A stretch of 64,000 bases of DNA from Guillardia theta CCMP2712. Its lineage: Eukaryota; Protista; Cryptophyta. The stretch spans positions 174,698 through 238,697 of the forward strand of contig NW_005434672.1 of NCBI RefSeq assembly GCF_000315625.1. The letters run 5' to 3'. The translations under genes were made by a program, and so were the position numbers. The notes beneath the pieces are model-generated. The model saw nothing but the letters and a program-made list of their open reading frames with translations, searched no databases and was not told the DNA's origin. Positions 1 to 64,000 of this stretch are shown one piece after another. The stretch's first letter is position 1, and the number at the start of each line of letters is the position of its first letter.

Positions 1-50
1 TCAAATGCCTCAACAAACAACTGTTCTTCATCATTGACCTCTCAACACAG

Positions 51-413
51 GATGCCTTCAGGGTCTTCGATAAGGAGAATCGAGGTGGAAGGAGGGTGGT
101 GGTGGGAGAGGAATGCGGTGAGATCATATGCGTCAGGATTGATATCAGGAGAAGAGTTGCGGCACGTTCTCACTCGCTTCGGGGAGCCGATGGATGAGTC
201 GGAAGCCAATGATTACATCGCAGAGGCAGAAGCCAAGTGTCCTGACGTCAGGTGATCTGCTGCTGCTGTGCGCGACTGTCAGACGTGCTGAAGTTTTAGT
301 TGGATGCTCTCAGAGCGAATGGCGAGAAAACTGGGATGATCAACTACCTGGCGTTTATTGGTGTTATGCTTGACTTAAGTGAGGAGGAGATCGCAAGTGC
401 TGGCTTACAATGA
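51..413 (+). CDS. Calmodulin/myosin light chain-like EF-hand protein, 3' part (5' exons lie outside the window)
   Basis: Spliced reading [42 protein letters not shown]...GMINYLAFIGVML matches EF-hands 3-4 of calmodulin-like proteins. Two short GT-AG introns; stop TGA 411-413. Confidence 0.8.
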
Positions 414-825
414 AACAATTGAGTAAGAATACCTTCATTCGATCATACAGGAAAACACAATGCAACGCTAACGTCACTTTGTGTGTCAGTGTTTCTAACG
501 CATCAGAGCAGTCGATGTCACAGGGAAGGTGAAAATTGGACGATGCGAGAGAAGTCGCAAAATTTGTACTCGAGGCCACACGAAGGACTGGTGGTATTCG
601 ATTCAGTCAGCAGGATGCTTTGACCGTAGTACTCGCACGCGACTGTGCATCCCTTCCTCCAACTTCTTCGCCTTGCAGTCTCGATGTCACTGTCTCAGTC
701 TCAGTCTTCTCTCCATCTCTGTCGTTCCCCGCCATTCGCTTCCTTGGGCTCCTCGCCGAAAAGCATTTTCGCTCCCCCGCTCTCTTCCAAACCCACCCCA
801 CCCACCCCAACAAAAAGTCGAAGGT

Positions 826-852
826 GGGGGGGGGGGGGGGGGGGGGGGGGGG
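826..852 (+). repeat. 27-nt poly-G tract, preceded by C-rich ACCCC repeats (791-808)
   Basis: Read directly from the sequence. Confidence 0.9.
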
Positions 853-912
853 TAGAGTGAGGGGTGCTTTTTAAAAGGAACACTTGTCCAAGTTCTCGGG
901 CAACCGGTCGGC

Positions 913-3324
913 ATGCCGCCATGCGGGAGCGTCATAACGGACGTCGAGGACGTGCGGGAGCAGCTCTCTCTCCCCTCCCACCTGCCGCCCAGCGAAGTTG
1001 TGCGTCAGGCCTTCGCCTTGATGAAGCTCGACTTGCCAGAAAACCGCAGTGTAGGGTACGCGGCCAGGCGGATGCGGATGCACTTGGAGAGTCGAGCAAA
1101 GGAGGAAGAGGAGGATGAGGATGAGGATGAGGAGGAGGAGGAGGATACCTCATACCTCGTCAAGCTTTGCGAGAGTGAACTACATAAGGAGGCTGACAGG
1201 ACTGATACAACTGAGCAGCTGGTGATGGAGGCCCGGCGCCTCTTATCGCTTCCACGCGATCAGATGGCTGACGAATGTTTCCGTACGATCAAGAATGGTC
1301 AGGCTGATCTACAGACGGTGGGTCAAGCCTGCCGTATTCTGCACATCCTGTCAATCAGAGACGAGACAGGAATCAAAATTTACGATGACGGTGTAGTGGA
1401 CGCGATAGTATCTGTGATGGAAGCGGCTGAAAGAGACCCATCGGTCCTGTTGTCGGCCTGTCTGTTGCTGAGGTCGATCGCAGCTCTTCTGGACAAGCCC
1501 GACATCGAGAAACTGTCTCAACGCTTGATCAGAGCGATGAACGACCACAAAGAGCACGAAGAGTTTCAGCTTGTAGCCATGGACTTGATCTCACGCATGG
1601 TCCATGACGAGGATTCTGCACTAATCATGGGTGAAATCCCTGGAATCACGTGCTTGATTTCAAGCATGGAGCACCATGCGAATAGTCGAGCCATTCAAGA
1701 GAAAGGGTGTGGTGCGTTGGCAACCCTGATATCGCATGATGGTCAAAGCCTGGGATGTTTTGCTGCAGAGCAAGGGATAGATGCTGTCGTTGCAGCAGCG
1801 TTCAAGTTTCAAGATTCTCCTTCCATGTACGCTGCAGCAGCCAAGTGCATCTTTTTTTTATCGTCGGCTACCTTCTACTTGAACAGAGTTGCTTCTTGTG
1901 GAGGATCAGCGATCGTGTTGAGAGCCATGCGCCTGAACATGAACAATCCTGAAGCGCTCGAGGATGCATGCGGAGCTGTTGCTATCTTGAGCGAGAATGA
2001 TAGGAACAGGAAGATCATCCTAGAAAGAGATGGTATCACGGCTGTCACTAATGTCATGAAAATGTATTGTACGCAGCCGATCCTCGGCTTAGTGGCCTTG
2101 AAAGCGATAAGAAATCTTGCAGTGACTCAGGAGCAAGCGAACAAGTTCTTTCAGATGGGAGGCTTACAGGCTATTGTGCAGATCATGCTTTGCGTGCGAG
2201 GATACATAGAAATAGAGTGGGAGGCGTGCAACACTCTGCGCGTGAATTCCTATTTTGCTGGCAGTTTGCTGGCGACAACAGGGGCATTGGGAGCGGCATT
2301 GGACGCGATGAAAAGGTATCCCAACAATCCTGATATGCAAATCGTTGTATGCAAGATCATGGGGCATGTTTTATCGGACCCTGAGTGTCTCGAAAGAATC
2401 GGAGATGAAGGTGGGGCGGAGGTAGTGATGCAAGCCTTGGAAACACACCTTGAAAACCCTGATGTAGTCGTGTGGGGATGTCACACTATGTTGGGGCTGA
2501 GCGTTCGCCTGACACCCAAGATCTCTTTCATGCACTCGCAGCGATGGTCTGAACTGCTGGTGAAGGCCAAGGCGAAGCACGCAAAGCACAAGGAGATCCC
2601 GTGGATCTGCCAGGCTGCGATCAAAGCACGGGAAGGCAAGAGGCTCAGCCCGGAGGAGATGCTTCGATTCTTCGAGATCCAGGGGTTTCAGGTTGATCTT
2701 AGCAACATGGGGCTGGAGGACATGGATCTGAACTCTTCAGAACAACGAAAATTTTTGATGCGAAAGAGAAGCAAGAAACAAGGAGCACAGGCGCAACCGG
2801 CTGAGAACATTCGAGACATTCTCAATGACGATGAGATTCAAAGGATCGTAGCAAGCATTGAGGGAGACGAAAAAGGCGTGGAGAAGAACAATCACAAAAA
2901 GAAGAACAAGAAAAAATCGAGTACGGCTGCTTCGCAGGAGCAACGCCCAGGCAAGGACGAGGGTATAGCTGCTTCACAGGGGCAAAGTCAAGGCAAGGGT
3001 GAAATTAATAAGGGGCAGCACAACTGCGTTGAGGACAGCATCGACGATCAAGAGGAGAGGATGCGTGGCTTGAGGATAGACGCTGCTTCCGCGGCAGCTG
3101 GTGTCAAATCCAAGTCAAAGCGCAAGAAATCAAAAGCAAAGGCTAAGGGCCGAGCGGAGGGGGACAGTGAGTGTGTCATCTGCCTGAGTGAGACGGCAAC
3201 TCACGCGTACGTTCCCTGCGGACATCAATGCGTTTGTGAAGGTTGCAGCTCTAAGTTCCAACAGAGGTGCCCTGTTTGCAATCAAGAGAGCACAGTCTGC
3301 ATTCGAATTTGGAAGGATGTCTGA
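913..3324 (+). CDS. Armadillo-repeat protein with C-terminal C3HC4 RING finger (putative E3 ubiquitin ligase), intronless
   Basis: 803-aa ORF with ARM-like repeats (IQEKGCGALATL, ALEDACGAVAIL, MQIVVCKIM) and CVIC...PCGHQCVCEGC...CPVC RING signature. Confidence 0.88.
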   Translation: MPPCGSVITDVEDVREQLSLPSHLPPSEVVRQAFALMKLDLPENRSVGYAARRMRMHLESRAKEEEEDEDEDEEEEEDTSYLVKLCESELHKEADRTDTTEQLVMEARRLLSLPRDQMADECFRTIKNGQADLQTVGQACRILHILSIRDETGIKIYDDGVVDAIVSVMEAAERDPSVLLSACLLLRSIAALLDKPDIEKLSQRLIRAMNDHKEHEEFQLVAMDLISRMVHDEDSALIMGEIPGITCLISSMEHHANSRAIQEKGCGALATLISHDGQSLGCFAAEQGIDAVVAAAFKFQDSPSMYAAAAKCIFFLSSATFYLNRVASCGGSAIVLRAMRLNMNNPEALEDACGAVAILSENDRNRKIILERDGITAVTNVMKMYCTQPILGLVALKAIRNLAVTQEQANKFFQMGGLQAIVQIMLCVRGYIEIEWEACNTLRVNSYFAGSLLATTGALGAALDAMKRYPNNPDMQIVVCKIMGHVLSDPECLERIGDEGGAEVVMQALETHLENPDVVVWGCHTMLGLSVRLTPKISFMHSQRWSELLVKAKAKHAKHKEIPWICQAAIKAREGKRLSPEEMLRFFEIQGFQVDLSNMGLEDMDLNSSEQRKFLMRKRSKKQGAQAQPAENIRDILNDDEIQRIVASIEGDEKGVEKNNHKKKNKKKSSTAASQEQRPGKDEGIAASQGQSQGKGEINKGQHNCVEDSIDDQEERMRGLRIDAASAAAGVKSKSKRKKSKAKAKGRAEGDSECVICLSETATHAYVPCGHQCVCEGCSSKFQQRCPVCNQESTVCIRIWKDV

Positions 3325-3627
3325 ACTGTAAAATTTCACGCCTCGTCGCAAGATATTTCTGATGTACTATCATTGTTTTTCTCGACAATTATTTCCACGA
3401 GTAAACAGAGAGAGAGAGCGAAGTCAAATGAGCTTGTACCCCATGAGCCAATAGCGAGCATGTAGTTGAACGAGAAGCTGAAAGATAAGTGTCTTCCAAC
3501 ACGAGGCAGAGATGGATTCAAGAAGAACATGGAAACAAGAAAAATGGCAGGCCGTTGTGATATGCAAGGAAAGCTTGCTGATTGCGGAAGGATTTGGATC
3601 CAGCAGGGAAACGAGGTGAGAAGGGGA

Positions 3628-3653
3628 GGGGGGGGGGGGGGGGGGGGGGGGGG
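3628..3653 (+). repeat. 26-nt poly-G tract
   Basis: Read directly from the sequence. Confidence 0.9.
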
Positions 3654-4379
3654 CAAGATGATTTGGAAGTGCTGCAAGCCTTTAATATTTGTATAGAAGT
3701 TTCATAATGGACAGCAGTTAAGCTCAGGTTTCCAAAGGGGAGCTCATTTCTTCCCTCTGCCTCTTTACTTGAAAATATGCACGAGATCAGGGGGTTGATC
3801 ATGCGGCGGGCGGTTGCGGCGGGATGATCAAGGGGATGGTGGAGGTCGAGGAGGTCAAAGGTGTCTTCCTCGTCGAAGCAGGAGGGTGTGAGACTTGAGC
3901 TCGCAGTTCGGCAGAAAACTCATCAAGAGCAGCAGAGAGTGGGAGAAGAATGCCGCAGGAGGACTGAGGGGTACTAAGATACACGAGGAGATCGAAGAGG
4001 AGCAGGGGCAGGTACTACTGTTGCTGCGGAGAGCGGAAAGGGTAACTCCGCCTCATCGCATTTTAAAACACTGAGGACAGCAACGAGTCGTTTCTCGAAA
4101 TCAGTCGAATCCACTCGAAGATTCTGGATCTCCCAATTCCCCCGGTCATGAACTCATAGCATCCGAAAGACTCTGAAACGCTGTGCCCTGAGAGTATGAC
4201 TGTCAAAGATACACCGATCCATCACAGCTTACAGGGTCATCAGTCACGATCTTCTGGTCTCCGTGACCTCCGTATTCCCCAAGTTCCCCCAATCTCCCCA
4301 ACTTATATTACATAGCCCCCCCAACCTTGCGCACCTCTCCATCCCCAACCTCCAGCACACGCTGCTCTCAGTATAACGA

Positions 4380-4994
4380 ATGTCCTCCACTCAATCCTTC
4401 GATCATCTCGATGCTCTCTTCTTGGAGTACGTTGTCCAGGAGCCTCTGTCCAACCATTTCAGCCTGCCCCTTCCAGTCACTCAGCTGCACAAGTGCGATA
4501 ATGACAGATTCCTGGACTCCGCTTCTACTAGTTTCCTCGACCAAGACTTTGACATCTTTTCAAACGAGGATCTCGTTTTCGAGCACTGCCCTATCATGTT
4601 GCAGTGTGATTTGCCCGAACTTGAGCCTGCAAAACGCGAAGCTGCTGTTGAGTGTGCAGTTAAACCTACTCGTGGACCTCCTGCTGTTTTGAATGTTGTG
4701 CGAGTCCAGTCACGGCAGTCCTTCTTCCAATCCGACAAGCCCGTCGAGATCACCCTCGAGCGCCTTGCCGAGCACTTCCACGAGAGCCTCGAGGTCGCGG
4801 CGGCCAAGATCGGCATCGGCAAGTCGACGATGAAGCTGGTGTGCAGGCAGCTGGGAGTAGAGAAGTGGCCGTACAAGTTCTCAAAGAATCTAGAAGCGAA
4901 GGCCTTGAGACGATCAGAACCAAGACTTTCTACACAATCACGCCATTCGGATTCTTCTGATACGGATGGGAGCATCGATGGCGTGTTTTTGTGA
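4380..4994 (+). CDS. RWP-RK domain transcription factor, intronless subfamily, copy A1
   Basis: ITLERLAEHFHESLEVAAAKIGIGKSTMKLVCRQLGVEKWPY fits the RWP-RK consensus; acidic N-terminus. Confidence 0.88.
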   Translation: MSSTQSFDHLDALFLEYVVQEPLSNHFSLPLPVTQLHKCDNDRFLDSASTSFLDQDFDIFSNEDLVFEHCPIMLQCDLPELEPAKREAAVECAVKPTRGPPAVLNVVRVQSRQSFFQSDKPVEITLERLAEHFHESLEVAAAKIGIGKSTMKLVCRQLGVEKWPYKFSKNLEAKALRRSEPRLSTQSRHSDSSDTDGSIDGVFL

Positions 4995-5689
4995 AAGACT
5001 CGAAAAGTATTTCATAGGTTGAGCCTTGCATTGTATTTTTCCACGATATGTGCAGTTTGTCAATAGAATGTCCTGAAAACACTTTCGAAATAAGCTCAAA
5101 AGAATCATTTTCTTTTCCTCTTCAGCTTGATAATAGATGGGCGCGAATCCAGTTTATTTGACCCAGTTTATTAGGCAGCAAAACTGAAAGCAGCCAGTAT
5201 AGTCGGTAGATTTGCCCTAGCAGCAAAGCCACCGGACTCCCGAGGCTTCGAGTGTGCTTCCAACACCAAACACCGCAGTGACGTCATCAGCGGGAACCCT
5301 CTAAATTTTGCTCTCCCGCAGCTGCTGACCCTTTGTCGAAATAGTCTACCCTCCTGCTGAAAAGCCGTGCAAGTGCTTCGAAAAACTCTCTTCTCCTCTT
5401 CGTGCAAGCTCTCCAAAAAAAACTCTCCTCCTCTTCGCTGGCGTTGAAGCCTGATAAAAACACAAACTTTCCCGATGATCCGTGGATCATGTCAGAGAGC
5501 TGCCCATACAAAATCTTGTACGGATCAAAGAAGGGTATCGCAAGGTCCCAGAGTCCCCTGTTAGCCCGATCTCTTTCCGTACTGCTCGTCGGAAGCTTTC
5601 CTGGCCTTTCAGGAGCTGATTCATCAGACTCTGAGAGCCAGCTAATGTCACTTGATCACTGGCAACATTGACATCATCAGGGCCTCTGC

Positions 5690-6200
5690 CACCCGGGCCG
5701 GAAAACCAAGCCTGAAGCCTGTCGGCACTGCCGTCCAGACTCTCGCCGGGGGGCCGGGCAGTCCGGCGGTTCAACCCGGTGACCGTTGAACGGCGTGCGG
5801 CCGCCCGCAACGGGTGACAGTTCATGATCATGGCATAGGCTGAGGGCCCGGACGCCGTCGGATGAAGCATCCGTGACTCTGTGAATTAAAGAATTCAGTC
5901 CGTCTGTTCCCTTCACAGAGTCACCCGGTGATGTACGCCGGTACTCAGAGTCTGTTCCGAAGTTCTCATTCAACCGGCCGGGCGTTCACGGTGGCACGGT
6001 TGGCCCTCTCAGTCTGCCGGGGGCGGCCAGACTCTGCCGACCGGACCGCGGCACTGCGGCACCCGAGACTCTCGGACCGTACGGTCGCCGCCTGTTCCGA
6101 ACCGTCCGGCCCGCCGGGCCGCGCCCGGCCGCAGGCGCTGTTGGCCCTCTTATTATTTTGAAACCGTGATCGGGTCATCGAGCGATGATCATCGGTGATC
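5690..6200. repeat. GC-rich palindrome-dense intergenic island
   Basis: Dense CCGG/GGCC/GTAC/GATC/GTGAC words, e.g. ACCGTACGGT, CGATGATCATCG; no credible ORF. Confidence 0.6.
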
Positions 6201-6616
6201 GTCACGAGCCCTCCAGCCGTGATTTTACTGAAACGATGCTTGATCCTTCGATTGTTCTTATCACAGCTTCACTTCAGTTCGCAACCTTTGAGTTTCAATT
6301 GCTAGATAACGCAACCTTCTGCTTTCAGGAGCTAACCTTGGTTGTCGAAATAAGCTATTTTCGAAGGAAGGTCACGTCAACAAATTCCGCATCCCTTCAC
6401 CTCAGGATCTATTCCTATGACCACTCTAAGGACGTGGACATACTGAGGCTTTAGGGAAGGGGGACTTCGTGACCTTCGTGACCCCTTCCCTCGCTTCCTT
6501 TCAAGTTCTGGTCTGATCTCTTGAAACGAAATCTTGTCTCGAGCAACCAACCCCGCCACTACTAGTCACAGGTCTTCCCCTTCGAACTGGTTGTTTCTCC
6601 TACGTCTCGTCCAAAG

Positions 6617-7195
6617 ATGGATTTCTCTGAGTCATCCTTTATTGAATACAACAGCATACTGTCGGAGTATTGCTTCGATGATCGTTGTTTCCTGCCGCTC
6701 TCTCACCCTTCAAGACTGCCTATACCAGAGATGGAGGATTTTGTTGCTAGCAATCAGTCATCTACTCTCGAGCAGGATTTGATGAGCGACGAAAATGATA
6801 TCAAGCATGGTTGGCATTCACACAACCTTGCACGAGCTGAAAACTGCTCAGAAAATTATCAAGAAAAGGGCCATCAGCGTCGTGCCTCTTCTTCGGACAA
6901 AACACAAGAAGGAAGAAAGCTGTACGGCACAACACAACACACATTTGCAGTTCGTGTCCAGTCACGGCAGTCCTTCTTCCAATCCGACAAGCCCGTCGAG
7001 ATCACCCTCGAGCGCCTTGCCGAGCACTTCCACGAGAGCCTCGAGGTCGCGGCGGCCAAGATCGGCATCGGCAAGTCGACGATGAAGCTGGTGTGCAGGC
7101 AGCTGGGAGTGGAGAAGTGGCCGTATAAATGCAAAGGAGCTCGAAAGACCAAGGCAGGTCCCAAAAAACTTGTCGGGATGGACTGCATGTTCTGA
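6617..7195 (+). CDS. RWP-RK domain transcription factor, intronless subfamily, copy A2
   Basis: Same RWP-RK peptide as 4380-4994; 6956-7125 matches 4704-4873 at 169/170 nt. Confidence 0.88.
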   Translation: MDFSESSFIEYNSILSEYCFDDRCFLPLSHPSRLPIPEMEDFVASNQSSTLEQDLMSDENDIKHGWHSHNLARAENCSENYQEKGHQRRASSSDKTQEGRKLYGTTQHTFAVRVQSRQSFFQSDKPVEITLERLAEHFHESLEVAAAKIGIGKSTMKLVCRQLGVEKWPYKCKGARKTKAGPKKLVGMDCMF

Positions 7196-7470
7196 TAGCT
7201 GAGGAACATTTCCTTTCAACTTTCACCTTGCTCTTGTATAACAGTAAATTCGCTTTTTGTTTAGCTTGAGTATCATATGATTCAACTTTTGTTTTGTCAA
7301 AGTTTAATTTGCCCATCATGAACCGTGGCAACTTCACTGGCCAGCGAGTCAGGCCCTCGCCGCTGGCAGGCTGGCCCGGCCCGCAGGCCCGGCGCACTGC
7401 CGCCGCGAGCCGCTGTGACAGTGTCGCGGCCTGGTCTTCGAGGCTTCGCCGAGTCGGCCCAGTGGACTTA

Positions 7471-9611
7471 CATTCTGGGGTCAAACCGCGTTGGTTCTCG
7501 TCCCATATTTTCAAGGGGGTGGTGCATGGGAAAATGGGGGTACACGGCGTGTGATTCGCGCAGGTTGAAATTCTGTACTGTTGAAATTCAAACCATGTTC
7601 AAAACTGTGATTAAAAGTGATTTTGGATGTTTAGCTTATCGTTTCCTGGTACCTTCTAAAATGTTTTAATTCTACACGCCATCACCCACTACCCCAGTGC
7701 GTCTTCCCTCGCCATTCTTCTCTCATGTCGCGAAGCTCTTCTCTGCGGATCCTTGTCTTCAGTGTTTGAGTTTTGTGCGAGCATGTTAGCCCAAGTTGCA
7801 GTGACTCGCAGCAGGTGACTCTCATCAACATCTCTCTTCGTCAAACCCTCTGCGTCGGTTGGTGAAAATGTTATTATGCCATAATCTGTTTCAAAGTCTG
7901 GATCATATTTTTGAACGCATCCATGGAAGGGGACGAGTAAACCACGAACACACACGAGCATGAAGAGACTCTCAAGTATTTTGTGAGAGGAGAAGGTGCA
8001 AATGAACTCGTTCCATCACACAGGTATGGAGTTCTTCTGTGGATTGTTCATTTTCTAATCGTTGTGCACAGGTAGCAAAAGCCTGGCGATGTTGAGAACT
8101 AGATTCTGCATGCTTGTAGCTGAAGCGTATTGCAAAAGTCCAAGAGCTTTATTCCATGCAGACTTTCATCTTTATGTGCTGGATGGAATATCATATTTAT
8201 GAGAGATGCTTCACTGTGCCACATGACTTGTTCAGATCATGTTTGAACTTCTCCGCCTTTGAATGATGCATCTCTTGTTGCATGACTTCAAAACACTTTG
8301 TGAAGATGCATAGTCTTGTATATATCCATGTCCACATGCTCAAAGCCTTGCCTCTTTGTGACAAACAAGATTGAAACCTCTTCAAGACAGCAAACTCAAC
8401 CGCACGGTGTTGGATGGCAGTGCACCTACAGCATGTGCTTCCATTCTGTTGTGCGCGCAGTTGGAGAAGTTCCATATGACATTGTGGTTGTCATTATCAT
8501 TGTCTGGGAGTCCGTGTCAATTTGCTGATAGTTCGACATCCTGAGATAAACGCTTCGAATGAATAATAAATGTCAAATCAGATATCACCTCCAACCTTGA
8601 TTCTACATTAATGTCAGTCTGGTTGCAACGCACAATGGATTCTTGCATGCCAGCTTACAAGCTTGAGTCTTGATCCCTGATATGATCTGAGGCTTAATTG
8701 GACGTCAAAAGCTCCACCATTAGGGAAGCCAAGCAAAGTTGATGTATTTCAGCAAATATGCAAACATGCAAATAACCTGAATGAGGAGAGTTTGAAGAGA
8801 GGAGGGAAGAATCAACAAGAGCGTCGTGAGAGTCAAGTAATTGGCATATTTCAAAGAAGCAGAAGTCATCAAAGTTGTTCTGATGATGTGAAGCAACGAT
8901 GTATCGAAGCGTACAGAAGATTTGCCGTGCCGAGGAGGGAGTCAAGTGAGATGTGATTGCACCTTAATTAAGCGGACTCGTCATTATCTTACAGATTATC
9001 TTATTCAGTTCACTTTTCAGATAAAGTACATTACTCTGAGAGCCCAGAAGTCTTGAAGAGAAATTGATGATACGATTGACTTAGTCGTTGGAAATGTAGG
9101 ATGACGAACTCATGCAGCCTTGATCCACTTCTACAAGATCACCATGTCAGAATATGTGCTGGATTCTTGATGCCAATGGTACCTTGCGATCATGTTCTTA
9201 CTTGGCGGTTCTTCACCTGTGCTCATGGTGGCAGCTCGCTGACCTTGCTGCTGTGCTCGCCCGGCGGCTCAGCATGACGGCTCGGAGTGCGATTAGACGA
9301 TGGGAATGATGGGAGCGTTTCCCCACCCTCATTGATAGGGTGGGTCATCAAAATTGTTTTAGATAGTACAAATTAGCAGTTATGAACCGTTACTCAGTAC
9401 AACTGTTTGTACCACGGATTCGAATAAACAATTCATTGCCGTTAAAACAAATGGACACGCCAGTTCAAAATTTGAAGCACCCCTACCACTGATATTACCG
9501 AGCAACACCCCTCAAAAAACATGGGGTACACTACCACCGGTATCCTATGAGAACAGCATACGCATTCCTCTTTTGCGTTAATAAAGACCAACGCGGTTTG
9601 ACCCCAGAATG
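7471..9611. mobile_element. 2141-bp TIR DNA transposon (probably non-autonomous or decayed), 25-bp perfect TIRs, 3-bp TTA target-site duplication
   Basis: CATTCTGGGGTCAAACCGCGTTGGT at 7471-7495; its exact reverse complement at 9587-9611; TTA at 7468-7470 and 9612-9614; AT-richer interior between two GC-rich flanks. Confidence 0.85.
7689..9226 (-). pseudogene. Decayed coding remnant inside the TIR element (possible transposase relic)
   Basis: One minus-strand frame reads HKYDIPSST*R*KSAWNKALGLLQ...VHND*KMNN...PV*WNEFICTF...QKYDPDFETDYG...EDALG* with scattered stops. No catalytic motif confidently recognised; 5' limit uncertain. Confidence 0.4.
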
Positions 9612-10591
9612 TTATCCGACTCGATGAGACGCTGCCCGGCCTCCGTGGCAGGCTGCTGACACGGTTGCTGAGTGCGCCGCGGCGCCTCCGAGGCCGTACG
9701 GTAGTCACCGTGACGGTGGCCGCAGGGCAGGCTCCGAGCCAGCGGCCTGGCCGCAGCGGCTGCGCAGCCGGGGGCGGGCATCCTCAGGAGAATCTTTACT
9801 CAGGCTGCCCCCAGGGCCCGAGCTGACTCAGTGAGGACTCATTTTGAGTGACCGCCGGGCGGCCCGGCCCGGCCTTCAGTCAGTGCCGTCAGTTCAGTAG
9901 CCGGGCGCCGCGAGGATCGTCTGACGAACCCCGAAACTTCTCGAAGCATCAATTCACCACCACCGGTTCTTGATTGTCCTAGGACAAAAAAAAAGAGTGG
10001 GGTGTAGACTCAGATTTTGGGGGTACGGTACTGGGGTGTCTGTGGTTAGGAAGTAAGGGTATCATGTTATAGCAATTATCATAGACTACGAATTATGAAA
10101 TACCCAGTGAGAGCTGCCTTGTTCTTCTAATTTTCTGGTAGACCCTTCAGGGTCAGAATCCTACCACCACCCCTTGCACCCTTATACGCTTGTCAGCACC
10201 CTGCGAAAGCGGATCAACGTACAGGGCATTCACACACCCGTACCGCGTTTCGTTCACCCTACCCACCCCTAAACTATTACGAAAGCCCAGTATACCACCG
10301 TACCAGGACCATCCTCTTTCACACTACCCCTGGATTCCATGAATCGACATCAGAGGGTACCTTCGGGGCAAAGGTAGGGTCCATATGTGAGTTGAAACAA
10401 GGTGTGTGCGCGGGGATTTGAGGGGTACTGGATGTTTGCTACAAAGATGACGGTGTGTTCCAGGGTGGGGTATCTTACAAGGTGAACAGCTGCAAGACCA
10501 CGGGGTGGTGTTTTCAGAGGGGGTGGGTACCTGGTGGGGCATTTGCCGGTGGGGTACAGCAAAGCGAAGCTCTGAGGTGTCCAAAGCAAGC

Positions 10592-12102
10592 ATGTCGTCC
10601 CTCAACAAGAAGCAGCTCAAAGATGTTGACGTAAGCGGAAAGAGAGTCTTCATCCGTGTCGACTTCAACGTCCCCCAGGACAAGGCCGATCCTTCCAAGA
10701 TCACCAACAATGCCCGCATTGTTGGAGCCCTTCCGTCCATCAAGCACTGCTTGGAGAAGGGTGCGAAGTCCGTGGTCCTTGCCTCCCACTTGGGTCGCCC
10801 TGATGGAGCTCGTATCGAGAAGTACTCCCTTGCCCCAGTAGCCAAGGAGCTTTCTAAGCTTCTTGACAAGGAGGTCAAGTTCCTTAATGACTGTGTCGGC
10901 GCGGAGGTCGAGGCTGCTTGCGCTGATCCAGCTCCTGGAAGTGTGATCCTGCTTGAGAATGTTCGCTTCCATGTTGAGGAAGAGGGCAAGGGAGAGGTCA
11001 ATGGAGAGAAGATCAAGGCTGATCCTGCTAAGGTGAAGGATTTCCGCGCTTCCCTCCGAAAGCTTGCGGACGTTTACGTGTCCGATGCCTTCGGAACTGC
11101 ACACAGGGCCCACAGCTCCATGGTTGGCGAGGGTTATGATGTCAAATGCGCTGGCTTCTTGGTTGCTAAAGAGCTCGAGAACTTCAGCAAGGTGTTGGAC
11201 AATCCAACTAAACCTGTTCTTGCTATTCTTGGTGGTGCCAAGGTGTCGGACAAGATTCAACTTATCAAGAACATGATCCCTAAGGTCGACAAGATGATCA
11301 TCGGAGGGGGAATGGCCTACACCTTTTTGAAGGTAGGGTAAATCCCTTCTGATTGATGCTTTTCTGACTTATGACTTCTCCAGGTTCTGGACAAGATGGA
11401 GATCGGAACTTCCCTGTACGACGAGGAGGGAGCCAAGATTGTTCCAGAGGTATGCAATCCGATCGTGGTGTGTTTCGAGATGACAGAATTGGTAGATTAT
11501 GTCCTTGGCCAAGGAGAAGAACGTTGAGATTGTGCTTCCTGTTGATTTTGTCGTCTCCTCGAAGTTTGGAGAGGACGGCGAAATTGGAACTGCCACCAAG
11601 GCGGAGGGCATCAAGGCCGGGTATGAGAGTGTTCATTCTTGTTGCTTTTCGCAGTTCCCTGACCTGGCTATATTGGCAGCTTTATGGGACTGGATTGCGG
11701 ACCTGAATCCATCAAGAAGAACAGGGAGGCGATCATGAGCTCGAAGACCATCATCTGGAATGGACCTATGGGTGTTTTCGAGATGTCAAAGTTCGAGGGT
11801 GGAACCAAGGCTATGATGGACGACATGGTAAGGGCCACATACTGTCACTCGAAGACTTTGAGAGCTGATTTCTCACTCCAGGTTGAGGCAACTAGCAAGG
11901 GTGTCTTGACGGTGATCGGAGGTGGAGACACCGCAACTTGCTGCGTGAAGTACAACACTGAAGACAAGGTCTCTTTCGTTTCCACTGGTGGTGGAGCATC
12001 TTTGGAGCTCTTGGAGGGCAAGGTAGACGATACCTGTGTTGATGGGTGTTTGTTCACTCTCTGCAGGTTCTTCCAGGTGTTTCCGCTCTCTCCGACGCCT
12101 AA
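10592..12102 (+). CDS. PGK: Phosphoglycerate kinase (no targeting peptide, cytosolic type), 6 exons
   Basis: [78 protein letters not shown]. Five short GT-AG introns; stop TAA 12100-12102. Confidence 0.97.
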
Positions 12103-12646
12103 TTTCGCTGTACTGCCAAGTTGTAACTGTTGCTTAGTAAACCTCCTTGATCGATTTGGTGTCAAGCGTGAATGATTTCTGTTACTTATGTAATGTACAA
12201 GAAGAATGAGAACAGTAATTTAACTTCCTCGTTGCTTGCTGAAAACAACATGATCCTACACTGCTGAGTAATCCGCAAAATAATATCAAGGCTTTGAATC
12301 ATGTATTCACCAGTTTTTCAATCAACATACGGTCACCCCTGTCTTGCCTTTCTCGTCATCATGTTAGGCCTGTAGTGCCCATGCTTTCAAACTCAATTTT
12401 TCACATCGTTTGTCACGGATTGATATCAACCAAAGTCACTTGAACTATCACACTTTCCCATAATGTGCCACCAGCTCGCGCTTTTCCTGCTGAAAGCTCA
12501 CCTCATGATTGGGTCATTTGCGAACAAACCTGTTCACTTTCTCCTGTCGCAAGCTTGATTGACTCAGAACCCTTTGAAGGTTCATCTTTCGAGCAAAAAG
12601 ATCGCTTGAGTCATCTGTTTATAGCAAGTCACTACTCCTGCTGCAG

Positions 12647-13971
12647 TCAAGGTCCATCATTACCTCGTTTTCCTCCCCAGTCATTTTGTCTCAGCATTCG
12701 TCTAATATCTCGAGCAAAGAGATGACCCACTTCTGCCTTTACAAACTGCATCTTTTCTGATATCGCAGTCTTGTTCCCAAGGAACTCGGCTGAAAGAGGT
12801 GCCCAAGACGAGCCGCTTGCAATGGGCTTCAAGGTGTCACACCTGATTTTGTATACCAAAGGGCAGCCAGACGGAACATCGAGATTTTCTTCCGCTCACA
12901 TTCAGCTAGGGAGATGAGAAGAATCTTTACCTATGTCACTGTCAGATATGTCATCCAGAATCTTTGCAAGCAGTCTGACAATATTTCCTGATGACAAGGC
13001 AGTGAGATTTTGTCACTGCAAGCAAAGAAACCTACCGTGCGTGACAAGAAGAATCGATTTCCCTGCTCTAAGAAGCGGCTTGATTTCCTCTTCCCACGTT
13101 GGCAACACCTAGCCTTTCTAAAACAACAGAAGCGCGAGCATGTCATCCGTACCCTAAACATGGCTTCATGCAGACTTTCACCCAATGGCAGGTCGTTCTC
13201 ATTGATATCGTGCATTTGCCAGTACCTGGATAGTTGCAGTCAACATCGAGTTTATTACATTTCATATGATGAAATCCTGCCCATTACACGAATCATGCAT
13301 ATCATCATGTATCAGACATATCAGCAAAGAATACTGGCATACTTTGTGTCATGCCCAGGCCAGCAAGGATGGGATTTGTTTAGCAGAGGAGGAGGATAAG
13401 AATATCCCCTACGAAACTTCTGTACTCTCTCCCTGCCAAAATCCAAGGCGGCAACTTTCTTGTTCAGGCCAGTCAACGCTCCATCGTGGCGCTCGTTCAA
13501 GCGCCATCTACAGTCAGTGGGGATCCATAGCTGGTTGAGCTCTTCTAGTACGATGTAACATGTTTTAACTGCTCGTTGAAGAACACTGGTGAACGCAACG
13601 TCGAACTTGAGATTATTTTCACGACACAACTTTCCAGCCTTGTGCGCATCTTTCAATCCCTGGTCACTCAGTGGCACATCAACCCAGGAAGTAAACCTGC
13701 ATGGTAGCCTTTAGATTTTATGCAACCATCTCCTCAATACCCTTCTACCCCCTTCCATGCCCCTTCGCAGCCTCGCCCCCTCTTCAAACTAGGACCTGTT
13801 GTCTTGATTCCATATGCTCTGCCCATGTCGCACCATGACAAGGGTTGCGGTGGCAGGAGTTCCATCAATCCATCGCTCCTCACATGTCGAGCCATCACTG
13901 CCTGCGAGTCTCAAGAGTGCCAGGGCTACGAGGAGCCATGCAGACGCGCAGGCGGTTCCAATCAGACGCAT
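12647..13971 (-). CDS. gpmA: 2,3-BPG-dependent phosphoglycerate mutase (histidine phosphatase family) with N-terminal signal peptide, multi-exon
   Basis: LVMVRHGQSIWNQDNR|FTSWVDVPLS, FTSVLQRAVKT, WRLNERHDGAL, ESLHEA, spliced LLVTHG|NIVRLL (both catalytic His present). Hydrophobic MRLIGTACASAWLLVALALL. 3' end approximate. Confidence 0.88.
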
Positions 13972-14219
13972 TCCTACATCATTGTGGCTCGCCCCGATCC
14001 CTCCTCCCGCGGGGCGGGCCCGGCAACTGAGTCCATCCCGGATTATTTGAAATCTCCTCTCACGATTTGAAATTAACTGGAAGAAGGCAGATTGATAGTA
14101 TAAGTTTGATGGGGTGGGGTACAAAGGGCCGGACAGTTCGTCTGCTTTCGGTGTTGTATCTCTATGGTGGGGTAGTGTAATATTACTCCAGGGGTAGGGT
14201 GGTCACGAAGAGCCAAGCC

Positions 14220-15631
14220 ATGGCAAGTTGGAGGAGGGACGCAGGGCGCTCCGCTATGATGGTAGCGGGAGCTGCGCTTCTGGTCCTTCTAGCTTCCATC
14301 CATATACTGTCAAGAAAGGTGAGGACTTGCTTGTTCAGTATGGAGAGGCTCTGCATTGTAAACAGAGGAGGACATCGGTGGAGATGATATTCTTTGCCTT
14401 GACTTTCACAATGCAGGCAACCAAGAAAGTTGCGCTCGCCGATTTGATAGACCCTGATGGTGTTAACCCTCAACGCCTAATGGATGCCATGTCGGACTTG
14501 AAAGCTGATGTGAAGATGGGCACTAGCACTGCCAGAAATCTCATCGGGAAGGCTAAGAAGTTGATGGACAAACGACTTTCGATCATCGTGGATACACAGA
14601 CCCTCAAGACTGGAGGGCTACCAGGCCCCCCGGGACCGCAAGGCCGCAAAGGAAAACCAGGATACCAGGGTGCAATCGGTGCAGAGGGAGATCGTGGCCC
14701 TGATGGGCCTCAAGGTCCTAAGGGGGAAACCGGATATCCTGGACCCCAAGGACTCCGCGGGGACACAGGCCCAATAGGAGAGCAGGTTCCTCGCCATTGC
14801 TCACCTGATATCTCCTCTCAACATCTATGCAGGGTGATCGTGGAGTGAAGGGTGAGACTGGCCCTCCAGGCTTCCCAGGCCCCCCAGGCCCCCGCGGGCA
14901 ACTTGGAACTCCTGGAAAGAGAGGCCCCCGAGGCCCAAGAGGACAAGCTGGATACCAGGGCAACCGTGGCGCAGTGGTTATCAGAAAATTTCTACTTTCA
15001 TTGCTTGCTCATGTCGTTTGATACGCAGGGAGTCCCTGGAATTCCGGGCCGTCGTGGACCTAAGGGTACTTGGGATGTTATAGATGCGACGCAGCGGTGT
15101 AAGGAGATCGGAGGAAGCATTTACAAAGGAGTTTGCTTGAAGAAGTCTATTCTCATCGGGAATGGAGACGACATCCCTCTTGGCTGCAACCCAATCAGAC
15201 CAGCGGTCCAGTGGGACTGGGACGACGTCTCTAACATTGCGAGGCTGTTTCAGTCAAAAACGACATGGTGCTTATTTTCATCTTTTCGGATTCTCCCATC
15301 CGTGACTTGTTTGGAGTAGGGGTCTTGGCTTGAAGTCACCTGGAAATAACGGAGGCTCCTGCACCAATTTCATGGCGATTATGAGCTTCACGTACAGGTA
15401 TGTCTGCGGCGTCTTTGCTTGAAGGGACTGATTTGGTTGCAGGTGGGATTCTAACGACTTGTACGTGCAACGAAATGTTTTTAGCTACCAACCACCTACG
15501 AATTGGGGGGGTGGCTGGTAATGGCTTTGACATTTGACGGAATGATGGTTCCACTCACATTGTACTACAGGTCTTGCTATGTCTGTCCTGGGTCAGGCTG
15601 CACTGCAATTTACGCATGCAATATCGATTAA
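14220..15631 (+). CDS. Collagen-like (Gly-X-Y) protein with N-terminal signal/anchor and Cys-rich C-terminal domain, multi-exon
   Basis: [40 protein letters not shown]... continues over several exons. Hydrophobic [18 protein letters not shown]; C-terminal [13 protein letters not shown]...ACNID*. Confidence 0.82.
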
Positions 15632-16699
15632 ATAAGACAGTCATATCGAGTAGCCCTCGGCTGTTGTAGTGTTCTTTTGGTTTTTTGGTTCTTGATGGTT
15701 AAAGTGCGTATGAAATGGGAATCAGCTGAACGCAACGATTGTTACTACTTCGGGTCATAGATTTTCTTGCCGGCCCAACGTTTCTCTTCTGTAAAGCTGC
15801 AAGATAGAATTGAAAACTAGTGCGTCCGAGTGGTGAAAAGTGTGCACTTCCTGAATGTGAGAGGCATCTTTATGGCATTGAGATCCTGCTGTTTGACAGT
15901 GACGACAGTTGAGGAAATGTGATAACAGTAGTTAGAACGGGGCCACATGATCGGAGGCCGACCAAAAGATATCAATGCAAGATTGAAAGGCAACACGCCA
16001 GACGCTTCCGATCAACCCACGCGCTGTCTGTCTGTCGAGCGTAACTGACATTTCAGTCCATACGGAATCCTTCGCCGCAAACTTTCAGGTTGAATAGAAC
16101 ACAATGTCGTTGGTGACCACAAGAGCATTCTCGAGGGAGTGACAAGGATCGTTTCCAAGTGCAAACATCAATTGTCTACCTGACCAAGCTTGTCCAGCTG
16201 AGTGGATGCAGTGAAGTCTTACATGCATCCTGCTAGGAAGCGAGACACGCGAGCAATCTTTAGTCCTGGCACTTTGCAACATGCAGCAAGTCAAACCGAC
16301 TTGGTCGCATCCATATTTGGGAACAGCTAAGTGGTGAAGTTTTAGTTCATTACAACGTTCTTCTCACTAGTCTGCAGCAGTTGTCAAGTACACCATGCAG
16401 ACATAAAGAGATGACTTGCTCTAATTCACTCAAATCAATCTCGCAATGAGATCCGTGATTCTTTTCTATATCAAACAATCCCTTTGTGTACTCCACGGAC
16501 TCCCCCAACCCTCCCTCTCTCTCCAGCACCCTTCCTGCCTCCCTCCCTCCTTCTCATCCATCCATCATTTCGTCCCCAAATACTCCCGAATCCTAGCTTC
16601 ATCATCCTTATTCAAACTTACACGTAGCAATTTCCAGCAGAATCTCGGACTTCGGCAACGCTCATTGGCGCTACAAATCTTCTTGACCTGCTCCTCCTC

Positions 16700-17169
16700 A
16701 TGCTCCTCCTCCCCGCAAGAAGACGAGGACAGGACTTCGTTCTCGTCAGCGCCATGATGTAGCTGCTAGGCCACTGTCTTCTGTCCCTCTCCCCGAGGCC
16801 GACTCTCCTCGGCTCTGAGCCCGATCAAGCAGCCCCTGCGGCGCCGTCGTGCCTGATATCCTGCTTCTGATTTTCGAGGACGAAATGGACTCATTGCTCG
16901 AGCCAGCAGCGCTGATACCACAAGAAAATGCCCAGCCACGGCGCGAGTGCCTCAGCCTCGGCTCTCCCGAGAACTGGAAAGCTCGCAGCCAACACCGCAG
17001 AGCAACTTCCAAGCACCAATGCGACAAGCGAGATCGCCCTTGAGCGCCTCGCCGAGCACTTCCACGAGAGCCTCGAGGTCGCAGCGGCCAAGTTCGGCAT
17101 CGGCAAGTCGACGATCATCGGAAGCTGGTGTGCAGGCAACTGGGAGTAGAGAAGTGGCCGTACCATTGA
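16700..17169 (+). pseudogene. RWP-RK pseudogene (third copy of the A cassette) with frameshifts
   Basis: 17017-17163 aligns to the A1/A2 cassette but has a 5-nt deletion after 17029 and a 5-nt insertion at 17116-17120, plus a further 5-nt insertion at 17164-17168. In-frame TGA at 17041-17043. 5' limit uncertain. Confidence 0.8.
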
Positions 17170-17589
17170 AGTTTAGACGGGCCAAGGGCAGTAAGGGAAG
17201 ACATCGAACGGGCCACATTGGAGGCCAGAAGAGTCTTCGACGGGCACGAAGGGGAGCGGATCATCGGATGGTACTCGGTTATCCGGTCAGTGTGTGTTTT
17301 CAAGCCTTGTACGGGACGGTTTCAATAGTCGGAGAAGCCTCGCATATACATTTGATCAAGTTTTCAAGTGCCGTGTGGCCTTGACTTGTATGATGAGCCG
17401 TCCAGCAAGGGCCTTGACGAGTCTTAGACTCTCCGACTGGCTCGGAGATCCGATGATGCCGTACGGTACGGTACTTGGCAGCCTCGACCATCGGACCGGC
17501 GAGCAACTTGAAAGTGAGGCGGGTCGGGTGGAAGGTTTGACTAGCTGTTTGACTAGCCCTTGAGTAACCAGAGGGGCGTTTGAGGGAGG

Positions 17590-19601
17590 ATGGAGGCAAA
17601 GAAGGAGCACACAGCAAGTAGGATGGATCTTGCTTCTGTGCTGCTTCCCATCTGACTCGTGATGATCTGCAGGAGCGAAACACTTCGCAATCTCTCCCCC
17701 GGGTTTGAACCCGTTTGATCACGACGATTGTGAAGGGGTGGAGGATATGAGATGTGCGTCGATATCCCTTGTACAATCTCCCTGCCATGCTGAAAATGAC
17801 TCTGCAGATGAGGTAGCCATAGACAAGTTGGCCATAAGGGACCGTCTGAAGCAGTACCTGTTCAACTGTTCCCATGTACCTCATCCCCAAGATGCGCAGC
17901 TTTCCTCCAACACGGCAGCATCCAGACCTGACAGCCTGAACCCCCTGAAAGAAGAGATTGCTCATGCCATCTCTGACCGCATCCCAGTCAAGAAGATCGC
18001 TGCCATGGTTAACGACCAGATCCTGCATATCCGGGAAGAATGCACGAGAGCGGTAGACAGACACTCAGTACAAGTTGCGGACGTGAGGGAAGGAGGGGGG
18101 AATAACAGGAAGACAATCAACAAGTCTATGGAAGCAAGTAGCGAAAATGGTGAGGAGAGCGCCGGGCCTGCAAGTTTGATGGATGTGTCGGAGTACATGG
18201 CGAAGTTGAGCGACATGGGGCTTGTTCCAGACGTCATCGACGAGGAGGGGGCAGTTCAGGTCAGCCATGATGGGATGCCGGCCCCGTGGTTATGATACCT
18301 TACAGCTGTTTTCTCGTCGAGTAGCTGAGAAGCACGGAGATCAGATCTCCCAGGAGGATTTTGAGATGCTGGTGAACATGATGGTTGAGGACAAGGTAGG
18401 TTTTACTTGCTTCACCCTGACTTGTCATGGAGTGCAATGATACGACTTGTATTTTCCTCTAACACACTCACCAGAGCTCCATGATGGACGAGGCGTACGC
18501 ACGACAAGTAGCGCAGGCGGTAGCCGAAGGATACTCGGAGACCCTGACTGACATTCTGAGGCAGGAGATGAATCACAGACAAACTCCCGTCGCAGTAGCA
18601 GGAGACATGTCTATTCACGCCGTTGGAGATCGGCACGAGCTTGTCAGAGAGAGAAACAGAAGTACTGAGTTGTCTCCCTTTGCTGTCGTTATGACTGCCT
18701 TGTTCGCGTGCAACATAGGAATCCAAGAGCGAAGAAACGCGAGGAGAGAGCAGTCGGAGAAGCTTCGAACGGAGGCGATGCAGGAGGAGCTGAGGGAGAA
18801 ACACCTGAGGATGAAATCGATCTTGAAGGCTGTGGTGATGATGATTCAATTCCACCTAGATGGCGATGATTGTTGAATGCTGCATGGCAGAAGTCCGGCG
18901 ATCTCAATGCAACGAGTGAGCTGGAGGTTCTCCTGGCTGACGATCTGTCAGAGTGAGATCAAATCTCTTCATGATTTCTAAGACTCACTTGTTTTCATCT
19001 CTCCTTCGTGTCGGTTTTGTCTTGCTGCTCTCCTCCTTCCGACCAGTGTTCGTGCTCTCGCCGCTGTCTCTCTCGCTCGTGCCGTTCAGCTTGGATACCC
19101 TCCAGTCGATCGAGTGCTCAAACTTTTGTCCATCTCTTTCCGCAAGGATCCCTCCAAAAAGGTCCTCCTCTGCTCTGCTCTGCTCTGCTCTGCTCTGCTC
19201 TGCTCTGCTCTGCGCGTTCCTTCCATGCGTTTCCTTTCCTTTGTCTTCCCTTCCCTTCCGTTCCCTTCACTTCACTTCCCTTTCATGTTATGACTCAAGA
19301 ACATTTCAGGTCAAGCGCGCAGTCATCGAAGCACTGCACATCGTGGATGCTGCGCTATCTAGTGCACCAGTGCCGATGGAGGGGCAAAGGACGGCGAAGG
19401 AGGAGGTGGAGGTAACGGTAAACGGAGAAGCGAGTGTTGGTGAGGTATGATTGAGGGTGGGAAGGTCCTGACAAGGGGCAGGTGAAGAGACAGCAGGAGG
19501 TAAGGGTGGTAGTGATGCAGGTGAGTTGAGGGGGTTCAGGTTGAGCTTGTGGGGGCATGATAGCATGGCTGCAGGCTACATGGGTGATGGGGAACGGCTG
19601 A
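17590..19601 (+). CDS. Hypothetical multi-exon, helical/coiled-coil protein
   Basis: Long coding-like ORFs 17705-18295 and 18481-18876 joined by plausible GT-AG introns. No recognised domain; ends uncertain. Confidence 0.5.
19168..19212 (+). repeat. (CTCTG)n microsatellite, intronic
   Basis: Read directly from the sequence. Confidence 0.85.
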
Positions 19602-19873
19602 GGGCCCTAGAGGCGACGAGGCAGGTGCTGCGGAGGAGGAGAGAGAAAGAGAACGTGCGAGGGCAGGACCAGCAGTAAAGGCGAGGGCGGGAGGCACATT
19701 GACGTAAACGAATAGGCTAAATCATAGAGTGAAGGGGAAACAATAAACAGCAAGACGACTGGATTAGTACAGACAAGAACAAGAACAATGGTATCGGAAG
19801 CAAGATCTGAAGCAGGCACAAGCTATCATAGAAGCAATTCACTTACTGTCAAGAACTAAGACGAGCTCGGTAT

Positions 19874-22800
19874 TCAGCAGCTCAAGATCTTCCTAGCTAC
19901 TGTGGCATGCTGCTTGAACAATGAGGCAAACATCTGCTTGAGTTGTTTCTTTCTCTGGTAAGGATCACCTGTTGACATGTTAGCTAAGAAGAACATCAAA
20001 GTGCCGATGAAAAATAACAGGAACACGGAACAACAGAGAAATTTGTAGCAACAATCGAAAAAGAAGCATTGAAATTCAGAAATGAAGCAGCAAACAAGGC
20101 TTGACTGATTCCAGATTACAAACATGAACCTGATCAAAACGAACACTCCAAGAGAAACATCAGGAGAAGGAGAACAGACAAGTCACCTCCGTTGCTCCAA
20201 ATCTTGTGAGAGCTGAGTTCCAAAGCTTCTTGCACATCAGACTTACTGATGCTTTCAACCTAAAGGTGATGATTAGAGAAGATAAAAGAAGAAAAAAATA
20301 GTTGGAGAAAGAACAAAAGAATAAGGCAAGAAAAGATGCTCAAATCAAGCAGGACAAACAATAGGGTAACAATGCATAGAGCAGAGGTAGAGTGATAGAT
20401 ACAGAAAGAGAAAAACTGATGAGAAGAAGATAACAAAGTTGCAATGTTGACAAGGAAAATGGAGGGGGGGGGGGGGGTAAGAGCTGGTAGCGGCAGGTCA
20501 TACTTGTTCTTCCAACTTCCTCTTTTTCAACTGAGAAGGATCGTTCTCCTTACAATCTGACAAAACTTGGTCTGCGCCTTCATTCTGTGAAGCTACGGTC
20601 AAATCAGCATCAGGGTTGATCTATCACTCACCTCGTCCTCGTCCTCTTCCTCTTCCTCGGGTTCGATGATGAAGATCTTGCCTTTGGCTAGGCACTTGCA
20701 CTGTTTGTAGAGACTTGACTTGACCTTGAGCCTTAGCTTGAGGGAATCAGTGTCCTACTTCAATGTCAACTGACCAAAAACACTTTTTCCCTCCCAGCCC
20801 CTCCTTCGTCCCCTTGACGTCCCGCCTCTCTCGCTTCCTCTTCATCTTCTCCCCTTTGCTCATCAAGACTTTGTACCTTCTTTTCTGGGTCGGTCAAAGG
20901 ATCGCACTCCTTAATCTCAACAAACTTGGCTATCGTTGCCAGTCGTTTCATCTGCTGTTTGCAAATCTTGAACCTAGAACAAACATGTGAGCAATATTAG
21001 TTTGTTGTTCAGAAACACGGTAAACAATCTTTCTCTTGTGTTCTCCTACAAATCATGCTATCTTTCTTAAGCGACACTAAACGTACATGCCCGACCCACA
21101 CTTTCCCCTCATGAATTCTCATCCAGATATCATTGCAACTTCTCACCTTCGAACCATCTCATGGATCGGAGGGTTCGGAAGCGCGAGTTTGTGCAGACAG
21201 TCTGCCTCCTTGAGCGTCTTTGCGTCAGTTACATCTCGGAGAGCCTACTCCATCCGTCACTCCCCTGCCCTCGTCGAGCACACGAAGCGAACCTGGAAGT
21301 CTTCCGAAGGGTCTTCAACGCTTACATCAAGAATGCTGTCATCATTCCTTGCAAACGAGTAGAATGCATTCTACAAACATGAAGGAAAAAGGTCAACAGG
21401 CGATTGTGACTGGGGTTGTGATGATCAAACTCACCAGCAGCTTTGACCCGTATCCTTGTCTATGAAAGGGAGGGAGGACAACGACCTGGCTGTCTACATG
21501 TCAGAAAGCAAGACAAGCTGACAGCAAACACAAGTCTTGGGTTCAATCAACAAACTAATCAGATGTTAAGGTCACTGTATTCACCTGATTCGCATCCGAT
21601 ACTTGTCGAGTTTTTGTGTTTCTCTGTCGTAAACCCAATACTTGTACCTGCACAACAAAGAGTACATTAGAAAATGCCTTGCTCAACCAGAGCAGTCCAT
21701 TCCATCACTACAATCAGAGCTAGTTGCTCTTGACCTGCTTTAAATTGCACCTCATTTCCTCCAAAACAGTCTCTCTGCCTACTTCCGTGCTCACTGAAAT
21801 CAGCACCCTCGATTTGTACTTACGCTGTAAGAAATCCGATGAGTATGAATTTCGTACTTCCATTCTTTGTAACTTTCTTGTACAGGGTGAAGATCTATTT
21901 GCCAATCTCAGCTGGCGATCAAATCACGCATCACAATCGTCTCACATTCCATCGTTCATCGGGTACTTCAATACATCCTGCCGTCTCAATACACCACATT
22001 GCCTGCTTGCTCCTTCAGCGTTTGACTGGCTGGTTGCAAGACACGCACCAAGCTCTGCAATCCCTTCACATACGGAACCACTTCGTCTTTGTCTGCGATG
22101 AAATGCAAAATCGAAACCTCCTCTGTATCACTCAGCTTCTCGTTGAAGATTTCACTCCCGTAGGGAGTAAACTCTGCTTTTGCATCCTTTTCAACCTTGT
22201 CAATGTTGTTGTCTTTCAAGTCATGAGGCATTCTTGACTCGACAGAGTCAAGAACCTGCACGTGTTCTCACTATCCAGCGCATCGTCACACCTTTCTTTC
22301 TCTTCTCCCACCGCCCCCCCACCCCCCCCCACACACACACTTTCGCTCTCATTTCCTTTCTTCCCTTTCGAACTCACGTTTGTCCTGTTCAAGCCAAACT
22401 GCCGCAATTGTTTCATATCAACAGGCCCATCATGTTTGAAGTCAACAGACGAAGACAGTGTGTTAGCAGCATAATTAACCACGACCTTGGGCTCGTCTGT
22501 CAAGAAGCATTCAACATCAAAACACTTCAAAAACTCTCTCACGGTATCCGATAATGAGCTCCTCGTGTATTCTCTCTTCTGCTCCTGGCTGCTCATTGAA
22601 GAAGACCTGATGCGTGAACAAAGGATTGAACTCGATCGCCGACCCCTCGTCGTCTCCAACGATCATTTTGATCTTCGTCACCTCGTTCGCCCAGCACGAG
22701 TAAGGAACATCCTCCTCCTCTGACTCTCCATCGTCATCAACGTCCTCGGCCTCCTCTCTCTCGATGGTAACCGACTCCTCGACCTTCTCTGCGAATCTCG

Positions 22801-23376
22801 CTCTCTTATTCTTCTCCTTGTCGCACAGCTTCACGTTTTCAGCTGGAACCTGCATTCGATTCCCGTCGTCCAGCTTGACTATCCATTTTTCTCCTTGTTT
22901 CCCGGAGATCTTTCCAACACAACCATTGAACTGCCAGCATGTCAGCCACCAACGACCAGTGCAGCATCGAACCACTAGCTCATACGCTCTTCACTCTCGT
23001 CCCTATCGTCACCCGGCTCCCCTTTCTTCACCGCTCTCACTTGTAAGCATACATTCCAGAGTCTTTTCGTGATTCTGTTTTCCTTCACTTCTATCACCCC
23101 AGTGCATTACCATACCCTAGCTCTCGTACAACCTTTCCTTCTTTGCACCGCCCTCATCATCCTACTCCTCTTGCTTATCGCTCCCTCCCTCCACCTTCTC
23201 GCCCCCCTCCCCCCGCTCTCCTTCTTTGTCTTCCTCCTCCTCCTCCTCCTCCTCCTCCTCCTCCTCCTCCTCCTCCTCCTTCTCCTCCTCCTCCTCCTCT
23301 GCCTCCTCCTCCTCACCTCTGCTGCCATCGTCAGGCCCTGCAGCGTTACCCGGGCACCTTCCTTGAGCCCCTGCAT
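19874..23376 (-). CDS. HAT1: Histone acetyltransferase type B catalytic subunit (HAT1-like) with N-terminal KOW/SH3-like extension, multi-exon
   Basis: Hat1_N motif FNPLFTHQVF...EELIIGY; GNAT motif A QVVVLPPFHRQGYGSKLL (~21435-21488); VSVEDPSEDFQ|ALRD. Ends approximate. Confidence 0.85.
23232..23312 (+). repeat. (CCT)n microsatellite in first intron of HAT1
   Basis: Read directly from the sequence; explains the poly-R, poly-L and poly-P ORFs. Confidence 0.9.
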
Positions 23377-23634
23377 TTCCCGCCTTCGGCGTGCTTTACT
23401 CAACTCTTTGACTTTTAGTCAAACTTCGGATTGAGTAAAAGATCAGACCCAATGCAAGGATACACAACAAGCCATGCAGTGGGAGAGAGTGGACGGGGGA
23501 AGGAGGAGGGTAGTGAGGATTAGAACGGAGAGGATAAACAGGAGCAGGAGACGCAGAAGCAGGAGCAGAGGCAAGATCAAGGGGGCGAGTACTGGAGCAG
23601 ATCCAAACAGGAGGAGAAGAACCAGGAAGGGTTT

Positions 23635-26392
23635 ATGGTCAAATCAATCCTTACTCGCTCTCAGAACAATGGGTCATCTTCCAGTCGTCATCACTTAGAA
23701 GACGTCAGTCACGTTACAGCTGTGCATGGCCAACAAGAGACATTGCAATCAGAGCCACCACATCAAGATCCATTCTATGAGCATCAATCACATCAACCAT
23801 TCCCGCAAAGAGGCTCGGCATCCAGCGTTAAGAGAAGCACCGAGAAGAACAGGTATGTTGGCAACAGCGCGGCGAAGATGAAGATAAATCGCTGGATCTG
23901 CCATCAGCATGTAGAGCTGCTACACAAGAAGAGAAGTAGCCCGTGGGTGTTCATACTAGAGGCAGAAACCTGCTCGACTATTGAAACCTTGGTAGATTGT
24001 CAGTGCGCCAGCAACAGTATTGTGATCGCCAACCCAAACGACCGCGTGCGAGGGGCGATACAGAGTTTGTTTCCGGAAGTGCATTCTTTTGCCATGACGT
24101 CGCACGAGTTCTTTTCTGCGCTTGAAGATCAGCGTCAAGAGAAAGAGAGTCTGCAGATGCGGGGTTGGGGAGGAAGCTTCGGGTTGATATGGCTGGATTA
24201 CTGCGGGACTTTCTCGTCCATCGCAGGGAGGAAACGGCAGAAAGACGTTCTCACCATCTTCAAGCTGGGGCTCATCTGCAATGACAGCCATGACGGTATG
24301 CTTGTTCTGACGCTCTCGTTACGAGGGAGCCCACAGAATTATCAGCACGACGTCGTTGACTCGGTTGTCGCTTTTGTCTGCCATGCTGCGGATGCAAATG
24401 ATGTGATTGCAAGCCATGTGGGTACATGCTCGTATAAAGTCTCTTGTCAGATGTACACGCTATCATTCTATGCAAGAAAGAAGCCTCTCAGTGCTATTCA
24501 AGTTGATGTCCCATCGGAAATTGAAGGCTCAATCTTGGCGATACGGCCCGAGGAGGATCGGCAGATCTGTTTTTTCCCTGGGAGTTGGAAGATGCTTTCA
24601 ACCAAAGACAAGCTGCTTCCGGCAGGCTCTGCAATGCTAAGCACATCAAGCATTGTTTGCAAGCTTGTCAGGAAAATTCTGAAACGCTCAGTGAATGCTT
24701 GCATACAAGAGAGCAAACTCTTCTATATGACAACGAACTTGTGCAAGAGTGGTGATGAGTATGTAAGAGCGATACACCTTCTGGTTGGCGATCCAGTTGA
24801 TGTAAGCCTTGCAACACGGCTGTTACGTTCCCTTCCCCATGATGTCGAAGAGCGCGTCTTGCTTGCGAATAAGGAGTTCCATGAGACGATCAGTCAAGCT
24901 ATGACTGAAAAAGGTCAGGGGTCCTGTCTTGGCGATAACAAGTTCGACTTTATTTGGCTAGGGTATGAGAGCTACAAATCTTTCTCTGCAAGAGACTTGC
25001 AGCACTGTTACTCTTGGAGCGACATCAACGACCTCTTCAGTCACGGTTTGCTACGAACTTGCGGGGGGTTAGAGTGTTTGGTTGGAATCTGTATCAACCA
25101 TGCTTCGAACGGAGAGTGTTGGTCGGGGTCCTGTGTTGACTGGCTTGTCTTTGGATTCCAACTAGTGGCTGCCAAACATGGTTTCGACGCCAGGACTTTG
25201 GCAGTAGTTCAGTATTGTGTAGAGTGCCCAAGGCTATCCTGTGTTTTCCTAGTGCAGGAGAGCAAGAAACTTGTCACAAAATCTGAATGCGCTCAAAATG
25301 AAATGAGTAAGGTTGGAGCCACCGAGGAAGTGGCAAGTAGACATCTGGAGCAGAAATCTTGTGAATCAGTTTCAGACTACCTTCGTGTGGTCCACGAGTG
25401 TGTCGATACGATCAACGACGTTGCTGTTTCAGGCTGGAAAGTTCAGATAGGATGGGATCTAGATCGGGAAAAGGTGTGCGCCCAGTGAGAGAGGATTGCA
25501 TTGATGGAGCTGCAGGTTCCTGTGAGGTCAAGCTTCAAATACAAGAGAATCAGGTGCATGTTTTCAGTCACTCCCCTTCCCCTATCGCTAACTTCCTTCC
25601 TAGCTCGCAAGTGTCCGATCTTGTTGCGGACATTTCTGGTCAAAGGCATCTTGCTACACCCTCTGGCCGCAACGTGTCGATTCTCCTGCATGAGCCAGGG
25701 TTCTCCTGCATTCTTCCTGTGCTGCTGCGCATGACTGCTCGGCCGATGCCGATTGCGCCCGACGGTTCAACGTTGGTTGTTGATTGTGTCACGGTAGACA
25801 AACTTCAGGTACTTTGTCATGTGATGGTGTACGCGTGACAGCTTCATGTAAGGCCAGGCAAGCACAGCAGACAGCTGGGCAGGTTCATCTCAGGGAGGAA
25901 GACGTAGAGAGCATGGACTTGCTGAAGCAGATGCTGCCGTACGATGTACTGATCCTCTGTGAGGAAAGCGGATTCGGGACATGGTCTAAAGTACTTTCGT
26001 GACTGATTGCTTTTCTTGAGCCTTACCTTCTCTCTCCAAAAGGTTTGGGAAAGGCTTGTCATTGGCTGGATCACGGCAAAGAGAAATACATCGGCAGTAT
26101 ACGGTCTTGTCATGCTAGCAGAGGCGTCCTGCAAGGTGTCTTCATGTATGTTTCCTTGTAACTGTACTGACTGGGGTGTTCAGCAAGCACCAATTCTTCT
26201 TGAGCACAGATTACGGGAGGCGGCAACGAGTGCTGCATTAGGTAGAGAAGACGAACTTGCGTGTTTGTCATGACAAGATCTTGCTAGATTTGCAGCCATA
26301 TGCTTCTGAGTCCTTCAGCAGTGAAAGCTGCAACTACCACTGGGCGAGCTACCAGGTACCACACAATCATCGTTGCTGGCATCATCTATTAG
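23635..26392 (+). CDS. Protein with 2-3 tandem class I SAM-methyltransferase-like (Rossmann) repeats
   Basis: 617-aa first exon plus small downstream exons. Repeated motifs FGLIWLDYCGTF / FDFIWLGYES / YDVLILCEESG; the first two are followed by DVLTIFKLGLI and DINDLFSHGLL. Confidence 0.6.
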
Positions 26393-26890
26393 CTGTTCGG
26401 TGGTCAGTGCTCCCGGACTCTCAACGGCAGTGCCGAACCTGACTCGATCCTTGCCAGCTGCGGTGCCATGAGCGACACAAGATGCCATGATTCGCCGGGG
26501 TACTTGACTGCCGTTGACGTCCAAGGCCGATGACTCCGAGGGCCCCCGCGTGCTCGTCAGTGACTCAGTGACTTCATGAACTTAGTGTTTGAGCCCGCCG
26601 GTGACCCGGTATCAGAGTTAGCCTGGTTTAATCGGTAAAAATCGTATGAAGTCGATTGACCACATGGTTTAATTCAATCAAAAGTTGACAACGATTCCAG
26701 CTAGCTAGCTAGTAGTAGTAGGCATGCAGGTTCTTTAACCGCTCCTCCTTCTTCACGCTCCTCCTCTCCCCTCGCTCTCTTCCTCTTCCTCTCTTTCCCC
26801 TGCTCTGCTCTGCTCCCCTTACACCAAACTCCTTCCTCAACTCCTAAAAGCGTCTACTTCCTTGATTGCACTGGTTATCTTCCTCCATCG

Positions 26891-29800
26891 ATGACCCTGC
26901 TGGATGTCTGCCTCGAAGATTGCGAGGTCGAGCTCTCTTCTGGTGGAGAGAACAAATGTCTGAGAGATATCCTGAACGATCTTGATGGTTGTGCATACTG
27001 GAATGCCACTGCACAAGAACATAGCGCGTTCGATCTTTCTCTCTGTGAAGACTTGCTGTTTCAAGGCACGGATTGGGGGAGGTTGTTTGTAGAGAAACAT
27101 AACGTGTCGTCGAGTATATTAGAACAGCTCGTGTCAGTCTATATGTGGGTGAAATCAGACATACCATCTGTCATGTCTTCCATATTCACCCTGCATGCGT
27201 CTGCGTCATCGGAAAGGCTGTTTTTAACTGGAGTGAGATACCTCCAACTGATAGTGAGCTCATTGAAAACATTCTACGACATCTTCGGAGATGAGATCAT
27301 GTATTGTGGGCCCTGCCATGCTGACTTCGCGGACGATCTTTTCACTGGAGGGAACTTGACTTGTCTGAGAGCAAATGACGTTCGGGTTGTAATGCCAAGA
27401 GTTTGTTCAGTCGGCGCCGTCTTCACCTCAGACGGTCCAGGCGCAGGATGCCTTCACGTGAACTGCGAGCACGTGGTCGGGTATAGGATGAGCGTTCTGG
27501 ACCTTGGTGCGATCTTTGAGGACTCGATTCTTGTGCATCCTCGGCAGGTTTGGAGAGTTTTGTCTCAAGAGAACAAGAAAGACAAGGAAGTTCGCACAAC
27601 ATGGCAGCTGCTGGATGTAAGCGGCAAGGAGGATTTCGTTCAAACTTTGGAGGCACCGTTAGATTTGGATGACTTCACGTTGACTGTGAAAGAAGATTTC
27701 TTGGACCCCAGTCACTCCATCGTCGAAGAACAAACGCTCATCCGAAAAGTTTCCTTCATCTCCAAACCAGATTTTCTCAAGTGCACTGGAATCGTCAGCC
27801 TCTGTCCCCATGAGAACAGTCTGCACAGCAACCTCGTTCGACATGCCCGTCATCTTTGCAGTCTCAGCCATCAGTCCCTCGCTCCTTATCTTCCCGCGTC
27901 AAACTCGTCGGTTATGCTCTGCTCCATCAAAAAACCCTCCGGCGTCTCCCTCCACGAGCTTATAGAGCGCAAGGAGATCAAGACCGAGGAGAGCAAGATA
28001 GAAATCTCACATCAGATCAGCGATGGGTTGGCTTACCTGCACGACCAGGAGCTCTCTCACGGATCCCTTGACGCCATGAACGTTATACTGACTTCAACTT
28101 CGAGCGTCCAACTCGTCGACTTTGGCTGGTTCAAGGAGTTTTCGCCTGTTGACATCTGCAAAAGAAGTCTTGATAGCGAACATCAGATTCAGAGAAGTCT
28201 TGACCTTCGCAACTTGGGGGTTGTGATGCTGGAAATGCTCTCGGGAACGATCTGCGGGGGAAAGAAGCCAGTGAGCCAAGAGAACTTGCGGCTTCTGTTC
28301 GACAAGAATGTCGACTGCAAACTCGGGAAACTAGCCCACGATTGCTTCTATGGTATTGAAGGCGCTCGACCTAGTGCAAGGTATGCCGCATGGTTCTTAT
28401 CGCATCTCAATGGGGAAACCAAGGACGATTCTGTTTGCGAGTCTTCCACGAATATTTGTATCCGCCATCACGCAACTTGCGTTCAATTTACTCTCGAGAT
28501 CAAGGAACTGATCTTGAAAATGGAAGCCGCTGATGATGAAGAGAGAATATTGTTCACCTTGCAAACGATTCATGGATGGTTTCCTTCCAGCTCTCAGAAC
28601 GAATACGACAATATGCAGTTGCATGAAAGTTGCAGATGTAAAGTTTTCAAGTGTTTCTATCGCTCTGCGGTAAGTGCAGGACTGATGAACTGGATGCTGA
28701 AAGTGATGGAAAGATGCAATCAAAGTGTGTCAGTTTTCACCGAGTGTTGTGCTTGCCTCAAGGTGCTGATGAGGGACGAAACATGTCGCAGATGTTTCCA
28801 AAAGGTGAAAGGGCTGAGCATTTCTGCAGTGTCCTTATCAACCTTGGCGTGTGAGGAAGAAGTTATCAGCTCTGCTTGCTCACTCCTCGCAGCTCTACAA
28901 TCGCATGGGGGGATGAGGGATGACGATGACGTGGAGCAAGAAAAGGATTTTGATGATGGGGCGATCAAGATCTTGTCAACTGTCCTGCAGAACATGAAAG
29001 ATAGTGACCGCCCTCAAGGTCAGATATGCTCGTTGAGATGTCTTGTGGACCTATCAAGAGACCCTTGGATCGCAAACCAACTTGTCAAAGTGAGCGCAAC
29101 AGATGCTGCGTTCGAAGTCATGCAATCATCTTGCGATCAGCGTGTTAAGCTCCTAGCTTGCTCCCTTGTCTGCGAGGTCACAAGTCATGTGAGACTGAAA
29201 GACTCTGACATGCGAGAGGAGCGAATGAAGACAACTGTCGAGGTGCTGAGGAGAGCCTGTGAGGAGACTGACTGCGAGCTTGCTCGATGCTGCTCCCTTC
29301 TCATTGCAAACATTCTCAAATCAAGCAGCAAATCTTTGGGCATGCTGGAGAAGATGGGAGGAATCCCAGTTCTGATAGAGGGATTGGACCTGTTTCCTCA
29401 TGATCGACAAGTTGCTGAAAACGTGTGTGTATGTCTGCACACTCTTGCGCACAACAACCTGAAGCGAAACATGTTGATCTCTGACCTGCATGGAGTTGCC
29501 AAGGTGATCATGTGCATGCAAACGCATTCATCGGACGCAGCAACGATGCTGGCGGGATGTCGCTTGATGGGATCGCTGGCTATGAACAACTACAAGAACA
29601 AAGAAGAAATCGCGCGGAGGCGGGGAGTTGAGCTGATCCTCGAAGCGGTCACACTTTCAGTCTGTCATGAGATGTTGGTTGAAGGCTTCAAGTCTCTCTT
29701 GTCTATCTGTTGCAACCATCTGCACAACAGTGAGACAATCTTGAACAACATCGGCCGGCTGGTGTCAGCGGCAACAAACTTCAAGCATGAGGAAGCTCTT

Positions 29801-32800
29801 TGCTCGGCCTTCCTAGAACTTCTTGCCATGGCTAACAAGAGCTCGAAAGGCTCAAGCTCGCTTGAAAGTCAAGATTATATCGGCGAGCTGGTCTGGGGCT
29901 TCATGATGGAATTCTCGGGAAACAGAGACATCATCAAGAATGGGATGTCAGTTGTGTCAGCGTTTCCTGCCCCTCCTCTTGTTCATCAGCAAGAAGAGAT
30001 GCGAACTCGGGTAGTGAACATCGTCGTTGACTGTCTTGTCAAGATGTGGGAGCTCAAAAATGTCAGGCAAGCTTGTTACCACAGCCTTGCAAGCTTTGCA
30101 GATGTCGAGATAGAAGAAGAGCTTGATGTTTTGCCGGCCTTTCAACTCGTCCTGACGAGTGTCAGAGAGGAGATAGGGAATGAGAGGAGCAATATCTTAC
30201 GATGCAAGACCTTGCTCTTTCTCACTCGCTTACTTCCCTTGTATGCGATGGATGACTTCAATCAAGACATCATGGAGACATTCTCTGAATGCCTTCAAAC
30301 TTACCAAGGAGACATCTCCACAATCGTTGTGCTGTTGGATTGTTGCATTCGATTCATCTGCAAGGTCAAGTACTCGCAAGATCTCAACCGGCACATCAAA
30401 GAAATTGTCAAGTTGACACGGCAGCATCTTTCAGACTCTCCGACTCTCCAGTCGAGACTCTGCGAACTCTTTCAGCATGTCAGCAAGGCCGAGGCTGTCG
30501 ATGAGGAATGCGACTCGGCCATGTCAGAAGTGATTGAAGGATTGTCGTCTCCCAACCAAAGCAAGATTTTGAACCTCATTGCATCGTCACCGGACAAGTT
30601 CTCTAGCAAGACGCTTCAACGAGCCGTCAGCTTCATCTACCATCACATCTCATCTGAAGACAACTCCGAGGAGCGCGTTTGTCAATGTATAGACGACCTG
30701 CGCAGGATCTTTCAAACAGTCAAAGCTGATAAGTCATACACGTTCAAGACAAGCACAAGCTTCATGTCTTCTCTAGTGCATGTCCTCAAGTCCAAGACTG
30801 TGAGCGTGGAGAACAGAATTCTCACCTCCCATATGATCATGTTGCTCGTCCAAGACCAGTCAGAGAACTGCATGTTGTTCGCGGAGCAAGATGGTATCAC
30901 AGCAGTTCTCACCATGTTGGACGAGGTGGAGGACGAAACTTCAGAGAACGTCTCACTGACCGCCAACGTCTGCGCCATTCTCACGTGCTTGGCTGACGTA
31001 TCCCTCAAACTTCGTGTCTGGATCACCAACGAGGATGCGGTCAGGCGACTGCTGCGCCTCGTATCTCAACCGCAAGACAGGCTTGAGATTGTCTGCCGTG
31101 TCGTTGCCTCGCTCAACAAGCTTTGCGAAAACAATCTGCAGGGTATCGAACAACTTGCAAGCCAGGACGGTGCAGGCATTTTCATGAATCTCCTCCAACA
31201 GCAGAAGAGCAACGCTGCTATTGTTGAGGCCTCTCTGCAGATACTAGACAAGCTGTTCTCAAAGTCATACAAGGATCGAACAAACAAGACCATCTCGCAC
31301 GTGTTTGCAGCAATGTGGTTACATGAGAATTCAGAGGAAATCCAGTATCATGGTTGCACCATCCTGTTTCACATCGTGCAGAGCAAAGTCATCAAGGACT
31401 TGTCGCAACAGCTACCAAACCTTGTGTCAGTCATCAAGTCAAGTTTGTTGTATCACTTCACGGCGAAAAACTCTCGAAGTGCAGCTCAGCTCTTGCACGA
31501 GTTGTACAAGCAACTGCCGTCAAGTTCCACCCTTGTTCTTGATGAGAGACTGGCCAAACAAGTCATCAGTGCGCTAGAGGCGTTCGGATCAGATCACGAG
31601 GTCGTAGATGTCGTTGTGAAGCTACTTCATAGATCGCTCTTGTGCTACAGGGACTCGCCAATTTCTCGAGAGGCTGTGAAGCAAAGTGTGATCACAACTC
31701 TGTCGAACATGATGAGTTTACATCAAGACAATGAAGACTTGCAGACAACGTTTCTGCGACTATTTCATGCTGTCTTGCTTGACAACAAGTGCATAATATC
31801 TGATGACACCATGAAAGATCTTGCCCTTGGTATTCTGCATTCTCTCGAGCTGTTTGAAGCGCCGACGCTGAGAATCTATGCAAGCAGAAGTCTGTCGAGC
31901 ATCTTGTCAAGAAATGAGAGCATGCAGGCGATGGCGAGAGAGACTAATTTCATCAGCGTCATAACTTCTCTACTTGAAGACTCTGACGAAGAGCATCTTG
32001 TTCTTGAATCTGTCTTGATGATGATCGATAGCTTCTCACGAGGCAATGCTGCAAATGCAAACTCACTCTATTCCGCCGGCGTTTCCAAGACCATCTTCAA
32101 CGTGTTGCTTACGAATCAAGATCCCATGGTCCGTGAGAAGGCGTCGTCGACGCTATCTACTCTTGCTGCTTCACATGATGACAGATCAAAAGATAACTTC
32201 ACTGATGATGACCTGTTGGCAATCAAGAGCTTTTTTGATGACACCATGGACGCAGTAATATCAGAACCCACGATCATGTCGACATGCAGAATCATCAGCA
32301 GCTACGGTCTACATCAGACAGAGAATTTCTGCAATGTACTCATTCATCCCATCTTCAAACAGATCGTCGCCGACTACCTGCAGCCGCAGCGCCGCCAGCG
32401 GGGGCTTCTCTTGCTCTGGGGAATATTCTCGGAGATCGACTGCATTCGGAGGATAGAGGAGGAAACGATAGCAGAACTCGTTGACGTGTTGTATCGGATC
32501 GTCAAAGACAGAGAAGCTTCAAGCAAGGACGTGCAGATCTCACTTGCGATCTTGGCTGATATTTGTGATAAAAGCAGCAGTTCATCGCAGTGCTTTGCAG
32601 CACAAGATGGCATTCAGATATTCTTAGATCTTGTTGAAAGTTCTCAAGATCCAAGTGTTGTGGCATGTGCGTTGAAATTGCTGCATGCCGTGCTATCAAG
32701 GGCCGGAGATGAGTTCGTGCGGTGGGATATCTTTATTCATTTCTTCTCCAGCCTCAGGGACAGTATGAAATCAGAAGATGTTCTGGAGCAATTATTGAGA

Positions 32801-34033
32801 AATTTACATCTTGCACTCAGCAAGGACAACACGTTACTAGAGCGGTTTACAGATCAGCATGGGCTTGACTTGCTTGTTGAAATGATGAAGACTCATTCAA
32901 CATCTTTCAAGATCCTGCAACTCTGTTTTATTATCTTGTCCATGTTCTGTGATGCAAAGTTCAAGCAGAAGATGGAAGGGCTAGACGTGTTTATTCTCAC
33001 CTTGCAAGTGATGAGGGTACATGACAAGGAAGTGATCATTCAGACACACTGCTGCAAGCTGGTCGCGTGGTACGCCTGGATGTTTCCTTCCTCTCGCAAC
33101 CTGGTCGGAGAACGGGAGGGGGTGGAGAGAATCGTTTGTGCAATGCTAGAGTTCGTCGATGATAACAAGCTACAGCTTGCGGCGTGTGATGCCTTGGCGT
33201 ATCTGACGAAAGAGCAGCACAAGAACGGCGTGACGCTTGCGAGCAAGGGAGGAATGGAGCTCGTGCTAGCTGTCATGAGAGCTTTCTTAAACAACTCAAC
33301 CATCTTGGAAGTTGCATGTATGATCCTCTCAAATATCGCTCAGATCGCCTTCAAGTATTGCACCTCAATCGTCGAGCTCGGGGCTGTTGAGCTTCTGCTC
33401 GAAGCGATGCAAGGCCACCCGGAGAGCTCGAGGCTGCAGGAGCGAGCATGCTTCGTCTTGTGGAGCCTGGCGAGATCTGCAGCCCTCAAGAGATCTATGG
33501 ACAGCCGCGTCATCATCAGCAGGATAACGTTTGCTCTGGACAACCATCACACAGTACCGACAGTGCTGGAGTACGCATGCTCAGCTCTGGCCGTCTTCAT
33601 TGATCAGGAAGGCATGCTGTCGGCATTTCAGAATGACGCCGCCACTCATCTCTATCTTGCCATCCAGCATAGCATGGCTGTTGCTCAGGCGCAGCGAGCA
33701 GCTTGGCGGCTGGTGCATCTTCTTGCTGTCAAGTACGGAGACAGTGAATTCCTCATGTTGAAGTCGAGAGCGATCCCCCTCGCCCTTGACGTTCTTCTAG
33801 TCAACATGGAGACTCTGCAAGTAGTGCAGGATTGTCTGAAAGCCCTGCTGCCACTGGCACAGAAAGTCACATGGCATGCCGAGGACGAGTCTCTGAAGCA
33901 GGATGTCATCAGGGTTGTGAATCAGGTGCTGGCACGATACGGGAAACAAGACGAATCAGTCCGTCGCACAAGTAGAAGGATCTTGAAAGAACTAGACAGA
34001 TCCACAAGGGCTTGTCTGGGTTGTTTTGGTTAA
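26891..34033 (+). CDS. 2380-aa intronless protein: N-terminal pseudokinase domain followed by long ARM/HEAT repeat array
   Basis: GVSLHELI...ISHQISDGLAYLHDQELSHGSLDAMNVIL...VQLVDFG...DLRNLGVVMLEMLSG...RPSA. Many ARM-like repeats (LQLAACDALAYL, LQERACFVLWSLA). Confidence 0.85.
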   Translation: MTLLDVCLEDCEVELSSGGENKCLRDILNDLDGCAYWNATAQEHSAFDLSLCEDLLFQGTDWGRLFVEKHNVSSSILEQLVSVYMWVKSDIPSVMSSIFTLHASASSERLFLTGVRYLQLIVSSLKTFYDIFGDEIMYCGPCHADFADDLFTGGNLTCLRANDVRVVMPRVCSVGAVFTSDGPGAGCLHVNCEHVVGYRMSVLDLGAIFEDSILVHPRQVWRVLSQENKKDKEVRTTWQLLDVSGKEDFVQTLEAPLDLDDFTLTVKEDFLDPSHSIVEEQTLIRKVSFISKPDFLKCTGIVSLCPHENSLHSNLVRHARHLCSLSHQSLAPYLPASNSSVMLCSIKKPSGVSLHELIERKEIKTEESKIEISHQISDGLAYLHDQELSHGSLDAMNVILTSTSSVQLVDFGWFKEFSPVDICKRSLDSEHQIQRSLDLRNLGVVMLEMLSGTICGGKKPVSQENLRLLFDKNVDCKLGKLAHDCFYGIEGARPSARYAAWFLSHLNGETKDDSVCESSTNICIRHHATCVQFTLEIKELILKMEAADDEERILFTLQTIHGWFPSSSQNEYDNMQLHESCRCKVFKCFYRSAVSAGLMNWMLKVMERCNQSVSVFTECCACLKVLMRDETCRRCFQKVKGLSISAVSLSTLACEEEVISSACSLLAALQSHGGMRDDDDVEQEKDFDDGAIKILSTVLQNMKDSDRPQGQICSLRCLVDLSRDPWIANQLVKVSATDAAFEVMQSSCDQRVKLLACSLVCEVTSHVRLKDSDMREERMKTTVEVLRRACEETDCELARCCSLLIANILKSSSKSLGMLEKMGGIPVLIEGLDLFPHDRQVAENVCVCLHTLAHNNLKRNMLISDLHGVAKVIMCMQTHSSDAATMLAGCRLMGSLAMNNYKNKEEIARRRGVELILEAVTLSVCHEMLVEGFKSLLSICCNHLHNSETILNNIGRLVSAATNFKHEEALCSAFLELLAMANKSSKGSSSLESQDYIGELVWGFMMEFSGNRDIIKNGMSVVSAFPAPPLVHQQEEMRTRVVNIVVDCLVKMWELKNVRQACYHSLASFADVEIEEELDVLPAFQLVLTSVREEIGNERSNILRCKTLLFLTRLLPLYAMDDFNQDIMETFSECLQTYQGDISTIVVLLDCCIRFICKVKYSQDLNRHIKEIVKLTRQHLSDSPTLQSRLCELFQHVSKAEAVDEECDSAMSEVIEGLSSPNQSKILNLIASSPDKFSSKTLQRAVSFIYHHISSEDNSEERVCQCIDDLRRIFQTVKADKSYTFKTSTSFMSSLVHVLKSKTVSVENRILTSHMIMLLVQDQSENCMLFAEQDGITAVLTMLDEVEDETSENVSLTANVCAILTCLADVSLKLRVWITNEDAVRRLLRLVSQPQDRLEIVCRVVASLNKLCENNLQGIEQLASQDGAGIFMNLLQQQKSNAAIVEASLQILDKLFSKSYKDRTNKTISHVFAAMWLHENSEEIQYHGCTILFHIVQSKVIKDLSQQLPNLVSVIKSSLLYHFTAKNSRSAAQLLHELYKQLPSSSTLVLDERLAKQVISALEAFGSDHEVVDVVVKLLHRSLLCYRDSPISREAVKQSVITTLSNMMSLHQDNEDLQTTFLRLFHAVLLDNKCIISDDTMKDLALGILHSLELFEAPTLRIYASRSLSSILSRNESMQAMARETNFISVITSLLEDSDEEHLVLESVLMMIDSFSRGNAANANSLYSAGVSKTIFNVLLTNQDPMVREKASSTLSTLAASHDDRSKDNFTDDDLLAIKSFFDDTMDAVISEPTIMSTCRIISSYGLHQTENFCNVLIHPIFKQIVADYLQPQRRQRGLLLLWGIFSEIDCIRRIEEETIAELVDVLYRIVKDREASSKDVQISLAILADICDKSSSSSQCFAAQDGIQIFLDLVESSQDPSVVACALKLLHAVLSRAGDEFVRWDIFIHFFSSLRDSMKSEDVLEQLLRNLHLALSKDNTLLERFTDQHGLDLLVEMMKTHSTSFKILQLCFIILSMFCDAKFKQKMEGLDVFILTLQVMRVHDKEVIIQTHCCKLVAWYAWMFPSSRNLVGEREGVERIVCAMLEFVDDNKLQLAACDALAYLTKEQHKNGVTLASKGGMELVLAVMRAFLNNSTILEVACMILSNIAQIAFKYCTSIVELGAVELLLEAMQGHPESSRLQERACFVLWSLARSAALKRSMDSRVIISRITFALDNHHTVPTVLEYACSALAVFIDQEGMLSAFQNDAATHLYLAIQHSMAVAQAQRAAWRLVHLLAVKYGDSEFLMLKSRAIPLALDVLLVNMETLQVVQDCLKALLPLAQKVTWHAEDESLKQDVIRVVNQVLARYGKQDESVRRTSRRILKELDRSTRACLGCFG

Positions 34034-34266
34034 CGATGAGGCGGCTGCATGTTGTTACAGTAGATTCGTAGTGATTAGAAGGTGGGTTGAGATCTCACGT
34101 TGTAATAAAGATATAAGGGCTTTCGAAACCATCCTGCTCAAGCTTTTCAAGCCTACAGATATTTTCATTTATTTCAGTCACTTCACAAGTTCACGCTCAA
34201 CGATGCGATGGTAACAGTAAAACTAGTCACGCATACAGTTGTTAAGAGGCTGTTCACAACCTCTCA

Positions 34267-34757
34267 TCACAAACAACCTTCGGCACAGCTCACTGGGTCT
34301 TCCTCGTCGCACTCCATGAACCACTCGATCCATCGCCTTGAAAGAGGAACGAGAAAATCCTCGGACACGCTCAAGGGCGCTGGGATCTCGGAAGCACAGC
34401 AAGATGAAATTATTCTGAACCCTGAGGAGCCCGCAAGAGGCTCCTCGTGCTTGTGCTGCGTTGAGGTTGATTCTGACCTCTCCTTGCTCTGAGCCTGCCT
34501 CGTGTATGGCCATCGATCAAGACCAAAACGTCTGCAGACCAGCTTGAGAGTCGTCAAGGAAACGCCCTGAGAGAAGAGGGGTCAGACAGCTCAAGCCGAT
34601 GAAGTGCAACTCAGCTTACAAGGATCTGTGCTGCTTCCTCCTGACGATGATCAAAATATTGACTTATGCTATCAATGCTCAAGTGCACTCGCTTTTGACC
34701 AACCTGCCTACCCTTTTTCCTCCGAACACGGATGGTAATAGATGCTGAGGAAGACAT
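34267..34757 (-). CDS. RWP-RK transcription factor, intron-containing subfamily, copy B1 (intron 34567-34619)
   Basis: Spliced ...LSIDSISQYFDHRQEEAAQIL|GVSLTTLKLVCRRFGLDRWPY. Confidence 0.88.
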
Positions 34758-35689
34758 GGGACTTGGGTTGCTGTTGTCTGCTTTGTGTATCTATTGTCTG
34801 GTGTCTTCGCTGGGCACTTCGAAGACCGATTGAAAGCAATGGTCGGGATTATCGGAGGAACGAGGAAGGGCTAAGGGGCGAAAGATTTACAACAGATAGG
34901 GGGTGGGATCAGATGGGATAGAGTCGACTTGAGCACTTGGGTGTAGGAGACTGACTCGGAAGCGGGTGAAGGGGGCGGGGGCAGAGCAACAAGGGCAGGG
35001 GGCGTGGGTGGTTGAAAGAGGAAAGAGGCCGGAGGTTCTTTCCGCTGTCTTCACTGTAAGCTTTTCCCTGGACCGGTACGACTTCCCACTTCGAGCTAGG
35101 TAGGGGTCATTAGATTTAAAAAACCCACTCGTTTCGGGTCACCGGTCAGCAGCTGACCATGATCGTGACTGAATTACCTGTCACGGATATCGTCACATGG
35201 GTGCCCGGGATCAATATCTTTTCTGATAAGATGTGTTTTCAGCAGGCGCCAATCTGGCATCTTAAAAGGTACCTGCTGCCGCAGAAGCATCCACGGAGAT
35301 CCGCCTAGGACCCTCCCGCGTGACTCAAAAAAAAGGCCCGTCAACCGTATTTTGTCATTTTGGTTACCCCGCCTCGTGAGTCCCCCTCTCTTTACAACCG
35401 CACATGGTGCTAAACCCCCGTGACACGGCCCGAGGGGACGGGTTCAAGTTGGCCGGGTTGCTTCCGGATGACTCATTCAAACTTTAGTTATCTTGGTGCT
35501 CCAAAAACGGATGATCCAGCAGTACCAGCTGAACCTTTATATATACCCATTATAGTTTACTATTTTTTAGCGCGATGTGACAACTTGGGCACTCGCGGCC
35601 GCAGGATTATTATTATTACTACTGGGCCGTACTGGCTCGGCGGCGGAACTTCGGAAGAGAAGGAGTAGTCATGAAGTTACTTGGCGGCA

Positions 35690-36180
35690 GTGAGGCCGCG
35701 CGCCGCCGCGCGGCCGCCCGCGCCCGCGTGAGCCGGTGACCGACCGTCACCGTGAAGGTATCCGTTAAGTTTGGGGGCCTGATTGTCCTCGTACTGATTT
35801 TTCACTTAACTTTGCGTAGTAAAGGTCACCGTGAGTGACCGACGGTACTACCGTCGGTAGTACTGCGGCCCGGCCCGCTGGCCGGCCACCGCACTGCCGC
35901 AGTGCGCCACGCGCCGCCAGGCCACGGGCCATAGACGGTTGAACCGTACTGTTACTACACACTGGTGACCGCCGGGCCGTACGGTGCCACCGTCGGGCCG
36001 AATACGCCCCGGTGACCTGTCGGACTACGCCCGAGCGGCAGCGACAGCAGCGGCCCGCTGATCTGATCCGATCCGGCGGATGCCATGATCGGCCGAGACC
36101 GACCGTCCGACGGCCCGGGTCAGCCACGGCCCCCCGGACTCGCCGCGGCCCGGGCCGCGGCCGGGCCCGGCCGGTAACTT
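35690..36180. repeat. GC-rich palindrome island containing a copy of a short dispersed AT-rich repeat (35752-35823)
   Basis: ACCGACGGTA-C-TACCGTCGGT 35838-35858; GCCGCGGCCCGGGCCGCGGC 36142-36161; repeat matches 46639-46664 and 46756-46812. Confidence 0.7.
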
Positions 36181-36233
36181 TGAGTACTGAAATAATAAAG
36201 CCTGGGTGCTGACTGTCCGCTTATACCAAGGGC

Positions 36234-37324
36234 ATGCACAACAAACTCCTTGTGCCCTTCGCCCTCCTCCTCGTCGCTCAGCCACGCACAAGCGTCTCCT
36301 GCACAGCCTTCCAGAGCCTCCAGTCAGCCCCGCCGGTAAGAGGACCAAGGAACCTCAGCGTCTGCATGGCTGAAGGAGCATCGAAGTCCTGGGAGTTCTC
36401 GAGGTTTGCGCGTACATGGCAGTTCTTCAATGGCAACCCGCTACGAAACTTCATCCCCTTCCTCCCTTCCTCTACCCCCAAGGTGAAACGCCCAGAAGCA
36501 GGCGTCACTGGACGTGAGATGCTCCTCTGGGACTTCAAGGACATGAACCAGGTGAGTGGGGGGGGTCATCGGGGGTGCGCTTCAGGAGGGAGGTCTGAAC
36601 GCAAACTGCTTCTAGGAAGGGCTGGAAAACATTTGGGCAGCTCTTGATGACGTTGTGATGGGCGGAGTTAGTCTGAGCAACATCAAACTCGCAGAGCATG
36701 GCGCTACCTTCTCTGGTGAGACCTCCTCCAGGAACTCTGGAGGGTTCTGTTCCGTCAGGTGAGCTGCTGCTCGGCAGTTGGCTTCGAGCTCACGCACGAT
36801 TGTCAAGGACGAGGAATGTTGACCCTCCCTTTAACCTGGAGGGGTACAAGAGCTTGAGGTCAACCTGACCTTGTCCTTGTGCCCATCTCATTGCTGGTGG
36901 CAGAATGCGAGCGAGATGCGACAAGGGCATGCGGTACAAGGTGATCCTCCGCGATAAGGAGGGATGGGACACGACTGCCTGGTGCTACTCGTTTGACACC
37001 AAGAGAGGGCAGGTAAGTGAAGAGAGCTTGCTCCAAGCTGCTTGCAGGCAGGAAGTGACAGCTGCCGCAGTGGATGGACGTCGAAGCCCCGCTGGACAAG
37101 TTCATCCCTGTTGTGCGCGGGAGAACGCTGAGAAGCCCCTCCAAGGGGATCGACCTGTCTAGGATCTACTCAGTGAGAGCATGCGGAGGGCTGAAAGTGG
37201 ATGACGGGTTGATGTGCAGGTTCAGGTCATGCTGAGCAAGTACGAGTACGACGGGGAGCTCAATCCTAACTTCGAGGAGGGACGTTTTTGCTTCCAGTTC
37301 GGGCCGATCAGAGCAGCCAAGTAG
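36234..37324 (+). CDS. CIA30 (NDUFAF1-like) family protein with bipartite plastid-type presequence, multi-exon
   Basis: LLWDFK...WAALDDVVMGGVS...FSGETSSRNSGGFCSVR...YKVILRD...MLSKYEYDGELNPNF. Signal peptide ending SCTA-F. Confidence 0.85.
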
Positions 37325-37427
37325 ATGAGATTGCTAGTCCGTTCGTTGAATTTGCATGGCAAATGATTGCAACTTGGAAAGTGACTGGTCGCCAAATTGA
37401 CATGTCTCTTCGGATTCCCCGTGGCGT

Positions 37428-42068
<4,641 letters not shown>

Positions 42069-42219
42069 CGTGAACCTGCAGAGTAACTATAAGAGACTCT
42101 TTCTTGTCGAATCCCCCCACGGCAACGTCACAGGCAGGAGATCCTGGCAAATAGGAAACGAACTAAGGCGACAAGTGCTGATGGGGTGAGCAAAACCACC
42201 GACAAGAGGAGATGGAGTG

Positions 42220-42330
42220 AAGAAGAAAACGAACAAGAGAAGATGAAGAGAAGAAATGAAGAGAAGAAGGCAACAAACAAGAGAAGATCAAGAGAAGAAG
42301 ACCACTAACAAGAAGAGATGAAGTGAAGAC
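42220..42330 (+). repeat. Degenerate GAAGA purine-rich repeats in probable 5'-UTR intron of transhydrogenase
   Basis: Read directly from the sequence; bounded by minus-strand GT (~42352) and CAG (~42076). Confidence 0.55.
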
Positions 42331-42476
42331 AGCATGTAGGGTGATCTCATACCTTGTAGCGTGTCGCTTGTCTCTTCTCCTGCTTCTTTCCTAGGTCAGG
42401 CCTTAGCAGTGCATGCGCCTTGCCTTGGGGCGTAACCCTGACCACGTATCATCATCCCCCTCGTACCCATAATTCT

Positions 42477-43150
42477 GTAGTACTACGGTACTCGGAGGCG
42501 GACTCAGTTTTCCGTCATCCCGGGGCGGCCCGGCCGGGCCAAGCACCACTGAGTAGTGACCTGGACTCGGGCCCGTTCCGACAGTGAGGACAGCTCGATC
42601 GTTACATAACCGTTATTCGGATGCTACCGTTGCCCTTCGATAGTGCAAAGAGCGCCGTCCCCCAGCGGCGATCGGACAGCGCCGGGAGCCTGGGCTCGCC
42701 GATCGGACCGGCGGCGGCGACAGCAGGGAGAAGCAGGGCAAGCTGATCGCAAGGATGGCGCCCCGCCATTCAGATGGCATCGCGGCACTGCGGCACTGCA
42801 TGATAGGTCACGCTGTCCGTGCCAACCCTGGACAGCCCGGCGCTCGGAGCCGCGCGGCGGCGCAGACTGATCATGCCACGGACGACGCCTCGATGATGAT
42901 GGGGATGCCGCAGTGCGACACTGTGACAGCAGCGGCGGCCGGGCGGCACTGAGACAAGGCTGCTGTAGTACGGTAGTACCAGGGATCATGGCACGCAGAG
43001 GCGATTACTTGGGGACGGTTCGCACCCTGATCTTCTCAGCCGGGAAGCCCGGCCGCCTTTTGCACTGATCACTCAGTGACTCTGAGCAGTGGGGACTAGG
43101 GAGGTTCAGTGCCAGGACTGACTCAGTCGGAGACCGTCGGACGCCGCCGT
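42477..43150. repeat. GC-rich palindrome island between divergent genes
   Basis: GTAGTACTAC, GGCCCGGCCGGGCC, GACTGACTCAGTC, CCGATCGG words; no credible ORF. Confidence 0.6.
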
Positions 43151-43594
43151 CGTACTCTGATGAGAGGAAGTCAGGCTGGCAGCTAGTATAGAGACTGATA
43201 GAAACTGTACAGCCCAGTGAGATGCGGCAGCCTGAGTTATGACTCTGAAAGACATGATTTAACTTGTGGGAAGATTATGAGATGCCTTCAGTAGAGTCAA
43301 ATAGAAAGAAGGACCAAAAATCCATGAATGCTAGACTAGATGGGCAGGAAGAGTAAGTGCTAGAGCCACAAGAGTGCATGTGTTCTTGTTGCTCTCCTCT
43401 TCATCCATTTTGTTACAAGCGACCTTAAACTTGACCACTCTTTATTGACAATTTCACTCCAGGACCGTGACGAGCAATCATCATACTTCCGGCAACTTCC
43501 GTGCAATCTCAAGGAGCCATAGTTAAGGTTGATTGTGACCCAGAGTCTCTCTTGCTGGTCCTCAGATCTCGACACGCAAGAATTTTTAGCTGAA

Positions 43595-44548
43595 ATGGAG
43601 GGCAGCAGTGTTGAGGACATCAACACCATGGAAGCAAGTGTTGTGGCGGCAGGCAGCGGGAAGGAAGGTGCTGAAGTCTACGATGTGATGCAAAGGAAGG
43701 AGGGTAGCCTCCTTAGAAGGGGCCGTGCGTCCTGTTGCTGGGGCTCTCAGTGGTTGGAGACATTCGTTGTCATATCGCAAGAGAGGCAGAGGGTGAAGAA
43801 GGACGGGAAGGATTTTCTCGTGAGGAAATGCCTGCTGAGGTGCTACCATGAACAATCGGATGAGGAACCCTACGAGTTGATTGATATCACATTCTCTCGA
43901 ACTCGAATTTGCCCGGGCAAGACGTCTGGACAGGAGTTTTGCTTTGAGTTGAAGCTTAGCAAACATACGTTGATGATGAGCGCCGAGTCTTCGGAGGAGC
44001 TCACGGCTTGGACTGAGAGTATCCAGACAATGACAGAAAATAGTCGATCCCGCCCTGCAGTACGCCCAGCAGCAAAGAAGGCTAACTTACAAAAGTCGTG
44101 CAAGGTGTGTCAATCTGTCAATATTCACTCTGTTTGTTCACTACACTGCATACAGGACCTAGAATCTGATTCACAAAACACTTCCCCTCAGAAACAGAGC
44201 CCGTCTTGTTCGTCTCCAACAAGCTCATCGGAGAAGGTTGAATGCACGCGATTGAAACTTCCAATAATCTTATTTCAGTGCTCGCACGACGAGGATGCTA
44301 CGAGACAGGACGAGTCCATTGCTGTTCCAAACGCAGGAGAAACCATCATTTCACTCAGTGTGGCTCCAGAGAGTGTGCAGATCTCAACTGAGACCGAAGA
44401 TGAGACTTTGTTTGCAAGGCCAGTACCTTCCGAGGGCAAGCCAGGAAGTCAATCCAGTCACGACAGGCATTCAAAAAGGGAAGGTGGAGAAAGACAGATT
44501 GAGAGCCTTGACCAAGTTGAGTCATCAGAGGTGAAGTACATGGCCTGA
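43595..44548 (+). CDS. PH-domain protein with low-complexity C-terminus
   Basis: RKEGSLLRRG...WLETFVVIS...LLRCY...FCFELK...TLMMSAESSEELTAWTESIQ is a typical PH pattern. Confidence 0.75.
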   Translation: MEGSSVEDINTMEASVVAAGSGKEGAEVYDVMQRKEGSLLRRGRASCCWGSQWLETFVVISQERQRVKKDGKDFLVRKCLLRCYHEQSDEEPYELIDITFSRTRICPGKTSGQEFCFELKLSKHTLMMSAESSEELTAWTESIQTMTENSRSRPAVRPAAKKANLQKSCKVCQSVNIHSVCSLHCIQDLESDSQNTSPQKQSPSCSSPTSSSEKVECTRLKLPIILFQCSHDEDATRQDESIAVPNAGETIISLSVAPESVQISTETEDETLFARPVPSEGKPGSQSSHDRHSKREGGERQIESLDQVESSEVKYMA

Positions 44549-44841
44549 CTTTCTACAAAGACATCAACGAGGAACATTACTTGTGATTGCTGTATGAAAA
44601 GCTTGTAACATTTTTCTGTTGAAATTCGTGCGAAAGTGGGATGCGAATAAGGATTGCTTTGAGCGTGTCAAGAAGTTCAAAGCTGAGCCATCTCTCTGCC
44701 GCGAGGTTCCCATGATTCACATCAGTCCGATTCTCAGTTTATTGTGATCGCACGCTATAGAGCATTCGCATGAACATTGAAATACATCTGGATGAAGAAA
44801 TCTCCCAGAGCCGGCAGAGAATCTCTCAGACGCCCTCACAG

Positions 44842-46286
44842 CTACTTGGGATTCTCTTGCAGCTCCTTGATGAGGTAAAGTTTGTTGAAGCTCAATCCTG
44901 AGAAGTTTGCGACGGAGTTGCAGTAACTCGACACCTGCCAACAGTGAGAAGGAGAAGTCCCAAAAGCACATCCCTCTACCTGGTTGGCGATGAGCAGCCC
45001 CTCGAGGCGAGAGGGATCCGGGAACAACTTCATCAGCTCGTCCTACGAACGTCCGTCAGCTATACAGAATTATCGATTCATCCATCACCTTGGAGGGCTC
45101 TTCGCGCGCGTTTCTGCGATAATCTTTCCTCTTGCGCTCCGCATCTCTCTTGCGGTACTCGCTTCGCTCCTGGTCTTGACGGAGGTTCTCGATGCCATCC
45201 AGCTGCCCAGCTAGTCAGACCGCAGCTCGCACAAAGCAAGAAAAGGGTCAACCATGAGCTCCATGCTCTTTTCCAGGAATGGACGAGTAGACAGATCGAG
45301 CCTCTCAAAGTCGCAATGCCTGTTCCAAGGTAAGACATGACAGGCAGGGACAAAGAATTCGGACAAGCTCAAGGGAAGCACATCAGTGACAACACAGCTA
45401 CATGGCTAGAAAACGCATCATAGTTGGCATGCAAACTCATAGAATTGTCTCTTAGATGTCATGGAAACACAAGGAAGACACGCCAGAGATAGGGAACAAG
45501 GACATAATAACAAAGGAAAGGGGAACATGAAGCTCACATCTTAGCGCCCATGGTGCCCTCACATGCCCAGTCATAAAGCATGGCATTAACAAGGGTGCTG
45601 TTGTGGATACGAATCGGAACTTCTTCGAAGATGTCTTCAATTGTTACGCCCTCATCCAGGCACTTGCCGCTGTAATCGAACTTTGGTCGGATGTCCTGTT
45701 CGGTGAACCCATGTTCGTTGCTTTCAAGGTGCTGCTTGTACTTTGCCATGAAGCGGTCAGTAAGCCTGTACGCCTTGAGATGAACGCTTCCAGTGCTTGT
45801 TCTCACAGGGTCGTAAACGAGACACACAGATTTGGGAACGGTATCCTGGAACTGGAACTGCGTTGCGACGGTGGGGCGTTCAGGGTCGAGCCATGAGTTC
45901 ATGTAAGAGGACTGGTACCAGCCTACAGTATTGTTGTCAACATTCACCTCGCGCATGCATCTGAGCATCTCTGTAGCATAACTTTCCATCTCTTCACCCG
46001 ACTGATCCTCTTCGCTCGAGTGCGGCATCGGGAAGCATGACGTCACCTCAAGGGTGGTGGTTCCTTCCAACGTGATGTCCATCCCGAGTAGCTGACCTGA
46101 GATCATAACGCTGGGGTTTCCTTCGTCCCTGCAGTGCTTGATGATCTTAAGGACGACAAGGCCATCGATCTGCACGCAGTCGAGTCGCGTCCCCGCCGTA
46201 GCCACCCCATACATAGGCTCCGTCATCCCACGCGCGCCGAAGGATGCCGTACCCCTAGTGAGACTAATGGACGTGGTAGGGGTCAT
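44842..46286 (-). CDS. EIF3H: Translation initiation factor eIF3 subunit H (MPN domain), multi-exon
   Basis: VQIDGLVVLKIIKHC, GQLLGMD, LEVTSCFPMP, MLRCMREVNVDNNTVGWYQS, HLKAYRLT, IFEEVPIRIHNS, PSRLEGLLIANQV. True start may be a downstream Met. Confidence 0.93.
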
Positions 46287-46638
46287 TCAAGTTTTAGACA
46301 ATAGTCATAGGGTGATAGGTATACTCTTTTTAATTATGAATTCATATAGTATACTTGGATGCATGCAAGCACCACAATCGATCAATAGGAATATGCTAGA
46401 ATCGTACCGGTGACAAGCACACTAGGGAATCATGCAGGGTGGGTACTAGGGTACCAACTCTATATAGGGAGAAACTTCAGCAGAATTAGCAGGGGTGGTA
46501 GGTTCTATTACTACTTAACTAATAAATTGGATTTTACGATGATAGAGATTATTTACTCAATAGGGCTCGTGCATTAATTGAATAATTGAGTCAATTAGGT
46601 AGAACGGTTGACACATTGAATGATTTTTGCGCAGTTAA

Positions 46639-46856
46639 GTGAAGGTATCAGTTAAGTTTGGGGGACAGCAGTCGGCAGGATTAGGTTTGGTTCTCGCTGT
46701 CTTTTCTCTTCTCGCCGTTTGGCCTGTGCGACTCAGTGTCACGCCAGGGTTTTGGTTTACTCAAAGTTACTGAGTTAAAAATCTTCAGTACGGTAGTACG
46801 AGGACAATCAGGAGAGTCGAGGAGGCTTGACCCTGCACAGTTTTAACTTAACTTTG
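46639..46856. repeat. Rearranged copy of short dispersed repeat family
   Basis: GTGAAGGTATCAGTTAAGTTTGGGGG (direct) and reverse-complement CCTGATTGTCCTCGTACT...TAACTTTGAGTAAA match 35752-35823. Confidence 0.7.
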
Positions 46857-47575
46857 GCTGATTCTGAGTCATTGGAATTGCTAAGGTCCTCTCAGTCATG
46901 TCTGTATCATGCCTTGGATTTCACTGGCCGCGGGCCGCTCATCCTTGCACTGCGCATACCGTACAGCCTAACGACGGCCTATCTCTCATGTGCTCCCGGG
47001 CTCAATTCTGGTTTTGTGTGCATTAAGCAAAACTCCGAGTCAGGCTCGGCGAGCCGGGCTCCTGCGGCCCGCTGGGTCACTGAGACCTCTTGCCAAACCT
47101 CGTAGGCGACCAGGCCGATGTGGTAAAGCGCGAAGGTGGTGCACCTTACAGAGTACAGTGTGACTCTCCAACTTTACTACGAATAATGTACTTCAAACGT
47201 TGTGATTACAGGAGATACATGTGATCATCACGAGGACCGTCGGAGGATACAGAGGTCACAGTGGGTCTAACGAGGGCTATAGAAGCTTCTATTATGCCAT
47301 GAGATCAGGATACCTCTGTCAGCATGGTCATCGGTCAAGATTACTACACCGGAACCGCTCACATTTTCAGACTATCACGCGGCTGGCTGACAGTGTTACA
47401 GTACTTTACCACAGGGGTCATGAGTCGTTGACCCCTTCATCTACGGTCAGCCCCCCGCTTCACGGAAATCTCATCCTTCCTATCCCCGACAGCCTCTCGC
47501 CATCTGCTCCTCTTGCTTCATCCCTTTCCATCTGCATTGAAAGCTTCGCTCACCACCTATTGCAACATCCCAAGA

Positions 47576-48330
47576 ATGTCTTCTGAAGTTGTCACCGTAC
47601 GAGGACGAACTAAGAATGTTGTCCGCAATGCAAATCGGCGTGTAAACCTGGATTTGCCGATGCTCGAAAGACTGTTTGAGCACCGACAGGAAGATGCAGC
47701 TGCAATGTTGGTGAGCTTGAAAAATCATTTGATGTGTACACGCGCTTACATTCCCTGCAGGGTATCTCCATGACGAGCTTAAAGATAGCTTGCCGCAGAC
47801 TTGGAGTCCAGCGCTGGCCGTACTCGCGATCCCGCAATGTTGAGCAGCGAGAAGAAGGCTCGAGCTCACATGAGCCTTCCGACGTGCATGCCAGCGGGTC
47901 CACAGACAGTCTGTTAGCAGCTGGCATGGACAATAGCTTCAGCACGGAAGATGTTCAGCTTTCTGTGGAGGTCCCCCTCCTCTCTCCTACAGAAGCAGAC
48001 GAGAGCACCGAGCAGCAGGCCTGCAGTAGCGACGAGCCGAGCATCGACCACACGTGGGTAGCGTGGTTTCTGAGGTGCGATGACTTCAGCCCTGTTTTCA
48101 AAGAAGAGGAGGTGGTTTGCCTCGAGGATGAGGCAAGACGGAGAGGTGCTAGTCAGAGACGGCAATCGTATCCTTTCTGCCATCAGCCGCATGCTGGGAT
48201 CGCTGAAATCCCAACGTCCTCCGCGTTTGACTTTTATTCGGCCTCTTCCTCATCTTCCTACCCTGGATCGCTGCCAAACACTGATGTTGCTCAACCTTGC
48301 TTTCACAGGAGCTTCTCCTGCCTCCCATAA
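47576..48330 (+). CDS. RWP-RK transcription factor, intron-containing subfamily, copy B2 (intron 47711-47760)
   Basis: Spliced ...LDLPMLERLFEHRQEDAAAML|GISMTSLKIACRRLGVQRWPY; same intron position as B1. Confidence 0.88.
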
Positions 48331-48544
48331 TCCCCTTCGTGCTCTTTGATCATAATAGACTGTGAATAAACGTGACTGATGGACAAACTACATTGCCATA
48401 TGAAAACTTTCATTCTTGATAACAGAGTGAGGGAAAGGTTAAGAGCGACCAAAAGAAAGTAGAAAAGGAGCCTGAAGTGAGCGGCAAGACAAAGAGAACG
48501 GAGGGGGAGACGGAAAGAGAAGAAAACAGCCACGTGGGCATTTG

Positions 48545-51500
48545 CTAGAGGCCGTTGGCAGCGATGAAGAACGCAAGCTCATCTTCAGTGAGTGACTCAG
48601 AAACCATCTGTCGAAGCCGCTGCGAGCAAAAAACTGAGGAAGGCGACGGGATAGGATCGCAAGTCACCTGCACTGACACGGAAGATTCGTTTCCCTTGAG
48701 CTGGTGAATTTCGGGTGGGATTTCCGAGTTGTTGACGTCACCGAGCACCTGGATGGAATTCCATCATCAGAGTATGTACCAAAGAGAAACGTGATGAGAA
48801 GAGATGGGGAGAGGTGGGGGAGGGGGGGCGAGAGAAGGGTGGGAAGTGAAGTGGGGAAAGAGGAGAGAAGAGGAGAGGAGAGGGGAGGAGAGGAGGAGAG
48901 AGGAGGAGAGAGGAGGAGAGGAGGGGCAGGGGAACAAGACTAGTCTGGAATAGAGGAGAGGGGAAAGGAGGACTGAGGGCAGTCGCTGGTTGGCAGGGAA
49001 TGAGTGAATTGCAATGAGGGGATGTTCACCTCCATGGCAACATCCGCCATAGCGTAAAAGAGGCAGTCGCCGTCACCACTGCGAGCACCGTTAGGAGGAG
49101 GCAGCGATTTAGAATATCGTACGGTGTATTGGAGATCGTGAACTCTGGGTTGTCCCCATTCCTTGAGCAGACGATCCTCTCGACAAAACTTGTTCCCGCC
49201 TGCCAGCACATGAGCACAGCGCAAGGAGGCAGAAGGTGCTGGGTGCATGAGAGAAAGGCGGTATGGAGAAGGGGGGAAGCTGAGAGGGAGAAAAGATGTA
49301 GAAGCAGGACAATGCAGAATAGGTGGAACTTGAGGAGTTTGCATACCGGAAACCCATCGATGACCCAACTCTCAAAAGCTGTACCATTGTTGCACTGAAA
49401 CGAACCAAGAGGTGAGAAAAGGGAGAATGCAGAGACGAGGACGAGGGGGAAAAGAAGGAGAGGTTGGAGAGAAGAAGATGAAGAGGATTCGAGGATCAAG
49501 AATGGTAAGAGAGGCAGAGGATCGTGGATGACCTGCCGCTCGATGGAGTTGGCCGACTTGACTTGTCTCAGGGTGTGGGTGTTTCGGATGACTGGAGTGC
49601 GGAGAGTTGGGAGAACATCCTGCACTCACGATGAGAAAGAGGACGAGGACAGGCCGACAAGAGCACGTGTTCAATCGATGCGGAGAAGAACAGCTTCGCT
49701 GACTCTTCAAGATTGCTGTCCCACCTAAGGGTACAAGTCAGGGATCGACCCTCGAGTTGAGATTCCTCCAACCCTTGAGGGCAGTCTTCCTTAAGCCGGT
49801 GGATCATGCCGCTGTTGAGGTATAGGTGGCCGTCTGACGCCTATCGGAATCATGAGATCATCAAAAATTAGGCTGCCAGCAAACGGAGGGTGGGGAAGGG
49901 TGGGGGGGGGGTTNNNNNNNNNNNNNNNNNNNNNNNNNNNNNNNNNNNNNNNNNNNNNNNNNNNNNNNNNNNNNNNNNNNNNNNNNNNNNNNNNNNNNNN
50001 NNNNNNNNNNNNNTGTAATGCCTCTCTTCCACATTCCTGCAGTCTTTCTTCTGCTTGAAGCACAACACAAACGACAATCTTGAATCTGTCCGCAAACACT
50101 CGCAAAGCAATCTCGTCCCCCCAGTATGACTTGCGATCCATCACAAAAGCTCGGAGGTCATCCAGTTGCGGGGATCCTAGTGAAAACGATATCAGACACC
50201 TCGCACCTCTCTTCCAACCCCCGCCCCCCCCCCCCCCCCAAAATTCTTATCCCGCTCCTCCTCTTCTCCTCCTCGAACCTTTCTTTCTCTGCTTACGGGA
50301 CCCTTCCCCCAAAAAAAACCCGTTGTTATCACAGGAGCTATGCCAATCCCTGGTCCTTTTCCTTGGGGTCTTCTCCTCGCACTTGTTCTCGTCGTGGTCC
50401 GACGCGTTCCGACTCTGAGATGTCGTCTCCTCCTCCTCCTTCTCCTCATCGTCATCCTCGTCGTCCTCCTCCTGCCGTTTGGCCTTCCGATGAGGAGAAA
50501 GAAACTCAATGGATCGAGACGGAGCCACGTCTTTGTACGCCGAGCCCTTGTCCCCGAAGCGCGAGCGAAGGTAGGAAGGGATAACTGCCTTGGCCTTGCT
50601 GCTTGTGGCGCTCTTTCCTGCTCCCTGAGCGTCAAACAACAGCTTCGCTATTGGACAAACCTCCTCATACCCATCTCAGAGGCCTCGTCTTTCCCATCGC
50701 TGTGCCGCAACTTCAACAAGATGTCAACCTGTAGGTTCCAACGACATCATCGACAGAAGCCTACCTGGTATTTCTTGCTTCCTCCGTTCTCGCTCACCCT
50801 CCTTCCATCAACCGTCAGCATAGCTCGAGCAGAAACAAGACACGCTCGCACTGTTTCCGCCTGCGATCGACTTTCCAGACAAGATTCTCGAGGATCAAAG
50901 TCTGATCCTCCTCCTTCATCTTCTTCTCCTCCTGCTCCAGCCGTCAACGAGCACCCCCGCCAGACCCAACGAGACGCACGAGGTATCTTCTTGCCTCTTC
51001 CTCCGTGCTCAGTCTGATACCATCATTCGTTGTGTAGATCATGTTCCCCTCCTCGCCTTCTCTATGCTTCCAACCCAGCGGCAGACTGTCATCGATGTCA
51101 GTGTGGGGAACATTTCGCATGAAGCTACTTGTCCAACGTCAGATCATCCGACGAGACTCCGTTGCTCTTCCGAGTCCTCATCTTTCTGCCAAGAAACTCG
51201 CGTCATGTTTCAGAGCTTGCAACCTGTCCTCGCTCACCAGGTCACCAGGTTACAAGGAGTATCACAGCATTCAAATCTTGATCTCAGACTTGACGCCTGT
51301 CCCCAGCAACAATCTGAGGAATCGAGATTAGAACGTTCCATTGATATTCGTTTCATTCCACGTGGCCTGCCAATGATAGCAAAAGGTACATCTCATCTCC
51401 CCTTCTCCCCTTGCCTCAACAAGCACATTGTTACAACCCTTGTTCCATGAAATGATCCTCCACCCAAACAACGCATCATATTCTCCTCGAAAGGATCTAC

Positions 51501-51660
51501 TGCCTACAGCATGTTCTTTTATTTCCATGGAATCATGCCCCCGCATGTTTCAAGAACCCCCCTCCCTCCCTGCATCATGCCGTACAACCCCTTCATCCTG
51601 TTGGTAGAGGACAGGTTTTCAATTCAATCACACTCTTTTTTCATGAGCCTCCCCGAATCT
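48545..51660 (-). CDS. Multi-exon OTU-like cysteine protease (deubiquitinase) gene spanning an assembly gap; motifs in permuted order
   Basis: FTISNTP|GDGDCLFYAMAD (~49030-49140), RLRQMVSESL (~48590-48620), SYWGDEIALRVFADRFKIVVCV (~50060-50130). 5' end uncertain. Confidence 0.55.
49914..50013. other. Assembly gap (100 N)
   Basis: Run of N. Confidence 0.98.
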
Positions 51661-52286
51661 CTCCATCTTCTCCATCGCTTCTCTTCTCCTCTTCCTCTTC
51701 CTCTCCCCTCTCCCACAACCCCCCCCCCCCCACTTCCCCCTGCTCCCTCCCTGCCATTTCCTCCTGTCTTCGCCCCCTCCACGTCTGCATCGCATGTAAT
51801 TACCATACGGGTAAGCAATTTAGCACATATCACACCCCGTATAGTCGGTGAACAGCCCACCCTCCTCATTCCCAAGTCTTGTTAGGGAATATAACCCCTA
51901 CTTGATGAAGAGATTCGCCCAATGACCTACCCTAAACGACACCCCTGCTCCTCCCTGCGTGCGTATCTTAATTTTACTATCTGAACTATAACCCTACCCA
52001 CATGGGAATGACTTCGAGAGTACCCCCGTGTTTTCCCAATTTCATGACCCCACCAAGACCATTTACCACCCTCCCTGTATCCACCCCTTCCTACTGTGTT
52101 GCCGTTCAAGATCAGGTGGGGTGGTACCACCTGCATCCATGTACAATAAGACGAGTACCGGTGGTTTTCTGGTTAAAATGGGTGGTGGTAAGACATGTGC
52201 ATTCTGTTCGCCACGGTAGGGCATGTGTGGGGGTTATTTAGTGCTAGGTAGGTAGGGTAGGGTGAGGTCGAGATAGGGCGGATCTA

Positions 52287-53108
52287 ATGGCAGCAGGGTG
52301 GATAGTGGCGGTGCTAGCGATGCTGGCGGGCGAGGCCTCAGGGTTCATGCCAGGCGGAGGAGCAGGAGCAGCAGGAATAGCACGAAGACAAGTGGTCAAG
52401 CCCCCGTCTCCTCTTGCTCGTGCTCGTGGTTCTGTCTTGGGGGGTCAGTACTTGCTGGATCGAACCGTCCCATGTCCCGGGATGCGATCGCATTTGAAAC
52501 TTTCCAAGTTGCAGATGAATAACAAGGTGAAGATTGATCCCATGCTATCAGAAGTTAAAAAACGTCCTTGCAGTTTGAGATTGAGGGGACGATAGTCTTG
52601 ATAAATCAGCCCATGACGTTTGACAGCGGGTTCATGAAGCGAGAGTTTGTAGTGAAGACAGAAGAGATGTATCCACAAGATGTCAAGTTCGAGCTTGTAA
52701 AGGACAAGTGCTCTCTCATTGATCAGTACCAAGTCGACGACAAGGTCAGGGTGAGCTTCAACATCAGGGGCAGCCAGTGGCAAGGGCGTTACTTTACCAA
52801 CCTGCAGGTAGGCAAGACTTGTCATAACCTGCATGACGCGGCTCCTTTGACAGGCGTGGAGAATAGAGAAACTGACAGGCTCTGCGTATGAGCTTGACCC
52901 CGCTGAGATGGAATGGGATGCTCCTGAAGGTGAAACTGCCTGGTAGAGTTGCTTCAGAGCTCATTGTCGCAGAACCACGCATGACCCAGTCGCGTCCGAA
53001 GTCAAAGACGTTCGACCAAGGTGAAGTGAGCGCGTTGAAGTGCTATGTGTGATGTCGGTACTGCCAGGATCCAAGAATGTTGCATGGGATGATGACATTC
53101 CGTTCTAA
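52287..53108 (+). CDS. DUF3127-family OB-fold, SSB-like protein with bipartite plastid-type presequence and acidic DDDIPF tail, multi-exon
   Basis: FEIEGTIVLI...SGFMKREFVVKTEEMYPQDVKFELVKDKCSLID...VRVSFNIRGSQWQGRYFTNLQ|AWRIE; ends DDDIPF*; signal peptide ...EASG-F. Confidence 0.82.
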
Positions 53109-53140
53109 GGACGACAGACGAACTCTTGTTGCTACATGGT

Positions 53141-54398
53141 TCATTGCCACCTTAATTCCTCCGCGAAGTCTACCATGATCCAAAACAATATGAAGTTGAA
53201 GATGTGGACGTAGGCACATAGAGGGCATAGCACGCGCAGAACGGAGAGAGAGAAGTAGAGCAAGTAAAGCGAGTACACAACTCCTCTGTGAAAAAAAAGC
53301 AGTCAGCTTCAAGAAAAAATAGAGAACAAGAGAGAGAAAGAAAAGGGTGGAGGGATTGGAACACAAGAAGAGAAGTGATCGAGAGGAAAGAAAGGGTTGG
53401 AATCCGTCGAGGGAGGGGAATGGGAGGTAGAAGAAGCAACGTACATGGCCGTGAGAATGAAAGCAAGCACTATCGGCCAGTATTGGTCGGTAAAGATCTG
53501 CAAACAAAAAACTCTCAGATACTTTCCCATTGCAAATAGAGGTAGGAAAAGCATGTAAAGCAAAGAAGGTCAGAAGGAAAGGCCAGAAAATCTGGCTGAG
53601 AGCTTGCAGGCAGTTGGACGTGCTAACTTACTTTGATGAGCACGCAAAAAGCGACGACGAGATAGTAGACGATCCCAGCAGAGCTGCAGGAATGGTATCA
53701 ACAAGTACTTGGAGCAACAACGAGGGCTGAACCTGTTAGTAATGCCCAAGAACATGGAGTTGGATCCTTTCTTCACGGACGAAGAGCAGGAGACGGTGTT
53801 GGAGATGTCACAGGCAGCTTGATAACTTTCTCCGTAGAACTGATCAAGGAGGTCCTGTGTCAGTAGGAGGACGACAAGTCCAACGCTATCGTCACCTCCA
53901 CTTGTCGATCCACCTCGTGTAGGTAGATTGAGACGACGCAGCCTGCCGCTGCCACGATGAAGATGGCGAGAGGGTACAAGGACCAAAGCTCTGTCATAGT
54001 TGTCAGATGAAGGTCAACACGGGCGAGCAAGAGCATCACCGGCCATGATCAGGGAGATTACAGCGACCAGGCTGAGGGCAGCGAAGGAGAAGCCCAGGTC
54101 TCTTGATTGCTTGTCAACGAGAGCATCAACAACTTCTTCCCAGTCGATAAAAGAGGAAAGCTTGACAAAGATCCAGGCTGCCAGCAGCAGCACCACCACG
54201 ACCATGGCATCTCCTCGCAGAAACGAAGGGACCTGAAAGGACGGCACAGCATGAGCTGCCGGTGATCGGAGAGGGAAAGAGGGAGAAAACTTACAAGTCC
54301 TGTTCCCCAAGTATAGTAAAGCTCATCTTGTACAATATGCTCCGCCGTCGCAACTCCAGCGAGCTTTCCTGTCCTGACACGTCTGGAGCTGGAGCTAG

Positions 54399-54441
<43 letters not shown>

Positions 54442-57400
54442 GGAGGAGGAGGAGGAGGAGGAGGAGGAGGAGGAGACAAGCTTCCACATCTGAGGAATGC
54501 TGGTGCTTGAGCCTGTTCCAAGCCATCGGTTTCCTTTCAGTCTGCTTCCACTAACCCGTCGGCCACGAGGGGCCGACGTGTGGAGAAGCGCTTGATGAGT
54601 AGCATCAGTTTCTTCCCCTCCCACATGCATGCCGGACGTGAAGCTCCTGGTCAGCTTCCCCAGCGAGCTTAGCGCTTCTCCCAACTTGTCTGCCCCCCTC
54701 GAGGTCTCCAGCTGAGCCCGGGCTGACGGGGCAGCAGGCGACATGGCGGAAGTAGCGAGTAGCCTCCTTCTGCCCGAGGATGTGCTGGAGCTGTCTTCAG
54801 CCGCTGGCAAGCAGCTGGGGAAGGGAGTGCAGGCGAGCATAGCAGGCGAAACGATCGGGACGAAGGTCTCCTGGACCTCAACCTCCCACCAGTCGCTCTC
54901 CACCTTAGTCGATCGTTGTGCCTCCTCCCAGTAGGCGGCAGCTGGCCTGGAGGAGCTGAGAACTAGCTGGACCTTGCTTGCTCTGACACACTTCGAGTCA
55001 TGGGGGAAAATTGACGAACGGAAGAAGTTGGCATTCTGCCCCGCAAGGATAGCAGCAAGGAGATTGACCAGCCACGACGCCTCCCGCCAGTCACCAACTT
55101 CGATCAGCTCCAGGAGCTTCAGCTCGAGCCGGGGAAGCAGAAAGAGCGACCAGCCAGGGGGTCTGTCCCTCCTCCCAACCTGGTAATAAACGTCCAGTTG
55201 TGTCCAATTACCTGCTCCTCCCTCGCACTCGGGATCGCTGGATACCTCGAGGACTACCTCCGTCCGGCTCCCTCCCTTTCTGCCCTCCTTCTCTCCTCCT
55301 CCTCCTCCTCCTCCTCTTCCCTCCCAGTAAATGTTGACGATTCTCAAGGGCTGTAGGAGACGGAAAGCCATGCCGGCCCATGACCGACCCCAGGCTTCCT
55401 CTACCTCCTCCTTCCCCTCCTGCAGCGTCGGGTTGGACCCGATCGCCTCCTCCAAGTTCTGCACGTCTGAAAACATCTTCCCCCACCTGCTCTCAAGATG
55501 AGGAAATAGGGAGGGACGGGAGGAAGAGGCGAACGAGAAAAACTTGGGAGATAGAGATGCAAACGATGCGAGACGAGGGACATGAAAGAAAAGCGACTTG
55601 GAAGCAGGAGAAAGGACAGGACAATAAAGGAAGGGGGGGAAGGGAAAGGAGAAGTAGAAGCTCACGGAAGGTGACGATCATGCAGGGCTCGGGTAACAGC
55701 CGGCCATCGCTTTTCCTTCTCCTCCTTCTTCCCCTCATAGCGACTTTGAAGGCCGTTGGGTGCGACGAGACCCGTCGCCTCCTGTGCCCCCGTTCTCTCT
55801 GTCAGAAACGTCGAGTTTGACCTAGCAAGCCCGCTCCCGATGGCCACGCGGTTGGCGTAGATGAGGAGGAGGCCGATGAAGCAGATGAGAACCCGAACAA
55901 GCAGAGACCTGATGACCCGTAGATGTAAGAATGATGACATCAACGAGAGCAAGGCAGAGATGGGTATGGAGACATAGCAAGGGAAAGACAGAGGAAGGGG
56001 AACGCAAGAGATGAAGACAGAGAAGCAAGAGACTGATATAAAGGAGGAGAATCAAACTCACAGGCTCGCAGTCACCGTCTGTCTCTTCCCATGACCATCA
56101 CTGAGCTGATCGACGATCACCATCCCTTCCTTGAGAACATCGTGGAGGGCGAGGAAGATGTAGACGACCAGCAAGACAAGCATCGTAACAGGAACAACAA
56201 CGTTGAGAAACGTGATCATCTGTTCGACAGTTGGGCTGATGACGATCCAAGATTTGCTGCTTTCCCCGTCCCAGTCCACACGAAACATGAAGAACAGGAC
56301 AATGATTAGAACGAAGGCGACATGCGACCAGAAGATGGGTAGTTGGAGAAACTTGCTGTCATTCATTCTGGAGAGACAATCATGATCAATGACAAAACGA
56401 GCAAAAGCAAAACATAAGCACAAACAACAGGTGCACATGGCATACGTCCACACTGTATCAAGGTCACATCATACTCAAGGCAAAAAAAGATCAGGTGCAA
56501 CTGGTCAACAAATCAAAATTGCGGACCTGTCTCCGATTTCAACAATGCCATCAAAGAACTTGAAGACTCCCGCGAACCAACCAGTCCTCTCCTTCTCCTC
56601 CTCCTCCTCCTCCTCCTCGGCTTTGGGAGTTTCTGTTCCATAGAACGGCAGAGCAAAGTCAATCAGCGGAGTTTCTTCTGCAGATTCCGCACTGCTTGAC
56701 CGTGACTTGGACAGGAGCTCGCTCCATAGAGAGTCGTCCACAACGGGTACGAGGAGACAGACTTTCAACATGAAGAAGAATCCTTCATTGCTGAAAACAG
56801 CCGTAGCAAGCTGCGTGATGAGAATCGCCAGCACGCTAGCATGTCTGACTGAGCTAAAAGGAGAGAAGATGAAGAAAGAAAGAAGAAGCTCCACAATGAG
56901 CTGAAAACCAGCAGCAAGCTGAAACATGAAACTCGGGAGAAGCTGCAGGTACCATACAGCAGGGGTCGGGACGATGTTGGTTGCGAAGGAGAACTCGATA
57001 GCGGTAAGATCGAACCACTCTTTGTACCCCGACGTCACTTTGTTCATTGCAGACAGGATGAGGAACTTGAACAGAACGAAGCGGATGAGGAGGAGCAGCA
57101 CGTTGTCGCTGTCCCTCCTCCTCTCCCTGATCCATAGCGGAGCCATCAGGCATGCCACGAACCCGCTCTCCAGCAGCAGCTTGTCGGCATCATAGGAGAG
57201 CAGAGACACTCCTGCACTGCACAGAACAAGGTAGATGAGCCAAGACCCGAAGAGAGAGTAGAAGCTAGGAGAGAAAGCAACTCCCGCCACGCTGGATCCT
57301 ACTCCCGCGATGCACAGCAGGTCAAGGACTGCGTCTCCCACCCACGAAGAATGGTGTGCGAACGAGGAAAGCGGCGAGTCTGACTGACCTCCTTGATTCT

Positions 57401-57680
57401 GGCTGATAGGGATCATGCCATGGCTACCCAGAAGCCCCTGGATCTGATAGAACAATGATCCGAAGGCGGAAAGGAAGCAGAGGCTCATCAGTCTCAGGAA
57501 GAGATCCCTTGACATCCTGTAGCTCGTTCGCTGAAACTCCTTCTTCCTCGCATGAATGCTATCGAACTCCTTCCCCACCTCATCATACACGGACCTTGCC
57601 ACTGAGCTCAAATCGAACATCTCCCCTGTGCCAGGCCTGAACCATGTAGAGTCCACCGCTCCCTTCGACTCGCTCGACAT
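53141..57680 (-). CDS. Divergent lipase maturation factor (LMF) family membrane protein, multi-exon, extended C-terminus
   Basis: LFLRLMSLCFLSAFGSLFYQIQGLLGSHGMIP, DKLLLESGF, LIRFVLFK, WFDLTA; C-domain RTEVVLEVS...PRLEL...WLVNLL...WWE. 3' end uncertain. Confidence 0.72.
54400..54476 (+). repeat. (GAT)n(GAG)n microsatellite encoding poly-Ser in the LMF-like ORF
   Basis: Read directly from the sequence. Confidence 0.85.
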
Positions 57681-58665
57681 CGTCCTCTAGCTGTATATGA
57701 CGAGGCCGTCAGAACACTCGAGGAACTCTGATAGATGTTCAGTGAAAGGAACTATCTCTTCATCTGCCGCTCCTCCTCGTCCTCTCCGCCATCCCTGCAG
57801 GCTCCCTTGTGACAAGCATTCCCAAGGGCCATCCCGACGTCAACAAACGTTAGTGCACTGCAACGATACCGTTAAAACGCAATTGATTTCATGTCCGTTA
57901 CATTGGGACGTTGCGGTCGCCCAGGGTTTCCTGAAGAGCCACTCTGACTCTTCACCACCCCCACCCACTACGAAACTTTGACGACATGTATTGTACCCCA
58001 GTAACCATATCAGATCTGATGAAGGGGGGTGGGTGTTGCTGCCCTATAAAATCAGGGTACAATTACTAATGAGGGAACTAAATTATCACGATGTTATGTT
58101 TCTGCCCTCTTCAATTGAGCCCCGTGATACCACCCCGCTACCCTCGCACACTATTTTTTGCAGTCAACAATACACCACCTACCCAAAAACCGAATCATCA
58201 TTAGCACCGGTACAGAGAATAAAAGTACCCTCCTTTTTCCTCACCTCGCCGTGCAAAATCACACGTGGGTCAGTACCCCTACCAGTTCAATGGAGGAACG
58301 GAAAAATTGAAAAATGACGGTACCCCCTAGAAAGTACATACACCACCCCTAGGTTGGATAAGTTCACGGCCGGCTAGCCACTCTGCCGCCCACCCTCATC
58401 ACCCGGTCATATCAGTCTACCCTCCTGATCAGTATCGAAATTTTTAACACTACCCCACCTGGAAATATTATTTTCTGTACCCCTACCCCTATAAATTCCA
58501 CTAAATCATTCATCTCGAAGATGATTACAGTACCCTGACCCTCTTACCAAAATTGAAACTGATTACATATTCTCCAAATCTAGAGTTCCAAAGGTGAATT
58601 GTGTTAAGGGTGGTACTCATGTGGAGGGGGTAGGGGTGGCATCGATCGGAAAAGCCACTACCGCC

Positions 58666-59283
58666 ATGTTGACGCAGCTTGTGCATGGCCTTGAGCTCCA
58701 CGTGCGGGGGATTCCGGCATGGATGCAGCACATGAACCCGGACAAGATGACATCCAAGCAGAAGAGCACTCTTGTGAGCTCCTTGCACTCCCCGAGATGC
58801 TAAGATTGTCCCTGCTGCATGTAGTTCGAGTACGCCCATGGTCTTCAATGTCTGTCAGATGCAGCCAGCATGGGGTCCCATGTATTGCCGTGAACACTTC
58901 TTTATCAAAATCAAACCCTCGTGTCCCTGGACATTCAATGCATTCTTGTTTTTCTGTATCCTGTTGCCGATGTTCGGGGTTGATGTTTCATGTATCGCTT
59001 GCCCTTGTTTTCCTTCCTGGCCTCGAATGAACTTCTTTTGATGTCCCTTTGGCGATTCGTTAATCTGACAATGATGTTCAGTTGGACATGGAGGGTCATC
59101 GCGAAGCAAAGGCCAGAAAGGCATGCTTGGAAACTGAAAAGCATGGTGCTCGCTGCATTTTCTAAGAACAGCTGATGGGATACTTTACACACTGGGGTTA
59201 GATAACAGATTTGTGCGCATAACGGAAGTGGATCGTTTCTGGATGCATGATATCTGCAATTGTATAAAGAGGAGGGCAGAATA
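58666..59283 (+). CDS. Possible small hypothetical multi-exon protein
   Basis: GCCATG start after a G-rich tract, GTGAG donor ~58774, last exon DGILYTLGLDNRFVRITEVDRFWMHD...*; middle exons unresolved. Confidence 0.3.
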
Positions 59284-59336
59284 AATGCAAACTTGATCGG
59301 TTGCATAACTTTTTCAGTGTGATTGGTACACAGGCA

Positions 59337-59904
59337 CTAGTGCGCTGTCTGGTGAATGTTGATTGCAAGTTCTGGGGAAAGAAGGTTGTCTTGAGTAAAT
59401 TTGTCAAGGAACACATAGACAATCATAGAAATAAGCTGCAGTAGATTTGTTTCAGGACTGGGGTCTCTTCTGCTCGGCCCATCAACATGTTCCTGCAGAT
59501 TCGCAGGTTGGAACCTACAGGCAGCGAGTAACGAGTCAGTCGTGTCCTGCAGTAGCTTGTTGACCAGTAGATGATCAGTGCCAACAAGAGAGTCTTTCCG
59601 ACTGCTTCTTGTCAGAGGATTACTTCGAGAACCTCGCCTTCCACACTTCCAGGCGTGTGTTCCTCTCATCGCCATGTTTCGATTGCTGTCCCGGTAGAAG
59701 GCAGCAGAAAGCTGATGAGGGCGGCTTGTGAGAACTACTGAAAAAATATTGCTTATTTTTTTCGGCACTGAAAGTTGGAGGCCATACTGAGAGGAACGGG
59801 CCAGGATCCAGCTGTCGAGGTACTTCCTGATGCCATGGTGAGAAGACGAGGAGATTGCAAGAGATGGTTTCATTGCCAGTCACTCGTGCAAGAGGCGTCT
59901 TCAT
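59337..59904 (-). CDS. Possible hypothetical protein
   Basis: Overlapping 178-aa and 94-aa ORFs with plausible splice sites; no domain recognised. Confidence 0.3.
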
Positions 59905-60039
59905 GCTAGGTGCTCATTCGGCATAGATTAATTGGAAATCATGCCATCATATTATAGTCTTGCGTGAAGGTGTCCAAGAGATCTTCGAGCTGGAGCAAAA
60001 AAGTGGATCTGAGCTTGAAATCCAATCTCCCTGCTTTCG

Positions 60040-60085
60040 AGGTGCCTGCCTGGATTCCCCCCAGGTGCCTGCCTAGAATCCCCCC
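60040..60085 (+). repeat. 23-bp tandem duplication just upstream of PTRHD1-like gene
   Basis: AGGTGCCTGCCTGGATTCCCCCC / AGGTGCCTGCCTAGAATCCCCCC. Confidence 0.8.
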
Positions 60086-60123
60086 AGCAGTGTACCTCAA
60101 ACGCGCGAGGACGATCCAACACG

Positions 60124-60820
60124 ATGTTGTGCTCCAGAGAACTGATACAACCCATCCTTTTGCGAGCTACGTTTTTCCTTGTTTTGTCGAGCAGAAGCTC
60201 CCAAGGCTTCTCGATTGCCCCCCATATCAGCCCTTGCCCAGTTGTGACAAGAAATCTTGTCGCTCCATTCCCAACCATGACTACATCCAAGTCCTTCCGC
60301 ACTGCATTGCGTGGAGGGGCTTCAGATGAAGTGAGCCCCGGAGAAGCTCCGAAGCAAGAAGCCAATGGGGACTATCTCGTGCAGTATGTCTTGATACGGA
60401 AAGACCTGCCGTGGCCTGCAGGGAGCGTTGTGGCTCAGGGCTGCCATGCTGTGACAAAGGCCCTGTGGGAGGTAAACCAAACTTTCTTACACTTAACCGG
60501 AATGATTGACACGGTTTGAATAGTACAAAGAACATCAAAATGTGATCGACTATTGCGGTCAAATCAACTCAATGCACAAGGTGGTTCTTGGCGTGAAGGA
60601 CAGGAAGCAGCTGGAGAAGTTTGCAGGCAGATTGGAAGAGGCAGGTATCTCAACTCATCGTTTCACGCGAGTGTTGCGCATAATCTTACCCAGTGTGACA
60701 GGATTGCTTCACTGCATCTGGGTTGAGCAGCCAGAAGACACTCCAACAGCATTAGCAACACTGCCATACCCGAAATCTACCATCGGTCCCTTGCTGAAGA
60801 AACTTCCATTGCTGCAATGA
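60124..60820 (+). CDS. PTRHD1: Peptidyl-tRNA hydrolase 2 family, PTRHD1-like, with plastid-type presequence, multi-exon
   Basis: LVQYVLIRKDL.WPAGSVVAQGCHA, MHKVVL, WVEQPEDTPTALATLPYPKS; signal peptide ...SSQG-F. Confidence 0.88.
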
Positions 60821-61044
60821 CCTGCTGGATGATATGAAGATCTTGACGAGGGGGATAATACATAATGTTGAGCAAACGTTTATTGTGTAGAGCTTGATCT
60901 CTTCTATCTGATATTTATAAGTTTATTTACTATCGTAGGTGGTTGGAAAATCTTGCAGCACAAGGTCACCTAAGAGACAATTTCTATGGATGGAAAACAA
61001 TTCTGTGAGCTTGACTAGAAATGCTCCTGTAGCAAACTTTCGCC

Positions 61045-61563
61045 TCAGAATTCCAAAACTGCAGGAAGAGACTTTCTGGAAACAGGCGACTTCCTGTAAA
61101 TGTTGAAAGGCGACTCCTCCTTCCGGATTTCAGCAATGAGAGGAGAGGTGTACGAAGACCCCTCTGAAGCCCCCAGGTAAAGTGGAAGAGAAAGTGACAA
61201 GGCTCTATTTTGCCTTGGGGATCGACCATGTAGACTTCTCCTCCTATTGAGCAGGCGCAAAGGCGAGAGAAAATCTTCGCTGCACGAAGTTGCGTCGTTA
61301 CTGATGGCAGGGGAAAGACTTTCTTCATAGCTTCCGTTGGTGACAGTGATGAAGCCGTCAAGTTTTGCAGACTCAAAAGCCATCATCAGCTCCATAATAT
61401 CTTGGTCAAGAGACAGTTTTCTGTTCCAGATTACTTTTTCGACGTTTCCATCGTCCTCGAACTCATACTCCGCCTGATCAAACATCACTTCTTCGCGCTC
61501 TTGCAGAAATAGCTTTTCCCATTCCGAAGGGCTTCTCTCAACATCAAGGTTCGGAGAAGACAT
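61045..61563 (-). CDS. Hypothetical intronless protein, acidic N-half and Ser/Pro/Arg-rich C-half
   Basis: ~172-aa ORF from ATG 61563 with coding-like composition. Confidence 0.55.
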   Translation of the reverse strand: MSSPNLDVERSPSEWEKLFLQEREEVMFDQAEYEFEDDGNVEKVIWNRKLSLDQDIMELMMAFESAKLDGFITVTNGSYEESLSPAISNDATSCSEDFLSPLRLLNRRRSLHGRSPRQNRALSLSLPLYLGASEGSSYTSPLIAEIRKEESPFNIYRKSPVSRKSLPAVLEF

Positions 61564-62275
61564 CTGGGTTTCGTAATACTGTAACAAACAGTGCTCTTAC
61601 CCACGTGCTAGCCTTCCAGAAGTGAACTTCCCGTGGCAGCGGATCCAACAAACTCACTTTCTCCCCCTCTCTCTCGCCTAGGGTTTCAATCCCTTCCTTA
61701 TCCTCAAATAGACAACACTCCTTTGTTGTCTTCTAATCTTGATCTTCACTTCTGAATGTTCTCTCTCCCTACTCAGATCGTGCTGAGCCTTGCTTCCACG
61801 ATCCCCGCCCTTGCTGTCGGCATAAACGGCCTATTGGGGCCAACCACCCACCCCTCTTGGAAAAACCGTTCCCCGATTCCTTCTTGTTGGTCTCCTTTTT
61901 GACCCCCTTTTTCCCATTCTACTACCCCACCCTTTCATACCGGAGTACCAAGCAGGTCACATGCTTTCTAAGAGTTTGTACAAGGACCCCACCCCTACCT
62001 CACATCATCTCCTCTCACAGCACGGTACAAAAAAAGCTCTTTGAATCGATTGGATGGGGTGGGGTAGACAACAGTACCCAGGTGCAGAAGGAAACAATAT
62101 TTTTGGGGTGGATATCATACTTTGTGTACGGGGTCCTATGGGTTGAAAAAGGATATTTTGAGGGTGGGTGATGAAGACAAAGGGGTACATTGAGACGTAA
62201 AGGTGGACACAGTACCGGTCCTTGTCATTTTCCTCCTGGGTACGATACACCCGGGCCGGGCATGTCCAAATGAAC

Positions 62276-62740
62276 TACTGGCAGTAGTGAATTTTACTCA
62301 AAGATAAGTTAAGAATCAATAGGTAAGCCCTTTTTAATACTCTAAAGAGCCGGGGCGGCCGGAGTCCGATCCCCGGGCGGACGCCCGGCGGCCGGTACGG
62401 TCCGGGGCCCGGCCCGGGGCCCTGCCGGCTGGAGCCGATCGGACCAGTCGCCGAGCCTCGGAGCCGCTCCGAAGCCCACCGGCCACCAGACCGCCTACGC
62501 CCCAGGGCCGGGCCCGGCCTACTGGTACTACCGTACGGTACGCTACTCTGCGAGTTGCGCCGATAGGCCGCCGAATGCCGTACTCCGAGATCATCGGATG
62601 CTCTGCTCCCCACAGGCAGGCTCTCGGACGCAGCCGCGACACGGTCGGATGATCATCTGGTGATCCGCAGTCTCGAGCCTCGGATCGGACCGTGCCAGTT
62701 ATGAGGTACAAGTTGACCTCCCGGCAGTCTGCCCGAGTCC
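62276..62740. repeat. Dispersed repeat copy (62291-62323) plus GC-rich palindrome island
   Basis: Reverse complement CCTATTGATTCTTAACTTATCTTTGAGTAAAAT; ACTACTG-G-CAGTAGT; TACCGTACGGTA. Confidence 0.6.
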
Positions 62741-63361
62741 AGTCAAGTTGCAAGCTGTCATGTCACGCCACGCCGGTTGCTCCTCTCGGATCCACAGCCT
62801 GCGGCTCCTTCCAGTTCTCTGCTATCATACTTTCACTGTCAGGCTGTCAGACTATTAGTAGAGATTGAGCTCGGAGAGTTCACTCGGAGCTTTTGGGAGC
62901 TGTTCTCCAAGTTCTACAACCTTCAAGTTCAGCCGCATGATTGTGAAAACTCAGAAGAGACGATGAGAGGTTGAGTGCAGGGATCAAAGTTGCCTTCACA
63001 TGCGATACGACTGTCAGCATCAGTCCCAGTTGGAGTGAGGATGTGCAATAGCTGTTCTTTGTTCATTGCAAACGATAGAAGAGGCATGGGGGAGCATGTT
63101 AGGAGCGAAAGGATGGCAGAATTGAAATGGGAAGGGTGGGGAGCATGTTGGTTTGTGCACAAGTTCATGGGGATGATGAATGCTTTGAATGCCAGGGGTC
63201 AATCGTACAAACGCTTCTACCTTCAGCGCGTGTTTTGATTGTTATGAGAGGTTTTTGTTCATAACGTGTTGAGCCGAGTGTCATGAAATCTTTAATTCAC
63301 TTGCTGTTGAAACATCCTGTCCCGGGTTTGAGATGTTCGCTGCACAGATTTGGGTGTGTTT

Positions 63362-63408
63362 GGTAGCAAGATAGGTAGCAAGATAGGTAGCAAGATAGCA
63401 AGATAGGT
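63362..63408 (+). repeat. 12-bp tandem repeat GGTAGCAAGATA x3 plus partial
   Basis: Read directly from the sequence. Confidence 0.85.
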
Positions 63409-63709
63409 TCTTGTGGAAGTTCGAGCAAACAAGCAGAATGTGCCAGATTGCTGTGTAGACTTTTGAGTGGAAGGGGATGTTTCCTCAGCAGACAGCCATG
63501 AAGAGGCGAATATTTCGGTCCTGAGCAATGAGCAGGAGGCGAACGGGCGAGAAAGTCAGTGGCAGGAAGATGAGAAGGCGGGTGAGAACGTGTAAAGATC
63601 ATTTCATCTCCTCCTCTCTTCTCCTTTCCTGTTCTCGCCTTCAGTTTGTTGTCCTCTTTCCTCCCCTCCTCCTCTTCTCCTCTCCTCCTCTCTCCTTAAA
63701 TCCGTTCTA

Positions 63710-64000
63710 CTCCCGCCCCGGTAGCCGCCCGGAGTCTGCGCGGCCGGGCTCGCGGGGCCCCGGCGTCAGACCAGGCCGGGCTTGAAGACCGACAGTGACT
63801 GGCCGCACTGCGGCAGTGTTGGCTGTGGTATGCCGGGTACTGAGCGGGCTCAGTACCACGCCGTGACGGCCCCAGCCCGCGGCCGCGTGGAGCCTGATCT
63901 TGAGCCGCGCCGGGCCCGCCGGCCCGGCGGGCCGGCGGGCCGGATCATGATCGGATCATGATCGGACGGACGGAGGCTGCCAGCCGGGCCTGACGGTCAC
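63710..64000. repeat. GC-rich palindrome island
   Basis: GGCCCGCCGG-C-CCGGCGGGCC; tandem GGATCATGATC x2. Confidence 0.65.

What the first reader, a model, noticed from the sequence alone, without database searches (positions are those of the whole stretch)
4704..7125. RWP-RK DNA-binding cassette nearly identical at DNA level between paralogs whose other parts have diverged heavily
Seen: 4704-4873 and 6956-7125 match at 169/170 nt, with the single difference synonymous. Identity stops sharply at the domain edges. The N-termini show only faint protein homology (FLDSASTSFLDQDF vs FVASNQSSTLEQDL; FSLPL vs FLPL) and the C-tails are unrelated. In copy A1, 52 of 57 cassette codons end in G/C, unlike the flanks. 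Selection on protein cannot preserve synonymous sites. Inference: domain-restricted, GC-biased gene conversion or a copy-paste exon cassette keeps one DNA specificity while the effector regions diversify.
Basis: partly seen in the sequence, partly recalled or inferred. Interest (0 to 1): 0.85.

Follow-up and report, generated by a model that had tools for sequence, protein, structure and literature searches.

The report
Gene conversion homogenises RWP-RK domain
Two old, neighbouring transcription-factor genes of the alga Guillardia theta share a 170-base stretch encoding their only folded (DNA-binding) domain because local, GC-favouring gene conversion keeps overwriting it. The same happens in many other arrays of this very large gene family, so it is a clear example of a known process, not a new one.

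Summary
Window 4704-4873 and 6956-7125 match at 169/170 nt, and the one difference is synonymous. The flanks sit at random-level identity. GC3 is 52/57 in both copies.

The genome is the Guillardia theta nuclear genome. The two genes, A1 (4380-4994) and A2 (6617-7195), are small and intronless. They belong to a family with at least 150 RWP-RK domain hits.

Gene conversion is well supported:
- A1 and A2 each have their own Hanusia phi ortholog, and their N-termini reject an A1+A2 clade (p 4e-5).
- The cassette DNA rejects grouping by flank type (p 3e-4 to 3e-9).
- A second locus on contig C12 shows the same mosaic.
- A singleton paralog on C9 has saturated dS (1.6-2.9), so synonymous sites are free to change.
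- Independent DNA contigs confirm all four flank-cassette junctions.

At least eight other arrays show domain-only identity, always between genes 1-5 kb apart and with variable tract edges. Converted cores have GC3 0.87 against 0.66 elsewhere (p 7e-7), which supports GC bias. The tract coincides with the only confidently folded part of the protein.

A1 is transcribed. A2 looks silent in the runs examined.

The process is of a known kind, seen here in a new family and lineage. First-stage notes of this scan flagged similar RWP-RK arrays on other DNA of this genome. Interest is moderate.

The parts
4380..4994 (+). Gene A1: intronless ORF of 204 aa. It has a disordered N-terminus, the RWP-RK domain, and a 38-aa acidic C-tail of the '...DTDGS...FL' type.
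   Evidence: ORF. Pfam PF02042 at residues 124-166, E 7e-15. Transcribed on the + strand: RNA contigs cover 4407-4733 and 4829-5081. The C-tail groups with the C12 type I and C9 paralogs (z 6.3 and 6.7). The N-terminus is orthologous to Hanusia P0014 (z 17.2; support 100/99).
4704..4873 (+). Homogenised tract in A1 (codons 109-165). It encodes the folded RWP-RK unit.
   Evidence: 169/170 identical to 6956-7125. GC3 52/57. The AlphaFold confident region is about residues 104-167.
4995..5081 (+). A1 3' UTR, ending at the poly(A) site.
   Evidence: 27 RNA reads carry a poly(A) loose end after 5081, and an RNA contig ends at 5081.
6617..7195 (+). Gene A2: intronless ORF of 192 aa. The database model starts at Met39, giving 154 aa. 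It has an N-terminus with the 'FLPLSHPSRLPIP' motif, the RWP-RK domain, and a short basic C-tail.
   Evidence: ORF. Pfam PF02042 E 4e-14. P0008 is the 154-aa version. The N-terminus groups with C12 type II, L007 and L003 (z 11.8, 13.0, 7.9) and with Hanusia P0021 (z 14.9). Its gene-specific flanks are at background depth in the RNA runs.
6956..7125 (+). Homogenised tract in A2.
   Evidence: GC3 52/57. A DNA contig covering 7082-7471 links G at 7111 to A2's own 3' flank.
17016..17163 (+). Third, broken copy of the cassette (89-98% identical in pieces). Its reading frame is disrupted by 5-nt indels. It is the remnant of a type-I-like gene.
   Evidence: L008. The domain is split over two frames. 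The relative's C12-type gene aligns at 63% to 16760-17260.

Best explanation
A1 and A2 are ancient tandem paralogs in a greatly expanded family of small, intronless RWP-RK transcription-factor genes in the nuclear genome of the cryptophyte Guillardia theta. Non-allelic (interlocus) gene conversion between neighbouring family members repeatedly copies the 135-200-nt stretch that encodes the only folded part of the protein: a beta-hairpin plus three helices, ending just after the W-P-Y motif.

The tract stays short because homology ends there. The domain is under strong purifying selection, so paralogs stay similar enough to pair. The flanks encode fast-evolving disordered regions that no longer align, so heteroduplex cannot extend into them. 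Repair of the heteroduplex favours G/C, which has pushed third positions of converting cores to about 90% GC.

Shown here: the mosaic, the age of the paralogs, the locality, the recurrence and the GC3 excess.
Inferred: the molecular pathway (homologous recombination with biased mismatch repair), homology limitation as the reason for the sharp edges, and the consequence that the paralogs share one DNA-binding specificity.
For: 1. 169/170 identity with background flanks.
2. The paralogs are older than the Guillardia/Hanusia split. Using N-termini alone, A1 pairs with Hanusia P0014 (z 17.2; 100/99) and A2 with P0021 (z 14.9). An A1+A2 clade is rejected on the flanks, p-AU 3.9e-5.
3. The cassette DNA rejects grouping by flank type: type I as a clade p 3e-4, A1+C12_I p 2.4e-6, A2+C12_II p 3.4e-9. 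The C12 type I and type II cassettes differ at 2/180 nt and cluster together at 86/87.
4. The singleton C9 paralog keeps the protein (dN 0.05-0.09) but has saturated dS (1.6-2.9) and lower GC3 (41/60).
5. Between species, cassette dS (0.13-0.16) is similar to flank dS (0.17-0.40), so there is no special synonymous constraint. A1 and A2 differ at 1 site in the 170-nt core, and each differs from the relative's copy at 5.
6. Domain-only identity (98-100%) with near-background flanks recurs in arrays on C5, C10, C12, C50 (three arrays), C2:146k and C147. All such pairs lie 1-5 kb apart, and tract edges vary.
7. Core GC3 is 0.87 at loci with a near-identical partner and 0.66 without (p 7e-7). The same direction holds inside three subfamilies.
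8. The tract matches the only confidently folded segment.
9. DNA contigs from two runs join each gene's own flank to the cassette at all four junctions with no mismatch.
Against: No conversion event has been observed directly. The central 95 nt or so of each cassette cannot be tied to its flanks by the short-k-mer contigs.

The A1+A2 clade is not itself resolved in the 180-nt cassette tree. It is not rejected (p 0.2), and the C2-locus copies form a polytomy.

For the C12 pair, the N-terminal flanks do not formally reject a locus clade (p 0.16).

The GC3 excess could owe something to stronger codon selection at conserved residues. Even loci without a partner show a core-minus-flank GC3 excess of 0.11. 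I did not polarise substitutions, so the AT-to-GC direction is not shown.

The family sample is incomplete: 87 cores out of at least 150 hits. The 'no partner' class may therefore contain misclassified genes.
Confidence: 0.85

Rival explanations
1. Direct selection on the nucleotide sequence of the cassette holds synonymous sites fixed. The cause could be an RNA structure, a small-RNA or antisense target, an embedded binding site, or strong codon selection.
For: Cassette GC3 is far above the flanks in the same transcript. Even partnerless cores show a small GC3 excess over their flanks (0.11). At the C12 locus the between-species cassette dS (0.01-0.05) is lower than in the flanks (0.10-0.12), though this rests on only 0.5-2 changes.
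Against: The C9 singleton encodes nearly the same protein with saturated dS (1.6-2.9). Different arrays carry different, locus-specific synonymous variants. At the C2 locus the cassette dS between species equals the flank dS. The RNA fold is no better than shuffles (z -0.51). Near-identity is strictly local, within 5 kb or less, which sequence-level selection would not predict.
Confidence: 0.05
2. The identity comes from one or a few non-homologous domain-shuffling events. A ready-made cassette was inserted into unrelated genes, either as an exon or by retro-copy, and homology-driven conversion played no part.
For: Edges are sharp and flanks are unrelated. An environmental contig carries an A2-type N-terminus joined to an A1-type tail through the cassette.
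Against: Both ORFs are continuous, with no introns at the edges. The codons just outside the tract encode the same residues with different third bases, so the recipient already had a homologous domain. Both flank types have Hanusia orthologs that already carry the domain. Tract edges vary from array to array.
Confidence: 0.05
3. The identity is an assembly artefact. Two more divergent cassettes were collapsed to one consensus, or flanks were mis-joined.
For: The cassette is multi-copy. Its k-mer depth is 6-14 times that of the flanks, and short-read contigs break inside it.
Against: DNA contigs from run X1 and from an independent 2011 run X2 extend 24-45 nt from each gene-specific flank into the cassette with zero mismatches. 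They carry the copy-specific base (A at 4859, G at 7111). The same pattern recurs in many arrays and in a relative's contigs. At 170 nt the repeat is shorter than a Sanger read, and this genome was, as I recall, assembled from Sanger reads.
Confidence: 0.03
4. A1 and A2 are very recent tandem duplicates whose flanks diverged extremely fast.
For: They lie 2.25 kb apart on the same strand. The flanks do evolve fast (dN/dS about 0.4-0.8 between species).
Against: Each N-terminus has its own Hanusia ortholog. The flank data reject an A1+A2 clade (p 3.9e-5). A1's tail groups with paralogs on other contigs.
Confidence: 0.02

Closest known systems
Non-allelic (interlocus) gene conversion and concerted evolution of tandem paralogs. 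Classic cases recalled from general knowledge: the human G-gamma/A-gamma globin genes, opsin genes and MHC genes.
   Same: A short, sharply bounded tract of near identity sits inside otherwise diverged neighbouring paralogs. The tract tree conflicts with the flank tree. The effect depends on proximity.
   Different: Here the tract coincides with a whole small DNA-binding domain, flanked on both sides within one exon by unalignable disordered coding sequence. It also recurs in many arrays of a single family with at least 150 domain hits.
GC-biased gene conversion in multigene families and genomes. The survey by Pessia et al. 2012 (PMC5635611) covered only the Guillardia theta nucleomorph. Histone and Hsp70 examples are recalled from memory.
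   Same: Third-position GC is raised specifically where conversion acts. Here it is 0.87 against 0.66.
   Different: The signal here is in the cryptophyte nuclear genome and at the scale of a 130-200-nt tract. The direction of substitution was not polarised.
Concerted evolution of DNA-binding domains in clustered transcription-factor genes, for example the DUX homeobox macrosatellites (PMC13558733, abstract seen) and the PRDM9 zinc-finger arrays (PMC2794550).
   Same: A tandemly arrayed transcription-factor family has its DNA-binding part homogenised by recombination.
   Different: DUX arrays homogenise whole repeat units, and PRDM9 homogenises repeats within a single gene. Here only the domain is homogenised, between separate genes with unrelated remainders.
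Minimal RWP-RK proteins: MID of volvocine algae (PMC4086717) and the plant RKD class (from general knowledge).
   Same: The proteins are small, with a single C-terminal RWP-RK domain and little else that folds.
   Different: No orthology was shown. The motif here is K-W-P-Y-K, not R-W-P-x-R-K. The family has at least 150 domain hits, not one or a few genes. No link to mating type is known.

Membership tests
RWP-RK domain proteins (Pfam PF02042) | The domain profile matches above Pfam's gathering score. | tested here: met
   A1 scores 55.1 bits and A2 52.6 bits, against a cut-off of 29.3.
RWP-RK domain proteins (Pfam PF02042) | The name-giving R-W-P-x-R-K motif. | tested here: inconclusive
   W-P is invariant in the family alignment. 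In A1/A2 the motif reads E-K-W-P-Y-K-(F/C): Lys replaces the first Arg and the R-K pair is absent. Other G. theta subfamilies read R-W-P-Y/F/H-(R/K)-(K/R/Q).
RWP-RK domain proteins (Pfam PF02042) | Sequence-specific DNA binding. | not testable with these tools
   No solved structure matches by sequence. Binding needs DAP-seq, PBM or EMSA.
Interlocus gene conversion / concerted evolution | A bounded tract of near identity within otherwise diverged paralogs. | tested here: met
   169/170 identity, with flanks at 0.48 and 0.50 against a background of 0.50 +/- 0.03.
Interlocus gene conversion / concerted evolution | The tract phylogeny conflicts with the flank phylogeny. | tested here: met
   The cassette rejects type clades (p 3e-4 to 3e-9). 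The flanks reject A1+A2 (p 3.9e-5).
Interlocus gene conversion / concerted evolution | The duplication predates the divergence of the tract, shown by orthologs of each paralog in an outgroup. | tested here: met
   Hanusia P0014 is the A1-type ortholog and P0021 the A2-type ortholog.
Interlocus gene conversion / concerted evolution | Synonymous sites are free to change where conversion does not act. | tested here: met
   The C9 singleton has dS 1.6-2.9 with dN 0.05-0.09. Cassette dS between species is 0.13-0.16, similar to the flanks.
Interlocus gene conversion / concerted evolution | Direct observation of conversion events, for example as polymorphism or in tetrads. | not testable with these tools
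   No population or cross data were available to me.
GC-biased gene conversion | GC3 is raised in converted tracts relative to the flanks and to non-converting relatives. | tested here: met
   0.87 against 0.66 per locus (p 7e-7). Core minus flank is 0.24 against 0.11 (p 0.001). Within subfamilies: 0.81/0.63, 0.93/0.80 and 0.83/0.71.
GC-biased gene conversion | An excess of AT-to-GC over GC-to-AT substitutions, polarised with an outgroup. | not tested
   Only protein sequences were available for Hanusia, and the relative's contigs give too few changes.

The most novel reading that the evidence does not exclude
On this reading the conserved cassette is more than a passive island of homology. 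It works as a recombination linker that lets this family shuffle N-terminal and C-terminal effector modules between genes, with silent copies such as A2 serving as reservoirs.

Three hints point this way. An environmental relative carries a gene with an A2-type N-terminus and an A1-type tail and 3' UTR, joined inside the cassette. A1 itself combines a unique N-terminus with a type-I tail. A2 is intact but apparently untranscribed.

The hybrid could equally be a metagenome-assembler chimera formed through the shared repeat.
Probability: 0.12. Interest if true: 0.65.

Novelty: new member of a known kind. Interest (0 to 1): 0.4.

Why it matters
This is an unusually clean natural example of how purifying selection on a small domain and homologous recombination reinforce each other. 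The domain stays similar, so it keeps converting, so it stays identical, while the disordered remainder of each gene drifts freely.

It also gives tract-scale evidence for GC-biased conversion in a cryptophyte nuclear genome. In addition, it documents a very large expansion of small RWP-RK genes, apparently confined to the Guillardia/Hanusia lineage. My searches of the held open-access literature found no description of it.

There is a practical consequence. Domain-based trees of this family will group genes by chromosomal neighbourhood and not by ancestry. Short-read transcriptome and metagenome assemblies will break inside the cassette or form chimeras there.

Tried and rejected
RNA structure in the cassette: folding energy is no better than shuffles (z -0.51).

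Solved structures by sequence: nothing below E 0.1.

The GC-rich stretch between A1 and A2 (5640-6160) as a repeated element or recombination hotspot: it is unique in the genome and only weakly palindromic. I dropped it.

Downstream collinearity of the hybrid contig L031 with A1's downstream region: nothing aligns past A1's 3' UTR, so this is uninformative.

A second homology search with A2, to find non-hybrid A2-type genes in the relative: no new proteins.

Literature: searches for RWP-RK with Guillardia, with cryptophyte and with gene conversion found no prior description. The G. theta genome paper is not in the held library, so the Sanger origin of the assembly is from my memory only.

Full report
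THE OBSERVATION. In register (offset 2252 nt), window 4704-4873 and 6956-7125 are identical at 169 of 170 positions. The single difference is 4859 A versus 7111 G (GTA/GTG, Val), which is synonymous. A 29-mer from the tract occurs three times in the window against none expected.

The tracts lie in two continuous ORFs on the + strand: A1 (4380-4994, 204 aa) and A2 (6617-7195, 192 aa). Both hit Pfam RWP-RK above threshold.

The edges are sharp in an informative way. The two codons before the tract (Val-Arg) and the two after it (Tyr-Lys) encode the same residues in both genes but differ at their third bases. Beyond them the DNA is at background identity: 0.48 upstream and 0.50 downstream, against 0.50 +/- 0.03 for unrelated pairs. 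The N-termini share only faint protein similarity (z 4.7) and the C-tails none (z -0.1).

WHERE THIS IS. Paralogs of A1 are annotated as GUITHDRAFT proteins of Guillardia theta CCMP2712, and the assembly is 87 Mb in 669 contigs. So this is the nuclear genome of that cryptophyte alga.

The cassette has at least 33 DNA-level matches (81-100% identity), mostly in tandem clusters. The Pfam RWP-RK profile finds at least 150 domain hits above the cut-off among 571 first-look candidates. Most lie in small ORFs. In a 5.8-billion-protein collection, the A1/A2 subfamily appears only in Guillardia, its relative Hanusia phi and a few environmental contigs.

IS IT GENE CONVERSION? Four independent lines say yes.

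First, the paralogs are old. Using N-terminal regions only, A1 pairs with Hanusia P0014 (z 17.2, all others 2.9 or less) and A2 with Hanusia P0021 (z 14.9). In a tree of the N-termini, A1+P0014 has 100/99 support and A2 groups with its relatives. An A1+A2 clade is rejected, p-AU 3.9e-5.

Second, the cassette tells the opposite story. A1's C-tail resembles the tails of a gene on contig C12 and one on C9 (z 6.3 and 6.7). A2's N-terminus resembles a different C12 gene (z 11.8). Yet the two C12 genes, one of each flank type, differ at only 2/180 cassette positions, and A1/A2 at 5/180 counting the edge codons. Same-type genes at different loci differ at 11-15 positions. The cassette alignment rejects type I as a clade (p 3e-4), A1+C12-I (p 2.4e-6) and A2+C12-II (p 3.4e-9). 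It places all C12 copies together (86/87).

Third, synonymous sites are not constrained in themselves. The singleton paralog on C9 keeps almost the same protein (dN 0.05-0.09), but its dS against every other copy is saturated (1.6-2.9). Two ENA contigs from related organisms carry the locus-specific cassette variants. They give a cassette dS of 0.13-0.16 at this locus, much like the flanks (0.17-0.40). Flank dN/dS is 0.4-0.8. A1 and A2 differ at one site in the 170-nt core, while each differs from the relative's copy at five. The last homogenisation therefore probably came after that split.

Fourth, the assembly is sound where it can be checked. Contigs from a DNA run and from an independent 2011 run extend from each gene's own flank 24-45 nt into the cassette at all four junctions. 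They show no mismatch and include the copy-specific base. The central 95 nt or so cannot be linked by such short k-mers.

HOW GENERAL, AND WHY DOMAIN-RESTRICTED. I fetched 70 loci of the family and extracted 87 complete 42-codon cores. Cores that are 98-100% identical, with flanks at or near background, recur in arrays on C5, C10, C12, C50 (three arrays), C2:146-149k and C147. These belong to different RWP-RK subfamilies. Every such pair lies 1-5 kb apart.

Same-subfamily copies 30 kb or more apart, or on other contigs, are only 86-95% identical. Some arrays (C2:281-291k, C14, C3, C19) are whole-unit duplicates instead.

Tract ends are not fixed. The 5' edge ranges from 10 to more than 73 nt upstream of the core, the 3' edge from about 7 nt before the end of the core to 13 nt past it, and tract lengths from 135 to over 200 nt. 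That argues against an exon-like or site-specific cassette and for homology-limited conversion.

An AlphaFold model of A1 is confident only for residues about 104-167: two strands and three helices, with pLDDT 91-93 over 121-160. The rest sits near pLDDT 50. So the tract is essentially the folded unit, including a beta-hairpin upstream of the Pfam model. My inference is that selection keeps the domain similar enough to pair, while the disordered flanks have drifted beyond the reach of heteroduplex extension.

GC BIAS. Core GC3 averages 0.87 at 16 loci with a near-identical partner and 0.66 at 36 loci without one (p 7e-7). The core-minus-flank excess is 0.24 against 0.11 (p 0.001). Other genes in the window have GC3 of 0.53-0.65.

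The contrast holds within each of the three subfamilies that contain both classes: 0.81/0.63, 0.93/0.80 and 0.83/0.71. Tandem arrays without near-identity have low GC3 (0.48-0.56). This is the expected footprint of GC-biased conversion. I did not polarise substitutions, and some contribution from codon selection at conserved residues cannot be excluded.

RIVALS. An RNA-level constraint is unlikely: the fold z-score is -0.51, and the dS results above argue against it. Recent duplication is rejected by the Hanusia orthologs. Non-homologous domain insertion does not fit the homologous codons just outside the tract, the lack of introns, or the variable edges. Assembly collapse is unlikely for the reasons given above.

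EXPRESSION. A1 is transcribed on the + strand and has a poly(A) site at about 5081. RNA contigs cover its N-terminal coding region and its tail at depths hundreds of times the intergenic background.

The reads lying on A2's cassette come from the paralog L003 at C2:148k. They carry 7112 G>C (Glu to Gln, 40 of 40 reads), and their upstream loose ends match L003's own flank. A2's gene-specific flanks are at background depth. A2 is therefore silent or very low in these runs, although its ORF is intact.

A LEAD NOT RESOLVED. One ENA contig (L031) encodes a protein with an A2-type N-terminus and an A1-type C-tail and 3' UTR. The switch falls inside the cassette: the 5' edge codons are A2-like and the 3' edge codons A1-like. 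It may be a true unequal-crossover product or an assembler chimera formed through the shared repeat.

Its divergence from G. theta (75-83%) is greater than that of the companion contig L032 (94%). The two may come from different organisms.

Three Hanusia transcript models all stop at the same cassette position. This suggests the cassette is shared at DNA level between paralogs in that species too.

COMPARISON AND VERDICT. This is interlocus gene conversion with GC bias, a well-known process. It is seen here in a family and lineage for which I found no prior description in the held literature. The survey of GC-biased conversion that lists G. theta used only its nucleomorph.

First-stage notes of this scan had already flagged RWP-RK arrays and cassette-like homogenisation on other pieces of this genome. 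I treated them as leads only.

I rate it a new member of a known kind and of moderate interest.

Noticed in passing
window 16760-17260 (cassette remnant 17016-17163): A third RWP-RK copy is broken by 5-nt indels, and its domain is split over two reading frames. The surrounding sequence aligns at 63% to a C12-type gene, so it is a decayed type-I-like family member that still carries cassette pieces 89-98% identical to A1.
   Followed up: partly
L031:359-1000 (ENA ERZ930064, contig k127_120883): A hybrid gene in an environmental relative joins an A2-type N-terminus and upstream region to an A1-type C-tail and 3' UTR inside the cassette. It is either an unequal-crossover product or an assembler chimera.
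   Followed up: partly
Hanusia phi proteins P0014, P0021, P0022: Three transcript models orthologous to A1, A2 and L003 all end at the same cassette residue ('...HESLE'). This looks like a de Bruijn assembly break at sequence shared between paralogs in that species as well.
   Followed up: no
window 6617-7195 versus 4380-5081: A1 is strongly transcribed, while A2's gene-specific parts are at background depth in two RNA data sets. Reads over A2's cassette derive from the paralog at C2:148690 (L003).
   Followed up: partly
whole genome G000: There are at least 150 RWP-RK domain hits above the Pfam cut-off (571 first-look candidates), mostly small ORFs in tandem or inverted arrays. I found no description of this expansion in the held literature.
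   Followed up: partly
window 5640-6160 and 7330-7470: GC-rich stretches (0.62-0.69 GC) with weak inverted repeats flank A2. The larger one is unique in the genome.
   Followed up: partly
window 821-852 and 3622-3655: There are two long poly-G runs of about 30 nt upstream of A1.
   Followed up: no
L026-L029 (C16:206618-208720) and L030 (C10:977159-977389): In these family members the RWP-RK domain is split into two ORF pieces about 60 nt or more apart, between '...KI' and 'GIGKST...'. This probably marks an intron inside the domain, unlike in A1/A2.
   Followed up: no

Follow-up and report, generated by a model that had tools for sequence, protein, structure and literature searches.

A Guillardia theta transposon copy as a probable non-coding passenger of elements encoding a predicted RAG1/Transib-fold transposase and a BAH-like partner

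RAG1 is the recombinase of antibody genes, and En/Spm-type elements carry a second gene. [quoted passage not shown] For ESTA, the similarity to RAG1 is visible only to structure-aware methods (PMC12730594). Transib duplicates 5 bp of its target and begins its termini with the RSS-like heptamer CACWRTG, while 3-bp duplications have been described for some Drosophila Transibs (2026 preprint). RAGL transposons, which also duplicate 5 bp, hold two genes within their terminal inverted repeats (TIRs), one for a RAG1-fold enzyme and one for a RAG2-like six-bladed kelch propeller that may or may not carry a PHD finger. The 2 genes form a convergent, tail-to-tail pair in ProtoRAG, and are intronless in AanRAGL of the alga Aureococcus, whose AanRAG1L was found by sequence (PMC9435367).

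The element described here lies in a window of 64,000 nucleotides from Guillardia theta CCMP2712, and all coordinates count from the first letter of that window. It runs from CATTCTG to CAGAATG between inverted termini that are exact over 25 bp (7471-7495 and 9587-9611), with TTA on both sides (7468-7470 and 9612-9614), as an earlier note on this DNA had proposed. The subterminal motifs and the tandem repeat pointed out in that note were recovered as well; the former lie on the same strand, and are thus in direct orientation, and are conserved in most copies of the family. The parts of the element and its surroundings are the following:

7340-7467, no strand: left half of a GC-rich, GGCC-rich island split by the element, from G+C and GGCC content
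7468-7470, no strand: left target-site duplication TTA, from the sequence
7471-9611, no strand: non-autonomous transposon copy, 2141 bp, 43.8% G+C, with a non-coding interior
7471-7495, plus strand: left 25-bp terminal inverted repeat, or "B-end", whose first 7 nt are the heptamer CATTCTG
7511-7518, plus strand: B-end subterminal motif TCAAGGGG, about 41-48 nt inside the tip, shared with autonomous ends
7534-7545, plus strand: subterminal ATGGGGGTACAC, direct relative to its partner at 9521
7564-7589, plus strand: two copies of GTTGAAATTC, at 7564-7573 and 7580-7589, with starts 16 bp apart
9521-9531, plus strand: subterminal ATGGGGTACAC
9564-9581, minus strand: A-end subterminal motif TTAACGCAAAAGAGGAAT, positions 31-48 inward from the right tip
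9587-9611, minus strand: right 25-bp terminal inverted repeat, or "A-end"
9612-9614, no strand: right target-site duplication TTA, from the sequence
9615-9790, no strand: right half of the GC-rich island, with 200-bp tiles of at least 68% G+C starting at 9601-9701

The 25-mer terminus was found 41 times in the 87-Mb genome at up to 3 mismatches (20 forward and 21 reverse matches), whereas the reversed-control 25-mer gave no match in either direction in the same search, a difference far beyond chance. The matches were mostly in pairs about 2.1 kb apart, and some 17 full-length copies of 2.1 kb were recovered, 88.5 to 100% identical to the window copy. These fall into 3 to 4 subfamilies, with 98 to 100% identity within subfamilies and around 92% between them. 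Of 14 copies, 12 have ATGGGGGTACAC at element position 64, and 11 keep ATGGGGTACAC; most elements have both copies of GTTGAAATTC, a motif missing from the C10/C47/C60 subfamily. Matching 3-bp duplications flank 13 of the 16 TIR pairs (TTA, TCC, GCC, TTC, TCA, GCT, GAC, AAC, AGC, TGA, GTT, CTA, and GTG), while those of the remaining 3 do not match, and a 3-bp duplication was also found across three lineages. Target-site duplication in this family is sequence-independent, TTA being one instance and not a preferred target. The element is a real TIR cut-and-paste transposon.

One of the copies (G000:C14:311658-313798) matches the window copy at every one of its 2141 bp (100% identity), while its flanks differ and its duplication is TCC. 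Because this identical copy occupies another locus with a different duplication, movement must have been recent, and from identical copies at different sites the family appears to be active now. A paralogous empty site was sought in the G. theta genome, and none was found. The flanks of the family average 60% to 62% G+C, compared to 51% for the window, and contain 1.52 GGCC per 100 bp, compared to 0.33 in window tiles. Insertion may favor GC-rich, GGCC-rich islands.

Two autonomous copies were identified: one of 5.3 kb (G000:C154:116038-121368), and a disrupted one on contig C285, whose TIR variant (..CGCGTTGGT) is the best match to the window subfamily. TTAACGCAAAAGAGGAAT occurs as an identical 18-mer at the same distance from the tip in the left ends of both copies and of the C10 subfamily, and TCAAGGGG at the same tip distance in their right ends; ATGGGGGTACAC is missing from the C154 element. 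The heptamer CATTCTG is common to lineages whose transposases are only 39% to 59% identical. Two intronless, convergent genes are held by the autonomous copies, ORF1 (920 aa) and ORF2 (381 aa), as found on C154. Both sit inside the TIRs, and both are kept, adjacent and tail to tail, in more than 10 divergent lineages (22% to 97% identity). A comparison of the C154 and C285 copies gave a dN/dS of 0.31 for ORF1 and 0.18 for ORF2; both genes are under purifying selection. Homologs of both were present in the transcriptome of Hanusia phi. A metagenome scan returned only three short contigs, 95% to 96% identical to other G. theta lineages, with no new taxa or termini.

The window element is very probably a non-autonomous, non-coding passenger of a G. 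theta cut-and-paste family, moved in trans by autonomous copies that encode a RAG1/Transib-fold transposase with a BAH-like partner. Mobilization in trans had been put forward in the earlier note, and is supported by the identical copy elsewhere with its different duplication, and by autonomous partners that share termini and end-specific motifs with the window element.

The AlphaFold model of ORF1 had a pLDDT of 86 and a pTM of 0.76. All 49 Foldseek hits of this model at E <= 1e-3 were RAG1, HzTransib, or amphioxus RAGL (best E 5e-9). VIA-align gave Z-scores of 19.4 against RAG1 (422 residues aligned), 19.2 against HzTransib (414 of 480 residues), and 17.8 against BbRAGL, compared to 11.4 for the P element and 7.6 for Hermes. 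The match spans the dimerization/DNA-binding, pre-RNase H, RNase H, zinc-binding, and C-terminal regions (about 420 residues), and the nearest named clusters to ORF1 in the ESM Atlas were RAG1. Seven residues, D413, D511, E838, C532, C535, H807, and H813, are invariant in 9 paralogs, including the C532-x2-C535 motif of the putative zinc site, in which H807 and H813 are spaced by 5. Judging by invariance, secondary-structure position, and spacing, D413, D511, and E838 are candidate catalytic residues that, with the zinc site, probably match those of RAG1/Transib. On its predicted model, ORF1 is a DDE transposase with a RAG1/Transib catalytic-core architecture.

Pfam searches with ORF1, ORF2, 9 paralogs of each, and 16 distant relatives gave no match to a named family. 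ORF1 was unmatched by Pfam RAG1 (PF12940, the RAG1 model used, which is older than the sub-domain models PF26100 and others) and in PDB sequence searches, with single sequences or profiles, and the Pfam RAG1 model had no match in the whole genome. An ORF1-profile search of 1.84 billion proteins yielded 90 hits, all of them unnamed relatives, and none of the 16 that were scanned carried a transposase Pfam domain. The distant relatives include Cymbomonas and metagenome sequences. Because sequence comparison ties ORF1 to none of RAG1, Transib, or EnSpm, its homology is argued from predicted structure, motifs, and language-model features.

The family resembles the Transib/RAG1 core in the predicted fold of ORF1 (Z 19 over about 420 residues), in its candidate DDE triad, whose second D is followed by a CxxC and whose E is preceded by an H..H, in its CA....TG termini and apparent preference for GC-rich targets, and in ends that are asymmetric beyond the terminal repeat. 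It differs from that core in showing no sequence similarity by HMMER or Pfam RAG1, and from Transib in its 3-bp duplication, in always carrying a second gene, and in its termini (CATTCTG, CATAGCG, and CATGCCG), which agree with the Transib consensus at CA, plus TG in one lineage group. A further difference is that the N-terminal 200 residues of ORF1 gave no alignment with the nonamer-binding domain. With RAGL transposons the family shares two genes within the TIRs, encoding a RAG1-fold enzyme and a partner, with ProtoRAG the convergent gene pair, and with AanRAGL the intronless genes and an algal host. Its partner is BAH-like rather than RAG2-like, however, its duplication is shorter than that of RAGL, and ORF1 has diverged much further than AanRAG1L (PMC9435367).

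Because a RAG1/Transib-fold DDE transposase goes with termini of the CA..TG form and target duplications of 3 bp, we place the family in the broad CMCT clade, and the CMC lead, set aside in the earlier note in favor of an unclassified element, is therefore the nearer one. Its termini and duplication length fall within the range of that clade, and, as for ESTA, the RAG1 similarity of ORF1 was seen only by structure-aware methods (PMC12730594). The family differs from the described members in an H..H spacing of 5, a BAH-like partner, a cryptophyte host, and the absence of a Transposase_21 match (PF02992), which was found neither in ORF1 and its 8 paralogs nor in the whole genome. It likewise differs from EnSpm/CACTA in lacking this TNP2-like domain and in its termini, which are CAT.. 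and not CACTA. Within the CACTA-Mirage-Chapaev-Transib clade, taken broadly, the family fits as a divergent and apparently unnamed lineage; no description of it in Guillardia was found in literature searches.

It is conceivable, though less likely than not, that these cryptophyte elements form a superfamily-level branch of their own within the RAG1/Transib-CMC radiation, one that has no name yet and in which a RAG1-fold transposase is obligately paired with a convergently encoded BAH-type chromatin reader. It is also conceivable, at a similarly low level of confidence, that the element and its mechanism are as described here but the family is an ordinary member of a named CMC lineage (Chapaev-, Mirage-, EnSpm-, or Lanisha/Plavaka-like), perhaps already in Repbase, rather than a separate Transib-side or new lineage. 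A second gene is likewise found in En/Spm-type elements, and the ESM Atlas search also returned a DUF1280 row. No CMC transposase structure has been solved (none is in the PDB), so that any CMC enzyme would find its closest solved fold in RAG1/Transib, and a match at the level of fold does not discriminate "Transib-like" from "CMC-like". In addition, CMC elements typically duplicate 3 bp and have CA..TG termini, and the C(2)C and H..H motifs occur across the CMCT clade (PMC12730594). The genome-wide absence of Transposase_21, the small and unnamed set of relatives among 1.84 billion proteins, and termini that are neither CACTA nor CCC argue against membership of a named lineage, however, as do literature searches, in which no paper connected Guillardia to any of these superfamilies. 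Should a Repbase comparison lead to an already named CMC lineage, the finding would be one of routine annotation.

ORF2 gave a mixed alpha/beta AlphaFold model (pLDDT 79, pTM 0.78), of which residues 52-201 aligned to 13 different BAH proteins with VIA Z-scores of 8.3 to 10.3 (99 to 135 residues aligned), compared to less than 6 for the next fold class (Tudor, KOW). BAH domains were also the top Foldseek hits (E 3e-5), and this region, but not the C-terminal half, is assigned a predicted BAH fold. Pfam BAH and Pfam RAG2 did not match ORF2, and the ESM Atlas search with it gave nothing usable. A RAG2-like propeller was rejected on fold, with no propeller among the listed structural matches. We infer that the transposase depends on ORF2 as an accessory subunit linking it to chromatin, a role in which ORF2 would parallel RAG2 with its PHD finger without being a RAG2 homolog. 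Host chromatin proteins often contain BAH domains, and ORF2 could instead have been captured from the host, or be a selfish gene in its own right that happens to lie beside the transposase, rather than a transposition factor. We regard this as unlikely, as ORF2 lies within the TIRs, is adjacent and convergent to ORF1 in all lineages examined, down to about 25% identity, and has the low dN/dS given above, while its relatives beyond the elements are only cryptophyte transcripts and near-identical metagenome copies.

The interior of the 2.1-kb element had been read in the earlier note as a decayed minus-strand coding frame, a reading that did not hold. Its longest ORFs do not exceed 92 aa, with short ones on the minus strand, and none is conserved open across subfamilies, being broken by stops and frameshifting indels. 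A tblastn search of the element with all ORF1 and ORF2 lineages of the family gave no match, and resemblance to the autonomous copy is limited to 72 and 135 bp at the ends (75% to 81% identity). As judged from sequence, the interior codes for no protein and bears no relation to the transposase. That the 2.1-kb family arose by internal deletion, with a decayed transposase or partner gene inside, is very unlikely given the short matching ends, the blank tblastn search, and subfamilies without any conserved ORF, even though deletion is a common origin of non-autonomous elements and short minus-strand ORFs are present.

A transposon of the PIF/Harbinger or Zator type that targets TWA, suggested by the TTA on both sides of the window copy, the 3-bp duplication and, for PIF/Harbinger, a second ORF, is virtually ruled out, as the earlier note had anticipated in fitting the element to neither group, by a duplication spectrum in which TWA fits only 1 of the 13 matched duplications (so that TTA as a TWA-type target is not upheld), by the different fold predicted for ORF1, and by autonomous copies without DDE_Tnp_4, a Tc1-like domain, or a Myb-like ORF.

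For transposition of the passenger, we propose a route modeled on RAG1 and Transib. The passenger would retain only what is needed in cis, the 25-bp TIR starting with CATTCTG together with TTAACGCAAAAGAGGAAT at the A-end and TCAAGGGG at the B-end, and autonomous copies with the same ends (C154 and C285) would mobilize it in trans. By analogy, the enzyme would pair the two unlike ends, nick at the CA tip, and release the element, leaving the flanking DNA as hairpins. Insertion of the 3'-OH ends at a spacing of 3 bp would then leave a 3-bp duplication regardless of the target sequence. ORF2, as an obligatory accessory subunit, would tie the transposase to chromatin.

The origin of V(D)J recombination raises the question of how a Transib-like transposase came to need RAG2, its chromatin-reading subunit, and here the Guillardia family offers a useful comparison: a predicted RAG1-fold enzyme, invisible to sequence searches, always encoded tail to tail with a different, putatively chromatin-binding protein. 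The family broadens the duplication lengths and terminal sequences known for the RAG1/Transib fold, and about 20 "hypothetical proteins" of Guillardia gain a transposon annotation. The host is culturable, and the short non-coding passenger in the window could act as a natural reporter substrate. If the proposed branch is real, the pairing of a RAG1-like enzyme with a tail-to-tail, chromatin-reading partner either predates RAG2 or arose twice, and the origin of the RAG1-RAG2 partnership could then be put to the test in an alga that grows in culture and whose elements are active today.

The transposon at 7471-9611 of the window is bounded by exact 25-bp inverted termini (7471-7495 and 9587-9611) with TTA beside each (7468-7470 and 9612-9614), as the earlier note had described, and the tandem GTTGAAATTC was recovered as well, in two copies at 7564 and 7580. 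The subterminal ATGGGG(G)TACAC claimed near both ends is present at 7534 and 9521, with the pair in direct, not inverted, orientation. The decayed coding frame proposed for the interior did not hold up. The interior is non-coding, with ORFs of at most 92 aa, none of which is kept open throughout the subfamilies of this 2.1-kb family, and tblastn of every transposase and partner lineage against it gave no match. The window element is an ordinary non-autonomous derivative of a two-gene Guillardia family.

The terminus is a genuine repeat. The genome-wide search proposed in the earlier note yielded paired copies: with up to 3 mismatches, the 25-bp sequence occurs 20 times in forward and 21 times in reverse orientation in the assembly of the cryptophyte alga Guillardia theta CCMP2712 (87 Mb, 669 contigs), mostly in pairs spaced by approximately 2.1 kb, compared to 0 occurrences of the reversed control. 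Approximately 17 full copies, plus fragments, were listed by the genome search, and 14 full copies were reconstructed for comparison. The family comprises 3 to 4 subfamilies, with 98-100% identity within and approximately 92% between them. A copy on contig C14 (311658-313798) matches the window copy at 100% identity across 2141 bp, but with different flanks and the duplication TCC. The copies on C10, C47, and C60 are mutually identical. Such identical copies at other sites and within subfamilies point to several recent bursts of transposition.

Collecting the duplications of paired copies, also suggested earlier, gave 3-bp matches of varied sequence in 13 of 16 TIR pairs (TTA, TCC, GCC, TTC, TCA, GCT, GAC, TCA, AAC, AGC, TGA, GTT, and CTA), where 1/64 per pair would be expected by chance. 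As only TTA among these fits TWA, a PIF/Harbinger signature is absent, and this assignment was rejected. One of the three mismatched pairs is the C10 copy, which adjoins a fragment of another copy; nested or adjacent insertion probably explains the mismatch. The fragment spans 99 bp (C10:744888-744986) and lies 3 bp past the C10 copy.

Members of the family may insert preferentially in GC-rich, GGCC-rich sequence. Their flanks have a mean G+C of 60-62%, compared to 51% in the window, reaching at least 65% at 12 of 42 ends versus 2.7% of window tiles, and GGCC is 4.6-fold enriched in them. The window copy splits a GC-rich island of approximately 300 bp (7340-7467 and 9615-9790), which partly supports the idea that islands of this type serve as landing pads. 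Further islands rich in G+C (at least 68%) and in GGCC occur in the window in tiles near 5951, 35851, 42651, 62301, and 63701.

Autonomous partners were found on contigs C154 and C285. On C154, a TIR pair 5.3 kb apart, with the duplication AAC, encloses two ORFs.

Open reading frames of the C154 element
ORF1, plus strand: 920 aa, transposase candidate, tail to tail with ORF2
ORF2, minus strand: 381 aa, partner, tail to tail with ORF1

Between the left end of this element and ORF1 lie approximately 4 tandem copies of a 262-bp unit (C154:116267-117231, excerpt L031:2230-3194), with 73-92% mutual identity. As the 920-aa frame has its first 52 codons within this repeat, the actual start codon probably lies farther downstream. 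The C285 copy (C285:586-26312; excerpts L038:586-1732 and L039:2158-6313) has CTA duplications that match each other across a distance of 25.7 kb, and is the same element with approximately 20 kb of extra DNA beyond the subterminal tandem repeats. Homology between the two copies stops past these repeats and picks up again approximately 20 kb on, which, together with the 25.7-kb span, suggests a large insertion, cargo, or an assembly problem; L038 contains 102 N.

The window element has 72 and 135 terminal bases in common with the C154 and C285 copies, at 75-81% identity, and nothing more. Despite these short shared ends, the link is specific. The window copy, the C154 and C285 elements, and the C10 subfamily all carry TTAACGCAAAAGAGGAAT at positions 31-48 of one end and TCAAGGGG at about 41-48 of the opposite end, indicating that the two ends are unlike beyond the 25-bp repeat. 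In addition, the TIR variant of C285 (..CGCGTTGGT) agrees with the window subfamily, and that of C154 (..CGCGGTAGT) with the C10/C47/C60 subfamily.

Genome searches with ORF1 and ORF2 revealed many G. theta lineages (22-97% identity), with the two genes neighboring and convergent in all loci inspected. Lineages with ORF1 59% and 39% identical to that of C154 have TIRs that also start with the heptamer CATTCTG, and 3-bp duplications GTG and TCA; in more distant lineages, TIRs start with CATAGCG and CATGCCG. On contig C19, two different lineages, with these same ORF1 identities, lie 12 kb apart (752951-757883 and 769608-774409), with an extra ORF1 fragment between them at 761792. Comparing the C154 copy with that on C285 gave a dN/dS of 0.31 for ORF1 and of 0.18 for ORF2; both are thus maintained as proteins. 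The transcriptome of Hanusia phi, a sister cryptophyte, contains homologues of both. Three metagenome contigs (Ga0172373_10058536, Ga0172376_10035653, and Ga0172376_10105138; excerpts L064, L065, and L066) also bear ORF1-ORF2 pairs. These are 95-96% identical to G. theta lineages on C47 and C9, and come from either a very close wild relative or culture carry-over.

Sequence methods are blind to ORF1. Neither ORF1 nor its paralogues nor 16 distant relatives matched any Pfam family, PDB sequence searches, profiles included, gave no match, and Pfam RAG1 and Transposase_21 found nothing in the whole G. theta genome. When 1.84 billion representative proteins were searched with a profile, only 90 matched: those of Guillardia, Hanusia, and the green alga Cymbomonas tetramitiformis, along with unnamed metagenome proteins. 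The distant relatives (P0042 from Cymbomonas, 931 aa, and metagenome proteins within P0029-P0090) have E values of 1e-14 to 1e-4, and some are 1300-1770 aa long.

The structural evidence for homology to RAG1 and Transib, drawn from a predicted fold, is clear. RAG1 clusters are nearest to ORF1 in the ESM Atlas. For the confident AlphaFold model (63-sequence alignment; pLDDT 86.3, pTM 0.76), Foldseek gave 49 matches at E <= 1e-3, every one of them RAG1, Helicoverpa Transib, or amphioxus RAGL (best E 5e-9); the next fold was Hermes, at 0.024.

VIA-align comparisons of the ORF1 model
RAG1: Z 19.4, 422 residues (model 198-777 on RAG1 480-1024)
HzTransib: Z 19.2, 414 of 480 residues
BbRAGL: Z 17.8, 433 residues
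P element: Z 11.4, 361 residues
ISCth4: Z 8.9, 265 residues
Hermes: Z 7.6, 292 residues

D413, D511, E838, C532, C535, H807, and H813 are invariant among nine paralogues. In the model, D413 lies on strand one of the RNase H-like sheet, D511 directly past the fourth strand, and E838 within a long helix, a candidate triad in canonical DDE placement. The motifs at the second D with CxxC and at H..H...E appear similar to those of mouse RAG1. We infer that ORF1 is catalytic and uses hairpin chemistry.

ORF2 was rejected as RAG2-like: its model (pLDDT 79, pTM 0.78) is mixed alpha/beta, and residues 52-201 match the BAH domains of PBRM1, ORC1, EBS, DNMT1, ASI1, ASH1L, AIPP3, Rsc2, Sir3, and others. 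Foldseek gave an E of 3e-5, and VIA-align a Z of 8.3-10.3 against 13 different BAH proteins, with the next fold class below 6. The BAH assignment covers this region and not the C-terminal half, which holds an invariant GSxYxEGP block. ORF2 would function as a BAH-type partner.

RAGL transposons of the alga Aureococcus carry RAG1L and RAG2L genes, with 5-bp duplications and a RAG1L detectable by sequence (PMC9435367); Guillardia is unmentioned in that paper and its available supplements. Members of the CACTA-Mirage-Chapaev-Transib (CMCT) clade have C(2)C and H(3-4)H motifs, CA..TG termini, and 2-5-bp duplications in common, and in the ESTA lineage, RAG1 similarity is visible by HHpred alone (PMC12730594). 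For some Drosophila Transibs, 3-bp duplications are reported (2026 preprint). The Guillardia family fits CMCT by its CA..TG termini and 3-bp duplication, and has an invariant candidate CxxC (C532, C535); its H..H spacing of 5 is the one deviation. It lacks the detectable sequence similarity, 5-bp duplication, and CAC terminus specific to Transib, the RAG2L of RAGL, and the Transposase_21 and CACTA features of EnSpm. On these grounds, and at clade level, we call the Guillardia family a putative divergent lineage of CMCT whose partner gene is of BAH type.
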